NCBI GenBank assembly: GCA_000146045.2
Contig: BK006947.3
Location: forward strand, 720,334 to 784,333
Length of the DNA: 64,000 bases
Reading direction: 5' to 3'
DNA from: TPA_inf: Saccharomyces
Lineage: Eukaryota
In this document: positions 1 to 64,000 of the stretch, piece by piece
How positions within the stretch are numbered: position 1 is the first letter of the stretch
How the letters are laid out: each line of letters opens with the position of its first letter
Made by a program: the position numbers and the translations under genes
Notes under the pieces: model-generated
What the model saw: only the letters and a program-made list of their open reading frames with translations
What the model was told of the DNA's origin: nothing
Database searches by the model: none

Positions 1-314
1 GGCAAACTAGCCACCGAAACAGGCGTTCCTATATTAAATGGCTGCTGTTGTTGTTGCTGTTGCTGTTGTTGCTGAGTTAACAGTGGCTCGTTCTTCTGCT
101 TCAAAAGATAGGCATTGTTCATCTCCTGATTAACAGAGCCATTAATTGTATTTACAGGCATCCCTTGAGGAAACATTCTTGCTCTATTAACCTTTGGCGA
201 ATACACCTGAGGTCCCATGTTTTGCTGCTGGTGTTGTTCAGAAGCCTGCCTCTGAGAGAAAAACTGCTCACCTCCTACAGCTAATACCCTCGGTTGTACA
301 TTCATAGATTGCAT
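1..314 (-). CDS. POP2: CCR4-NOT deadenylase subunit Pop2/Caf1, 5' part only (the CDS continues past the window start).
   Basis: Minus-strand translation from the ATG at 312-314 gives MQSMNVQPRVLAVGGEQFFSQRQASEQHQQQNMGPQVYSPKVNRARMFPQGMPVNTINGSVNQEMNNAYLLKQKNEPLLTQQQQQQQQQQQPFNIGTPVSVASLP. The CAG/CAA poly-Q tract (plus positions ~30-75) matches the known Pop2 N-terminus. Confidence 0.85.
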   Translation of the reverse strand, partial: MQSMNVQPRVLAVGGEQFFSQRQASEQHQQQNMGPQVYSPKVNRARMFPQGMPVNTINGSVNQEMNNAYLLKQKNEPLLTQQQQQQQQQQQPFNIGTPVSVASL

Positions 315-786
315 AATCCTTTTTGACCCTTTATAAATGTATAAAATTGAGTTGCCTGTTTCTAATCGTTCGAAGTATTTCCAGTATGAAAAACAAGGAA
401 GCCCTGATAACGAGACACGCTAATAAACTTCAAACTGATCTTTCTTGTCAGTTATCATTCTACTACTATAATTGAAAAGACTCAATAAAGAAAATATCAT
501 AATGATGAAAAAAGAGCGAGCAGCGGGTAAGGACCGAATTCCGTTTGGAATGACTGGTATAATGAGATTTACCTTATACTATAGAGAGGGCTATATCATT
601 ACCGAACTTAAGTTTTCTATTGGAATATTATACTTTATAAACTAAATAATTACCCATCTATGTTGTTTCCCCAAGAATGTTTGCTGCCATATAATAAGAA
701 CAAAAAAAAAAATAACAAAAAAAAAGAAAAAAAAAATCACTTGTAATCTTAAATTAATATTATACACCGGTTGTCCGTTTTTACCT

Positions 787-1437
787 CTATGCCGTCTTCT
801 CAACTTCTTTCTTCTTTGGTTTTTCTTCCCCTTCCTTTTCAGGTGGAAGGACGAACCAAGGGATTTTACCTCTATTAAAATCATTCAATATTTGCTTAGA
901 AACACCAGACTCATCAGGCTCACCACCCTTCAGTAATCTACCTTGTTTCCTTGCCAGAATTTCAATAAACTCCGTGGCATCCTTCCATCCTGAGATCTCG
1001 TAAGTTCTTTCCAAGTGCTTTACCTGACAACGTTTTAAAACACCTGGAATATATTGTTCTGGGTGTGTGACGTGTTCGACTCTGACAACACCTCTGAATA
1101 AAATGTCTTCTTCGGAGTCTTTACTAGAAGGCGGCACAATACCTGGACAATCAATCAAAAAAATTCTTTTCATAAGAGTAATATATTGCCAGACCTTAGT
1201 TTCACCAGGGATTGGTGCAACTTGACACACCTTTTTCTTTCTCAATGTGTTAATGATGGACGATTTACCAGTGTTTGGATAGCCGATAAACCCTACAGAT
1301 ATTTGCTTTCTATCAGTATGCAACTGTGAGAACTGACGTAGCAACTGAATTAACGAACCTTTACCGAAAGAGTTGGTAATAGATGCGTGAAACGCCAAAG
1401 TTGGACGTTCCTTTGACAAATGTTTGACCCAAGCTGC
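787..1437 (-). CDS. NOG2: NOG2 nucleolar GTPase, exon 2 ([19 protein letters not shown]...EVEKTA*).
   Basis: The 210-aa track ORF extends upstream in frame to a TAG acceptor (plus 1438-1440). It carries GTPase motifs ([13 protein letters not shown]). Exon 1 (810 nt) plus exon 2 (651 nt) gives 486 aa. Confidence 0.88.
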
Positions 1438-1969
1438 CTACTTGTAAAGTTAGAATTGAAAAAAAAAAACCTTCTGTTAGTAAAAAATACATTTTGTTTC
1501 ATAATAGGTAATCTTTTGCCCCAAGAGAATGTAATAATCATTGTTATAGCCGAGATTGATTGTTTCGAAGAGTGGATTAAACTAAAAAAAAAAAAAAAGT
1601 AGAAAATTGTGAGGATCTTTACTACGAACATATTGTATGGAGCCCGAGATAAAGTCTCAAATAACAAAAGCTCAACTCATAAGATCCTCGCTGTTCTAAA
1701 AAGCGAAGGTATACCTTTAAAACAAAGGTTGTCCTTCTAATTTACCCATGAGGCTTCCCCAGAACGGGGAAATATGGATAAGCGAACAGTATTACTCTTC
1801 CAAAACAGTAACAGACACTTCTGTAGATAAGTTTATCCTAAAACGGATAGAGAAGCACCCTGACAAAAAGGTTTGGTAATAAAAATCATACTCTATCGAA
1901 AAAAAAAATCTCTCGTGCTATCCTCTTGGTTGGAAAGAATCAAAAAAAAAAAAAAAAAAGTTAACATAC
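1438..1969 (-). other. NOG2: NOG2 spliceosomal intron, 532 nt.
   Basis: Minus strand has the 5' splice site GTATGT (plus 1964-1969), the TACTAAC branchpoint (plus 1476-1482) and the 3' splice site TAG (plus 1438-1440), about 36 nt after the branchpoint. The splice joins ...PTWVA to AAWVKHL... in frame. Confidence 0.85.
1605..1878 (-). ncRNA. snR191: Probable intron-encoded H/ACA snoRNA; boundaries approximate.
   Basis: Minus strand has a hairpin closed by GAGGATCTT/AAGATCCTC (plus 1611-1619 and 1681-1689). It is followed by ACA (plus 1608-1610) plus 3 nt, with an ANANNA-like H box AGAACA (plus 1692-1697) just upstream. From memory, snR191 lies in the NOG2 intron. Confidence 0.4.
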
Positions 1970-2779
1970 TGCAACCCAGGTAGGTACCAAATCACACTTA
2001 TTAAGAACATAAATTAAATGCTTGTGTGGTGTTTCCTTCTTCATATACTCTTCCACGGACTTACAACGGGTACCCAATGGATCCCTTGCATCTAGAACAT
2101 GTATTACCACGTCAGACGAATCGATGACTTTATATAATTCGTTCCAAATACGTTTGGATTGACCCTTACTGAAAATAGCTTCTTTTGCTGCGGAGGTCCA
2201 CCCATTTTCTTTGTCTTCCTGGTTCCCCATTAGTCCTAATGTGGCATCTAAGACTTGCTTTTCCTCATACTTGGTAATGTCTTCATTTGTAGCCTTGACC
2301 AAGTCCTCTAGATTGGATGCAGCAAGACGTGGTCTCTTTCTTTGGGCTTTGGGCCCAAACGCATCAGCATAACTTTCGGTATCCAAAATTCTGGCTTTTG
2401 GGGATTCATCTGCGTCCTTTTCTTCCAACAATGACATGGGAAGCTTATTTCTTCTCAGAAGAACTTGATATGTATCTTTTTGGGTTTCACCCAATGCACT
2501 TCTGAAATGCTGCAGTGCGTCCTGAGATATCACTCTTGTGTTACCGAACCAACGACGATCTGGTTGGACCCTCGCATCCGGTATTGTGGAGTCCTGGAAA
2601 GAAGCGGCCCTAATTAAATTACCTTTCTTATTCCTGATCTCCTTCCCACTAGTGTACATATTCAGGAATTTGACTCTCTTGGAGTCTCTGTAGAAATTTT
2701 CACCCTTCACACGAAGATTACCATCTTTGGTGTCACCTTCACGAATACGTCTAGATTTCTCTTTCTTACCAGTACCCAT
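1970..2779 (-). CDS. NOG2: NOG2 nucleolar GTPase, exon 1 (MGTGKKEKSRRIREG...DLVPTWVA).
   Basis: ATG at plus 2777-2779 is the first ATG; the track ORF starts 15 codons upstream. The exon ends at GCA|GTATGT. Confidence 0.88.
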
Positions 2780-2923
2780 TGTATTATTCCTCCCCTGATA
2801 TTTAGTGGTTTTGCTGCAAGTCAACAGATCTTCAAAGTTAACACTTAAGGGAAAGTACTAACAAGTAGTAAATATCTTTTATATATTCTACGCTTCTTTA
2901 TATGCCCAAAAAGAAGAAAAGTG

Positions 2924-2961
2924 AAAAATTTTTCTTCAAGCGAAAAATTTTTGCGATGAGC
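2924..2961. promoter_or_regulatory. Ribosome-biogenesis promoter motifs upstream of NOG2: two RRPE (AAAAATTTTT) and one PAC (GCGATGAGC).
   Basis: AAAAATTTTT at 2924-2933 and at 2943-2952; GCGATGAGC at 2953-2961. They lie ~150-180 bp upstream of the NOG2 ATG. Confidence 0.6.
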
Positions 2962-3022
2962 ATCGGGCAAAAAAACGTGCTAAATGACAGGTTGTGTTTA
3001 TATATTTGTTATTGATTCTATA

Positions 3023-3973
3023 TTATAGTAAATTGGTGAGAACATTACCCAAGTCTTTGGACCCAGAGGATTGCTGCTTGATATCAGAGGGAGCATTGGC
3101 ACGGCTTGTTTCCACACGACGTTGTTTAAATTCCCTGTGAGGGTGAGAATCTGCAGACTCTCCTTCTTTTCCGGCGCGCTTCCTAGAGTTCTTAATGTTT
3201 TGTATCATCTTACTTTGCTCCACGTTTCTAATGAATTCCGCGTTCAGTTTGTTGGCCTGCGAGATTTCCATCTCCAACTTGGCCTGTCTGATATCGTTCT
3301 CGCGGGCAATCTGTTCAGTCAAATCTGCCCATTTGAAACCTGGGAGGTACTTCACGTTCAGGATATCATCATGGTAGAAAGTACCTTTCTTGCCACCAAT
3401 AATGTTCCCGTTCAACGTCTCCGCACACAATTTGGCGTCTCTTTTCCTAATAAACTCGGCCCAACCTTCTTCATACTTGTTTTTCTTGTTTCCTCCACCT
3501 TTAACTCTTTGCTTGTACTTTTGATCGTCCTCTTTCTTTAGAAATAGTCTATCTACCTCACCAAAACGAGTTAATATTTGTCTCATTTTTGCAGGTTTCA
3601 TGTAAGGTGGAATACTGGAGAAGTATACCACCCCAGTCTTGTGTTTAGACTTCTTGGCGGCCTTTGATTTTACCAGTTGCCTTAGTTTTTCTGTTTTTAA
3701 ATCCAGTGAAGTGGTGGACGAAGCTTGTTCTTCTACTTCTCGATCGAGCTTTTCTCCATTCTCTTTATCTGGTTGTTCTACATCCTCTTTTTCTTCTTGT
3801 TTTTGCTCTTCTTCTATGTCTGACTCGTTTTCACTTTCGATGTCTTCTACCTTCTTACTGAAGATATCATCCTTACTAGAAATTTTTTTCTTGGTCTGAA
3901 TTAAGACGTTATGTTGATCGGTTTCCTCATCTGAGGAAAAGTCTTCAAAGTCACTATTTACTTTTTCACTCAT
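3023..3973 (-). CDS. ESF2: Esf2 (ABT1-family RRM protein of the 90S pre-ribosome), 316 aa.
   Basis: ATG verified at plus 3971-3973. Acidic N-terminus and RRM-like core (VVYFSSIPPYMKPAKMRQILTRFGEVDRLFL). Confidence 0.85.
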   Translation of the reverse strand: MSEKVNSDFEDFSSDEETDQHNVLIQTKKKISSKDDIFSKKVEDIESENESDIEEEQKQEEKEDVEQPDKENGEKLDREVEEQASSTTSLDLKTEKLRQLVKSKAAKKSKHKTGVVYFSSIPPYMKPAKMRQILTRFGEVDRLFLKKEDDQKYKQRVKGGGNKKNKYEEGWAEFIRKRDAKLCAETLNGNIIGGKKGTFYHDDILNVKYLPGFKWADLTEQIARENDIRQAKLEMEISQANKLNAEFIRNVEQSKMIQNIKNSRKRAGKEGESADSHPHREFKQRRVETSRANAPSDIKQQSSGSKDLGNVLTNLL

Positions 3974-5785
3974 GCGTAAAAATTTACTTCACTCTGCTGC
4001 AGTAAACTGTTTGCTTTGTACTTACATAGCAATGGGTAGTTTGTCAGGTTGAAATTTTTCAAAATCTTAATAGCGAAAGTTTTACTGCGCAATGTGAGAA
4101 AAGCTGGCTATAACGAAGTAATTCAAAATAATAAAACAAGAGAAAGAAAAAATTTACACGTCATTGCCTTTGGAAATGTGATCAGACAGACCCAATATCA
4201 CCGTTTAAATATTCTTCACGAGATAATGTAGTTTGTCAATTGAAACGCTATTTGGTGGCTGGCTAATCAAATATGGTCGATGAAGGGGTTGTCAATCCAG
4301 CAGCCCTTAAAGAATTGTCGCTATCTGTTTGTTCCTATAATTAATTTGCACTGAAAAGATACATGTGCATTATTGCAGTATATTATAAGGAATTCCGGAG
4401 TTTTCTAGTAACTTTCTAGTCGCGCAACCGAGAGATGAGTACTACAACGCAACCTATTTGGTAGTGCATCCTACACATTGTGAACGTTTTTGGTTCATAT
4501 TACAATATTACGATATTACGAATTTTACCCTTTCTTTAATACTAACTTTGATCAGAAAGCACCTTTATCAATATGGCCACGTCTGGGAAGTCGGTCATAA
4601 TCAAAAGGCTACAGGCTTTGGGGTTTGAAATATCAATATACGAATTGTGAGACTTTGTTTTATCTTAGGGACGAAAATGGATGTGTGAAATTACTTATGG
4701 AAGGATCAATAATAGCAACGTTTGCTAATGTGTTAAGATGGCAAAATGCTACTGGTACGCCTCGTTGAGTATCCATCATTATTAATAGCGCCAAAATTGA
4801 AACATTAATTGCGGTTTTAGAACAACTTTAGAATTACAGAGCAAGGTGATAAGATCTCAATAGCTTATGAAAAATAATAATTTTTTAGAACCTAATGAAC
4901 GTGTCGAAACTTTCCGCAAAATATTATGTACATCTCTACTCAACCTTCTATTAGGATCATGAGAAATGTGTTAAAACAGAAAAAATGCACCCTCATAATA
5001 AAAAACTTGGCCAAACCAAACCCTTTCTAGTACATCGATATGTATATCACACAATAAAGTCAATGCAGCATAACTTAGAATCGAGGTAGCGACTCCCCGT
5101 ATTGCTCAAAATGGAAAATTCTATGGAAATAGAATTCATATGACTCTGAGAACTAAAGGAACATTATGACGAACAAAATTGCTATGATGTGAGGAATAAG
5201 ATGATACAGTCCTACCAAATACCAAAGATCGGGTCGTCGAGGGCGGTATCATATCTAGGGAGATTTCTTTTCAATTAGAGCATATTCATTATCAAGTAAC
5301 CACCATTTGTATTTTTTTTTTCTTCTCAAGGTAGTTATTCTGTTCTGACGTGCAGAAGATGGGCGTAGCATTGACACAAAGATTCAGTGGGAAACTATAT
5401 ATCCATATCTCATCCTGGTTTGGAAAATGAAGAGCTGCATACTTATATGAGGGAAAGAAGGCTAAACAAAATATACGTAAAGCAACTATCAAGAGCCAAT
5501 GGAATCTATTTTCAAAATTTGCGTTCTTCCAAAACATTTATCCCGTTTGATGCATTAATGAAAATTATGAACATTTATTTCCTTACCACACGTACATTGG
5601 GTGCTCTACTTTCTTTTTTATTTAAGCATATAAAATGTACACAGTAGTAAAATACCATTTTAAAATATTATTTGAACAATCATAGAACACTACGCAGGTA
5701 TTCTTCTTCAAAAAGATAGCTTCAATGTATTTCATGTATCTGAAAACGCTTTGTCTTGCCATTAAAGATCTGGTGGCCCCGACAA

Positions 5786-5798
5786 AATAAAAAAAAAT
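5786..5798 (-). terminator. RNA polymerase III terminator (T-run) immediately 3' of the tRNA.
   Basis: Minus strand reads GTATTTTTTTTTATTTT directly after the tRNA 3' end. Confidence 0.7.
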
Positions 5799-5800
5799 AC

Positions 5801-5884
5801 TGAAGGATGCGAGGTTCGAACTCGCGCGGACAACCGTCCAACAGATCTTAAGTCTGCCGCCTTAGACCACTCGGCCAACCCTCC
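5801..5884 (-). tRNA. tL(UAA): tRNA-Leu (anticodon UAA), type II with long variable arm, no intron.
   Basis: Minus strand GGAGGGTTGGCCGAGTGGTCTAAGGCGGCAGACTTAAGATCTGTTGGACGGTTGTCCGCGCGAGTTCGAACCTCGCATCCTTCA folds into a cloverleaf. Anticodon loop is CUUAAGA (UAA); T-arm is GCGAGTTCGAACCTCGC. Confidence 0.9.
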
Positions 5885-5900
5885 AAAGATTTATACTTTT

Positions 5901-6241
5901 TGTTGTATCTCAAAATGAGATACGTCAGTATGACATTTTGAGATCCTAAACGTTCATAAAACACATATGAAACAACCTTATAACAAAACGAACAACATGA
6001 GACAAAACCCGTCCTTCCCTAGCTGAACTACCCAAAAGTATAAATGCCTGAACAATTAGTTTAGATCCGAGATTCCGCGCTTCCACCACTTAGCATGATT
6101 CATATTTTATATAATATATAAGATAAGTAACATTCCGTGAATTAATCTGATAAACTGTTTTGACAACTGGTTACTTCCCTAAGACTGTTTATATTAGGAT
6201 TGTCAAGACACTCCGGTATTACTCGAGCCCGTAATACAACA
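5901..6241 (+). mobile_element. Solo sigma element (Ty3 LTR), 341 bp, 16 nt upstream of the tRNA 5' end.
   Basis: TGTTGTATCTCAAAATGAGATA...CTCGAGCCCGTAATACAACA matches the sigma sequence I remember. The position 16-19 bp upstream of a pol-III gene is the typical Ty3 target. Confidence 0.85.
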
Positions 6242-6282
6242 CTTTTTATCGTATTTCAGGTAGTATACCACATCATTATTTG

Positions 6283-6612
6283 AAGAGTGGGTGAGTTTTG
6301 AGATAATTGTTGGGATTCCATTGTGATTAAGGCTATAATATTAGGTATGTAGATATACTAGAAGTTCTCCTCGAGGATTTAGGAATCCATAAAAGGGAAT
6401 CTGCAATTCTACACAATTCTATAAATATTATTATCATCATTTTATATGTTAATATTCATTGATCCTATTACATTATCAATCCTTGCGTTTCAGCTTCCAC
6501 TAATTTAGATGACTATTTCTCATCATTTGCGTCATCTTCTAACACCGTATATGATAATATACTAGTAACGTAAATACTAGTTAGTAGATGATAGTTGATT
6601 TTTATTCCAACA
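6283..6612 (-). mobile_element. Solo delta element (Ty1/Ty2 LTR) in reverse orientation.
   Basis: Plus strand ends ...TAGTTAGTAGATGATAGTTGATTTTTATTCCAACA, the reverse complement of the delta 5' end TGTTGGAATAAAAATCAACTATCATCTACTAACTA. The internal CTCGAGGA segment is conserved. Confidence 0.75.
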
Positions 6613-6890
6613 TTATTGTACTCAGCAATTGTTGCGAAACAGACAAGATTAAGTATATTATTCAAGGCCTTGCTTACCTAGATGAACCATTGAGAAATAT
6701 ACATATTGAGCAATACCTCTAGGTCCGAAGTTCCGTGCCTACACCCTTTAGTCAGATTTAGATTATATGAGATAAGTGGTATTTTGTGGACCAAGTTTGT
6801 GATTAATCTGATATCAAGTTACTTTCTTAACGACATTAGGACGCCAGGGTAGCCAGTATTATTCAAGTCCATAGAACAGCCTGTATACCT
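6613..6890 (+). mobile_element. Diverged sigma-like LTR remnant.
   Basis: AGGTCCGAAGTTCCGTGCCTACACCCTTTAG...GATTAATCTGATA...ATTAGGACGCCAGGG parallels sigma AGATCCGAGATTCCGCGCTTCCACCACTTAG...GAATTAATCTGATA...ATTAGGATTGTCAAG at roughly 65% identity by eye. Confidence 0.35.
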
Positions 6891-7014
6891 TCACTTCATT
6901 AGGTATATTCTTGGTTATGCGTTATTTAAATCCTCATCTGCCGCTGCTTAAAAAAAGCAGCTAAAGTGTTGCGTAGGCACTTCGAACAAGTAGTCAGTAA
7001 TATCACCTTTTAAC

Positions 7015-7332
7015 ATCTAATCATCAAAAGAGACATTTTTTGGGATTAATTGTTTATAAAAGCTATGAACTTAGGTCTACAGAATGTACCAAAAGTTATC
7101 CTGTAGGATATAGGAATCTACGAAAGGGGCCCGATACTTCTATATAATATATATTTTTATTTCTCCTTCAATTTTATACGTTGTCATTCCTTATCCTATT
7201 ACTTCATCAATTCTTGCAATTCAACATCCAATAACTTTGATAACTGTTTCCCATCAATTATGTCGTCATTTTACACTGTATATGATACAAGTAGTATGAG
7301 TACACACCAATAGATGATTAATTTTTTCCGAC
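7015..7332 (-). mobile_element. Second, more diverged solo delta-like LTR (reverse orientation).
   Basis: TTGGGATTAATTGTTTATAAAAGCTATGAACTTAGGTCTACAGAATGT...GGATATAGGAATCTACGAAAG aligns to the first delta copy. Confidence 0.45.
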
Positions 7333-8092
7333 AATCAAATATTGGGATCATAAACACACATAATCGCCATATCCGTTAATTCGGGTTTCAATCACTTCGT
7401 TTGTCTATCGTATCGCAGCCTAGTGAATATTTAATTCTTTCAATAAAAAAGGCTTAAAATCACCATGAAAATCACAAGAGGAATCTTTCAACAAGAACAA
7501 TAGTATACAATCCATGAATGAAGGAGTTCATATTTGACTAGAACTATACAAAGGTTTTGTACTGTTTTTACTGTGAGGGTAGCATCTCATTTATCCAGAA
7601 TCTCAGAAGGGAGAAACCCAATCGCTAAATCGATATTATCACCCAGAAGTTTCAAATAGGCGATTGTAGAATATACACAGGGACAACCACTCAGTTTATG
7701 GCTTCAGTGCGCGCCCAGTTCTGGAGGAAAGCATTATCGAAGTAATAAAACTTTAAAAAAGCTCTCCGCAACTAATGAGGATTGCAGTATCCAGATACCC
7801 TTGTTTTCTGCCAAATGAACACTTTTACTATGTCATATAAACAAAAAGTGCCATTTCTTGGTACTGCTTCAGTCTTAGGAATGGTCAATACGTTATTATT
7901 ACTTAAATATACGATTAATAACATGCTCTGTTGCGTATTTAGTAAGTGTGTAAGGAAACTGTAATATTACCTAACCGGTATCCCACGTGTTTCACGAAGG
8001 GCGCTTTTGTTGTTGCAATTATAATCCTAGTTAGGTAAAAAAAAAATACTTAATTCCTATCATCTACTAGATACAAGAAAGACGTCTCTGAA

Positions 8093-9853
8093 TTACACAC
8101 CGTCTCTCAAATTGACAGATTGCAAATACCATCTCTTAGTCCAAAGTCTTATCCTCTTACCATAGTAGTACATTGGTAAAGCAAATGCAGTAATCCCAAA
8201 GTTGATGACAGCTAAAGCAATGTAAGTATTTTCAGTACCAGATGCAGCTAGCCAATCAGAACAGGTAAAGGTGAAAATGCAAGATATCGTGTTGTTAATA
8301 ATAGCAGTACAAACCATACCTTCCAAAACCATATCGGGGTAACAATCCATTAAATACGCCATCGCAATATCACCAGAACAACCCCATGCAAACCCAACAA
8401 AACCCAACCCGACGTATATAGCTTGCCAAGGCCATTGTCTAGCGGTACCGATACCAAACATCAGCAAACCCGCTGGCCCAATAATTGCAGTTGCGATAGA
8501 GAAGTATAGTCTAAATTCTGCCTCTAAAATTCCTCTATTGTGACGAGCCATCCAAAGAACAAAGTAGTCACTAACAATGCCAGCACAGATACAACCGATG
8601 ACTGCTCCAATAAGTGTGGGAACATTCATAATTGCGACACCAAAATCACTATAGTTCCATGGAGGTTCGTAGTAGGCGCTTTCTTGAGTGGTCAAATAAA
8701 ACGTCAGGAAAACGTCTTGAATACCCCAAAACATACCAGACAACCACACTGGCGGGAATAAGAACATTCTAAGGTTGATCTTTAGATATTTGAAATACTG
8801 TTTAAAACCGTAGCCTTTCAAATTAGTAGCTTTGGTTAATATTGCTACTCTTTTTGGGTATGGTTTCAAATGCTCTTTTGAACCATCAATCAATTCGCGA
8901 GTCTCAGGTATGGTAACTTCCTCTTCATTGTTAACTTCGAATTCAGCCGTCTCTGAAAGGTCTACACCTTTCTCACCCATGGCTCCAGGAGTTGATAATT
9001 TAGCGTCAAGATGACGTTTCCTGCGCGACACGGCCGTATTGTCAGAGTTTTGTAAAGTGGTACCGTCTTCGTATCCCGATTGACAGCTGGTCAAAGGGGT
9101 CATATACTGGCCTCTGTCGAAGTACGTTTCTTCGCAGCCAAATATAATAGTTATTAAAAGGCCACCAGATATGATCACTGCGACCCAACCGACCCAACGG
9201 AAGTTGGTAAATGCAGATATGTACCCAGCGATCAATGGGCCCAAGAACGTACCGATACTAGTGCACATGATATACACGGTCAATACGGAGCCCAATTGGT
9301 GCTGGAAAAAAATGTCGCTCAGGGACAGTTGCACCTGGGCTTCAGCACAGGACTCACTAATACCTACAAACAACTGAGACCATATTGTGTCGCTCGTTCT
9401 TTTGGCCAAAGCAAACCAAAGCGCACCAAAGAGACCTAATGTGGTGCAAACTATGTACGTAATCTTCCTGCCATACAAGTTAGCAAATGGAGCCAAGAAT
9501 AAAGTGGACCAACCAATACCTAGGAAAAGAACACCAGCCCCTGTGTTCATGGAATCGTAGGATATCCCATAAATCTCATTCAATGAGTCTTGAGCAGCAC
9601 CAGCGTCGTTACTAGTAGCGGCGGTAAACGCAGTTATAAAGGCCATTAGACCAAAATGAGCCAATTTCCTCCAGCTAGACCAGTTCAGTGGATCATTTGG
9701 CGAGTATGATGGTTGAGGGATTAGGACGACTCCTGAGGAGGTTTTCTTCAATTTTGATTCGTATATAATACCATTTTCCAAATTTTGGGAAGAATAGATG
9801 TTAAATGTGCCAGGAATATAGTCCGGATGATCCCTGTTGGTATATTTGTCCAT
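8093..9853 (-). CDS. HOL1: Hol1 major-facilitator polyamine/cation transporter, 586 aa.
   Basis: ATG verified; multi-TM MFS/DHA1-like sequence. Confidence 0.88.
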   Translation of the reverse strand: MDKYTNRDHPDYIPGTFNIYSSQNLENGIIYESKLKKTSSGVVLIPQPSYSPNDPLNWSSWRKLAHFGLMAFITAFTAATSNDAGAAQDSLNEIYGISYDSMNTGAGVLFLGIGWSTLFLAPFANLYGRKITYIVCTTLGLFGALWFALAKRTSDTIWSQLFVGISESCAEAQVQLSLSDIFFQHQLGSVLTVYIMCTSIGTFLGPLIAGYISAFTNFRWVGWVAVIISGGLLITIIFGCEETYFDRGQYMTPLTSCQSGYEDGTTLQNSDNTAVSRRKRHLDAKLSTPGAMGEKGVDLSETAEFEVNNEEEVTIPETRELIDGSKEHLKPYPKRVAILTKATNLKGYGFKQYFKYLKINLRMFLFPPVWLSGMFWGIQDVFLTFYLTTQESAYYEPPWNYSDFGVAIMNVPTLIGAVIGCICAGIVSDYFVLWMARHNRGILEAEFRLYFSIATAIIGPAGLLMFGIGTARQWPWQAIYVGLGFVGFAWGCSGDIAMAYLMDCYPDMVLEGMVCTAIINNTISCIFTFTCSDWLAASGTENTYIALAVINFGITAFALPMYYYGKRIRLWTKRWYLQSVNLRDGV

Positions 9854-10047
9854 CTGTTAAAAATTTAAGATTCACACTCGCAAACTTTCTTCTATAGTAG
9901 TTCTTTTCTTTATATTCGTTAGAAATGCAAAAGTTGCGAAGCTGTTTTGTTATATCCTGTAGATTGTAATATGATACTTCGATTCTTTCGGATTTAGTGT
10001 TTACTTGCTATTCTTCTAGTTTCAAATAAATAAGATAATAAGGGATG

Positions 10048-10068
10048 TCAACTTGGTAGTAATAGCAT
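10048..10068 (-). promoter_or_regulatory. Upstream ORF in the HOL1 5' leader encoding MLLLPS*.
   Basis: Minus strand ATG CTA TTA CTA CCA AGT TGA, ~195 nt upstream of the HOL1 AUG. It matches the published polyamine-responsive Pro-Ser-stop uORF of HOL1 as I remember it. Confidence 0.65.
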
Positions 10069-11284
10069 GAAATAGTATCGTAAAATTAAGGATGCTAGCG
10101 CTTTCGACAACAAAATGGGCTTGTTTTATTTTTGCAGAGGAGGTTCAGTAAATATTACCTCAGAGACTGATACAGATAATTCTTTCTTATTCGACTGCGT
10201 ATTTATCTTTATCGTTTAGATTGAAGACAATAGACAATTAAATGAATCTATAGAAAGGTTAGGAAATAGTCTAAACTACTATGGTTTGTTAACGGCGAGG
10301 TCTTTAGTTTAATTTTCTGTCTGGAAAATAACTTTATCCTAAAAAGAAAATTTTCATCAACTGCAACTTTTTTTGTTATGCTTTTGTTCTCGCTAGGCGA
10401 AAGCTCCCTAAAAATATCCGTAGAATTTCATATGACACAACCAGGCCTTGATGTAAACGTCAAACTACACATTTCTCAAAGCTTAGAGAGCTGATGCATG
10501 AAATTTTTGCATTGTGTGGTATTATATGTGACTTAAGAAAGTAATTGTACATCATAAGAGAGAAAAATTCTGTTCAGAGAAGAACTATTTGAATATATTT
10601 TAAAAGATAAAAAAATGTCTTGGCAAAAATAAGTAAGTAATGAAAAAGAAATTTTCTCGAAGAAAAAAATGAAAAAAATGACTAAGTACTCAATATCCTT
10701 GATTTTCTAGTTTTCATTTTCCTCAAAAAAACTTGTCCACATTCATTCTCTGAATCGTTCTTCTTTGGTATATACTATCATGCGAATACGTCTTTTTTCT
10801 TTTGATATTAAAATATCTACAGACTATTTTGTGCACCTATAAAATAAATTTTGTCATGACTTGTAATTTTCCCATAATCGGGACTATTTAAGGACCAAAA
10901 ATACACTTTCGCCCAACTTGCTGCTTGACCAGGACTTTCGATAATCTCCTAATTACACTAGCTAGTTTTTACTTGTTATGGTTTGTGCAGTTGAGATAGC
11001 TCAGTAAAATGGCTTTATGTGTTCTGATCTTATAATGAATCGTAATCGAAATCCACATATTTCATTCATACTGACGGAGAATAGGTTAAGCGCTGCTGCT
11101 ATGGTACCTACTTTTACTCTTTGTGGTGTGCGATTAGTTTTGTAATACAAGGGTACTTCTGGTAATAAATATACAATTATTTTATGAAACTATGATACAG
11201 GAGGGCAGAAGTTCTGACGATAGAGCTACAAAAGGTAGTATCGACCTAGGAATTTATAAGGACTGTTTTTCTTTCAACAGCATC

Positions 11285-12970
11285 TTAGATGCATGTAGGG
11301 AAAACAACGATGCTGATAATGCAGAAAACTACTGCATACACTACTGAGGTGTAATTCATGTTTCCTGCAGTAACCGGTAGTGTATATGGGAAAGATAAAA
11401 ATACCAGGCAGAACAAGGTCCATAGAATACATATAATATGAGGAATCATAGACATACGACGACGGTTAGGCCTGCTGACACAATTTACGTCACTCTCGAT
11501 TCTATGAATGAATTTTTCCTTTTTAATAACGAACAGGAATATAAAAGAAGGAACTGCGTACGACATTAGTAACAGGGTGATGCATGCAGTGATAATTGCG
11601 TTGAAAGCGGTACTAGATCCCATAAATATACAGCCAATTATCGTTACACATATTTGTGACAAAAAATGGGCATATAATGGAGACTTAAACCCAGGTGTCA
11701 ACACTGCTAGCTTCTTCAAGGATTTGTTTCCCAAGGAACCCTCTTTATAAAATGGTGCGTAACTTTTCCCGAATGATTGGAGGATTCGACTTTGCCAGGT
11801 TCCACTTGCAATGCCTGAAACAAAACCTGTTGTGATACACATACATTGCAGGAAGACACTGAGATTCCTATTACCAGTGGCCTGGTAAAATATTTCTACG
11901 ATAGGTAAAATAGACTCAACGACTGCCGTTTGGTCAGTGATGCAGAAAAACAAACCAACGCAATAAATAAAACTAGTTACAAAGCCCACAATGATGGTAG
12001 TGATAATAACTTTGGGAACTAAGAAACGTGACTTACTATAACCCACTTCATCAATCATGTGCGTAGCAGAGTCAATGCCAACAAATGCCCAGATCGGATT
12101 GACCAAACCGACAACAAACGCCATTCCAGACGAATTCCAGCCTGTTTGATTATCAAAGCTCCCAAATATATTAGAAGCTTTGGGCCATGGGTCTACGGTG
12201 TTGTCAGATCTTGAAACAATACAAATAATGAAAGTCATGGCGAAAGACAATAGAGACGTATAGAGCCCAAACTGAGAGATATAGGGCAACGGAGTTGAAT
12301 AAATGTTGAAAAGTGTCAAAACGGCATTGATACACTCGTAACCCACAAAAACATGCCAGTGCTTTAACTCGTAGTCCGGATGCAACAACTTATGAATACC
12401 GATACAGCTCATTGACAAAGATGAGCAGATACTTGCGGTAGTAAAAATGGCACCGAAATAGTTCAGCAACCCTACAACCATGGAAGAAACCTTTTGAAAT
12501 TTAGAAGAAACTTCCACGTTGAAAGTTTGACAATAATTCTCGAGGAACACTTCTTCATCATCGTCAGAAGGGTCCTCGTACTCAGGGGTTTTCAAAGTGA
12601 CTGATTCTTGTTCCAACATTTTAAGAACCCAAAATGAACCACCGCTGCTGTTTGGCAGGATAGCAGCAAAATCTCCCAGAGATATACCACACATGAGACT
12701 GAAAAAAGCAGCAATTATCAACCCATAGATGATAAGCAGTGGCCCTCCACTGGCAATACCAACGGCCATCGACGCTGAGATACCGACCCATGAGCAACTT
12801 AATGAGAACGCGATACCTAATAGGGACCACCAATTAAAGTGCTTGTCAAACTTGACTTCTGACCTTTCTGAACTAGACATTCTTATTTCCGTCCTGTGAC
12901 GATCTGGAACAATAGACAAAAAAAAATTTCTTTCATATACAAATAGGAACACTGCCCCTACTCTGTTCAT
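11285..12970 (-). CDS. BIO5: Bio5, amino-acid-permease-family transporter of 7-keto-8-aminopelargonate, 561 aa.
   Basis: ATG verified; APC-family permease. Confidence 0.88.
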   Translation of the reverse strand: MNRVGAVFLFVYERNFFLSIVPDRHRTEIRMSSSERSEVKFDKHFNWWSLLGIAFSLSCSWVGISASMAVGIASGGPLLIIYGLIIAAFFSLMCGISLGDFAAILPNSSGGSFWVLKMLEQESVTLKTPEYEDPSDDDEEVFLENYCQTFNVEVSSKFQKVSSMVVGLLNYFGAIFTTASICSSLSMSCIGIHKLLHPDYELKHWHVFVGYECINAVLTLFNIYSTPLPYISQFGLYTSLLSFAMTFIICIVSRSDNTVDPWPKASNIFGSFDNQTGWNSSGMAFVVGLVNPIWAFVGIDSATHMIDEVGYSKSRFLVPKVIITTIIVGFVTSFIYCVGLFFCITDQTAVVESILPIVEIFYQATGNRNLSVFLQCMCITTGFVSGIASGTWQSRILQSFGKSYAPFYKEGSLGNKSLKKLAVLTPGFKSPLYAHFLSQICVTIIGCIFMGSSTAFNAIITACITLLLMSYAVPSFIFLFVIKKEKFIHRIESDVNCVSRPNRRRMSMIPHIICILWTLFCLVFLSFPYTLPVTAGNMNYTSVVYAVVFCIISIVVFPTCI

Positions 12971-13022
12971 ACCATGCTACTTATATATAGCTGATGAAAG
13001 CCTTGCAACTTTTTTATTTAAA

Positions 13023-13736
13023 CTATTCTACGTCTTGTTGGGTCATTAATGACTCCACCGATGGCAGTTCATGCAACTCCATATCCTGATCATGTGCCGT
13101 AGTACATTGTGCAACCTGTGCCATAATATTGACACCGAACTTCTTCAGGGCCTGCACGTTGCCTTCATTCGGTTCCCCATTGAGAATGACCCCAAAAAGG
13201 TGGCTTCTCAAGCCATTATCGCAAAGATGATTCCAAGTCAGCAATGTATGATTCAGAGTCCCTAGCCCGCTGCGTGCCACGACAACTACGTACACTGGAT
13301 GGCCGCTAGTCTCAATCAGATGTTTAATTAGATCCGTCGTAATTTCCAATTTACGAGTGATAGGAACGCAAACCCCGCCGGCTCCTTCTACGACCAATGG
13401 ATTCTCTGCGCTCCACTCTTCAGGAACTACGAAATCCAACAACCTGATGTCGACATTAGGTTCGTACTCCATGGCCTGGAGCGGAGATAGAGGCTTCTGC
13501 AGCGCATAAGTGGGCGTGAATATAGGTGGTTGCCAAGTTGATGCGGCTATTTTGAAATTTTTCAATGTCTCGGAGTCACCTTGATCTGACTCAATTCCAG
13601 TTTGTACGGGTTTCCAGTATGCAGCTTTCCATTTGTGTACCAATAATGTTGATACAAAGGTTTTACCAACATCAGTGTCTGTACCGGTGACGAATACAAT
13701 TGGTTGTTGTTCTTGTTGTTGAGATTTGCTGTTCAT
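13023..13736 (-). CDS. BIO4: Bio4 dethiobiotin synthetase, 237 aa.
   Basis: The track ORF (249 aa) starts at a GTG; the first ATG at plus 13734-13736 gives [26 protein letters not shown]... with a P-loop, BioD-like. Confidence 0.85.
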
Positions 13737-13957
13737 GACCTGTGCGCTAGTGATTTTTTGAGTTCTTTTCACTGGCCTACTTGTGGAAAAAAGTATATCT
13801 CTTTATATACTTCAGTAAACGAACTACCAGCGGGATTTTATTTTGTTTTGCCCAATAATTTTGAATTATAAATAGCCATTGTTTGTATATTTCATTTTCT
13901 TTTGGTCGGGAGGATGTCAACAGCGCAATTCGTTTTCTATTGCTAGGATAACAACTA

Positions 13958-15400
13958 ATGTCCCAAGAAATTTCATATACACCAGATGTCGCGGAACTGC
14001 TAGACTTTGATAAAAAACATATTTGGCATCCTTATACGTCATTGAGTTCACCATTGAACGTTTATCCGGTAAAGAGTGCTCACGGATGCAAGCTGGTGTT
14101 GGATACCGACTCACCAGTGGACGTCGAGGTGATCGACGCCATGTCGTCGTGGTGGTGTGTTATTCACGGGTACAATAATCCAGAACTAAATGAGGCCCTT
14201 ACCAAGCAGATGTTAAAGTTTTCTCACGTCCTTCTTGGTGGATTCACCCATAAAGGAGCTGTGAATCTAGTCCAAAAACTTTTAAAAGTGATTGATGAAC
14301 CCTCTTTGCAGTACTGTTTCCTCGCAGATTCTGGCTCAGTAGCAGTGGAAGTAGCTTTGAAGATGGCTTTACAATCAAACATGTCAGGGGAAGCTACTAA
14401 AAATAGAACAAAGTTTTTGACAATCAAGAACGGGTATCATGGTGATACATTTGGCGCTATGAGTGTTTGTGATCCTGAGAATTCTATGCATCATATCTAC
14501 AACGATCGACTCAGTGAGAACATCTTCGCCCAAGCTCCCTCTATTGTCGATGGCCTTCCAACCAGCCAGAACGGTTTCGAGGACCATTGGAATGCAGAAG
14601 AAGTTACCGATCTCAAGAAGCAATTTGAATTGCATAGTGATAAGATCTGTGCTGTGATTTTGGAGCCTATCTTACAGGGTGCAGGAGGTTTGCGACCATA
14701 CCATCCACAGTTCTTAATCGAAGTTCAGAAACTATGTAACCAATACGACGTTTTATTCATCATGGACGAGATTGCTACAGGATTTGGTAGAACAGGTGAG
14801 ATTTTCGCATTCAAGCACTGTCAAAAATACCAGGACCAACATGGCATCAGTCCTTCCGATCAGATCAAAGTTGTTCCTGACATATTGTGCGTTGGGAAGG
14901 GCTTAACCAGTGGATATATGACTATGAGTGCAGTGGTAGTCAACGACAAAGTTGCTTCCAGAATCTCTTCTCCAAATAGCCCTACTGGTGGCTGCTTCAT
15001 GCATGGCCCCACCTTCATGGGCAATGCCCTGGCATGCAGTGTGGCAGAAAAGTCTATGGATATACTACTGCGTGGCGAGTGGAGAAAACAAGTGTCTGCA
15101 ATTGAAAACCAAATTTATAGAGAACTATACCAGTACATCAAGAACCCAGATAATGGGCTCATTGGAACTGTTGTTAAGCGTGTGTCAGTTATTGGAGCTG
15201 TAGGTATCGTAGAGCTATACAAGAAGACAGATCCCGAGTGGTTCCAGAAAAAGTTTATATCCAAGGGAGTACATATCCGACCTTTCAACTGCCTGTGTTA
15301 CATTATGCCACCATATGTGATCACGACAGAGGAATTGACGAAGGTTAATCAAGTCTTGATTGAAGTATTACATGAGTGGAAATCCCACATAAACCAATGA
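13958..15400 (+). CDS. BIO3: Bio3 adenosylmethionine-8-amino-7-oxononanoate aminotransferase (DAPA synthase), 480 aa.
   Basis: ATG verified; class-III PLP aminotransferase. Divergent from BIO4 across a 221-bp shared promoter. Confidence 0.88.
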   Translation: MSQEISYTPDVAELLDFDKKHIWHPYTSLSSPLNVYPVKSAHGCKLVLDTDSPVDVEVIDAMSSWWCVIHGYNNPELNEALTKQMLKFSHVLLGGFTHKGAVNLVQKLLKVIDEPSLQYCFLADSGSVAVEVALKMALQSNMSGEATKNRTKFLTIKNGYHGDTFGAMSVCDPENSMHHIYNDRLSENIFAQAPSIVDGLPTSQNGFEDHWNAEEVTDLKKQFELHSDKICAVILEPILQGAGGLRPYHPQFLIEVQKLCNQYDVLFIMDEIATGFGRTGEIFAFKHCQKYQDQHGISPSDQIKVVPDILCVGKGLTSGYMTMSAVVVNDKVASRISSPNSPTGGCFMHGPTFMGNALACSVAEKSMDILLRGEWRKQVSAIENQIYRELYQYIKNPDNGLIGTVVKRVSVIGAVGIVELYKKTDPEWFQKKFISKGVHIRPFNCLCYIMPPYVITTEELTKVNQVLIEVLHEWKSHINQ

Positions 15401-16469
15401 TATACGATCTCATCAAGTCATTTGCCAAGGAATTCTTATTTCTTGCGTAAAATGCATTCTTTTACGCTATTATTTATATTGATATAACTCAAAATAAAAA
15501 ATTTATGGTTATTTATTCTAGCGGACCTTTATATCTTACTTTTCTTATCATAAAACTATGTCGAAGCCTGCTGCACAAGAGAAAATTGACTAGTTCAGGG
15601 CAAGAACGTATCACAGGAAGTACGAGTTGAGAAATCTGGACCGAAATGGTCCGTGGTCGCCTACCCGCCTTCTGTGCCATCACGGTACTCTCTTCTATGT
15701 TCTCCCATTAGCGCTAGTTACACTCCTCAGCAGCTGACACATCTCACGATCCTATCTTTTATTTATTATGAGAAGAACGGAAAAGATGGGATATTATAGG
15801 CTCAGCTTACTCTTCAAGCAACTACTGTTGAACCGGGTCGTACAACTCATACCTTTGAACCCTCTGGTAAATTTTTCCGGCAGAGTCAAGATTATTATTG
15901 AGGCAAACCTGTAAATTTCCTTCAGCATTTGATTATCTTCCGCTACTTGAAATTTTGCACTATATCTTCCTCTATTAACCTATCCGCAGTAACTATTCAC
16001 AAGACCTTGAATGTAGTAAACGATGTCTATATAACTTAATATTGTGTAAGATCTTACAAGATGTACTGGGCCCAGGCTTTTCACGGGGATCAAACCGTTG
16101 CTCTCCTAGATGAGAAAACGCTTTGCCATCACACTGAAGTAGCATGGGCAGTATTTTCCCTCGAATATTGTTATTATCAAAGCAAGCAATATCAGCAGTA
16201 GTTTTTATTTCAACATATAAGATCACCTATGTTGCAATCTCTGCAAAATTAGTAATGTTACCCTCCAAGTAATTGTATGACCTCTCTTCTGAAGGTAAAC
16301 ATTGCGCCTCTTTGTTTAAAGCAGCAGCACTAGTTTATCATGGTTTCGTTACCTAGGAAAGGATCGGTAGTGCTATGTAACACTTGGAAAAGATGAAATT
16401 TGTTAACATGAAATTGAGTCCCTTGTGTTAAGGTAAAAGTGCCATCTTTAAAAACGTACTCTGCAAAAA

Positions 16470-18212
16470 ATGGTATTGCGCATACGAAGAATTAAGAAAC
16501 TGGCACCATTGATCTTCACATCATTGTTGTCTCTCATTGTTCTTTTTAGGGTCTACCGACAGTATCCATTCTCCGACCATTTCGAAACACGCAGAGAAGA
16601 TGATCGCTCTGGCAACGTGCACTGCTTTTCTAGACTGCGTCAAATAGAGGAATATGAAAAGCCGGAATTGACAAGTAAATTCTATGAACCGAATAGATGG
16701 AAATCTTTTATATCTTACGTGACCAGGAGTCGCAAGGATGTGAAAACTGTGTCCCGATCGCTATCCAATTTGGATTTGTATCAAAAATGCTCAAAAGAAA
16801 TCCGTGCTGATCAGGATATTTCCCTTCTTCATAGCATAGAAACCAAGTTGTTCCCATATATAAACTTCACAGCCCTAAATAGTGAACAATCTCATAATTT
16901 TTGGCCTGTTCATACCCGATTTGATGGAACAAAGTACCGTGGACAGGTATTACAATTTTCTTCTGAGAACAATTCGTTCATTGGAACTTCACCCATTGAA
17001 TTCAAGGCTAGCGAACCTTTTTGGGAGAACTGGTTGAATTCAGCTCTTCAAAGGAATTCAAAAGGTGTGGTAATGAGCGTATCGGAATATCTGGTGGCTG
17101 ATACAATTCGACTAATAAGAGTTTTGCGGCTGTTAAATAATTCCCTTCCAATTGAAATCGTTCACAAATCGGATTTACATGAGAGTTCTCAACAGCTCTT
17201 GATAGCAGCAGCAAGAGAATCTGGATCCTTAAATTATCCCCCTCAGGAATTGTGGTTTCTGGATGTGAAAGACATGTTAAATGACGAATATTTAGCGAGA
17301 TTCAAGAGATTTTCGAATAAGTGGCTGGCAATTACCTTTTGTTCATTTCAAATACCAATCTTTTTGGACTCTGATACTGTACCTTTTGTCCCGTTGGATA
17401 CACTCTATGAAATTGACGGATTTAAAAGAACAGGTACACTGTTTTTCAAAGACAGGAGTTTTCCAACCTCCAAGTTAAGTCCACTCCAAGTTAAAGTTTT
17501 GAAGCAGATAATCAATAATAGTCTGGATGTATCCTCGGATTCGGAGCAAGGTTTTGAAATCTTAAAACATAACCTAAACGATGAGATGGCAATTGATGCA
17601 ATAGAGGCCTTGATTTTCAAGAAACAAAAACATTACATGGACAGCGGCTTAGTGATATTCGATAAACAAAAACACTTTTTCTGTCTACCAATCGCAATAA
17701 TGCTGCAATTTTCGCCTATCCAAGAGTTTTTCCATGGTGATAAGGAATGGTTTTGGCTTAGTTTGTTTATTTCCAAAAAAGAGTTTACTTTTTATCCAAT
17801 AGAGGCTTCGAATGTAGGAAGATTAGAGAAGCCGGAGACTCTAGAAAGCAGTACAATCTGTTCTACCCAGCTATCTCACACGGACGTGTACGGTAATCTT
17901 TTGTGGTTGAATGGCGGATTATCCGTTTGCAAAAAAAATTGTTGGAATTATGATTTTACAAAGCGTAAAGAGATTGCGGCCAAATACAAAAGCGTTGATG
18001 AATTACGGAATTACTATCAATCACCTGTGAAACTCGAAGCTGTCATAATACCCGATGTCAGCAAGTCCCCCTGGTCGCAACAGAGCGAATGCGTTATGTA
18101 CAGCTATTGCACACATTATAGGAAGGGACAGTACGGAAAATTGATAGAGTTTACAGATTCTCAAAAGAAATATTACGAGAAAGTTGTAGAATTATGGAAC
18201 AAGGTTGTATAG
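16470..18212 (+). CDS. MNT4: Mnt4, putative alpha-1,3-mannosyltransferase (Mnn1 family), 580 aa.
   Basis: ATG verified; N-terminal signal anchor followed by a lumenal GT71 domain. Confidence 0.8.
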   Translation: MVLRIRRIKKLAPLIFTSLLSLIVLFRVYRQYPFSDHFETRREDDRSGNVHCFSRLRQIEEYEKPELTSKFYEPNRWKSFISYVTRSRKDVKTVSRSLSNLDLYQKCSKEIRADQDISLLHSIETKLFPYINFTALNSEQSHNFWPVHTRFDGTKYRGQVLQFSSENNSFIGTSPIEFKASEPFWENWLNSALQRNSKGVVMSVSEYLVADTIRLIRVLRLLNNSLPIEIVHKSDLHESSQQLLIAAARESGSLNYPPQELWFLDVKDMLNDEYLARFKRFSNKWLAITFCSFQIPIFLDSDTVPFVPLDTLYEIDGFKRTGTLFFKDRSFPTSKLSPLQVKVLKQIINNSLDVSSDSEQGFEILKHNLNDEMAIDAIEALIFKKQKHYMDSGLVIFDKQKHFFCLPIAIMLQFSPIQEFFHGDKEWFWLSLFISKKEFTFYPIEASNVGRLEKPETLESSTICSTQLSHTDVYGNLLWLNGGLSVCKKNCWNYDFTKRKEIAAKYKSVDELRNYYQSPVKLEAVIIPDVSKSPWSQQSECVMYSYCTHYRKGQYGKLIEFTDSQKKYYEKVVELWNKVV

Positions 18213-19617
18213 AGTATGTTTCAGTATGAGTACGGTGAATTTCCTATAAGTTTTTAAACTTTTAGATTTTTCTATAAAGCATGTTAAACCCTTCTTGACA
18301 TCGTTTTCAAACGGCATCTTTCCTACGGAACTAGGCTGTTTTTGAGATATCCTTATTTAAGTTCCTCTTGGCACAATGTTATTCCCGCATTTATATTTAG
18401 TTAACATTATGTGAAATTCGCTCATAAAAAGAGCCTTAGCTCTTTCTTCATTTTGCCTCAAGAAAACTTTAAAATAAAGTAGGAATGCCAACAATACTTT
18501 TCTTCAGTAAAAGACGAATATTGGCGTAGAATTTTACCGGTAATCATATATACTTGGCTTAGAACACTGACACATGCATTTTTCTCTGGACCCTTGCACA
18601 AATCATCAGTAGCGCCTGAATCAAAAACTAACAAAATACCATATCTGTTTTAAACAAATAAGTATATCGCATGAAGTAAGTTTCCCGCACGTAAAACTAC
18701 TACAACACATTTTCGCCTAGAATTATAAGAATGTTTAGTGCATTGGCTCCAAGCGAGTAATTGTACGATGCACGTGCATAAAAAGTGCTCAGTACCCAGT
18801 TCCGCTATTAGCACAGGGAAATTTTCCTTACAAGCGAGCCCTTCAATAGCTTAGGAAGTAAGGTTACTTTGGCGACGGCCATAGATGCCTGAGTAGCCTT
18901 TTTCCTTTTTCCTTCCCTCAAGAATGTGTGAAATGACGTTTTCGGGATAAAGCGGGCGCTAGCAAGAAACTTCTACTAAGAGTAACGTGGCTGAGAAGAG
19001 AAGAATAATAAAGGTATGCCATGGAATAATTTTAGAAGAGGGGGACCTGCTTCTTAGAAACACGTAATCTGAATCCCAGAGCAACTGCGTACAAAACAAG
19101 ATCTTGGCTTTGTAAGCAGGAACGGCTTTTTCCGATAGAAGAACGTTTTTTGTTTTTTTATGCAAGACCGTCTAAAAATTTGCACCCTATTTAACATAGA
19201 CACTCAACGAATACCATAATTGCACCTGGTTTCATAGGACCCTGAGGGAACAATACTCAAAAGAACAAAGACTACTGGTAGAGGTCCCGATATATCCCTT
19301 CACTGCCGGTGACTATGGTAAAAATGAGGTTACAATTTCTGTATCGTTAGAGAAAATTTTTTTCGTTAAGGCAAACGCATCAGCGTTTACATAGGGAATT
19401 CCTAGCGTAGTTTAATGAGCAAGGTACATCAAACCCTAGTAGTTCTTGCAGTTACACAAAATATTCGTTAAAAGCCAGTTTTTCTCCTCTTTCTTAGTCT
19501 TGGCTGACTCTCATATAAAACAACTAGAGAAGCTGAGAAAGACTCCAGTTAATCGTGTCTCCCCAGCGTCTATTTCTTGAACCTGAGATGGCTAAATAAG
19601 CTTAGGTAGGCAAAACC

Positions 19618-21777
19618 ATGTTGTTGGTACATATTATATCTTTCCTTCTGTTCTTCCAGCTTTCGGCCGCAAAGGCCCCACCCAGTAAAACGTCTCTAAT
19701 AAATACTCATGAGAGAAGGTCGATATATTCATGCTACGTTGGTTTACGTAAAGAAACATGGGGGTTCAATGGGTCCGCTATATGTCGGTATGAACCAGCA
19801 ATCCAATCGATGCTTTACTGTCTTTACGAAGACACGCATGAGAAAGGGTATTCAAATAAAACTTTGGAGAAAGGTTTTGAAGAAATGAGACAATTTTGCT
19901 ATACACCAAAGTTTTTGAACATGACTGATGCCGAGTTTTACACCTCATTGGATAATGGAACATACTATATACAAGATCAACCTAAAGCTGGCATCAATAT
20001 CACTTATCCTATCAGACTGAACACTACACTAAGAAAAGCATACTATGATGCATACTATGGTTACTACTATAACCATGACATTCCGTATTATTTCGGGGGC
20101 ATTATCTGTGCATACTTTGTGGGTGTCATGTTGCTTGCAGGTTTAATTCGTTTTTTGAATTATACCCCAATAAAAAAGATTATGTTTCAGCAAAAGCTAG
20201 TCAATTACGTGAGAGGTTATACTACTCTACCCACTCTTTATGAAAAGCATGCAGAGCCCTTCTCGTACTTAAAAGTGATAACAGGCTATCTTCCTACTAG
20301 GTTTGAAACGTTGGTTATTTTAGGCTACCTCATACTTCATACCATTTTCATGGCCTACAAATATCAATATGATCCATACCACATCATATTTGCCGCTCAT
20401 AGAGCAGAAGTGGCACATTTTGTTGCGTACAGAAGCGGTATACTTTCTTTTGCACACCTGCCACTCATTGTTTTATTTGCGGGAAGAAATAACTTTCTCC
20501 AACTTATTTCTGGCTTGAAGCATACCTCATTCATTGTGTTCCATAAGTGGCTGGGAAGAATGATGTTTCTTGATGCAATAATTCATGCTGCCGGCTTTAC
20601 GAACTATTATTTGTATTATAAAAAATGGAATACGGTTAGATTAAGAGTCTACTGGAAATTCGGTATTGCTACCACCTGTTTAGCGGGAATGTTAATTTTC
20701 TTTTCCATCGCAGCATTTAGAAGACACTACTATGAAACGTTTATGGCCCTCCATATAGTATTCGCAGCACTATTTCTCTATACTTGTTGGGAGCATGTTA
20801 CTAACTTCAGCGGTATCGAATGGATTTACGCGGCAATAGCAATTTGGGGAGTTGATAGAATTGTACGTATCACCAGAATTGCACTCTTAGGATTTCCTAA
20901 AGCAGATCTACAACTGGTTGGATCTGATTTGGTCCGTGTAACGGTTAAAAAACCAAAGAAGTTTTGGAAGGCAAAACCAGGCCAATACGTTTTCGTTTCC
21001 TTCTTGCGTCCATTGTGCTTCTGGCAGTCGCATCCATTTACAGTGATGGATTCTTGCGTAAACGATAGAGAATTGGTCATCGTTCTGAAAGCAAAGAAAG
21101 GTGTGACAAAACTGGTAAGAAACTTTGTTGAACGTAAAGGCGGCAAGGCATCCATGAGATTAGCTATCGAAGGCCCTTATGGCTCCAAGTCCACCGCCCA
21201 TCGCTTTGATAATGTATTATTGTTGGCAGGTGGCTCAGGGCTTCCCGGTCCAATTTCTCATGCCCTTGAATTAGGAAAGACAACAGCTGCAAGCGGTAAA
21301 AACTTTGTACAGTTAGTCATAGCAGTAAGAGGACTAGACATGCTCAACGCGTGTAAGAAAGAACTAATGGCATTAAAGGGCTTGAATGTTCAAGTTCACA
21401 TTTATAATTCTAAGCAAGAGCTAGCTTCGGCTGAAAAAATTTCCTCAAATGAAGTCAAAAACGGTGAAACGACAGCAGAGAAGGCCCCATCTAGTCTAAG
21501 CAATTCAGAAAAAGCTCCTTCTGAAAGTGAAAATACAGAACTACCTCTTTCCCTGAATGACACGTCTATCTCCGATTTAGAATTTGCCACTTTCCATGTT
21601 GGAAGGCCAAATGTTGAAGAAATACTAAATGAATCTGTTAACCATTCTGGTTCACTTGCCGTCGTATGTTGCGGACCACCTATTTTCGTCGACACCGCTA
21701 GAAATCAAACTGCCAAAGCTGTTATCAGAAACCCATCAAGAATGATTGAATACTTGGAGGAATACCAAGCCTGGTGA
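19618..21777 (+). CDS. FRE4: Fre4 ferric/cupric reductase (NOX family), 719 aa.
   Basis: ATG verified; signal peptide, ferric-reductase TM domain, HPFTVMDS FAD motif and an NAD-binding region. Confidence 0.88.
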   Translation: MLLVHIISFLLFFQLSAAKAPPSKTSLINTHERRSIYSCYVGLRKETWGFNGSAICRYEPAIQSMLYCLYEDTHEKGYSNKTLEKGFEEMRQFCYTPKFLNMTDAEFYTSLDNGTYYIQDQPKAGINITYPIRLNTTLRKAYYDAYYGYYYNHDIPYYFGGIICAYFVGVMLLAGLIRFLNYTPIKKIMFQQKLVNYVRGYTTLPTLYEKHAEPFSYLKVITGYLPTRFETLVILGYLILHTIFMAYKYQYDPYHIIFAAHRAEVAHFVAYRSGILSFAHLPLIVLFAGRNNFLQLISGLKHTSFIVFHKWLGRMMFLDAIIHAAGFTNYYLYYKKWNTVRLRVYWKFGIATTCLAGMLIFFSIAAFRRHYYETFMALHIVFAALFLYTCWEHVTNFSGIEWIYAAIAIWGVDRIVRITRIALLGFPKADLQLVGSDLVRVTVKKPKKFWKAKPGQYVFVSFLRPLCFWQSHPFTVMDSCVNDRELVIVLKAKKGVTKLVRNFVERKGGKASMRLAIEGPYGSKSTAHRFDNVLLLAGGSGLPGPISHALELGKTTAASGKNFVQLVIAVRGLDMLNACKKELMALKGLNVQVHIYNSKQELASAEKISSNEVKNGETTAEKAPSSLSNSEKAPSESENTELPLSLNDTSISDLEFATFHVGRPNVEEILNESVNHSGSLAVVCCGPPIFVDTARNQTAKAVIRNPSRMIEYLEEYQAW

Positions 21778-22547
21778 ACAATTTTTCATATTTAAGTAAA
21801 CACTCAATGTATAATATCCTCTAACTGTTGTAATTTCATTAACGTAGATGGTTTGCGCCTTTTTTAGGGGACTCTTGTTGATTGATTCTAACTACTGAGG
21901 CTTAAGTTGTTTCAAATAACACTTTTTCAGAAAAATAATCGTATTAAAAAGCAGAAAAATCATACGTAAGATGACAGAAGCTTCATATTTAGTAACTCTG
22001 AATTGTATAACACACCAATTGCCGATAGAATATGAACCAATCGATCTTCAGCGTTCATGTACTTAATTTAACTACCTGTATTTTCTTATAAAGATAAAAT
22101 TGGTGTATAATGTAAGGACCAAGAGAAAAAGGAATCCCGCATCCCAAGCAATTTCTAGTGGACTATTTCTTCAAAAAATAACTCAATAAACACCTATATA
22201 ATGTTCGGAGGTTATACTTTAGTGTTTTAGAATGCAGTACCAAAAGTAATATATTGAATTAATAACTATATGATGTGTAGCTAAGAATTAAATAGTAAAC
22301 GTCTTCTGAAACCTTTTAAGAGGTAATTATTGGTATTCCAAATTCATATGTGGAGGTAAGGGAGACACAAAATTATCTGGAATGACAGCGTGCTGACACC
22401 TATAAGGTTCCGTAACTTCAAATGCCTTCATTACTCAACATAGGAAAAGTGAAAGTGTGTGCCTCTAAAATATACGGAACATCGTCGAACTAAAAAAATC
22501 CATTAAGCAAAGTCAGAAACAGCATGCACTACAAGACATTTGGTTCA

Positions 22548-23207
22548 TCATGAAGAATGCTCAATTGAACCATCAATCACTTTCTCTTGTTCGATGTTAG
22601 CATTATCCTCACTATCAGTTGAATCCTCAATGCTTTCGGTTTCAGTCCTCGCATCTTCCTGAACTTCAAGATCTAAAAGAGGCTCACTCTCTTCCAGACT
22701 GGTCTCCAAGCGGTCCACGGTATCACGTAATGCCTTCACACAAGCCTTCAAAACAGATCTTGTGCTTGACCCATTTTCCTTAGCTTGAGATAGGACTGTG
22801 ATATAAGAAGCATATGTGGTAGCGAGAAATAGTATGAATAAAACGGCTTCTGGTAAAATATCTATTTTAGCAATCTTACAAGAACCTGAATAATCAAAGT
22901 TTATACCCCGTGGCATACTTGAGCAGGACATAGAACCAAATTTTGAAGCTAGAGTTACGAAAGCGGTAAACCACAGGACGGTCTGAACAATTTCCATCAC
23001 GAATATTAACAGAACAGGCAAAAATCTCACAATCCCAAAATAAACTGAAGATATGATTGAAACAGCTAAGCTCAATCTAAGGATTCGATCCACTTTATAG
23101 TTTGTGATTATGGCAAAACTAGCTAACAACAAGTTAGTTACAGATAAGCCAAGTTGGAAATATCTTAGTACGTGGAAAGTAACGGATGTTGTTGTTAACT
23201 TTAACAT
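22548..23207 (-). CDS. YNR061C: Small multi-TM membrane protein of unknown function with an acidic C-terminus, 219 aa.
   Basis: ATG verified; about 4 predicted TM helices. Confidence 0.7.
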   Translation of the reverse strand: MLKLTTTSVTFHVLRYFQLGLSVTNLLLASFAIITNYKVDRILRLSLAVSIISSVYFGIVRFLPVLLIFVMEIVQTVLWFTAFVTLASKFGSMSCSSMPRGINFDYSGSCKIAKIDILPEAVLFILFLATTYASYITVLSQAKENGSSTRSVLKACVKALRDTVDRLETSLEESEPLLDLEVQEDARTETESIEDSTDSEDNANIEQEKVIDGSIEHSS

Positions 23208-24026
23208 ATATGTATTGAGTTATTATTATAGATCTTGACTTGGTAACAAAATATCAAGCTGTAAGCACCGCCTGTATTCTCCTATTTATGGTTGATTATA
23301 TTTTACTTCTGTTGAACCAAGAAAAAAATAGCAACTCGAAAAGTCGCTTATTCATTCACTTTTTTAATTTTTTTACATATCGCATACGTAATTGGAAACA
23401 CGCAATTTTAACTTTGGGCAAATACATAAATCATTTTGAGAAGTTGGTTTTTAGTCTCCGAGAGATTATAAACCAACATCCTTAAAAGATAGTATTCATT
23501 TCTCACCTGCCAATGCAAGAGCAGATATTATTCAGCAAGCAGTACAGCAAATCGGAAGCGAATTCCAATGACAATTTGCAGAATAAGATTAGAATAATAT
23601 ATTGAGATTAAAGAAAAGGTTATGCGAATTGCCTAACGTCTTTAACTTTGAAGCGGCCAAACTCTAAAAAACCTTGGTTAAAATACAAGCTTTGGCGTCC
23701 ATGCAAACTGATTACATCATTCAGTATAAAGTGCCATATAAAAGAGGCACACACTTTTCCACAACTGGTTTGAATATAATAGAAGAATAAATCAGAAGGA
23801 AACTTTAAATATTAGTAATATTTATTTATGGCCGCTAAAAGATTAGTCCGGATATATCACTATAGAAATGGTAAAGATAATACACTATCATTTCCAAATG
23901 TAAAATTTGTTGATAGAACGCCATAAAAAAGAGGCTGACTTTTTGTCGTCCAAGTTCTTCGAAAAAATATACGTCAATGGCACCCGATATATAGCTGGAT
24001 TTGGACCAGTATATGTCTAAGGAAAT

Positions 24027-25010
24027 CTAACACCTTTTTTTCCTGAGCCAAATAAGCGGTGGAATTGAAACAGCTACCAAAATCATACCAAATCCAACCG
24101 CAATTGAAAGCCCCAATCTTGTGCCATAAAGAGCTGCTAATACAATCGGTGCCACCAGTTTACCAATCCCAGAGATTGCTCCAATTGAAGGCATCAACTG
24201 GACCTTGAGTTTGGGGTCGATGTACATGGAAAAAAGGGCTGGAATGCTCGAAGCCAAAAAGTTGTACCCTAACAATGTAATCGACATCCCAGCTGAAAAA
24301 AATATACCAGAATTTGTGGGTGGCATTGATTTATGCTTCAAGGCTTCGGATGCTCCAATCATAAAAGCTTGTCCCAGCAATGAAACAAACAATGCAAAGA
24401 TGGACAGAAAAACTTGACCGCTGTACAGCGAATCTTTTTTCTTTACCTCAACGGTCTCACTTCCAGTTGTATCTGACTCTTCTAATCCGCCATCTTTGGC
24501 TCTGCCGCAGGAGCACCCGACGTTTATTAACTTTGGAGCGAAATAGCTTCCAGTCACACCAAGTATAGATGCGACCATAAACGCTATGCCTTGAAACTTG
24601 GTGTCCCAGTTAACGTGGAGCGTCAGGAATAGTGGCATAAAATAAACTACTTCGCTCATAATAAATGACGATAGGAACATGCTCCATAGTAAAATCAAGC
24701 AGGAGATGAGTTTTTTTCTTTCGACTCTAAAAAATTGTTTCAGAGCACTGAAAAGGCTATTTTCCGAATTTGTAACTTTAACCTCAGGATTTTCCAGAAC
24801 GACAACTAATAAAAGGCATACTGCAAGAATTATGAAACTGGAGGCAAATGTCGGTGCATTGTAAGAGGCAATGCGATACCCTTTAATTTTAAAATCGCAA
24901 TATCCAAAAAATATGACAATTAATTGTGCCAACGCCATGAAGATACCAGCCGCTGCTCGATAAATTGATAGAAGCTTGAAAACGATACCCCTATCTTGTG
25001 CAATTGACAT
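24027..25010 (-). CDS. PUL3: MFS-like (monocarboxylate-transporter-like) membrane protein, 327 aa from the first ATG; apparently 5'-truncated (see findings).
   Basis: The track ORF starts at a TTG (25245-25247). The first in-frame ATG is at plus 25008-25010 (MSIAQDRGIVFKLL...). Polytopic throughout. Confidence 0.7.
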   Translation of the reverse strand: MSIAQDRGIVFKLLSIYRAAAGIFMALAQLIVIFFGYCDFKIKGYRIASYNAPTFASSFIILAVCLLLVVVLENPEVKVTNSENSLFSALKQFFRVERKKLISCLILLWSMFLSSFIMSEVVYFMPLFLTLHVNWDTKFQGIAFMVASILGVTGSYFAPKLINVGCSCGRAKDGGLEESDTTGSETVEVKKKDSLYSGQVFLSIFALFVSLLGQAFMIGASEALKHKSMPPTNSGIFFSAGMSITLLGYNFLASSIPALFSMYIDPKLKVQLMPSIGAISGIGKLVAPIVLAALYGTRLGLSIAVGFGMILVAVSIPPLIWLRKKRC

Positions 25011-26609
25011 GATGTAACTGAACACTATAGCACCAGAAGCAGATGCTGCACCACATATAATACGCCCACCGAGAAGGGTGTTTAGCGACACTGCACCGCC
25101 GCATGAATACAAAAAATTACCCACAAAGGATAAAAAGTAAAGCCCCACTATTACCCATTTAATGGACCCAAGAAAAGCAGCAATATCCCCAATAATGAAT
25201 GAAACAAAAACTTGAACTGCTGCAGAAATGGCTTGAATTCTGAACAAGAATTTGTCCGGATTGGTTTCTCCGTTCTCTAAATTGTTAGCATACTAGTTCA
25301 TTGAAATTATCTTAGATTTACATTAACACTTACTTCTTTGATGTAGTCAACCACACTTGAGAGATATACACAGGAGTCGAAACTGAATTGGACAGCTATC
25401 AAAATTACAGCCAAGTATTTCAAAAACATGTGTTTCTTGACACCTAAGATTTTTTTCATTTTAATTTATTGTACCACCGTCGAGTGAAATGGATGGATTT
25501 GTAATGCAATTGAGATACAATTAAGAAGAACGAAAGAGTACTTGACAACTAGAAAGTAATGTTAACTGATCTTTTATATGATGATTATTTATTGACGGCG
25601 ATTCTTTTCCAGATTAGGAAATTTTGTTCCGCTTAGAATGGGATAGGCTTGTTTGGGCGCTATACTTCTGTATCAAAATAGTAAAATCAACTTATTTTAG
25701 TAATAGAAGAGAACAGTAGGCGTTTGGTAATTCTAATTACCTAGACTGTCCCCCATTTCCAGACAGCTGTCCCATATTTTTTTGAGATTCCGACGTCGAA
25801 GCGAAAGACTAGAAGAATAAGTAAAGTGGTCCTTTGTAAGCATAAAGACAAAGGCATGTGAGAAAAGTAAGTGTCTTCGCGATTCGCCGTTGTAAATATG
25901 TATCAGCTTTTTTTACTGCCTTTTCCTGGCGGATCACAGTAATGTATTTTTTTTTTTATATAATTCGAGCTCTACACTCAAGCATACATATATAGAATAG
26001 CTCAGTTTTAATGGGCTTTCTCGAGAACTATTCACCCAGAAGGATATCCTGAGCCTTATATTTAGATGTAACTTAGTAAAGTGAGAGTATTATGAATAAC
26101 TTTTGAAGCTAACAAAATATCAGAAATTAAACTTCATTCAAGAATGTATTTATCTAGAAACTGGTCTTTGGCAAATGGCTCCGATGGCACACATGCAATG
26201 TTCTTGGTAAAAACTAATTTATTATTAGGCCAGTACAGAATAAAAGTTGTCATAAGAAAACTTCATTACATTTTATCTCCTCTGGCAAGTATCCAAATTC
26301 GAAAACCTCAGAAACCAGCGTTCCACCTAAAGTTTGTTTGCCCGTATGTTAAAACAGTAGCTGCCAAGTCACTTGAGTTTGAAGAATAATCTGATGCTTT
26401 TTACATAGAGGTCTATTAGGCTCTTTACTTTGTAAGCATCTCGACTTAAAAAAAAAATCTATTGTTTTTACGGGCATCGCTGAAAAACTGTGTCTGTTCT
26501 CTTTGATGCTGTCATCTAAGATTCAATTAAAGTCGACCATCAAGTTCCCTTAATAATATCCCTTGTGAGAGCTTAATCTAAAACTACAAAAGCGTTCGCA
26601 ACAAGCAGT

Positions 26610-28433
26610 ATGGACAGATCTAAGGACGCTAGAAAGAGATCTATTAGTTTGGCCTGTACTGTGTGTAGGAAACGAAAGTTGAAGTGCGATGGGAACAAGC
26701 CATGTGGAAGATGTATAAGGCTAAATACACCAAAAGAATGCATTTATAATATTGATAAAAGGAAAGACAAGAGAAAAATCAAAAACGGGTCGAAGGTTTT
26801 TTTATTCAAGAATAATACTATCGATAACGGGAATAACTCTATACTAGAGAACAAAGGACTAAATGAAGACCTTTCTTCTCATATATATGAGAAAGAAGCG
26901 CCAAAATTCGATTCAGATATTGATATATCAAGATTTGGCACAAATGATGCTGTGATTTTTAATAATGACGGGTGGGACACTTCTCTTCCGATCGATTTTG
27001 ATTTCGATGAGTTTAACACTGAGACAACAGATTTCGATGACTTTTTAAAACTATTAGGCGATAATTCACCTTCAAAGGAACAAAAAAGTCTTTCCTATTC
27101 ACCTACTGCTACAGGCTTAAGCGGTGTGGTTAAAGAAACTGAGAGCGAAGATAACGCTCCTACGAGGTCTCGGCTAATCGATGTCTTGTTTGAGAACAAG
27201 CTTCACTCCGTACCAGGAATATCAAAATGGCATCTATATGAGCTGGAATCCCAATACCCAAATTTGGAATGTACAGAAGGAAATAGTGATGAAAAGTTTT
27301 TACTTTCAACTGTATTGTGCCTGGGGTCGTTGACCATACGAAAAAGGGAACTATTGAATCATTCGAACATAGACAATCGTCCACTTTTGCCGGAGAATAG
27401 TATTTCAAAACTGACCACTGATGCTTTTAAGTACTATAATGCTGCGAAAACGCTTGTTCCCGACTTGTTATCTCATCCCACAATCGATGGATTTTGCGGC
27501 CTCGTTCTAATGGCAAATTTCATGACGATGATGATATCCTTAGAGCACCAATTATATTTGAGTATAAATGCTTTACAACTTGCTGTGGCTTTAAACTTGA
27601 ACAACAATACAAAATGCAAGGAATTACTTGAGTCGAACAGCGACGGAATTGGTGTGATCTTGCTTTTTTGGAACATTTGGTGTTCTTCTTGCATGTTGGC
27701 AACAATTCATGGAAAAAATCCTTTTATCACTTTGGAACAAATTACAACACCTCTGCCGTGTGAAATATCCCCCCGCAATAAAACTAATAAACTTTTGATA
27801 GATTTCATGCAAATCAGAATCAAGCTAGCCACTCTACAAAGTAAGATTTTTCAACGGCTATATACTTCCAGCACCGCAAACGAGGTACCATTCGTAAACT
27901 TAGAAAGAGAATTTGAGGAGGTTTCACTCCAGATTACCAGGTTAAAAGGCTTTCCGATATTCGAAGAACATCTTTTTTACAGGAGCAGAGTCTTAATGTT
28001 AGAGCTATCATGTTTAAGAGCTCAAGCTTCTTTTCTATTATATCGTCCGTATCTGATCACTGGAGAATCCTTACAAGCAGTAACCATGGCAAAATCAATA
28101 ATTCACGAAATATGGAGTCAATACACTAAACAGTTTCCCGATAACGAAAAGGAAAGGCATGAACGTTTGGATTGGAATTTTTGTTATCCTTTAAGAACAG
28201 CGTCACTGACATTATGTATTTCATGTATTATACTCCTAAGGTATAAGCAGGTGGTGCAGTTCCTTAAAGGTACTGAACTATTTGAATACATTCTAGCATT
28301 GGAAATATTGCAAGATTTAGTTCAGGTACTTCCTATTGAACAAAACCTTATTGATATAATCAAATATCCGATCAGTCCAGTACAGCTGAGTGGTGATAGC
28401 TTTGTCGAATTTTGGGGTCGCATACTTTACTAA
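26610..28433 (+). CDS. PUL4: Zn(II)2Cys6 binuclear-cluster transcription factor, 607 aa.
   Basis: ATG verified; N-terminal CTVCRKRKLKCDGNKPCGRC zinc cluster. Confidence 0.85.
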   Translation: MDRSKDARKRSISLACTVCRKRKLKCDGNKPCGRCIRLNTPKECIYNIDKRKDKRKIKNGSKVFLFKNNTIDNGNNSILENKGLNEDLSSHIYEKEAPKFDSDIDISRFGTNDAVIFNNDGWDTSLPIDFDFDEFNTETTDFDDFLKLLGDNSPSKEQKSLSYSPTATGLSGVVKETESEDNAPTRSRLIDVLFENKLHSVPGISKWHLYELESQYPNLECTEGNSDEKFLLSTVLCLGSLTIRKRELLNHSNIDNRPLLPENSISKLTTDAFKYYNAAKTLVPDLLSHPTIDGFCGLVLMANFMTMMISLEHQLYLSINALQLAVALNLNNNTKCKELLESNSDGIGVILLFWNIWCSSCMLATIHGKNPFITLEQITTPLPCEISPRNKTNKLLIDFMQIRIKLATLQSKIFQRLYTSSTANEVPFVNLEREFEEVSLQITRLKGFPIFEEHLFYRSRVLMLELSCLRAQASFLLYRPYLITGESLQAVTMAKSIIHEIWSQYTKQFPDNEKERHERLDWNFCYPLRTASLTLCISCIILLRYKQVVQFLKGTELFEYILALEILQDLVQVLPIEQNLIDIIKYPISPVQLSGDSFVEFWGRILY

Positions 28434-28802
28434 ACCGTTTCCTAGCTGATTTTTTGACACTTTATTCAGAAATGACCTTTTGAGATACAAGTTTACTAGG
28501 GGAAAGATCCATATGACATGGTAGTAGGTTTACCCTTCAAAACAACATAGATCGTAAAAAAGGTGGCTGAAGAACTTACTAAAAATGTTATATGCTTAGA
28601 TTAATATATTGTCACCGGGCTACCAGTACAAACCCTTGATAATGCGACCAGACATCTGTTTTGACTTATTTATGAGCAATAATGGGTAACAAAAGAACGC
28701 TCTGAGGCAACTCTATGTGAGTCGAAACATATGTGTTTTTGGCAATTAAACAAAATACGAGAGATTCTTCTCAGAAAACATTGTCACAAGAACTTAGTAT
28801 CT

Positions 28803-29675
28803 TTAATTTTCTGCAAACATACTGATGATTTCTTCGGCAATAGCAACTACGTGAGTTTCAAGCGCAAAATGGCCAGTATCATAGTAAACAACCTTTAAAT
28901 TATCAACGTCTTTCCGATAAGCTTCAGCCCCGGCAACGCTAAAAATAGTATCATTCGCACCCCATGCAACTAGCACAGGAATCTTTGAATCTCTCAAGAA
29001 CTTTTGAAAGGCTGGGTACAACTTTATATTATTCTGATAATCGAAAAATAATCTCAATTGAATATCGGTCTGGCCGGTACGCTGAATTAGCGCAATATCA
29101 AGCGTATAAGCGGCGGGATCAACAGATTCGATAGCTGGTACTCCATCATGGTACTGGCATATGACATTAGCTGGATCTTCAAGGTACGGGATAAGGGATT
29201 TAACAAATACCGGATCACTTTGATATGACTTCCAATATTCCTTCAACGGACCCCAAAAGCGGTCATCGAGACCCTCTTCGTAAGCATTACCGTTTTGAGT
29301 AACAATGCCAGTAATTCTGGAGGGAAACTTCAAGGCTAACCGAAAACCTACCGGAGATCCATAATCAAATATATACATGGCAAATTTTTCAATACTCAAA
29401 GTATCTAACAAATATCCTATACTTTCACAAAGGGAATCAAAGCTGAACTTGTAGTTTTCTGGCGTTTCCGTAAATCCGAACCCAGGAAGATCCGGAGCAA
29501 TGATGTGAAACTGTCCAGCTAGTAAGGGAATGAGGTTCCTGAACATGTTGGAAGATGTAGGGAACCCATGTAGCAATAAAATTGTGGGGTTACCTGCTGC
29601 ACCGGCCTCACGGTACCAAACCTTTACACCGTCTTGAACTTGAATCTTGTGAAATCTTGCAATGATATTTGACAT
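28803..29675 (-). CDS. YNR064C: Alpha/beta-hydrolase-fold epoxide hydrolase-like protein, 290 aa.
   Basis: ATG verified; HGFPTSS oxyanion-hole motif and abhydrolase core. Confidence 0.85.
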   Translation of the reverse strand: MSNIIARFHKIQVQDGVKVWYREAGAAGNPTILLLHGFPTSSNMFRNLIPLLAGQFHIIAPDLPGFGFTETPENYKFSFDSLCESIGYLLDTLSIEKFAMYIFDYGSPVGFRLALKFPSRITGIVTQNGNAYEEGLDDRFWGPLKEYWKSYQSDPVFVKSLIPYLEDPANVICQYHDGVPAIESVDPAAYTLDIALIQRTGQTDIQLRLFFDYQNNIKLYPAFQKFLRDSKIPVLVAWGANDTIFSVAGAEAYRKDVDNLKVVYYDTGHFALETHVVAIAEEIISMFAEN

Positions 29676-29753
29676 TTTTGTCCTTCGTCCAATTCTGACA
29701 GTGAAAGAAAAGTGGTCAAGTTCAGTTAATTTGATCGTGCTTATATATGTTCT

Positions 29754-29790
29754 TTTTGGCTCCTATCACTTTTGGCTCCTATCACTTTTG
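29754..29790. repeat. Tandem duplication (2.3 copies) of the 16-mer TTTTGGCTCCTATCAC in the YNR064C promoter.
   Basis: Direct repeat read from the sequence, 80-115 bp upstream of the YNR064C ATG. Confidence 0.7.
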
Positions 29791-30016
29791 AAATTTCTGT
29801 CACGATTATGTGCGGCGCAGTCCCTAGGCAAGTTACAGACGAATGGCATGCAGCGCCGTCTGTGGAAAAGATGAATACTGAATTATCATACCTTTAAATG
29901 ACTATGTTAATAACAAAGGTGAATGGAGATTTAGAAAATGCACAATATTGAGAAAATGCATATGCGTACTTTTTGTTAGCAAACATACGATTATTTAGTC
30001 TATTAAAAAAATCTAT

Positions 30017-33000
30017 TTACTCGTCCTCGTTGCGCACAGCAGTTGAATCAGGCTTGTGAATAGCACTACGTGCTGGCAATGCGTCTGGAATATTGCTAGT
30101 GGCAGGCTGGTCTATCTGTGACGTGTGCTCTTGTTCGGGTCTGTAAGCATCTTCTTGTTCAATTTCAAAATTACTGTCTTGACTTGTGAAACTGGATAAA
30201 TCGTTAGCATCTTCATGCAAGCCATCTGATTCATCTGAAAACTGACCCTGAAGCAGCGAAGAGTAAGTAGGACCTTTTCTGTTGCCAAACCTTGCCCTTA
30301 ATTTTGAAGAAAAGCGTGCTACACCTGCCTTCGTGCGTTGAAATGCAGACTTGGTAATTAAAGAAATGCATAATCCTAGTCTTACAATGATGTTGACAAC
30401 TCTATCGGTCCTATTGTTTTCTATCAGCCCATCGTCTCCTAATCTTATTTCTTCAAATCTTGAAAATCCCCCATTTCTCCTGATACCTCTATCGTATACA
30501 AACCATGCGGCAAAGAAAATAACGAGAAGAATTGTAACAAAAACCAGCGCATAAGCGCCGGTGTTTATAGAATATTTTTCCCTGAATGCCTTTTCTTTTC
30601 CCGGACAAGGATGTGGTGCTAAATGTGCATCCAATTTCAGCCCACCTTTACAGGTTGATAAGGGAATTTTTCGATAGCCAGAGGAATCATAGTATTCAAT
30701 TAAGTCGGGTTCCTTTTTGCAGATATCGGCACCATTCGCCGAACTTAAGCCTTTGACTAATTTACAAGTACCATCACTGGCTTTATAAAAATTATAGTCA
30801 CATTCGAAATCTTGCCTCGTACATGAACAGTTTTTGACGTTCCTCGAAAATTCAGAAAGTGGAATATTCCCAATAAAACATTTTTCATCGGTTTTACGTA
30901 AAAACTCGGTTTGATGACCAAATAGACAACCAGTTCTGGAACCCAGAGGAGAGTACTTAAAATCTGCCCTTTTTTTACCCGTAATATCAAACTCACATTG
31001 CCTCTCGAAGATGTTTCTAAAATCAATTGTATACGTTCTGAATGAACCACTACCCATGTTTTTTGCTTCTCCAAATAGCAAAAACCTCAAAGCAGAATCT
31101 CTGGGAACGGTGATTATATCCTTTACGAGGACTTTGTCGCCACAGAATTTATAATCTTTCCATGTTTTACCAAAATCGGTGGAGTAAGAAATAGAATCAG
31201 TTTCTGCGTTTTCGGGGACCAAAACCAAGACTCCACCATGATCACCGTACTCCCATTGATGGGGGCCTTTTTTAACCTCAGTCCACGTCTCTCCTCCATC
31301 AGTGGTTAAAAAAGTGGAACACTCCTCATATGGTAGAAGCTTATCGCCAACATTTCCGACACCAAACATCATTCCTAACGCGGAACCGGAGGAATATGTA
31401 TCCCTGATATCCTTACGTTCAGTGTAACCATGCAAATGTAGAGAACATTTATCTAATGATACAGAATCACAGGGAAACTTTTTCCCTTCCGAATCCTTCT
31501 TTGGAGGCTTCAAAAAGTTCCAATCTGAACCGTCATTAAAGGTGATTTTCGTCTTCAATTGTTCGTCTTCCTTGTTCTCTCCAACCTTTTCCCTATTCGA
31601 AACGATGTTGGTAATAATAATACCTTCAAGACCTTGAACTTTTTCAAAGTCGACATAACCGAATGTGTTTCTATTAACGGCATGCTCTAAAGTGACAAAA
31701 GAAGTACCATTCGAGTTGGATTTCAAAAGGTTTCCAAAATCGTGTCCTGATTCTAAGTTTGTTGCTAAATGTAAAAATATCGATCCTTTCTCAGATCCTA
31801 AAATAGTGAATGCCTCTTGCTTACTAACATCTTGACCATACGGGAATTTTGCCTCGGCAAACTCAGTACCATCAATAGTTACATATGCCCTCAACTCATT
31901 GTCTTCATGAGGTACGGCAACAATAATATAGCCACCAGTGGACAAGTAGCCGATAATGTTTTCAAAGATAATTTTATTATCACCTTGGAAAAAATCTATC
32001 GAAGAAACCAAGCTTCTTGTTTCTGAAGACTTCTTTTTTACTTGGCACATAACCATCTCCTCATTTGACGGATATTCAAAGAGTGTGCCTGCAAACTCAC
32101 AATGAATTGCATTATCAAGCATTTCTGTAAAAGTTTCACCTCCATCTTTGGTGAGGTATGCTACTGCATGACATTCTGGACTTAAGATTGATTCACAATT
32201 CTTGCCACCATAGTAAATAAAAGTATCCTGTGCTTTAGCACTAAAATCTAGTGGCATACCTAATTGCCTGGCTTCAGGTAATTTAGCTATCATAAAAGAG
32301 TGTCCTCTATCGTGTGTTGAGAATATGTTACCTTTAGAGCCAAACAAATATGCTGAAGAATTGAAATATGGGTTAAACACAACTTCAACAATTTTTTCGC
32401 CGTTAGTGTCAAACCTTTTTATTGTTTGTCCACCATCGTGGGATATATAGGCGTCTCCTATCGAATTCAGCATGACCAAAGATTCGTCGGCAACTGTATC
32501 GAAGTATTGGTAAAATTTAATTTCGAAGTCAAATTTGTTTTCAGTGGTCACTATTTCCCTGTCACTCGAACCCTCCTCTGGAATTTCGTCACACGGAATA
32601 TCAACGGGTTCAATTTTCATGGGTGTTTTACATTCATCACCTTTGATTAATTGTAATGGCTCTACTAACACAGATTTATCCTTCGATTTGTCACATATGT
32701 TGGAAAAGGCAATCAGATTATAATCTGGTATACACAGGCCGTTTGCGTCCCTAACAAATTCAAACGAACATTCGTAGTCGGATTCACCACAACTATTACA
32801 AGGCGTTTCATCTAAACTCAAATCTTTGAATGCTTTTTTTACCAAACACTGGGCGTCTTGTTTCCTCCTTCTATACTTGTATTTGGCGCCATTAACACAT
32901 TTCCCATCCGCCAAATCCCAATCTTCAAAATCTTCCTCCTCACACGTTCTAGAGTCGAATGCTGCTGAAAAATCAATTATATACTCGACACCTTTTAAAG

Positions 33001-33367
33001 AAGTTATACTGTTGGTTTCGGAATCGGTAGTGGCAAACGTTCCTTTAAAAATAAATTTTGAGCCAGATCCATCTGGTGTTGGATTTATCAATTTGTAGGG
33101 ATGGACAGAACTTATGGCATTGGTCAGCTCATATTCATTCCATGTTCTACCTTGGTCCAAAGAATAATAAAATTCAGATTGAAAATCGCCATCTTCCTCT
33201 GGATCATATGGGATATACACAATAATATTTCCCAGGTCACCAGTAGCATATAACCCAGAAGAATTATGAACAAATCTCCACGTTAAACCGCCATCTCTAG
33301 AGATGAAAGTTTTTTGGTCTTCCCAATCGAATTCACTACCGTCGCCAACGGAACCTGTCATTAACAT
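30017..33367 (-). CDS. YNR065C: C-terminal ~70% of a Vps10/sortilin-family receptor (VPS10 domain with BNR/Asp-box repeats, TM segment, cytosolic tail), 1116 aa.
   Basis: ATG verified. Repeated SxDxGxTW motifs ([40 protein letters not shown]) and a single TM ([21 protein letters not shown]) near the C-terminus. Confidence 0.85.
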
Positions 33368-33391
33368 AATTCCGGCAGTAGGATTTGAGAT

Positions 33392-34702
33392 TTAGATACT
33401 ATAAAAAGGGTTCTGGAGCGAACATCTTTCAGGCCTAGTGATATCACAAGGGAATGAATCTGCATTTTCCTCGTCAACCACTTTCAAATTTGACCATGTG
33501 AGGCCGTTATCAACAGATATTTTAGTTTCATATCTGGCTATCTTTTTATTATATTTTCCTTTGTTATGAGAGTAGTCAAAGGAAGGATGAAACGAGCCAA
33601 TTATTGTTCCTTCTAAGAAATGAGGAGAAGCAATATCAATATAACCAAAGTGAGGATTTATTGTCCATTCAACAGGTAAAAATTTCAACCCTTGAGAATC
33701 TGATATTAAAATTTCTGAGGGAGCTGGTTGGTCGTTTTTTTCATCTGTGAATATCGTAGATATAGGAATGATTATTCTTCCAATAGAATCTTCATAAATT
33801 CCATACATATGGACGTGCCGTACTTGAGCAGGTAGACGTGCCTTTTGAAAAGTAGACGCATCATTGGATATCCAGATGTCCATGGGTGACATTTCATTGT
33901 ATCTATCATCTTGTGTCGAAACGATTATATGTGATTTTAATATCTTGTATTGATAAATAATTTTATCATTAAACTCATCAAATTTTTTGAAAGTTTTACC
34001 TCCATCAGTACTTAAGGCTAATTGTGTATATGCGGCACTTAAGTGACGATCGCTATCGTAACCATGGTTCGAGAACAAACATAGTATCGAAGCGTCGTTA
34101 CCCTCAATATCAGAATCCTTGCTAGATTTGACAAAGTTGCAGCTTGAACTTGTTATATGGTCATCTTCTTTCTTTTTCAAGGAAGGTTCGATATTGTAAA
34201 AGGATTCCCCATCGTTGGTAAAGTAAGTTTCATTTTGTATTTGGATATAACCATTGTCGTTTATAAAGCAAGGGCAATCTGCAATAAGGTACTTTTTATC
34301 TGTCGGATGGGTAGCTATAGAGCAAGAAGTACCCAAACGACAGTTTTCAGAGACGGGTATAGTCAGAGCCCTCCATGATTTTCCACGATCATCGGTGACG
34401 TAAAATTTGGGTGATAAATGTATCGAAACAAAAGCCCTGTCCTGTCCATGCAAAGGATCAACAATTAATTCGAGAATATGCCCTTCAATTTCTTTGACCG
34501 CTTCCCAATTTTCTCCAGAATCGGAACTTATCCACACGACTTGATTATCTAATCTGATTAAACTGTTGGAATCGTCAAAGCTCTCTAGACTAAATGAATA
34601 TTCTGAAAGAGTCTCCGTTACTTTGGGGACGAATTCCTCTGCATTGAGTAACGGAATAAAGAGACATGTCCAAATCGTGCATATGACTTGGAGTAATATC
34701 AT
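33392..34702 (-). CDS. YNR066C: N-terminal part of the same Vps10-family receptor (signal peptide plus first VPS10-domain repeats), 436 aa.
   Basis: The track ORF starts at a TTG; the first ATG at 34700-34702 gives MILLQVICTIWTCLFIPLLNA (signal peptide). It ends at TAA 33392-33394, in the same frame and only 8 codons from the YNR065C ATG. Confidence 0.8.
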   Translation of the reverse strand: MILLQVICTIWTCLFIPLLNAEEFVPKVTETLSEYSFSLESFDDSNSLIRLDNQVVWISSDSGENWEAVKEIEGHILELIVDPLHGQDRAFVSIHLSPKFYVTDDRGKSWRALTIPVSENCRLGTSCSIATHPTDKKYLIADCPCFINDNGYIQIQNETYFTNDGESFYNIEPSLKKKEDDHITSSSCNFVKSSKDSDIEGNDASILCLFSNHGYDSDRHLSAAYTQLALSTDGGKTFKKFDEFNDKIIYQYKILKSHIIVSTQDDRYNEMSPMDIWISNDASTFQKARLPAQVRHVHMYGIYEDSIGRIIIPISTIFTDEKNDQPAPSEILISDSQGLKFLPVEWTINPHFGYIDIASPHFLEGTIIGSFHPSFDYSHNKGKYNKKIARYETKISVDNGLTWSNLKVVDEENADSFPCDITRPERCSLQNPFYSI

Positions 34703-35412
34703 AATTGAGGATCTCTTACCTTTTCTTAGTTCAAAGCTTTTTTTCAAAGCTCGGAACTTTATGCTACGATTCAATGACTAAAAAAAAGGTAGCGGATAAT
34801 CTTTTGGTTGCAAATTGGCGGCATTTAAATATATTTTGGGTTGCAAATATTCTAAAAATATTCTCATAATATTCTAAAAATATCTAGCCTAGGTAATTGC
34901 AATTATTTTGAGTCTGGTTATTTTGAGTTGACCATGTTCACTTCCTTTTCAGTCATCAAGACAACGTGTTTACCATCTAATGGGGAATCAAACAGATAAA
35001 ACTAGAAACTGAGCAAAAATACTTTGATTTGCTAATGTCGCCAGTAGTACGATAATACTATAAAGATATGCTGTTGAAGCTGATATTTAAAGAATGAGAA
35101 TCTCTAAGGGATCATAGTCTAGAATGGTATTCTGCAAAACAAATTTTAAATGGTGAAAACTTTTCCTCACTATGTCCAATTGATGCTTCTTAGGATGACG
35201 TTAGAATTTTATTTTAGTGCAGGCATTACCTTGCTAAGTTCATTCATTAAAGTACTAATATACCTCTTACTGGCATGCATTTACCTAAGTGGTCTCCGTT
35301 AGCCGTGGTCTTTTCGAACGCAACAACTTTCAAGTTAAGTAAAAATGATTTATTCTATAAAATATGTATGTAGTGGGAAAGACTCGACAGACCTGCTTGC
35401 CAAGTTCTCTTT

Positions 35413-38400
35413 CTAAGCAATTGAGTTGGCCAGTCCCCCTGAAAATGCTAATGCCCATGTGCGACTCATTCCGTTATCCAAATATGTGGATGAATCAAAA
35501 GTTGAATCACTGAAAAATGCATACGAATCTACTGGGTCGAAGAGTGCTTGATTCAGCTTCAATATGCCTGTCCAGCCGCTTTCTATCGATTCAATAATTG
35601 GCTCGATTTTAGTCTGCCATTCTTCTTCGACGAAAGTCTCAGAACGAATATTAGAAGAAACTGGTGTGATAGGTAGCATATGAATACCGTGGATATATTC
35701 TGTGTTTGTTCCAAAATAAGTAGTATAATCGATAATATTATCGAATAAAATACCACTCACTTTATTTCCTATGATTTCTTCAGGCTCAACTGTGTTGTCA
35801 TTTTGATAATAGAAATAGTCGTTCATTGCATCCTTCATTATACTAATCATCAAGTCACCCCTCAATTCCATTGACTGGTCACCGATAGTGGCCCCCCATA
35901 ACTTCATAGCATAGGCAAAATTGTAATCTTCACTACTACTTTCTTCGTTCTTACCGTTACCGTTTTCATAAAGTCCAGCTGCCCATGAATGACCGTTGAA
36001 CCAATCAAACATTCTCGATTGTGCAAAGTATTCATCTTTTTCAGATGGATTTGCGACATCTCTTACCAATGAATTGACCCAATCTTTATTGTCGGCAGCC
36101 CAAGTACCATTCAGTTTAGAGTCAACATAGCCGATGACAGCAGCTGCATGAATAATGTAACCATAATGGAAATGATGGTCATTGTAATAAGTGTTACCAA
36201 AATCGTATTGCGTGCTGGTGGAACCCCAATCTCCTGAACTGACCAAACCGTTGAACTTTGTGTCGTAAATTAGTGGATACGTCTGTTCATTTTGTAGCAG
36301 AATATCAAAGGCCGATTTGATGTTTTCCAAAGTACTCTTAGTACTGGCTTCATCTTGGATGATTTCGGAGACCGTTAATAGAATGTAAGAATACTTATCG
36401 ATAACTTTACCCAAATAATATGTGTTTAACCCGCTTATACTTTCGGAAATACTAACCTGTAATTCGGAATTGGCAACTTCAGCTAATAATTGCAATTGTT
36501 CTTTAGAATACTCTAAAAGGTTTGAGCCAAGTTGAGAAGACCATGGTAACCAAGATATTTGTCTGTTTAGAGATGTGGAAAATTGTAGGCTCGTTGTTAG
36601 ATAACCGTTCATTACACCCTTAGTTGTAGAAGCGAGTTGAATGCCGGTATAGTAGTCTTGCATTATATCACTAAATGAAGATTCATGATGGGGCAAGGCA
36701 AAAATCATTGTGCTACCTGATGCCGACTCACCTTGGGTGGTATAAGAAAATTCATAGGTAGCTGTAGAACCGTCAGAGACACCCTGCAGCTTGAAATTAG
36801 TAACGTACATACCTGCGGCTTGATCATAAAAGACCTCGTAATCAGTTTCAGAAGGTGCGACGGCCAATTGAATGATAAGACCATCAACACTAGCGCTTGC
36901 TTTAATTTCATATTCTGAGCTCACCTCCAATGAAAAGTCCGTTGAGGTTAAATCGTCTGGTCCTATCACGTAACATAACCAAGTGACTCCATTCAAAAGG
37001 GTGATACGATATTTGAGAATACCCTGAGCTAAATTGCTTGATGATTCAGAAACAATGGTATTGAATCCGACGCTGGAACCAATCTTGGCATTTAAAGATC
37101 CATGATATATACCAGTTGCAAATCCCATACCTTGAACCAAAGGTATTTCCAGGTAGTTCGAAGAATCATTGGATTCTGATAGCACTACCCTTGTTGAAGA
37201 CAAGGTCATTTCATCAACTTGCATAGTCATACTTGAATCAAAATTCGAAGCTGAGAAAACAACATGAGCAATTCCCAAAGGATTGACCAAATATTCTGCA
37301 TTACCGGAACTGTCATAACCACCGTAGCTATATTGATCTACTGTTGTATGTTGAACAGCAAAACCATATGAACTCGAGGTGTACTTCCACAATGAATAAG
37401 GATACACAAAGGCAGGTGATTCCTGACTACCAACAATCAAATTTGTATAAAACTTGTTTGTTTGAATGGGACCATCGTTTGACACCCCATCAGCCAATGA
37501 CATAGGATTTGGTGATCTGTCAAAAACAGTTGGTGGTTCATCTGTCGAAACAGCATTGAAAAGATTGACAATGGTCGTTGTTGAAGAGTTCTCCGTTGTG
37601 GTAGCGGTGCTACTGGTCGAGGTTGACAGAGAAGAGGAGGAAGTTTTTGTTTGTCTCGAAGATGAGGACGAAGAGATGGTAGCTTGCATTGAAGAAGATA
37701 CATAAATGGTATCTAATGTCGAAGAAACCGGAGAGGAAGAAGAATCTACTGTTGAAAATAGTGATGACAAAAGAATGTTTCCTGTTGAACTCGATGGATA
37801 AACTGGACTAACAGTCGATGATAGTGATGGTGATGGTGAAGAACCGTTTTCTGTAATGTTTGAAGGGTAAATTGGACTAGTTGTCGAATATAGTGATACA
37901 GATGGAGAAAGAGTGATTTGTGTCCTATTAGATGGGTAAGCAGGGCTTGCTGTTGTAGATGCGAGCGTCTGGACTAAATCCTGGGTTGAGTTGGATGGAT
38001 AGAACAAAGTCGAGGAAGCAGGAGTTGAAGCAATGAAGGAATCTTCGCCGGTAGCTGTAGCTGCATTTGTCCTTACTGAAATAGTATATATCGTTTTATT
38101 CGAGGTCAATGAAGAAGGAATAATTTTTGTTTCTTGGGAAGAATAGGAAGGCATTTGAGTTACCAGTGGATCGATTGTACCTTTTGAAACAGAAGTCAAT
38201 AAAGTTCCATTTAATTGTGTCCCCGAAATAGATAAAGATGAAGAAAATAAAGTCGAAGTCGAAGTCGAAGCAGTTTGAGATAATAATGTGGTGACTTTAC
38301 GCATTGTTGATGCACTTGGCATGACTGAGGCGACGCCGGAAACCGAACTCAAATTGTGTACTGAACTTTTGCTTTTCGAATTATCATTTGCGTAAATATT

Positions 38401-38766
38401 TGAAACAGTGACAGGATCATTATTGGTTTGTGCGCTTATTTTTTGAGATACTTGGCTTGCGTAGTTTGATAACGACAATGACAGTTGAACTGCTGTTCTT
38501 GTATTAGAATCACTGTCTTGTGAATTAATTGGAGATGCGCTCACTCTATTTTTTGGCGAAACTGAGAGAGGGCTATGAGAAGCTGCAGATACTCTTGTTA
38601 CAACCACCGATTGTGCAACATAAGGCTCACCTACTGTCAAAGTAGCGTAAGATAAAGTTTCAATTAAATCAGTTTCCAATATTTCGTCTGCATTATTCGA
38701 TATGAAACTTATATATGAACATTCGACGAAACTTAATAGAAAAAGAAGTGTCAGATATAATTGCAT
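35413..38766 (-). CDS. DSE4: Dse4/Eng1 GH81 endo-1,3-beta-glucanase (daughter-cell septum), 1117 aa. Signal peptide, long Ser/Thr-rich tract, C-terminal GH81 domain.
   Basis: ATG verified. The S/T-rich low-complexity region spans roughly plus 37560-38590; the C-terminal catalytic region is typical of GH81. Confidence 0.85.
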
Positions 38767-39733
38767 ACTAGCTGTTTTTTTGTTTTCTTTTCTGTATGCA
38801 GACCGTTACTATGGTTATCTACTTGTTGAAACAAGCACAAGAAACATACTTGATATTCATTTTTGAAACAAATTGCACCAAGTATTTATATGTAGTCCTT
38901 TACCCTCGCTTGTAGTCTTCGTATGGTGTATATGCTTTGCTACTCTTTTCATACCCAGCTCTTATTTTTAACTTTTTGGGTTCAGCTTTATGATTAACTA
39001 GTTTTTCCTTGGTAACCAAATTGGGAGATTTCGTGCCTTTTCTGCTGGCTTTCATAACAAAATATAGCCGAAAAGAGCTTAGCGCAGCTGAACTCGGTAA
39101 CAAGGTTCAGGTAAAAAGGGGAGAAAAAAAGAAAAGAAAGCCAGATCTTTCAAAAATATGCCAGCAAATACCAAATTGGTCATAAAATAGCTAGCACTCC
39201 GCTATCGAGCAAGTTCTCTTGGCAAGCAGGCTTATTCTATTCTTTTGCTGAAGGAAAGGCCAGTTCTATGCTTATAACCTTAAGTAGGAAACATATGCGC
39301 AGCTTACAGCGCATAAAATTGATGGCAACCCATTTAGTGGTACTATTCCTGCGTTATTACTAGTATGGTCGCTTTAAAGAGTGGTAAGATTTCACATTTT
39401 CAAATCTAAAAAGCAAAGTTTATCACTTGAAATGTACCTCTCTGTGGGCTTTCACTACCTTGTACATTTTCTTAGCAGTTCCGTACATTTTTTTAAACAA
39501 TGAAAATTCAAAGTTCTATGTATAGAGATTATTTAGGTTTTTAGTACTTAAAGTATTTTGAGAATACCTTGGCAAACGCAGAACAATCGTAAAAGAGATT
39601 GCTACTGCGCACTGTTTCCTTGCTTTATCACTTTCAGTTCTGCAAGAACTAAGGTGTTTATCAGTAATGATACTGTAATATCAATAGCGATAAAAACTTC
39701 GTCAGTGAAACCATTCTTTTTAACAGCCATCTA

Positions 39734-40552
39734 TCAAATAAAAGAGTTTTTAACTTGAACTGGGATATCAATTTCAGCAGATCCAACACCTTTATCAAAA
39801 TGAAGTTTTACGCGGAGGAAATATGACCTCGAGCATAAACAACTTTCAAAACTTGGCACTATGGTAGCTTTAAAATCATCATTATATTTTATATTCAATA
39901 ACAGTGTTCTCTTATACTCAGTTGAACTGACCTGATTCCATTCATTTGATTTCCGATGTGAAAGTACCGAATGGTGATAGTTTGATGGGGAGGTTTTTTT
40001 ATTCCTAGAAGTTCGAGGAATTATGCTGGATATAGGAGAAGAAGCAACAGGCACACTTTTCTCTCCAACCAACTTCGTTTTCAACGCATTTTTCATGACA
40101 ACAACATTGGCTTCCATATTGGCTAAAACCTGTACGTCCTTAATTATACTCGAAGGCATTAAATCAGAAAAATCGAGCGATCTATTACGCAGGCTAGCTC
40201 TTGCGTCATCGGCAAGAAGTAAGTTTATTTTTGTTTGATTTTTAGTGAACTCATCGCGATATGCTTCAATGTTTTCCAAAATTTCCTTAAATATTTTCTT
40301 AATTTCATTGTATTTGTGCTTCTTTAAAAGTAAATCACTGTGGAACCTCACTGGTTTGCAATCTTTTGTGTTCGTTGTTAAGCAAATCAATTCCGTCTCC
40401 AGACTACTGATTTCCGGTGGGTCATGTGGAATACTATTAGCAGCTTGCATACATACTAGTTCAAGCCGTAAATTTTCTAGTTTTTCTCTCTCTTCAACGG
40501 ACAATAGACCTCTTAAATTAGTCCAGTTCTTTTGATTCTGCCTGTTTCTCAT
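39734..40552 (-). CDS. YNR068C: C-terminal part of a Bul1/Bul2-like (arrestin-related Rsp5-adaptor) protein, 272 aa from the first ATG.
   Basis: The track ORF starts at a GTG (plus 40715-40717, cac). The first ATG at 40550-40552 gives MRNRQNQKNW.... The reading frame stays open upstream to the BSC5 stop. Confidence 0.75.
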   Translation of the reverse strand: MRNRQNQKNWTNLRGLLSVEEREKLENLRLELVCMQAANSIPHDPPEISSLETELICLTTNTKDCKPVRFHSDLLLKKHKYNEIKKIFKEILENIEAYRDEFTKNQTKINLLLADDARASLRNRSLDFSDLMPSSIIKDVQVLANMEANVVVMKNALKTKLVGEKSVPVASSPISSIIPRTSRNKKTSPSNYHHSVLSHRKSNEWNQVSSTEYKRTLLLNIKYNDDFKATIVPSFESCLCSRSYFLRVKLHFDKGVGSAEIDIPVQVKNSFI

Positions 40553-40789
40553 TGAAAATACATTTTGTTTTTGAATTAGATTTGGACACCAATATGGCAA
40601 AGCATTACTAGGGGGCTTTATTTTTATTGTTATAAGCCCAATTTTCTCTGAGTTAGTCTTTGAAGTGGGATCATCTGGTTGAGATGAAGGAATATTACGC
40701 ACACTTTTGAGAAACACATTTTTCAGACCTGTGTTGAAGAGAGATGCTATAGAGTAAGTAATTTCAGTTTGAATTTTATCTTCTTCAGA

Positions 40790-42259
40790 CTAGTGTTTCT
40801 TTTTAAGTGTTCCGTTTTCAGTATTTCCAGCTACCGCGTTCCATTCATACTTACCTCTTAGGGGTGATAGTTGATCAGAGCGATTCGCCTCCTGTATGTC
40901 CTCCTTATGAATGGGAATCGCTCGCTCTATTTTAGAAAAGACTTTTTCGATCATTCCAAGCCTGTTTGCAATTTCAATATCGAAATCCTCTAAGTCTTTG
41001 AGGCACTTCTCCCTACTAATTGGATTGTTTTGAAAGCCAAATGGAACTATCCTTATGCTATACTTTTTTTCACTCATTAAACAAACACGCCCAGAAGCTA
41101 CGTCTTTGCCTACTATCATAGCATTTATTGAGTAATTTATTAAGCTGCCACTAGAACTGTCGTTTAACCATAGTGAGGAACCTCTTTCTGACAAACGACC
41201 ATAACCTAAACTCTCCGAAAATTTTAGAGTAGAAAGCTCTGGATGAGAACTCGATGGTCTATCAAACCCTAATGTAGGGGGCAAAAGAGAGTGAGAGAAG
41301 TGACCGTGCTTACAGGTTACGTCTAATAACTGGTTCGGAATTTTAAAAGTGAAAAATTTCTTACGTTTATCACCTGGATTTAGTATCCTGCTATTCGGTA
41401 ATCCAAAGCTTGTTTTATCAATGGAGTCAAAAAATCCACAAAGGTCTTCCCCCGTGTTCACGTCTTCATGATTATATGACCAACTCGCTGCCATATCTAC
41501 CATTCTCAAAATTCTTTCTGTCGTTTTTTGGATTCCAAAGGGTGACTGTGTTTTTGAACTTGTCGTACCTTCCAAAGTTAAATAAAACATATCGAATTTT
41601 ATAGGTTTGGTTGATTTGTTTTCTACAGTGAAATAACCGTGAATTATATCCCCAGAGGTGTATTCCCTTAGCATGCTCTCGTGTTTAGGAAGCTGTCCAA
41701 ATTTTGGAGCCGTCTTTGTGACGTACAATTCAGTCGCTATGGGGGTTTTAATCCTAGGCAATGCGTATATATTCTCAACTGGGATACCTTTAGTATCATC
41801 ATAATTACGAATTTGAGACTCAGCAGGGCCGGAAGCAAACCGGCGGCCATCAACAGTCACTTCATGATTATCTGGGCCAACGATATCACCGGTAAGAATC
41901 CGCATATCATTCCCAGACTCACCTTCCGAAGGAATACTCTGATTTCGGGAAGCAACCTCATAAAAAGGTGGATTCTCCGGAAAGTATGTATCGAAACTAG
42001 ATTGAGGTATATTGCTGAGCAAATTTTCATACATTTCGAATGACGGCAATAGTTCTGGAAGGACAAAGTCATCTTCCTGAACATTCGTTATGCTCGAGCA
42101 GTGATCTCCATTATTGCATGCGAAAGCGTCTTCTTCCTTTCCTTGGGATGTTCCACATCTCGGTTCCTCGAAGGAGGTTCCTCCAAAGAGTGTGGATGAA
42201 GATGAAGATATTCTTTGACAACCTTCAAATTTATTTTGTGGTTCTTTTGATTCTTGCAT
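40790..42259 (-). CDS. BSC5: N-terminal part of the same Bul1/Bul2-like protein, 489 aa, ending at TAG.
   Basis: ATG verified; contains a PPxY-like motif (PPFY). The stop TAG (plus 40790-40792) is followed by 79 in-frame sense codons (24 to the track's GTG start at 40717, then 55 more) before the YNR068C ATG at 40552. Confidence 0.8.
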   Translation of the reverse strand: MQESKEPQNKFEGCQRISSSSSTLFGGTSFEEPRCGTSQGKEEDAFACNNGDHCSSITNVQEDDFVLPELLPSFEMYENLLSNIPQSSFDTYFPENPPFYEVASRNQSIPSEGESGNDMRILTGDIVGPDNHEVTVDGRRFASGPAESQIRNYDDTKGIPVENIYALPRIKTPIATELYVTKTAPKFGQLPKHESMLREYTSGDIIHGYFTVENKSTKPIKFDMFYLTLEGTTSSKTQSPFGIQKTTERILRMVDMAASWSYNHEDVNTGEDLCGFFDSIDKTSFGLPNSRILNPGDKRKKFFTFKIPNQLLDVTCKHGHFSHSLLPPTLGFDRPSSSHPELSTLKFSESLGYGRLSERGSSLWLNDSSSGSLINYSINAMIVGKDVASGRVCLMSEKKYSIRIVPFGFQNNPISREKCLKDLEDFDIEIANRLGMIEKVFSKIERAIPIHKEDIQEANRSDQLSPLRGKYEWNAVAGNTENGTLKKKH

Positions 42260-45041
42260 AAAGAAAAAACTTGATTATTCTTTAGTCTTCCAGACCAGCG
42301 AGGCTATTTAGTTCTATTAGATTGATATACCAAAGCGACTATGGAGCAAGTTTTACAATATCTGTATGATTGGCTGTAAATGCAAAACTAATTGTAGTAA
42401 ACCAACAAGTGCTATGCTCTTTAATCAAGGGAAGCATTTAAGAAGTGATGTGATCATATTTTGTACAATTGGAATTGCTTCCCTTCTATAAGTGTGAATT
42501 ATTGTTCATATCTTCCAAGGAAATCATTTAAATGGCATTGCTTATCTACTGAACATTTAGTAAGCAAAAGTGAAATTTCTAGGGGACTGTTCGCTAAAGC
42601 TGTGCGCGGTCTAAAGAAAGCGGTAAAGATAGATAGCATCTAGTCCAATGAGACGAGAAAATATATAGATGACTCATAGAAGATAAAGTAGTCCTAAAGA
42701 ATAGTGGTGCATCTTCTTTAAGCCTCACTCATTCTCGCTTATTCTTTCGTATATTTGCACAATAGGTACGCTTGTCATTATGTAGATTCTCAATACTTGA
42801 TTTAAGCAGACAATAACAATTTCCAAACGGAGACTTTTTTTTCCATGACATTCTAGAATTTGCACATTTTGGCACCTCTGAAAAGATTGCGGATGATAGC
42901 GTCGTTCGCGAATCCCATTGATTCTATGAAGCCGCATCCAGGGTCTAAATTATTGCGCACGTTTTTCGGTGTGGTACACACTTTAGTCAATTGTGTTGTA
43001 AAAATCGATTGTTGAAGATGCCACCTAATGTGGTCGCTTTCTCATGAAAATTGATGGCGAAGGTTTAACCTCCCAATTCTGTTGTTTGCAGACATTCATT
43101 AGACCAAGGTATTACTGACGGGCTATATGCGGTTAGCCGGTCATTGTAGTTTCACTTCTAAAGTGTACAGTAACGTTTTGAAAGTTTCCTTTCTCAAATT
43201 GTCTATCGTACTAACATTGCATCAACAAATCGTGTTCGAACCGCCCAAACTCTCACTTCTGCGGTATGGTTTTTTTAGCTTGGTGTCATAAACTTGTCCA
43301 TTAGACAAGCAAGGTCATTGCGGATTCAGCTAAATATGGGAAATAAAACAAATTTTTAGGGCTAGGGCAATTGTTCCTTGGGAGCAAAAAATTAGGGCCC
43401 GGATATAGTCTTGCACAAGCTGTACAGTTGCTTATATGACGGCAGACGGTATTTATGTAAGCACCTTAGTAAAATAACTTTGTATGAGACATTCCTGGGC
43501 CGTAATATGATAGCTTTTAGCTTGTGAATGATGGCACCCACATCCTGTCTAAATAATTTTAATCTCGCACGCCGTTCTAGCTTGTGGTCGTGGTTTGTCT
43601 TGTTCAAAACGTAAAGCAATTCCCTCGCGTAAAAGTCTTGATAAACGCCCTTTCGCTGCAAAAGACCCACGCTTTTGCTATTTGATTTTTCTTGATAGTT
43701 TGACAATTCAATAAGTTTATAGTTTGATTTATCCTTTCAATTTTACACTTGTTAATGACATACTGAGAGCTCATTGGATGGAAGAAAGCATAAACGTAAA
43801 TCAGGGTCCTGAGTGTCTGGGTGCTGTCTACGTTAGTACTATTCGGCTGCATTATATTCCCAATTCACAAATAAATTAGGCTCATAACCGTAATTTTATT
43901 CGAGACATTTTTGGTTACTTCAAAATATTGTTATTATATAAAGATCATATAAAGTTCTTGGACAAGATTGGATACATTTAGTTTTATTTTTGAAAATCAC
44001 AAAGATGAAACAAAATAAAAAATGTCAGCGTGCCGCATTGAAAGGTAAAAACTAAAATTAATGAACTTTTCTAATAAAGATGAAAGGGAGAAAACAGTAT
44101 ACATTGTAGCAGAGCGTTTAGAAGGAGTACTCAGAAAGTTCTAAAAAGGCCTTATTTCAAACTCATGAAGAAAAAAAATTTCCATGAATGAATGATTGTA
44201 TGATTGTATTGGCATGTAATATCTGCAGGATCCACTCAATCTTGAAAAGATACTGTAGAGGAATACCCGAACAACAAATAAATCATGTTACAACTCTTTG
44301 ACGGCGAAGGGTGTGGCTACCGTGCTGCAACATTTTAGTTACTGCTGGTACATTAAAATTGGGAAGATGTCCAAGAGAAGAACATGTTCTGCTATCGAAT
44401 CTCTCACGATATATATATATATATATTTATATGACTCACCTGGTAAAACATCTATGTTTCGTTTCATATGAGGGCTTAGGTACCATTCTTTTAGAGTTAA
44501 GATCTCTTATTGTGGAAAAAAGAAGTTGAACGTGATTTCATTTGTTTATTGTGCTAGTGGCTGGAAATATGAAAACTTTTGCTCTTGCAACGTACCTTTT
44601 TACTTAATGTCTTATATTTGAACACTGCTATCCCAGCTACACAACGCATTTTCTGAAGGAAGAGAGTTTAGAAGAAACCTTTCTCTGTCCATCGCTATAA
44701 TCAGCCGTTTCTTTTTCGCTTCCTTACGAAGTAAAGGGTGTCCCTTTATAACGTAAGCGTCCAAAATGCAGTTATTAATATACTCCATTGCACGCAAAGA
44801 AATTTCAAGGAAAGTATCCGGGAATTCTGATATTTTACACTTGCACTAATATACTCTTATTAGAAGTAGTGATGGTAGACCTCAAATCAATCTAAACATA
44901 ATGGATTTCCATACTGTTAAAGACGGCGATACGGAATTGAGGTGTCCTATTCCCGACACTTTTGATGCGTCAGCTATAATCAAATCTTATGTTAAATAAG
45001 CTTCTGAACAAGGGATTCATCTTCGTAAGGCAGGTGTAGCC

Positions 45042-48000
45042 ATGGAATGCGTTTCAGTAGAAGGTTTGGATTCTTCTTTTTTGGAGGGCCAAACCTTTGG
45101 CGATATTTTGTGTTTACCATGGACAATTATCAAGGGTATCCGTGAGCGGAAGAATCGCAATAAGATGAAGATCATTTTGAAGAATGTCAGTTTGCTGGCT
45201 AAATCAGGAGAGATGGTCCTTGTCCTAGGAAGACCAGGCGCTGGCTGTACATCATTTTTAAAGAGCGCTGCTGGTGAGACCAGTCAGTTTGCAGGTGGTG
45301 TAACAACAGGACATATATCGTACGATGGTATCCCTCAGAAAGAAATGATGCAACATTACAAGCCAGATGTAATCTATAATGGTGAGCAAGATGTTCATTT
45401 CCCACATTTGACAGTAAAACAAACTCTAGATTTTGCTATTTCCTGTAAGATGCCCGCAAAAAGAGTCAATAATGTAACGAAAGAAGAGTATATTACTGCC
45501 AATAGAGAATTCTATGCTAAAATTTTTGGTTTGACGCATACTTTCGATACCAAAGTTGGTAACGATTTCATCAGCGGTGTATCTGGAGGTGAGCGTAAAC
45601 GCGTTTCCATTGCTGAAGCATTAGCAGCGAAAGGTTCAATTTACTGCTGGGATAATGCTACAAGAGGTCTTGACTCTTCTACCGCGCTAGAATTTGCACG
45701 AGCTATTCGTACTATGACAAATCTGTTAGGTACAACGGCCCTTGTTACGGTTTACCAAGCCAGTGAAAACATTTATGAAACTTTTGATAAAGTCACTGTT
45801 CTATACGCTGGAAGACAAATATTTTGCGGCAAAACTACTGAAGCAAAAGATTATTTTGAAAACATGGGTTACTTGTGTCCACCGAGACAATCGACTGCTG
45901 AATATTTGACCGCAATTACTGATCCTAATGGTCTGCACGAAATAAAGCCTGGCTTTGAGTATCAAGTACCTCATACCGCTGATGAATTCGAAAAATACTG
46001 GCTTGATTCCCCAGAATATGCCCGCCTAAAAGGTGAAATTCAGAAGTACAAACATGAAGTGAATACTGAATGGACCAAAAAAACATACAATGAGTCTATG
46101 GCACAAGAAAAGTCGAAAGGTACAAGAAAAAAATCTTATTATACGGTCTCTTATTGGGAGCAAATTAGACTTTGCACTATTAGAGGTTTTCTAAGGATTT
46201 ACGGTGATAAGTCATACACCGTTATCAACACATGCGCTGCTATAGCACAGGCTTTTATCACTGGGTCATTGTTCTACCAAGCACCTTCTTCAACTCTAGG
46301 GGCCTTTTCTAGAAGTGGCGTTCTGTTTTTTTCCCTCTTATATTATTCTTTGATGGGTTTAGCTAATATTAGTTTCGAGCACAGGCCAATATTGCAAAAA
46401 CACAAGGTCTATTCACTATATCATCCCTCAGCTGAAGCGTTAGCAAGTACGATTTCTTCTTTTCCATTCAGAATGATTGGTCTAACATTTTTCATAATCA
46501 TCCTGTACTTCTTAGCCGGTTTGCATAGAAGCGCCGGTGCTTTTTTTACTATGTATTTGTTATTGACAATGTGTTCAGAAGCTATTACAAGTTTGTTTCA
46601 GATGGTTTCATCTTTATGCGATACATTGTCCCAGGCCAACTCCATTGCCGGTGTTGTGATGTTATCTATTGCCATGTATTCGACGTACATGATACAATTA
46701 CCTTCAATGCATCCATGGTTTAAGTGGATTTCGTACATTCTACCCATTAGATATGCATTTGAATCGATGTTAAATGCAGAATTTCATGGAAGACATATGG
46801 ATTGTGGTGGCACTTTGGTTCCTTCTGGACCTGGGTTTGAAAACATCTTGCCAGAAAATCAAGTGTGTGCTTTTGTTGGTTCAAGGCCTGGCCAATCTTG
46901 GGTCCTAGGTGATGATTATTTGAGGGCCCAATATCAATATGAGTACAAAAATACTTGGAGAAACTTCGGCATCATGTGGTGTTTCTTAATTGGCTACATC
47001 GTCTTGAGGGCGGTTTTCACTGAGTACAAAAGTCCTGTCAAAAGTGGTGGTGATGCTCTGGTCGTCAAGAAGGGCACAAAGAATGCTATACAAAGATCAT
47101 GGAGCAGCAAAAATGACGAAGAGAACCTTAATGCCTCTATAGCAACACAGGATATGAAAGAGATAGCTTCAAGTAACGACGATAGCACAAGTGCAGACTT
47201 TGAAGGTTTGGAATCTACCGGGGTGTTTATTTGGAAAAATGTTTCTTTCACAATTCCTCATTCTAGCGGACAACGTAAACTTCTGGACAGCGTAAGCGGT
47301 TACTGTGTTCCTGGTACTTTGACAGCATTAATAGGTGAGTCCGGCGCTGGTAAGACCACATTATTAAACACTTTGGCTCAAAGGAACGTGGGAACGATTA
47401 CTGGTGATATGTTAGTTGATGGTCTCCCAATGGACGCTAGTTTCAAAAGGCGTACCGGTTATGTTCAACAGCAAGATCTTCATGTTGCTGAACTTACTGT
47501 CAAAGAATCGCTACAATTTAGTGCTCGTATGCGTCGGCCACAGTCTATTCCTGACGCTGAAAAGATGGAATATGTTGAAAAAATTATATCTATTCTTGAA
47601 ATGCAGGAGTTCTCAGAAGCTCTTGTCGGCGAAATTGGTTACGGCTTGAATGTTGAACAGAGAAAGAAACTATCAATTGGCGTTGAGCTAGTTGGCAAGC
47701 CGGATCTGTTATTGTTTTTGGACGAACCGACCTCTGGCTTGGATTCCCAATCCGCGTGGGCCGTCGTCAAAATGTTAAAAAGATTAGCTCTAGCAGGTCA
47801 ATCAATTTTATGTACTATTCATCAACCATCAGCTACTCTTTTTGAACAGTTTGACAGATTATTGCTTTTGGGAAAAGGCGGTCAAACAATTTATTTTGGT
47901 GAAATAGGTAAAAATTCAAGTTCTGTCATTAAGTATTTCGAAAAGAACGGAGCCAGGAAATGTCAACAAAATGAAAATCCGGCAGAGTATATTTTAGAAG

Positions 48001-49043
48001 CCATAGGAGCTGGGGCCACCGCTTCTGTTCAACAGAACTGGCCTGATATATGGCAAAAATCTCACGAGTATGCAAACATTAACGAAAAAATAAATGACAT
48101 GATTAAGGACTTATCTTCTACAACTTTGCATAAAACAGCTACAAGGGCCTCTAAGTATGCAACATCGTATTCCTACCAATTCCATCATGTGCTGAAAAGA
48201 TCCAGTTTAACATTTTGGAGAAACTTGAACTACATCATGGCCAAAATGATGTTATTGATGATCAGTGGCTTGTTCATTGGTTTTACCTTTTTCCATGTGG
48301 GTGTAAATGCTATTGGATTACAAAATAGCTTATTTGCCTGTTTCATGGCTATCGTTATATCAGCTCCTGCAACAAACCAAATACAGGAGCGTGCTACCGT
48401 TGCTAAGGAGCTATATGAAGTTCGTGAGTCCAAATCTAATATGTTTCATTGGTCTTTACTTTTGATTACCCATTATTTAAATGAATTGCCTTACCATTTA
48501 TTGTTTTCAACAATTTTTTTCGTTTCATCATATTTCCCTCTGGGTGTCTTTACCGAAGCCTCTAGGTCAAGTGTTTTTTATCTGAACTATGCCATACTTT
48601 TTCAACTTTACTATATTGGTCTTGCTTTAATGATTCTGTACATGTCTCCAAATCTACAATCTGCCAATGTTATTGTAGGTTTTATACTTTCGTTTTTGCT
48701 CTCTTTCTGCGGTGCTGTCCAACCTGCCTCTTTAATGCCTGGTTTCTGGACATTCATGTGGAAACTATCCCCTTACACGTATTTTTTGCAAAATTTAGTT
48801 GGATTATTGATGCATGACAAACCCGTAAGATGTTCAAAGAAAGAGTTGTCTCTTTTCAACCCCCCGGTAGGCCAAACATGTGGTGAATTTACCAAACCGT
48901 TTTTTGAATTTGGGACTGGGTATATTGCAAATCCAGATGCAACAGCAGATTGCGCCTATTGTCAGTACAAAGTAGGTGATGAATACTTGGCGCGCATAAA
49001 TGCTAGCTTTAGTTACTTATGGAGAAACTTCGGTTTCATTTAG
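45042..49043 (+). CDS. PDR18: PDR-subfamily ABC transporter (NBD-TMD-NBD-TMD), 1333 aa.
   Basis: ATG verified; two Walker A motifs (GRPGAGCTSFLK, GESGAGKTTLLN) and two ABC-2 membrane domains. Snq2-like. Confidence 0.88.
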   Translation: MECVSVEGLDSSFLEGQTFGDILCLPWTIIKGIRERKNRNKMKIILKNVSLLAKSGEMVLVLGRPGAGCTSFLKSAAGETSQFAGGVTTGHISYDGIPQKEMMQHYKPDVIYNGEQDVHFPHLTVKQTLDFAISCKMPAKRVNNVTKEEYITANREFYAKIFGLTHTFDTKVGNDFISGVSGGERKRVSIAEALAAKGSIYCWDNATRGLDSSTALEFARAIRTMTNLLGTTALVTVYQASENIYETFDKVTVLYAGRQIFCGKTTEAKDYFENMGYLCPPRQSTAEYLTAITDPNGLHEIKPGFEYQVPHTADEFEKYWLDSPEYARLKGEIQKYKHEVNTEWTKKTYNESMAQEKSKGTRKKSYYTVSYWEQIRLCTIRGFLRIYGDKSYTVINTCAAIAQAFITGSLFYQAPSSTLGAFSRSGVLFFSLLYYSLMGLANISFEHRPILQKHKVYSLYHPSAEALASTISSFPFRMIGLTFFIIILYFLAGLHRSAGAFFTMYLLLTMCSEAITSLFQMVSSLCDTLSQANSIAGVVMLSIAMYSTYMIQLPSMHPWFKWISYILPIRYAFESMLNAEFHGRHMDCGGTLVPSGPGFENILPENQVCAFVGSRPGQSWVLGDDYLRAQYQYEYKNTWRNFGIMWCFLIGYIVLRAVFTEYKSPVKSGGDALVVKKGTKNAIQRSWSSKNDEENLNASIATQDMKEIASSNDDSTSADFEGLESTGVFIWKNVSFTIPHSSGQRKLLDSVSGYCVPGTLTALIGESGAGKTTLLNTLAQRNVGTITGDMLVDGLPMDASFKRRTGYVQQQDLHVAELTVKESLQFSARMRRPQSIPDAEKMEYVEKIISILEMQEFSEALVGEIGYGLNVEQRKKLSIGVELVGKPDLLLFLDEPTSGLDSQSAWAVVKMLKRLALAGQSILCTIHQPSATLFEQFDRLLLLGKGGQTIYFGEIGKNSSSVIKYFEKNGARKCQQNENPAEYILEAIGAGATASVQQNWPDIWQKSHEYANINEKINDMIKDLSSTTLHKTATRASKYATSYSYQFHHVLKRSSLTFWRNLNYIMAKMMLLMISGLFIGFTFFHVGVNAIGLQNSLFACFMAIVISAPATNQIQERATVAKELYEVRESKSNMFHWSLLLITHYLNELPYHLLFSTIFFVSSYFPLGVFTEASRSSVFYLNYAILFQLYYIGLALMILYMSPNLQSANVIVGFILSFLLSFCGAVQPASLMPGFWTFMWKLSPYTYFLQNLVGLLMHDKPVRCSKKELSLFNPPVGQTCGEFTKPFFEFGTGYIANPDATADCAYCQYKVGDEYLARINASFSYLWRNFGFI

Positions 49044-50106
49044 GCTTATATCCTTTTCAACATTGCCGGTATGATTGTGGTTTATTACGTTGTTCAAGTT
49101 AAGCATTTTTCCCCTATGAAAATTGGCTTCGTAAAAAGAATAACAAGTAAATTTAAGAGAAAATGAAGAAAAAAATTGCAGGTATACTATGGGTGCAGGT
49201 GAGGCGGTTTTTTAACCGATTTAGCACACGATACTGTGAATTTTGGGTTATATGATGATGTGAATATTGCAGAAATGTAATGTTATATTATTCAAAGAAA
49301 TAGGGTAACTTCTATTTATGCAAACATTGGTAATCAAGGCTATAAACACATAATCCCAAATAAGTATTTTGGTACACAGTTGATGTTTCTTTATGAATAC
49401 GACTCATTAGTTCACTGTCAAATTGCCAACGTTCAGAGGGACCTACTTACAGAGCGTATGTTTTATATTTACGACGAACGCGATCTAATTATTATCCGCT
49501 GGTTAAACAGCGTAATAATGTTCATAGGGGCCTTGCATGACATTTGAATTTGAACATTACTAGAGTTCGTGAAATTTTGTCAATGAAAAAATAATGTGAC
49601 AAACGTCTGCAAATAACCTGAAGAATTTTATCCGGGATAACGACAAAGCGTTAAATATAGAAACATAGTGAATGTACTGCTAGGAAAAAAATAGGCATAA
49701 TTTAATCTTTATTCATATAAATGTTTTTACCAGAACTCTCTTGGTAGATAGTTTTGATATACGGTTTCCTGCTCAATTTTAGTGAGGCTGGGACGTAAAG
49801 TATTTTTTTCAAATAAACCATTTCTTGTTTCTACCTTTTTAGTACGGATTTTTTTTAGTAAGTTCTGTATTCTTTTTTAAGAGTAAAAAATATTCAGACC
49901 CCAAACTCACAAAAAGCCTACAGAGTCCGCCTGTTACGCTCAATTTAGTACTACCACTTGTGATAATATTTATTTTGGGACAGGTCCAAAAACTTTTAGG
50001 TTTAAACGTACAAACGTTGAGTTTAATCTAGATCATATATCATTATAAAGGTTTTATCTACAAGCAAGTGAAGAAACGTAACAAACGTAAAAAGCTTCAG
50101 CCTCAC

Positions 50107-51135
50107 CTAAATATCGAATTTGTACTGAGTCTTTGAAGTGTATACCTCGCCGCGCTTCAGAAGAACACAACCTCTCCACTCATCACGGTTGATAGCATCA
50201 ACGTATCTACCTTGCTGAACGGCAAATCCAGACCTTGGCACAAATTTGCCACATAAATTATCACCGGTGTACAAATGAACGGTTGGTTCTGTCGTCGAAA
50301 CCTCAAATTTGATGTGAGATTCGGGATGATAGGCCTTAAAAACAGGAACCAATTTGTTGACACTCACAGAATCTGTAGTCTTCAAATCCTTGTTAGCGTC
50401 AATAATGAAAGTGCAATCAAAGACCGGAGTATCTTCATGCAAAACGGTGGGCTTAGTTGAATCAAAAGTAGCAATGTTCCTTTCAATGATCTTACCAGTT
50501 GGAAGCAATGCCCCCTCTGTAACTTCAAGCGATTTGTTCGAGCAGACCTTAACTTCTGTACCACGAATGGACTTCTCACTCTTGACTTTGTTCAAGTTAA
50601 AATACGAGTGGTTGGTCATATTAATTGGAGTAGCATCACCACGAACTAACTGTGCTTGGTATTCCATGTCTAAAGTCATTTCTGCAACATTCAAAGTGTA
50701 CTTCACTGTGACTTCCAAGTCACCTGGAAACTCGTTAGGGTTGGGCTGTGTGTGATCATCCAACAATTTAAATTCAACAACGTAAACGCCCTTGGAAGGA
50801 TTCTCAACAGGGGACGCCTTGTACTGCTTAAGATTTAAGGAACTGATACTGCTGTGATTTGTGTTACCACAATTGTTAACAGTTAACTTGTGAGGACCAT
50901 CATCCAGGCTGAAAACACCCTTGGCGATACGGTTGGCATAACGACCAACTGTAGCGCCCATCATGTTACCATCTGTTAAATAGTCTTGTACGTTTGAATA
51001 ACCTTGAACGACTGATTGGCCGTTTACCTTCAGGTCTACCAAAGTTGCACCAAGTGGCGCAATGGTAGCTTGGAACTTTTTCTCATCACCAATTGTAATG
51101 ACACCATACTTATTATCACCGTTACTATTTGACAT
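50107..51135 (-). CDS. YNR071C: Aldose 1-epimerase (mutarotase)-like protein, 342 aa.
   Basis: ATG verified; galactose-mutarotase-like fold and motifs (similar to the Gal10 C-terminal domain). Confidence 0.85.
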
Positions 51136-52282
51136 TTCGCTGTTTGTTATCTGTTTTGATTTTTTTTTTCACTGCTTATCATACAAACTGATCAATTGAG
51201 CTATCAAACTTCAACTTATCTCTGTATTTATATGCTGAAAGTATAGAGTGTACATAAAAATGTATCACATGTCTATTACATATTACGACACCCCCACAAT
51301 ATTTTAACTGATCTTAATAACACGGGGTAGGAAGTTTATTTCATCATACCACTCAATGAGCTAAGCTGCCAAAGGCTCCTGTTCACTTCCTTGTGGTTCG
51401 TAGGCTATTCAGTGGCAACGTAATAAACAAGAAAAGAAAAAATTTCAACACCTTTATTCTAAATGTTGTCAGAAGTAATTATAGTGGGGGTATTGCAGAT
51501 GTAAATGAAATACGACGTACTGTGGGGGGCTTTTCTTTTTCAAGAATCCTAAACTATTCCAATGGGATTGCGTGATTATGTTTCGTTAGAGTTTTTTTCT
51601 ATATCTCCGTTCTTATTTCTTAAGTCCGCCCCTTGCTGTAACCAGCCCGGCTATTATTTGACGAATTTTTCACATCTTCATTCCTTGCCGAGAAAGAAGC
51701 TTTTGCCTCCCTGGGGTTATTATAAAATATATCTGACGTCACTGGTTTGCAGCCAAAAAGTTTAATTATTTTAACTTCAAGGGTTCGTTTCGGAGTAAAT
51801 AGTCAATGCACAAAATAGGAAGGTGGAGGTGGGGTATGCATTTTTGTGCATAGAGTGGCGGGGTATTAAGAATAATGCACATATAGGCACATAGGCACAA
51901 ATGCGTGGGATGACTTGACTGTGCAAAGACCGTTAGCAACCTAGAATGTGGAATAGTATCCCAAATGATGACGTAAACGTTCGAGGATAATATTAGATAA
52001 TATAATATTAGTATCCTCGTCTAAAAACAGGCAAAATAGCACGGAATCTATTCAAAAGAAGGCGGCAAGCAGTATCAATTGAGATAAGTGTATACGAACG
52101 GTGAAACCTCCTTGGCACAGAATTTTATCGTTCAAGTGGTAGGATAGCATTGCTGCCATAACACCCTCCTTAATCACAGGATAATATGGTGAACGAGATA
52201 TATAAAGCGATAAGTTTAGGTGTGATATTTTTCTTTCGTTGTGCAAGTGTTGTGTAAATTCTTTCTCATTTGATAAATCAAA

Positions 52283-52314
<32 letters not shown>

Positions 52315-52323
52315 ATTAATAAA

Positions 52324-54018
52324 ATGCAATCATCCACTGAAAGTGATAGAGATATTCAGGATGGTCCTGATGCTGATATTCACGTCGCACCACCCGTGGA
52401 AAAAGAGTGGTCAGATGGATTTGATGACAACGAAGTCATAAACGGGGATAACGTTGAGCCACCAAAAAGAGGGCTCATAGGTTATCTTGTCATTTACTTA
52501 TTGTGTTATCCAATATCCTTCGGGGGTTTCCTGCCTGGTTGGGATAGTGGTATCACAGCAGGTTTCATTAACATGGACAACTTTAAAATGAACTTCGGTT
52601 CTTACAAGCATAGCACTGGTGAATATTATTTGAGCAACGTGCGTATGGGTCTTCTTGTGGCTATGTTCAGTATTGGATGTGCCATAGGTGGTCTTATTTT
52701 TGCCCGTCTTGCTGATACTTTAGGTAGAAGGCTGGCAATTGTAATCGTGGTGTTGGTATATATGGTTGGTGCAATTATTCAGATCAGTTCGAATCACAAA
52801 TGGTACCAATACTTCGTTGGTAAGATTATCTATGGTCTTGGTGCTGGTGGCTGTTCGGTGTTGTGTCCAATGCTTTTGTCTGAAATAGCTCCTACAGATT
52901 TGAGAGGTGGACTTGTCTCATTGTACCAACTTAACATGACCTTCGGTATTTTCTTGGGTTATTGTAGCGTTTATGGTACGAGAAAATACGATAACACTGC
53001 ACAATGGAGAGTCCCACTTGGGCTTTGCTTTTTATGGACTTTGATTATCATCATTGGTATGTTATTGGTTCCAGAGTCCCCAAGATATCTTATTGAATGT
53101 GAGAGACACGAAGAGGCCCGTGCTTCCATTGCCAAAATCAACAAGGTTTCACCAGAGGATCCATGGGTACTCAAACAGGCTGATGAAATCAACGCCGGTG
53201 TCCTTGCCCAAAGAGAACTAGGAGAAGCTTCATGGAAAGAACTTTTCTCCGTCAAAACTAAAGTCCTTCAACGTTTGATCACAGGTATTCTTGTGCAAAC
53301 CTTTTTGCAACTTACTGGTGAAAACTACTTTTTCTTCTACGGAACTACCATTTTCAAATCAGTCGGTCTTACTGATGGGTTTGAGACGTCGATCGTTCTA
53401 GGTACAGTGAACTTCTTTTCCACTATTATTGCTGTTATGGTCGTAGACAAAATTGGCCGTCGTAAATGTCTTTTATTTGGTGCAGCTGGGATGATGGCTT
53501 GTATGGTCATATTTGCAAGTATCGGGGTGAAATGTCTTTACCCTCATGGCCAGGATGGTCCATCCTCAAAAGGTGCAGGTAATGCCATGATTGTGTTCAC
53601 TTGCTTCTATATATTTTGCTTTGCAACGACATGGGCTCCTGTTGCTTATATTGTGGTTGCCGAGTCGTTCCCTTCGAAGGTCAAATCTAGGGCCATGTCG
53701 ATTTCGACTGCATGCAACTGGTTGTGGCAATTTTTGATCGGGTTTTTCACACCATTCATTACTGGGTCTATCCACTTCTATTATGGTTATGTGTTCGTAG
53801 GTTGTTTGGTTGCAATGTTTCTGTACGTTTTCTTCTTTTTACCAGAAACGATTGGTCTATCTTTGGAGGAAATCCAATTACTATATGAAGAAGGTATAAA
53901 ACCATGGAAATCTGCATCTTGGGTCCCACCTTCTAGGAGAGGTATTCCTTCCGAAGAAAGTAAGACCGAGAAGAAGGATTGGAAGAAATTTTTGAAGTTC
54001 TCAAAGGGTTCTGATTGA
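52324..54018 (+). CDS. HXT17: Hexose/polyol transporter of the HXT family, 564 aa.
   Basis: The track ORF starts at a TTG 18 codons upstream; the first ATG at 52324 gives MQSSTESDRD.... Sugar-porter signatures are present (PESPR, PETIGLSLEE). Confidence 0.88.
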   Translation: MQSSTESDRDIQDGPDADIHVAPPVEKEWSDGFDDNEVINGDNVEPPKRGLIGYLVIYLLCYPISFGGFLPGWDSGITAGFINMDNFKMNFGSYKHSTGEYYLSNVRMGLLVAMFSIGCAIGGLIFARLADTLGRRLAIVIVVLVYMVGAIIQISSNHKWYQYFVGKIIYGLGAGGCSVLCPMLLSEIAPTDLRGGLVSLYQLNMTFGIFLGYCSVYGTRKYDNTAQWRVPLGLCFLWTLIIIIGMLLVPESPRYLIECERHEEARASIAKINKVSPEDPWVLKQADEINAGVLAQRELGEASWKELFSVKTKVLQRLITGILVQTFLQLTGENYFFFYGTTIFKSVGLTDGFETSIVLGTVNFFSTIIAVMVVDKIGRRKCLLFGAAGMMACMVIFASIGVKCLYPHGQDGPSSKGAGNAMIVFTCFYIFCFATTWAPVAYIVVAESFPSKVKSRAMSISTACNWLWQFLIGFFTPFITGSIHFYYGYVFVGCLVAMFLYVFFFLPETIGLSLEEIQLLYEEGIKPWKSASWVPPSRRGIPSEESKTEKKDWKKFLKFSKGSD

Positions 54019-54458
54019 TCATAGAGTGCATATGCTTGTCTTGATAGGCAACATTGTATATTATATTTTACATAATAATGTGTAATTCTAATTTGTCACG
54101 AATTTATGAAGATTCTTGGAGCTATGAAGATCAACATATGTAGAAACTGGTATGTGTCATAGGTAAAAAGTATTCATTAAGACAAAATTGTGTCTAATTC
54201 TTAGTCATTTATTCAATTTTTTTTTTTTTTTTTTACGTAAAGCGGGGTGGAGTGACATGATATGGTGATGGTGATGAGAAACTCTAAATGGATCCATTTG
54301 ACTATCGATTGAAAATCATGAAAGATGCGCTTGAAGGAACATAACACGTTACTATTTGTCTAAATAAAACAATATACAAAAATACGACATTATATATACT
54401 CTACCCAAGATATTTAGTCATTACTATCGAGGGCGCGTAGATCAGATCACCTTTAAAA

Positions 54459-55967
54459 TCACACTTGGTCTAAAATTTCCTTAATAGCGGCAATTGGCCC
54501 TTTATCATAAACTGTTTCTAGGGAGTGGGTCAACTGTGCAACGAATTCTTTGTTGTCACGAATCTCAGGACTGAAAAGCACCTCAATGTTGAGCAGTTCG
54601 TGAGGATCTTTACCACCCTTAACTGCGGCTGCCTTCAAGGTTGGTGCCATAGGATCCTCGATTTCGAATGGCTTCCCATTCATGTCTACACCAGTCAGGT
54701 AACGGAACCAGCCAGCAACACATACTGCCAATAACTTGTACTTACCATCTGGTTTACGCAATTGCTCGTAAATTGATGGCAAAACATACTTAGGCATCTT
54801 ACCAGAGCCCATCAAACAAATACGTGCGACAGTGTCCTGAATAGCTGGATTGGAGAATCTTTCCAACACTGATGCAGTGTACTCTTCGAAATCAACACCT
54901 GGCACTTTAGGCAATAATGGGATAACTTCCTCACGCATCAAAACACGGATATACTTGTTGATAGTTGGGTCGTTGACAACCTCATGTATATAGGTGTAGC
55001 CTGCCAAGTATCCCAAATATCCCATAGCAGAATGTCCACCGTTAAGTAGACGCAACTTCATCAATTCGTAGGAATCGACATCCTTGACGACCTGAACACC
55101 AACAAGTTCCCATGGAGGACGGCCATCGGAGAAGTTGTCTTCAAGAACCCATTGGATGAAAGGTTCTGCGACAACGGGACATTGATCCTTGATTCCCCAG
55201 GTGTCAGCAACGTATTTACGCTCTTTATCGGTACAACGTGGGGTCACACGGTCCACCATGCTGTTAGGAGAAGTAACCTTGTCTTCAATCCAGGCGGCGA
55301 ATTTCTCATCCTTCTTTAACTTGGCAAATGCAACAAGCATGGTCTTTACTGTGACACCATTTTGGGGCATGTTGTCACATGACATAATAGTGAATGGGGT
55401 AAGACCTCTCTTGTAACGCAACAACAGGGCCTCATATAGATACCCATACAGAGTATCTGGCTTTTCTGGGTGGTTCAAATCATTGATAATCTCGGGAGCA
55501 TCTGTCATTAAGGAGTTTGTTGCTTCACTGTGGTAGTAACCGTTTTCTGTGACCGTCAAAGAAACAATGTGTGTGTCTGGATTGGCCATCTTTTCAATAA
55601 CAGCTCTTGGATCATCGGGAGCGTACATGTAAGCAGTAATAGAACCGACGATATAAGCGTTAGTGTCCTTGATACCACGCTCCACAAGGGTGTATAGGCA
55701 ATCTTGGGCCTTCATGGCATCGCGCATAAGTGCATCTGCTTTCATTAAACCAACACCACATATGGACCAATCCTTTAAGTGGTGCTCCTGCATCAGACGG
55801 TGCATGAAAACAGCTAAATGGGAACGGTGGAATGCACCGACTCCCAGATGAACAATACCTTGTTTAACACCTTCTCTTGGATAAGTTGGTATTGGAAGAG
55901 TGGATTCAAAACTCTTTAGAGTTTTGGCATTCAAGCTGGTAGCTGTTGTTTCGTCTGATTTTGTCAT
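54459..55967 (-). CDS. MAN2: Mannitol dehydrogenase-family oxidoreductase, 502 aa.
   Basis: ATG verified; N-terminal Rossmann fold (VHLGVGAFHRSH) plus a mannitol-DH C-terminal domain. Confidence 0.85.
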   Translation of the reverse strand: MTKSDETTATSLNAKTLKSFESTLPIPTYPREGVKQGIVHLGVGAFHRSHLAVFMHRLMQEHHLKDWSICGVGLMKADALMRDAMKAQDCLYTLVERGIKDTNAYIVGSITAYMYAPDDPRAVIEKMANPDTHIVSLTVTENGYYHSEATNSLMTDAPEIINDLNHPEKPDTLYGYLYEALLLRYKRGLTPFTIMSCDNMPQNGVTVKTMLVAFAKLKKDEKFAAWIEDKVTSPNSMVDRVTPRCTDKERKYVADTWGIKDQCPVVAEPFIQWVLEDNFSDGRPPWELVGVQVVKDVDSYELMKLRLLNGGHSAMGYLGYLAGYTYIHEVVNDPTINKYIRVLMREEVIPLLPKVPGVDFEEYTASVLERFSNPAIQDTVARICLMGSGKMPKYVLPSIYEQLRKPDGKYKLLAVCVAGWFRYLTGVDMNGKPFEIEDPMAPTLKAAAVKGGKDPHELLNIEVLFSPEIRDNKEFVAQLTHSLETVYDKGPIAAIKEILDQV

Positions 55968-57218
55968 ATTTTTTTTTTTGTTTAAATTGTTACTTTTTCT
56001 TTTTAGTTTTCTCTGATTATTTTTGTTTATTTTTATTGGAGTTATACGGAAAGATCTAGACGAAGTGGAAATCTTAACAATTGGATAATAAATGTTCGCT
56101 ATTTATATGCAAAAAATGAATGAATTTTGAACTATGAGTCTGCAACCACTGTAACCTCCTTCCTCCTAGAATATGATTGTTTCGAACTTATTTGGAAACG
56201 CTAAAAGTGATTCTTGATTATTTCTAGACTTTGCGATGCCCTCTCCGACCACCACAGCAGAATATACGAGGTATCCGTCCATATATCCACCACTGATGCG
56301 CAAGCTTAATTGGTTCACGTCCGCACGAAAAGTTTATAAAATGACGTATCATGGGGGGGAGTGTTGAATCAAAAAAGTGGCGAGCTAAAAATAAAAGAAA
56401 AGTGTACGTGGAATGAACTGTTTGCTGAGCTCATCCTACGGTCATTTTAGCCCGTGCCAAGGGAAAGTGACTATACGGTGGGGTATCGCGGGGTAAGGAG
56501 ACTCAGGTACAAAGGCAAAAATCAAGATAGGCACATAAGAAGGCACGAAACTACCCCACGTTTCAAGTTTTGCTATATCCCTTATTTATTGCGCGCCCTG
56601 CAGGAAAATAAGTTTTAGGCACTTAAAAAATAAAGTTCCCGGGGTCAATTTCTGGTAGTGGCAAGCAAAGTATACTGAAGTTGGCAAGCAACACGTAGCC
56701 TCTGCATATATCGGCCTTTCTCGGAATGAAATAATCAAAAAAATATTATGCGGGAAGCCGCTGTTTTATTGAGCATTCTAATGCTTTCTTTTTCCCAGCA
56801 CCTAAACCACACAATACTTTACTCCAGTTCCGTATTTGCCCCTCCCATGGCATCACGCCTATACCTTAACTGTTAATTCTCACCGTCCCCATTATACTAG
56901 GTTTAAAAAAGAAGGTGGTCAATCCTGTTGATATCTGTATCTCTATATAACAAAACTTCGGTATAAAACATTCACACTTCGAGTAAAATCAGTACCTATC
57001 TTCATGGACCCTCCAAAATGTCAAATTGTTATCAAGCGATTGATAACTCTAATGCACAGGTGTAATACCGTTTTACTACTGTCAAAGAAACTACATATAG
57101 TGTGAGAATCCAAAGCTAACATTTTCGAGTAACTTCGGGTTTTAATAGATTATTATCTGAATGCGAAGTTCAACATTTGTTGTTTCCAGCGGCCTTCTTT
57201 GTTTCACAATACAGAAAC

Positions 57219-57247
57219 TAATATATATATATATATATATATATATA
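57219..57247. repeat. (TA)14-15 dinucleotide microsatellite just 3' of AIF1.
   Basis: Uninterrupted TATATA... run read directly. Confidence 0.9.
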
Positions 57248-57268
57248 CGCTGCAGTTCATATTTTAGT

Positions 57269-58405
57269 CTATTTTTTGAATAAAGGTTCCATTTTGTCGG
57301 AGAAAAGATTCTTCGACTTTGCTCTAGAAATTAAAAACGATGGAATATTAATCGTCCCAAGTAACGGTAGTGGAAATTGGCCAAACCCTGCATTTGGCCC
57401 AAGGGAGACACCACTTGGGGCATGTCCTGTCTCAAGACAATCTGCATCAACGAGACTAGCCTCTGTTCCTTCTTGTAAAGAACTTATAACATTTCGGGTC
57501 AAAACATCAACCCAATTATCTCTTTTAACCAATCCGTGATATCTAAAATTCGTTACATCACCAATGGCAAAAACGTTTCCTGCCTCAACAGCTTTTACCC
57601 TGAAGTTTTTTTCAACTTGAATGAACCCTTTCTTGTCACAAAGGTCTGAAATACTGTTGACCGGCACATTTGGAGAAATACCAACGCCTCTGTAAATCAA
57701 ATCAGCATCTATATATTTAGATGAGCCCTCACCTAGAAAAATACGTTTCGGCGAGGTGTCTAAAGAAGCCCCTACTGTGTTCAAGTACAACGTAATACCA
57801 TTTTTTGAGAGATAGTCTGTCACATTTTTTCTTAGGGTATCGTTGTATAACCCAGAGTCCGGCAGTAGCTTATCGGAATTATGAATAATGGAAATACGCT
57901 TTTTGCCAGACCTGATCTCCTCCAAATACTTGAATAACAATTCACCAGCTAGTTCACAATTAACAAAGCCACCGCCAAGAAAAAGTATGTGATCTGCATC
58001 TGAGATTCGAGAAGCCTCTCTTTCAAAATACTCTTTATAGTTATCCCCGAAGGTATAAGTTGAACCAATTGGATCAGCCCACTTTGAGCCAGTTGCAAGA
58101 ACCAAGATATCAAACTTTATGGCCCTGTCTGACCCCAAAACTACCTCCTTATCATCAAAGCTGGCAGCCGTATCTTTGATAACTTCAATACCACTATCAA
58201 GAACATTTTTTAACGGCAGGATCGACTTGGTATAATCCTTTGAAACCGTCAAACGGACAGCTGAGGGTAGAAAATACACATAATTAGATGCTGTGACGAG
58301 CTTTATTGCGTATGTCCCACCCAGTTCCCTGTACAAGTGATTTGCCACAGACACACCAAACACACCAGCACCAACAACAACTATGTTCTTTGTGTTAATT
58401 GTCAT
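57269..58405 (-). CDS. AIF1: Aif1 FAD-dependent pyridine-nucleotide-disulfide oxidoreductase (apoptosis-inducing-factor homologue), 378 aa.
   Basis: ATG verified; N-terminal IVVVGAGVFGVS FAD-binding motif. Confidence 0.85.
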   Translation of the reverse strand: MTINTKNIVVVGAGVFGVSVANHLYRELGGTYAIKLVTASNYVYFLPSAVRLTVSKDYTKSILPLKNVLDSGIEVIKDTAASFDDKEVVLGSDRAIKFDILVLATGSKWADPIGSTYTFGDNYKEYFEREASRISDADHILFLGGGFVNCELAGELLFKYLEEIRSGKKRISIIHNSDKLLPDSGLYNDTLRKNVTDYLSKNGITLYLNTVGASLDTSPKRIFLGEGSSKYIDADLIYRGVGISPNVPVNSISDLCDKKGFIQVEKNFRVKAVEAGNVFAIGDVTNFRYHGLVKRDNWVDVLTRNVISSLQEGTEASLVDADCLETGHAPSGVSLGPNAGFGQFPLPLLGTINIPSFLISRAKSKNLFSDKMEPLFKK

Positions 58406-59582
58406 ATATTTTGCAATTTCTTTCTTCCTTTCTCTGCTCTTTCCTGTAAATAATGAAGAACAACGATGAGGAAATGTGTGTCTATCAATGATTTATCACT
58501 GCTTTCGTTTCTAGTCTGCAGCAGCTAATATATTAATACTTATAATAGGCTTCATTTGTCCAGCCAGATAAAAAGGACTAATCATGCAGGGTGGACATTC
58601 AATTAATTTTTATCGCTTTTTAACGATTACTAATCCAGTATTACCAACTACAATCACTCAGTCATGTATCACTAATAACGAAAAGTAAGCTGTACAATGC
58701 TCATCTTCCTAGCACTACTAGTACTGCTACTATGAGACACCATTGAAGTCTTCTTCAAGACCCCCATTATGAGAACACTTGGCTCACTATACAATCGGCG
58801 GGAGATGGGTTGTTATTATAGAGAGTTTCAGGAAAAGCACTCCTAGATTCTAGTCAAGTACTGCCTATTGTATAAGAGACGAGGGCACGAGATAGCGCAG
58901 TATTTTATGATGAAAATATGAAAATAAATACTTAACTCATTGAGTAAGCTTAGCTGGGCAACTTAACTAACAGTCAAAAAAAAAAAAAAAAAAAAAAAAC
59001 AAGAGCCAGCAAACTGACATTAACATTGATCAATAAAATAAGAAAAAATGTACCAGAGAATTCGATTATGAACTGATGACAATATCATTAAAGACTTTGC
59101 ACAGTATTCAAAAACTAATCGAGAGCTTTGACCAAAAAGTGTCCCGACTTTATAATGAGACCGCCGCTTAATTCATAGGAGTTATATGGTATGCTTTGGA
59201 AAGCTATTACATTGTTTGATAATTCAAAAATAAGCCACAATACTTCACCTATTGTGTACCATGTATTATAAAACATCGCAGCTCGTATCTGTAAACATAC
59301 ATTGACTTACATTTTAGTGATAACTTGGGTACTTGAGTGAAGTCCATTTCTCCCGTGCTTCCGGAACATAAACCAACATAGATTCTCTTTCACTCGAAAC
59401 TGCTCGAAGCTGTTGCTCTTTTTTTGATCGTGGCTTTAACTATAAAACTCAACAGCTGCGTGATGAACGCGCTGTCAACAAATTTCATCTTGCGAATTAT
59501 ATAAAAAACACTGCGAGTGATTAAACCTCAGTAAACTTGTTACGTACCTCATAACATTAATGTGAAATACACTATATTGAAT

Positions 59583-60707
59583 ATGGGGGAAGAGATTAGA
59601 CTTTTGTCCTCTAAAGGTCTTGAGACCCATAGTAGCTTTTGTTTGCCCGAGGATATTTTCAGAAACCGTTTAACATGGTTGTGCAGTGAGATTCGCAACT
59701 CAGGATTTTGGATCTGGTCGCTATCATGGTTACCGCTTGCCGTTTGGTGGGGGATGGCCAGTACTTGGTTTTATCCCCTTCTGACTTCAGTAGTTCTAAT
59801 CCTGGCGCTAATTGCTATTTTGCCAGTAGTTCAAATACAGTACAGTAAATATACTTTATCAAATCAACTCACCCAGCTTTCTAAAGAAATCATCAAAAGT
59901 GCACCAGGTGCATACTCTGCTGATTGGGACGCTGTTGCAATACATTTCAATTCCTACTTGTATGAAAACAAAGCATGGAAAACTGCACATTTTTTTTTTA
60001 ATGGTACTGACTGCCAAGAAGCATTCAGGAAAACCATTCTAGAGCCAGCTGTTTTGAGGAGACAAAACGAAGATCCTAGGTTCAGTTCAATTGAGATTTT
60101 GGTCCCTTACACCGAAGACGCGGTGCAGGTTTATTTTACAAAAGTAAACGCACAGTGGAGGTTGATCCATGGTAAGAAGGAATGCAAACTTACTATGTTG
60201 GAAAATGTCAAGCTTCCTAAGGAAACCTATCGCTGCAAGCTAGCATGGAGTTGCCAGAGAATCAGGATTTCTTTCTCTCCACTAGACTTCCTTCCTGATA
60301 TGTCTGACTTCTTTATTTGTGCAAATTTATCACCAGCATGCTTGGTATCTTATTGGCTAATAGACATTTTCTTTAGAATGATAGATGATTTTCAAAACAT
60401 AAGGCCTAAATCGATGAAAGTTGATGATAAAATGCAGTACCTATCAGATATTATAAACGAGCAGGGTGCTAGCCCTGAAAAATGGGATACAATTGCAAGG
60501 AAAACGAATACACGATTATTTGAAAAGAGGGTCTGGAAAAACGAAGAGTTTTTCTTTGATGGGACTGATTGTCAGGCATTCTTTGAACGGAACTTTAGTA
60601 GCCTTTTGTTCTCAAAAAAATCTGCGTCGCCTAGATCATTAAACGTTGAACTTTGGAAATACATTCAAGAAGCGCAATTGAGCTGTAACTATGAGCCGTT
60701 ACCATAA
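59583..60707 (+). CDS. COS10: Subtelomeric COS/DUP380-family membrane protein, 374 aa.
   Basis: The track ORF starts at a GTG; the first ATG at 59583 gives [12 protein letters not shown].... Two TM helices followed by the conserved COS C-terminal domain. Confidence 0.8.
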
Positions 60708-61584
60708 AGATAGAAACATTTATTTTGACTTAGAAGCTACAAGGAGGATCAACTATTAATATTTTTCCTAGAGAACATTTTTAAAATTGGATTCAATAAA
60801 TTAGCGCCATCTATTGCCCTTACACTTTTCTCCTTCATATCTGGCTAGAAAAGGGGGGGTTACATCTCGGAATCAAATATTTTCCTCTGCGTCGAGTTTT
60901 AATCCTGCTTCTGGTTACATTCTTTTTTATCATACACGATTCTTTGAACATCAACTTCTCTCAAAACCATCCGCCTTCAGCGGCTACAATTACGTAATTG
61001 CACCAAGGCATTCGCGGAGAATTCACGAATTTGCAGACGCCAACAGTATACGACTCCCAACACACGTCTAATATCTTGTACGGATTTCAAGAGATAGAAA
61101 TATTACTTCCATGGAAGCCGTTTAGAGCAGACTGAATATGGGCTTAGACAATAAGCTTCTGAACGAGGGTCTTAAATCTAAATTCGGATTTTCTTTTTGA
61201 CCGAAAGCGGAAACTTCGCAGGCGCGCAAAAGGGGTTTTCAAGGCACCTCGGCACCCCTATAATTGGCATTCTCACATTCTGCGCATACGAATACACATG
61301 AGTGCCATAAAACAGTACTCCACATACGAAGTCTATCAAAGATGTATGATTCGTTCAAAAACAAGAACATCTTCATAGTGATAATGAGATTGTGTGAAAG
61401 ATGAGATATGGAGAATATGTGAGGTGCTAAATGAGCATCTGTTAACGAATCGTTTAAGTAGTGATAACAGATGGAGGAACGGGTATAAATAGAGCTGCTT
61501 CAACTATATGCCTTTGAGGTATGCGCTTTCATTTCACTATTTCTTGTTAAGATTACATCAGCACTAACAAACAAAACAAATACA

Positions 61585-61947
61585 ATGGTCAAATTAACTT
61601 CAATCGCTGCTGGTGTTGCCGCCATCGCTGCTACTGCTTCCGCAACCACCACTCTAGCTCAATCTGACGAAAGAGTCAACTTGGTTGAATTGGGTGTCTA
61701 CGTCTCTGATATCAGAGCTCACTTGGCCCAATACTACATGTTCCAAGCCGCCCACCCAACTGAAACCTACCCAGTCGAAGTTGCTGAAGCCGTTTTCAAC
61801 TACGGTGACTTCACCACCATGTTGACTGGTATTGCCCCAGACCAAGTGACCAGAATGATAACCGGTGTCCCATGGTACTCCACCAGATTAAAGCCAGCTA
61901 TCTCCAAGGCTCTATCCAAGGACGGTATCTACACTATCGCAAACTAG
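61585..61947 (+). CDS. PAU6: Seripauperin (PAU/DAN/TIR family cell-wall mannoprotein), 120 aa.
   Basis: ATG verified; [20 protein letters not shown] signal peptide and the conserved PAU domain. A TATAAATA box lies at about 61483. Confidence 0.85.
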
Positions 61948-62449
61948 GGAGTGATGCCTTTACGAATGAAAATCCATAGACAGTGAAAAGTAATGAAAAA
62001 ATAAAATAAAAAACTACTTTTTTTGATGATATAAATACCGTTGATTATATAAATGTATATTAATATTATAGACCTATTTGATCAATGACGGTGTTCGTGA
62101 AGTATTTCATGAATACGATAAACATAAGAAAGAAACTTTTACACTATTGTAGAAAAAGCGTGGACGGAAATAAAGCTAACAGAGTATGCCCAATAAACAA
62201 CAATGAAATTGGAAGCGTATGACTTCGCAGCACTTTGTCCTTCCATAAAAATGAGTCGCTGCTTCTTTTTTCATTTTTTGGCGCGTCGCGTCGGGCCGTA
62301 TAGAATATGCGTCACTTCTAAGAACAAGATTGCAGATCAGGGCAGTGCGAGTTACAAGTCATGGTACCAGACTCTCATTTAGAGACCCTCATTTTTGACA
62401 CTTAAAATATCAAAATTTCTGGGTTGCGATAGTTTTTGTGTAACTGTAA

Positions 62450-63694
62450 CTAGAAATAAAGCTGAGGGGTTAGTGTTTTATCAACAATAAGATAGAGGGT
62501 GGTAAGATGAAGTGAGACAATATCGTAACGTCCGTTTTAGTATACGGCGCTGATAAGTTATATTACCGTAGAATTATTTGGCGTTTCGTTGACTCCTACA
62601 AAAACAACAAACCTATCACCGTATCGTCTTCTTTAGATATAGTCTCTTCGTATGAGTAGTGTCACATACAAGATTAAAGATGCATCAGTTATCCTTTTAG
62701 GATATTGCGGTTAGCATATGGGAATGGAAATAGGATACAATTTTATCATAGCACCGGCATGAGTTTGAGCCACTACCGTATTGTTTCTCGGTGAATATAG
62801 AGTGTTACGACAGTGAGGTGGCATATTATTCTAATGTATGGTCTGTGAAAGTTAGAAATATTCTGAAATGGCATCCGTTCAAGCAAATGGTAATATTAAG
62901 GAACTTTTACGTTAATGACGTTATGGTAGTGCTCATACTTCAAGTCAATATGTTTATTTCGTAAAGTTGAAAGATAAATAATTTTTATGTTTAGGTGATT
63001 TTGGTGGTGATTTTGTGGGTATATTGAAATAAGTGTGTATAAATTGAGTGGTTAGTATATGGTGCAAAAGTGGTATAACGTATGTATTAAGAGCAGTTAT
63101 ACAATATTTGGGGCCGCCGAATGAGATATAGATATTAAAATGTGGATAATCGTGGGAGTTATGGGTAAATGGCTCAGGGTATAGACCGCTGAGGCAAGTG
63201 CCGTGCATAATGATGTGGGTGCATTTAGTACTGATTTAGTGAGAGATGGGTCATGGAGTGGAGTGCAATATGAGAGTAGGGTAAGTTGAGATGGTATATA
63301 CTGTAGCATTCGTGTGCGTATGCCCCATCAATATAAGTGAAGGTGAGTATGGCATGTGGTGGTGGGATTAGAGTGGTAGGGTAAGTATATGTGTATTATT
63401 TACGATCATTTGTTAACGTTTCAATATGGTGGGTGAACAACAGTATAGTGAGTAGCAGATGGGGGATGGTAGGGTAATGGCAGGGTAAGTGGTAGTGGGG
63501 TTGGATATGGGTAATTGGAGGGTAACGGTTATGGTGGGCGGTGGTTAGTGGTAAGTAGAGAGATGGATGGTGGTTGGAGTTGTAGAATGGAATGGAACAG
63601 GGTAACGAGTGGGGAGGTAGGGTAATGGAGGGTACGTTAAGAGACAGGTTTATCAGGGTTGGATTAGAATAGGGTTAGGGTAGTGTTAGGGTAG
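62450..63694 (+). repeat. Subtelomeric X element: core X plus a subtelomeric-repeat (STR) region carrying TTAGGG Tbf1 sites. The centromere-proximal boundary is approximate.
   Basis: ARS consensus-like TTTTATGTTTA at 62983-62993. G-rich degenerate repeats follow (GGGTAATGG, GGGTAAGTGG), then TTAGGGTAGTGTTAGGGTAG at 63659-63700. Confidence 0.7.
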
Positions 63695-64000
63695 TGTTAG
63701 GGTAGTGTGTGGGTGTGGTGTGTGTGGGTGTGTGGGTGTGGGTGTGTGGGTGTGGGTGTGGTGTGTGGGTGTGGTGTGTGGGTGTGGTGTGGGTGTGGTG
63801 TGTGGGTGTGTGTGGGTGTGGTGTGGGTGTGGTGTGGTGTGTGGGTGTGGGTGTGGGTGTGGTGTGTGTGGGTGTGGTGTGGGTGTGTGGGTGTGGGTGT
63901 GGTGTGTGGTGTGTGTGTGGGTGTGGGTGTGGGTGTGGTGTGTGGGTGTGGGTGTGGTGTGTGGGTGTGGTGTGTGGGTGTGTGTGGGTGTGGTGTGGGT
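63695..64000 (+). repeat. Telomeric TG1-3 repeat tract (chromosome end; the G-rich strand runs 5'->3' toward the end).
   Basis: About 300 bp of irregular GTGTGGGTGTGGTGTG repeats running to the window end. Confidence 0.95.

Follow-up and report, generated by a model that had tools for sequence, protein, structure and literature searches.

Transport of pulcherrimin or pulcherriminic acid by Pul3 has genetic support (PMC12342472). In the S288C background of Saccharomyces cerevisiae, deletion of PUL3 has a phenotypic effect, and full-length K. lactis PUL3 complements the deletion (PMC12342472); therefore, we take it that a working transporter is made from the S288C allele.

The reference catalogue of S. 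cerevisiae introns holds about 285 members, and PUL3 lies outside it. The shortest yeast intron known is 52 nt (PMC4712674), and annotated yeast introns use UAG, CAG or AAG as acceptors, GAG not being among them (PMC8496845). In budding yeast, 10 nt is the shortest natural distance from branch point to 3' splice site, with Prp18 acting as a ruler, and a GAG two nucleotides past a YAG is usable as an acceptor, favoured by exonic A at +1 and +2 (PMC10711555).

Here we analysed YNR062C (PUL3) within a 64,000-nucleotide stretch of S. cerevisiae DNA (the window, to which all positions refer). Sequence comparison leads us to conclude that PUL3 probably has two exons, separated by an intron that the S288C reference annotation lacks. 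We put the probability of this whole explanation at roughly 0.88, including its corollary that the 327-aa reference protein would be an artefact of ORF calling. The features of the locus are as follows.

25596..25631, minus strand: palindromic promoter element, 36 bp, CGGA-N8-TTCC-N6-GGAA-N8-(T)CCG, an invariant block in a four-species alignment
25571..25578, minus strand: TATA box TATAAAAG, 112-119 nt upstream of ATG 25459
25334..25459, minus strand: predicted exon 1, coding part, 42 codons, MKKILGVKKHMFLKYLAVILIAVQFSFDSCVYLSSVVDYIKE; encodes TM1
25275..25333, minus strand: proposed phase-0 spliceosomal intron, 59 nt, whose removal leaves a single 457-codon ORF
25328..25333, minus strand: putative 5' splice site GTAAGT
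25284..25290, minus strand: putative branch-point sequence TGCTAAC, with branch A at 25285, 48 nt from the 5' splice site
25277..25279, minus strand: competing UAG, 2 nt upstream of the GAG and 8 nt from branch A, in S. cerevisiae only
25275..25277, minus strand: proposed productive 3' splice site GAG, 10 nt from branch A, at the position of the sister-species AAG
24027..25274, minus strand: predicted exon 2, coding part, 415 codons plus stop; encodes TM2-TM12
25008..25010, minus strand: start codon of the current annotation, corresponding to M131 of the full protein; falls where TM4 ends in the AF2 model

Two open frames and the gap between them

Translation of the minus strand shows the main frame of YNR062C to be open between the TAG at 25295-25293 and the stop at 24029-24027. 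Its first in-frame ATG, at 25010, is preceded by 94 ATG-free codons, and the product from that ATG, 327 aa, is an exact match to Pul3p of S288C (NP_014460.3 / UniProt P53748). All that the original prediction had stated about the sequence of this frame was confirmed. It had also described a transporter-like upstream ORF of 40 codons (MFLKYLAV...NLR*). The TAA that ends this ORF does lie at 25309-25307, but its start is the ATG at 25459 (MKKILGVKKHMFLKYL...), which gives 50 codons, 10 more than the internal ATG. The ATG at 25459 is the first downstream of the TATA box, and the same start is kept in the sister species.

Read along the minus strand, the upstream frame has already closed at its TAA (25309) when the main frame opens behind its TAG (25295), a TAG that is itself preceded by two further stops in the main frame. 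The two ORFs thus do not overlap, and therefore a 1-nt frameshift, as had been proposed, cannot join them. Programmed ribosomal frameshifting meets the same obstacle. The two frames are one position apart, yeast has +1 frameshift genes, and in YJR112W-A an intron has been re-read as a frameshift site; however, at PUL3 there is no overlap window between the frames, stops intervene, and the sole CTTAGG-like string, at codons 4-6, neither has the right register nor lies near the junction. We consider such frameshifting vanishingly improbable here, and the locus lacks the overlapping frames with a slippery heptamer that characterise the +1 class.

Removal of 25333-25275 is the only way in which the single 457-aa ORF was obtained, and no AG other than the GAG restores the frame. 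The segment has several attributes of a U2-type intron. GTAAGT agrees with the GUAxGU donor consensus at G1, U2 and G5, and TGCTAAC, close to UACUAAC, lies 48 nt from the donor, beyond the approximately 45 nt that we adopted as a positional criterion from PMC6726248. After its removal, one ORF colinear with intronless homologues results, and position and signals are conserved around a diverging interior with non-triplet indels and stops. The predicted productive junction, with 59 nt removed and the join marked by a slash, is ...ATCAAAGAA/AACGGAGAA..., that is, AAAGAA/AACGGA.

A donor and branch-point pair of this kind is expected about 1.3 times by chance per 64-kb window, counting both strands, and one was observed, namely the PUL3 pair. 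The pair alone is not significant; the case for the intron rests on placement and conservation rather than on motifs. Chance does not account for where exactly the pair sits, for the frame that removal of the segment restores or for its conservation in eight species.

Automated annotations of other strains place the intron borders differently. Three such models keep the frame and are in GenBank for many strains: a 41-nt intron ending in AACTAG (463 aa, with an extra YANNLE), a GTATAT donor (435 aa), and a GTGTGG donor with a TTTAG acceptor (450 aa). The 41-nt intron would be shorter than the 52-nt minimum known in yeast (PMC4712674) and would leave TGCTAAC in the exon; moreover, its six added residues are seen in no orthologue, and its acceptor is absent from S. 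kudriavzevii and S. eubayanus. The 435-aa and 450-aa models lose VYLSSVVDYIKE or SVVDYIKE, both conserved in the intronless K. lactis gene, and their donors lack G5 or depart from the consensus. We regard these other borders as very unlikely. The junction strings that would distinguish the models are GACTACATCAAAGAAAACGGAGAAACC for the productive junction, GACTACATCAAAGAAAGAACGGAGAAACC for the UAG junction and GACTACATCAAAGAATATGCTAACAAT for the 41-nt model.

Conservation in strains and species

The intron is identical in all eight of the other S. cerevisiae assemblies, so that the split architecture is present in 9/9 including S288C. S. paradoxus, S. kudriavzevii and S. eubayanus likewise have exon 1, an intron (58, 58 and 57 nt, respectively) with two or three stops in the exon-1 frame, and exon 2, and their spliced proteins would be 458, 459 and 458 aa. 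Homologous introns of 52-64 nt interrupt the same codon boundary in seven other species: these three, Lachancea, Komagataella, Metschnikowia and Candidozyma auris. In Komagataella, a 54-nt intron is already annotated at the identical site. GTAAGT recurs as the donor in S. paradoxus and S. kudriavzevii; S. eubayanus has GTAGGT, Komagataella and Lachancea have GTGAGT, Metschnikowia has GTATGT and C. auris has GTACGT, so that variation is confined to positions 3 and 4. The CTAA core of the branch point is invariant in the four Saccharomyces species, and the acceptor of the three sister species is an AAG aligned with the S. cerevisiae GAG.

Between S. cerevisiae and S. paradoxus, exon 1 is identical at 41/41 amino acids with eight synonymous changes, and the intron interior has both substitutions and indels. 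In the same comparison, exon 1 has a dN/dS of 0.02, the exon-2 codons that precede the annotated ATG have 0.08 and the annotated ORF itself has 0.17; across comparisons, the coding parts upstream of the annotated ATG range from 0.02 to 0.19. By this measure, in the closest comparison, purifying selection constrains the 130 codons upstream of the annotated ATG no less strongly than the annotated ORF.

Two close ORFs in different frames and a truncated annotated product might also suggest a decaying allele, in which an indel has split a once-continuous ORF, and decay had been one reading of the original prediction. That reading is not borne out. The split is found in every strain and Saccharomyces species examined, with introns of 59, 58, 58 and 57 nt; the ORFs do not overlap, with stops in both frames between them; the separating segment has canonical splice signals; and both parts are under purifying selection. 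A frameshift mutation or pseudogene is accordingly highly improbable, and a strain-specific one is at odds with the same architecture in eight other S. cerevisiae assemblies and three further Saccharomyces species. Of the suggestion that the gene is expressed in an unusual way, what survives is that splicing is uncommon in S. cerevisiae, and nothing beyond that.

The protein product

The spliced protein is 63-68% identical, over 98-99% of its length, to Pul3 of K. lactis and to proteins of Komagataella, Metschnikowia and C. auris, and its best full-length matches carry the name Pul3p. The junction (...DYIKE/NGETNPDKF...) aligns without gaps to the intronless K. lactis Pul3 (...QYVKECGSDDPENY...). 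Exon 1 aligns to the N-termini of all full-length orthologues, in agreement with the earlier suggestion that the upstream ORF supplies the missing TM1. These orthologues begin about 10 residues before the exon-1 YLAV motif and not at the equivalent of M80 or M131. The exact 457-aa sequence was not found in a collection of 15 billion proteins.

The AF2 model of the 457-aa protein (pLDDT 80.6, pTM 0.80) has 12 TM helices arranged in the two six-helix bundles of the MFS, with the exon-1 TM1 as helix 2-28. Foldseek matched this model to full-length MFS structures (NorA, MFSD10, VMAT2 and sialin) over about 450 columns. The 457-aa protein scored 41 bits against Pfam MFS_1, above the gathering threshold of 33.4, and the 327-aa annotated protein gave no match to that family. 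The model thus suggests that the 457-aa product is most likely a complete 12-helix MFS transporter, close to the approximately 460 aa and 12 TM helices originally envisaged.

The 327-aa protein made from the internal ATG at 25010 is the current reference annotation, and the annotation of one strain has the 50-aa upstream ORF entered as a separate protein, as it would be if the upstream ORFs were a leader or a separate small ORF. Nevertheless, those other S. cerevisiae assemblies in which codon 131 can be read have a Thr codon there (ACA or ACG), and position 131 is T or S in all orthologues aligned. The annotated start codon, on this comparison, is a Thr-to-Met variant of the S288C lineage, and it is this polymorphism that would have made the 327-aa ORF call possible. 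Such a product would begin at the end of TM4 in the AF2 model and lack TM1-TM4, a truncation that the original prediction had recognised; it falls below the Pfam MFS_1 threshold, and the 130 upstream codons are under purifying selection. We find it hardly plausible as the true product. The PUL3 annotations of S. paradoxus, S. kudriavzevii and S. eubayanus also begin within the intron or further downstream (419, 334 and 404 aa, respectively).

Promoter and neighbouring gene

The TATA box is kept in S. paradoxus and S. kudriavzevii, and the leader between it and 25459 is free of ATGs. The architecture of the 36-bp palindrome recurs 100-170 nt 5' of the PUL3 ATG in K. lactis, Komagataella and Lachancea, and from its sequence we propose it as a candidate binding site for a Zn-cluster factor, perhaps Pul4. 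A Zn_clus/Fungal_trans gene is the divergent neighbour of PUL3 in the Saccharomyces and Komagataella loci, and in the window a 607-aa ORF occupies 26610-28433. PUL3 is thus both orthologous to its namesakes and linked to the PUL4 Zn-cluster regulator.

In the two-exon gene that we favour, transcription would begin downstream of the palindromic upstream element and the conserved TATA box (25578-25571), and translation would initiate at ATG 25459. Loss of the minimal 59-nt U2-type intron would join exon 1 (42 codons) to exon 2 (415 codons), and the product would be a 457-aa, 12-TM MFS transporter, the orthologue of K. lactis Pul3.

Choice of the 3' splice site

The frame-restoring AG lies exactly 10 nt past the branch A, but it is a GAG, and a UAG, to all appearance the better acceptor, is present at 8 nt. 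Use of the UAG would remove 57 nt (...AAAGAA/AGAACGG...), shift the frame and bring a stop after about 45 codons. We infer that the intron is spliced in vivo. As for the acceptor, the published Prp18 minimum of 10 nt points to the GAG at 25277-25275, since the UAG, at 8 nt, would be too close to the branch A.

UAGAG occurs in S. cerevisiae alone, the sister species having AAG with no AG before it, and it is possible to see in UAGAG an intron that is real yet compromised by an A-to-G change at intron position -3. UAG use or retention would then dominate, the mRNA would be out of frame and prone to NMD, and PUL3 would be either a hypomorph heading to loss or throttled. In keeping with this, GAG is a disfavoured acceptor, and in C. 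auris the annotation places the acceptor 8 nt from the branch point. The biosynthetic genes PUL1 and PUL2 have reportedly been lost from S. cerevisiae, which also counts for a compromised intron. Against it stand the clear pul3-delta phenotype in the S288C background (PMC12342472), the fixation of AGAG and of the intact 457-codon ORF in 9/9 S. cerevisiae assemblies (S288C plus eight), and a dN/dS that is still low. In addition, the natural minimum of 10 nt is enforced by Prp18, and a GAG at +2 of a YAG is usable with the aid of exonic A at +1 and +2 (PMC10711555); exon 2 begins AAC, with A at both positions. We judge a compromised intron unlikely.

If the GAG is indeed the productive acceptor, a wider and more tentative proposal can be made, to which as a whole we give somewhat less than even odds. 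PUL3 may be alone among standard yeast genes in relying for its productive mRNA on a GAG acceptor, at the Prp18 minimum and in competition with a frame-breaking UAG, and so a natural in vivo reporter of 3'-splice-site fidelity. The competition could perhaps serve as an NMD throttle on Pul3 in a pulcherrimin "cheater", and the intron may be an ancient minimal one, kept in several Saccharomycotina and lost in Kluyveromyces.

Absence from intron catalogues and consequences

As far as the literature on YNR062C or PUL3 with an intron could be searched, it holds no report of a PUL3 intron. By gene name, PUL3 has no entry in the supplements of Talkish 2019, Schreiber 2015, Hooks 2014 and Roy 2023, and by inferred chrXIV coordinates the site is absent from those of Talkish 2019, Schreiber 2015 and Roy 2023. 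PUL3 is probably poorly expressed in standard media. In the eukaryotic genome with the best annotation of all, the intron may have been overlooked because of low expression, the filtering of GAG in RNA-seq pipelines and the fortuitous Thr-to-Met start in S288C. One RNA-seq intron survey that lacks the PUL3 site had explicitly discarded GAG acceptors.

If the two-exon model is true, S288C reference Pul3 lacks TM1-TM4, and the error is inherited by structure predictions, domain calls, N-terminal tags and ORF-only expression clones; by homology transfer, it also passes to the S. paradoxus, S. kudriavzevii and S. eubayanus annotations. Its correction would extend a small and heavily studied catalogue of introns by one conserved member. 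PUL3 would moreover offer a natural substrate for the study of 3'-splice-site choice (GAG against UAG, a 10-nt against an 8-nt ruler), and the conserved palindrome a testable candidate cis-site for the PUL regulon.

Comparison with known systems

Among the closest described systems is that of K. lactis, with whose Pul3 (460 aa) the predicted protein shares 63% identity over 99% of its 457 aa, with no gaps across the junction, and with which it has in common the PUL3/PUL4 gene pair and the conserved upstream palindrome. In contrast to S. cerevisiae, K. lactis has an intronless PUL3, a continuous ORF of 1383 nt, and has retained the biosynthetic genes. For the intron itself, close counterparts are those of Komagataella pastoris, Metschnikowia pulcherrima, Candidozyma auris and Lachancea quebecensis, which are likewise in phase 0 at the same codon boundary, minimal in size (52-64 nt) and 8-10 nt from branch to acceptor. 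The Lachancea annotation puts the donor 9 nt past the homologous GTGAGT. These four orthologues have YAG or AAG acceptors and mostly consensus branch points, whereas S. cerevisiae has GAG with a competing UAG.

Among S. cerevisiae introns, the short ones such as that of MATa1 (52 nt) resemble the proposed PUL3 intron in their GT-AG borders, CTAAC branch site, near-minimal length and 10 nt between branch point and 3' splice site; unlike the standard short introns, PUL3 has a GAG acceptor, the branch variant UGCUAAC and the donor GUAAGU. The acceptor region resembles the YAG-AG "slippage" acceptors of prp18-delta cells (Roy et al. 2023, PMC10711555), with a GAG 2 nt past a YAG and an A-rich start of exon 2. 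The roles, however, differ: in slippage the YAG is normal and the GAG aberrant, whereas at PUL3 the GAG, at the conserved position, would be productive and the YAG too near the branch point.

Open frames and splice signals at the 5' end of PUL3

The original prediction held that YNR062C (PUL3) is truncated or frameshifted at its 5' end, and what it described in the sequence is confirmed, save for the start of the upstream ORF. Read on the minus strand, the main frame contains no stop between the TAG at 25295-25293 and the one that ends it at 24029-24027, and the 94 codons upstream of the annotated ATG at 25010 are free of ATG and resemble a membrane protein; that ATG is the sole in-frame ATG within the first 225 codons of the frame. 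The upstream ORF, in another frame, ends as described at the TAA at 25309-25307, but its start is the ATG at 25459 rather than 25429, which makes it 50 codons long. The proposed 1-nt frameshift cannot join the two: the upstream frame has already closed at its TAA before the main frame opens after its TAG, and two further main-frame stops lie upstream of that TAG. A single-base fusion, mutational or ribosomal, is therefore excluded and was rejected.

The junction region reads ATC AAA GAA / GTAAGT GTTAATGTAAATCTAAGATAATTTCAATGAACTAGTA TGCTAAC AATTTAGAG / AAC GGA GAA, and the following features are proposed.

Predicted features of PUL3
25459-25334, minus: exon 1 (42 codons)
25333-25328, minus: 5' splice site GTAAGT, yeast-type
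25333-25275, minus: intron, 59 nt
25290-25284, minus: branch site TGCTAAC, near-consensus; its branch A, at 25285, is 48 nt from the donor
25274-24027, minus: exon 2

By standard pairing rules GUAAGU would pair fully with the U1 snRNA 5' end, and A-to-G at position 2 of the branch site would keep a G-U wobble with U2. Two AGs follow the branch A, at 8 and 10 nt. Removal of 59 nt, to the second AG, joins exon 1 to the main frame in phase 0 and yields one ORF of 457 codons; use of the first (a 57-nt intron) shifts the frame and leads to early termination. In place of a frameshift or gene decay we thus predict a minimal spliceosomal intron that is deeply conserved but missing from the annotation, and we put at nearly nine in ten the probability that the correct model is complement(join(24027..25274, 25334..25459)), encoding a 457-aa, 12-TM Pul3. 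Retention of the intron would leave a 50-aa peptide (25307-25459, minus; TM1 plus 8 residues), which is listed in one strain as hypothetical protein QHB11440.1.

TG1-3 telomere repeats close the window (63700-64000), placing it at the extreme right arm of a chromosome, and translation from ATG 25010 gives 327 aa identical to NP_014460.3 / P53748 (Pul3p, S288C); this identifies the window as the right end of chromosome XIV, with PUL3 about 39 kb from the telomere. If the window ends where the chromosome does, chromosome XIV coordinates are window position + 720,333, which would put the exons at 744,360-745,607 and 745,667-745,792 and the intron at 745,608-745,666. A 607-aa ORF at 26610-28433 is the divergent neighbour of PUL3. 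In sister species PUL3 is flanked by a Zn-cluster factor, a MARVEL protein and a ferric reductase, and the neighbours in the window fit this arrangement.

The predicted spliced protein

The 457-aa protein scores 41 bits against Pfam MFS_1 (gathering threshold 33.4), whereas the annotated 327-aa protein gave no Pfam match. Its best full-length relatives in a protein search carry the name Pul3p, among them those of K. lactis (460 aa, 63% identity, 99% coverage) and Komagataella pastoris (456 aa, 68% identity), together with K. dobzhanskii, Lachancea and Metschnikowia. In a multiple alignment the junction DYIKE/NGETNPDKF is gapless against all aligned relatives, the sole gap columns being three extra residues in the Lachancea quebecensis model. 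An AlphaFold2 model built from that alignment (pLDDT 80.6, pTM 0.80) has 12 long helices, consistent with a hydropathy scan, and Foldseek matched it over about 450 alignment columns to full-length MFS structures (NorA, MFSD10, sialin, VMAT2 and GLUTs). The expectation of a 12-TM product of about 460 aa is thus borne out, as is the likeness of the upstream ORF to a transporter TM1: exon 1 encodes TM1 of the model, residues 2-28. Since residue 131 lies at the end of TM4, the 327-aa product would lack TM1-TM4, in line with the predicted loss of the first helices.

The PUL3 deletion mutant of the S288C-derived collection is more sensitive to producers of pulcherriminic acid and fails when scored for pigment and halo; full-length PUL3 from K. 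lactis rescues the defect (PMC12342472). The S288C allele therefore yields a working transporter, one that, given the fold, would require the N-terminal exons.

Conservation of the predicted intron

A tblastn search with the spliced protein located exon 1 both in S. paradoxus, where 41/41 residues are identical, and in S. kudriavzevii; neither species has it in the frame of exon 2. Four Saccharomyces species share one layout, with exon 1 of 126-129 nt, an intron of 59, 58, 58 or 57 nt that holds two or three stops in the exon 1 frame, and an acceptor exactly 10 nt from the branch A; splicing gives ORFs of 457-459 aa.

Splice signals in Saccharomyces (donor; branch; acceptor)
S. cerevisiae: GTAAGT; TGCTAAC; GAG
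S. paradoxus: GTAAGT; TGCTAAC; AAG
S. kudriavzevii: GTAAGT; CACTAAC; AAG
S. eubayanus: GTAGGT; TACTAAT; AAG

The same codon boundary is interrupted in Komagataella pastoris (annotated, 54 nt, GTGAGT...TACTAAC...AAG), Metschnikowia pulcherrima (64 nt, GTATGT...AACTAAC...TAG) and Candidozyma auris (52 nt, GTACGT...AACTAAC...TAG). Lachancea quebecensis also has the intron; there a GTGAGT stands at the homologous position, 9 nt upstream of the annotated donor, and its use removes the three extra residues. Branch-to-acceptor distance is 8-10 nt and intron length 52-64 nt in 8/8 species. PUL3 of K. lactis is a continuous ORF of 1383 nt, which indicates loss of the intron, and by this comparison PUL3 appears to carry a conserved 'minimal' intron lost, among those compared, in Kluyveromyces only.

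Between S. cerevisiae and S. paradoxus, dN/dS (Nei-Gojobori) is 0.02 in exon 1 (8 synonymous differences, 1 non-synonymous), 0.08 in the 88 codons of exon 2 upstream of the annotated ATG and 0.17 in the annotated ORF; against S. kudriavzevii and S. eubayanus it is 0.07-0.19 in all regions. The intron interior carries substitutions and 1-6 gapped columns. The strain comparison upheld the difference in frame between the exons, but not the expected indel: the 59-nt intron is identical to S288C in eight further S. cerevisiae assemblies. The 457-codon spliced ORF is present in 7/7 of those checked, and the eighth equals S288C across the entire 2,984-nt locus. The sole difference from S288C in the compared segment is codon 47 (25262-25260), Asn in S288C and Asp elsewhere. 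Asp is found in the seven diverged assemblies (L010-L016) and in S. paradoxus, so that S288C is derived.

The annotated start and public gene models

Codon 131 (25008-25010) is ATG in S288C and one identical assembly, and ACA or ACG (Thr) in other S. cerevisiae assemblies where legible; gene models P0001, P0034, P0035 and P0039 read YITS at residue 131, which is T or S in all orthologues. The annotated start codon is therefore a lineage-specific polymorphism (Thr131Met) that by chance gave a long ATG-initiated ORF. S288C carries two derived amino-acid variants, Thr131Met and Asp47Asn. The 5' ends of PUL3 orthologue models are inconsistent and mostly wrong, with at least three sets of intron borders among S. 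cerevisiae strains (463/453, 450 and 435 aa).

Public PUL3 gene models
S. cerevisiae S288C, 327 aa: initiation at ATG 25010, the polymorphic codon
Other S. cerevisiae strains, 463 aa: YANNLE gained through a 41-nt intron whose 3' end is AACTAG
Other S. cerevisiae strains, 453 aa: YANNLE present here too, second Met (MFLKYL...) taken as start
Other S. cerevisiae strains, 450 aa: intron from a GTGTGG donor to a TTTAG acceptor
Other S. cerevisiae strains, 435 aa: donor placed at GTATAT
Other S. cerevisiae strains, 217 aa: downstream Met (MFLSSF...) taken as start
One S. cerevisiae strain, 50 aa: the upstream ORF entered as a protein of its own
S. paradoxus, 419 aa: intronic ATG taken as start
S. 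eubayanus, 404 aa: starts inside exon 2
S. kudriavzevii, 334 aa: start also inside exon 2, but farther 3'

We rejected the alternative borders on several grounds: compared with K. lactis Pul3, whose gene has no intron, they gain or lose residues, they keep the branch site within the exon, and conservation of their acceptor does not extend to S. kudriavzevii or to S. eubayanus; the 41-nt intron is moreover below the shortest known in yeast, 52 nt (PMC4712674). None of these models equals the exact 457-aa sequence, which was absent from the protein collection searched, and the corrected model has practical consequences for users of the reference PUL3 protein.

Among the searchable papers that mention YNR062C none discusses an intron, although a prior mention elsewhere is possible. 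In a re-annotation study of 2025 the number of real introns is put at 285, and YNR062C appears there solely because a function had been newly assigned to it. RNA-seq intron surveys with searchable supplements list neither PUL3 nor the inferred coordinates, and one such survey discarded GAG acceptors, which would hide exactly this junction.

The region upstream of exon 1

A TATA box (TATAAAAG, 25578-25571), conserved in S. paradoxus and S. kudriavzevii, lies 112 nt upstream of ATG 25459, whose 111-nt leader is free of ATG and which has an A at -3; the second Met (25429) has no counterpart in S. eubayanus. Just upstream of the box is a 36-bp palindrome, CGGAACAAAATTTCCTAATCTGGAAAAGAATCGCCG (25631-25596, minus), nearly invariant across four Saccharomyces species. 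Together they point to a promoter upstream of exon 1. The architecture CGGA-N8-TTCC-N6-GGAA-N8-(T)CCG also precedes PUL3 in K. lactis, Komagataella and Lachancea, and across these loci the palindrome stands 100-170 nt from the start codon (L001:2657, S. paradoxus; L002:2639, S. eubayanus; L003:2427, S. kudriavzevii; L008:1368, L. quebecensis; and, in two other relatives' loci, L004:2844 and L005:2885). The inner pattern TTCC-N4-9-GGAA-N3-12-CCG has one other match in the 64-kb window, near position 550. The palindrome may be where a Zn-cluster regulator of the PUL regulon, such as Pul4, binds.

Choice of acceptor

Among the species compared, only S. cerevisiae has G at intron position -3, so that the acceptor, ancestrally AAG, reads GAG and a UAG arises two nt upstream (UAGAG). 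Annotated yeast acceptors are UAG, CAG or AAG, with GAG not among them (PMC8496845), and the UAG, the better-looking motif, could possibly compete and break the frame. However, it lies just 8 nt from the branch A, and the shortest natural distance between branch point and 3' splice site in budding yeast is 10 nt, a minimum imposed by Prp18 acting as a ruler; a GAG at +2 of a YAG is usable, aided by adenosines opening exon 2 (PMC10711555). Exon 2 of PUL3 opens with AAC. The GAG at the conserved position is most likely the one used productively, and part of the transcripts may be spliced at the UAG or retain the intron, and would be degraded by NMD. The predicted PUL3 intron would be a spliceosomal intron of known type and calls for no new mechanism, its specialist-level twist being a GAG acceptor placed at the ruler minimum.
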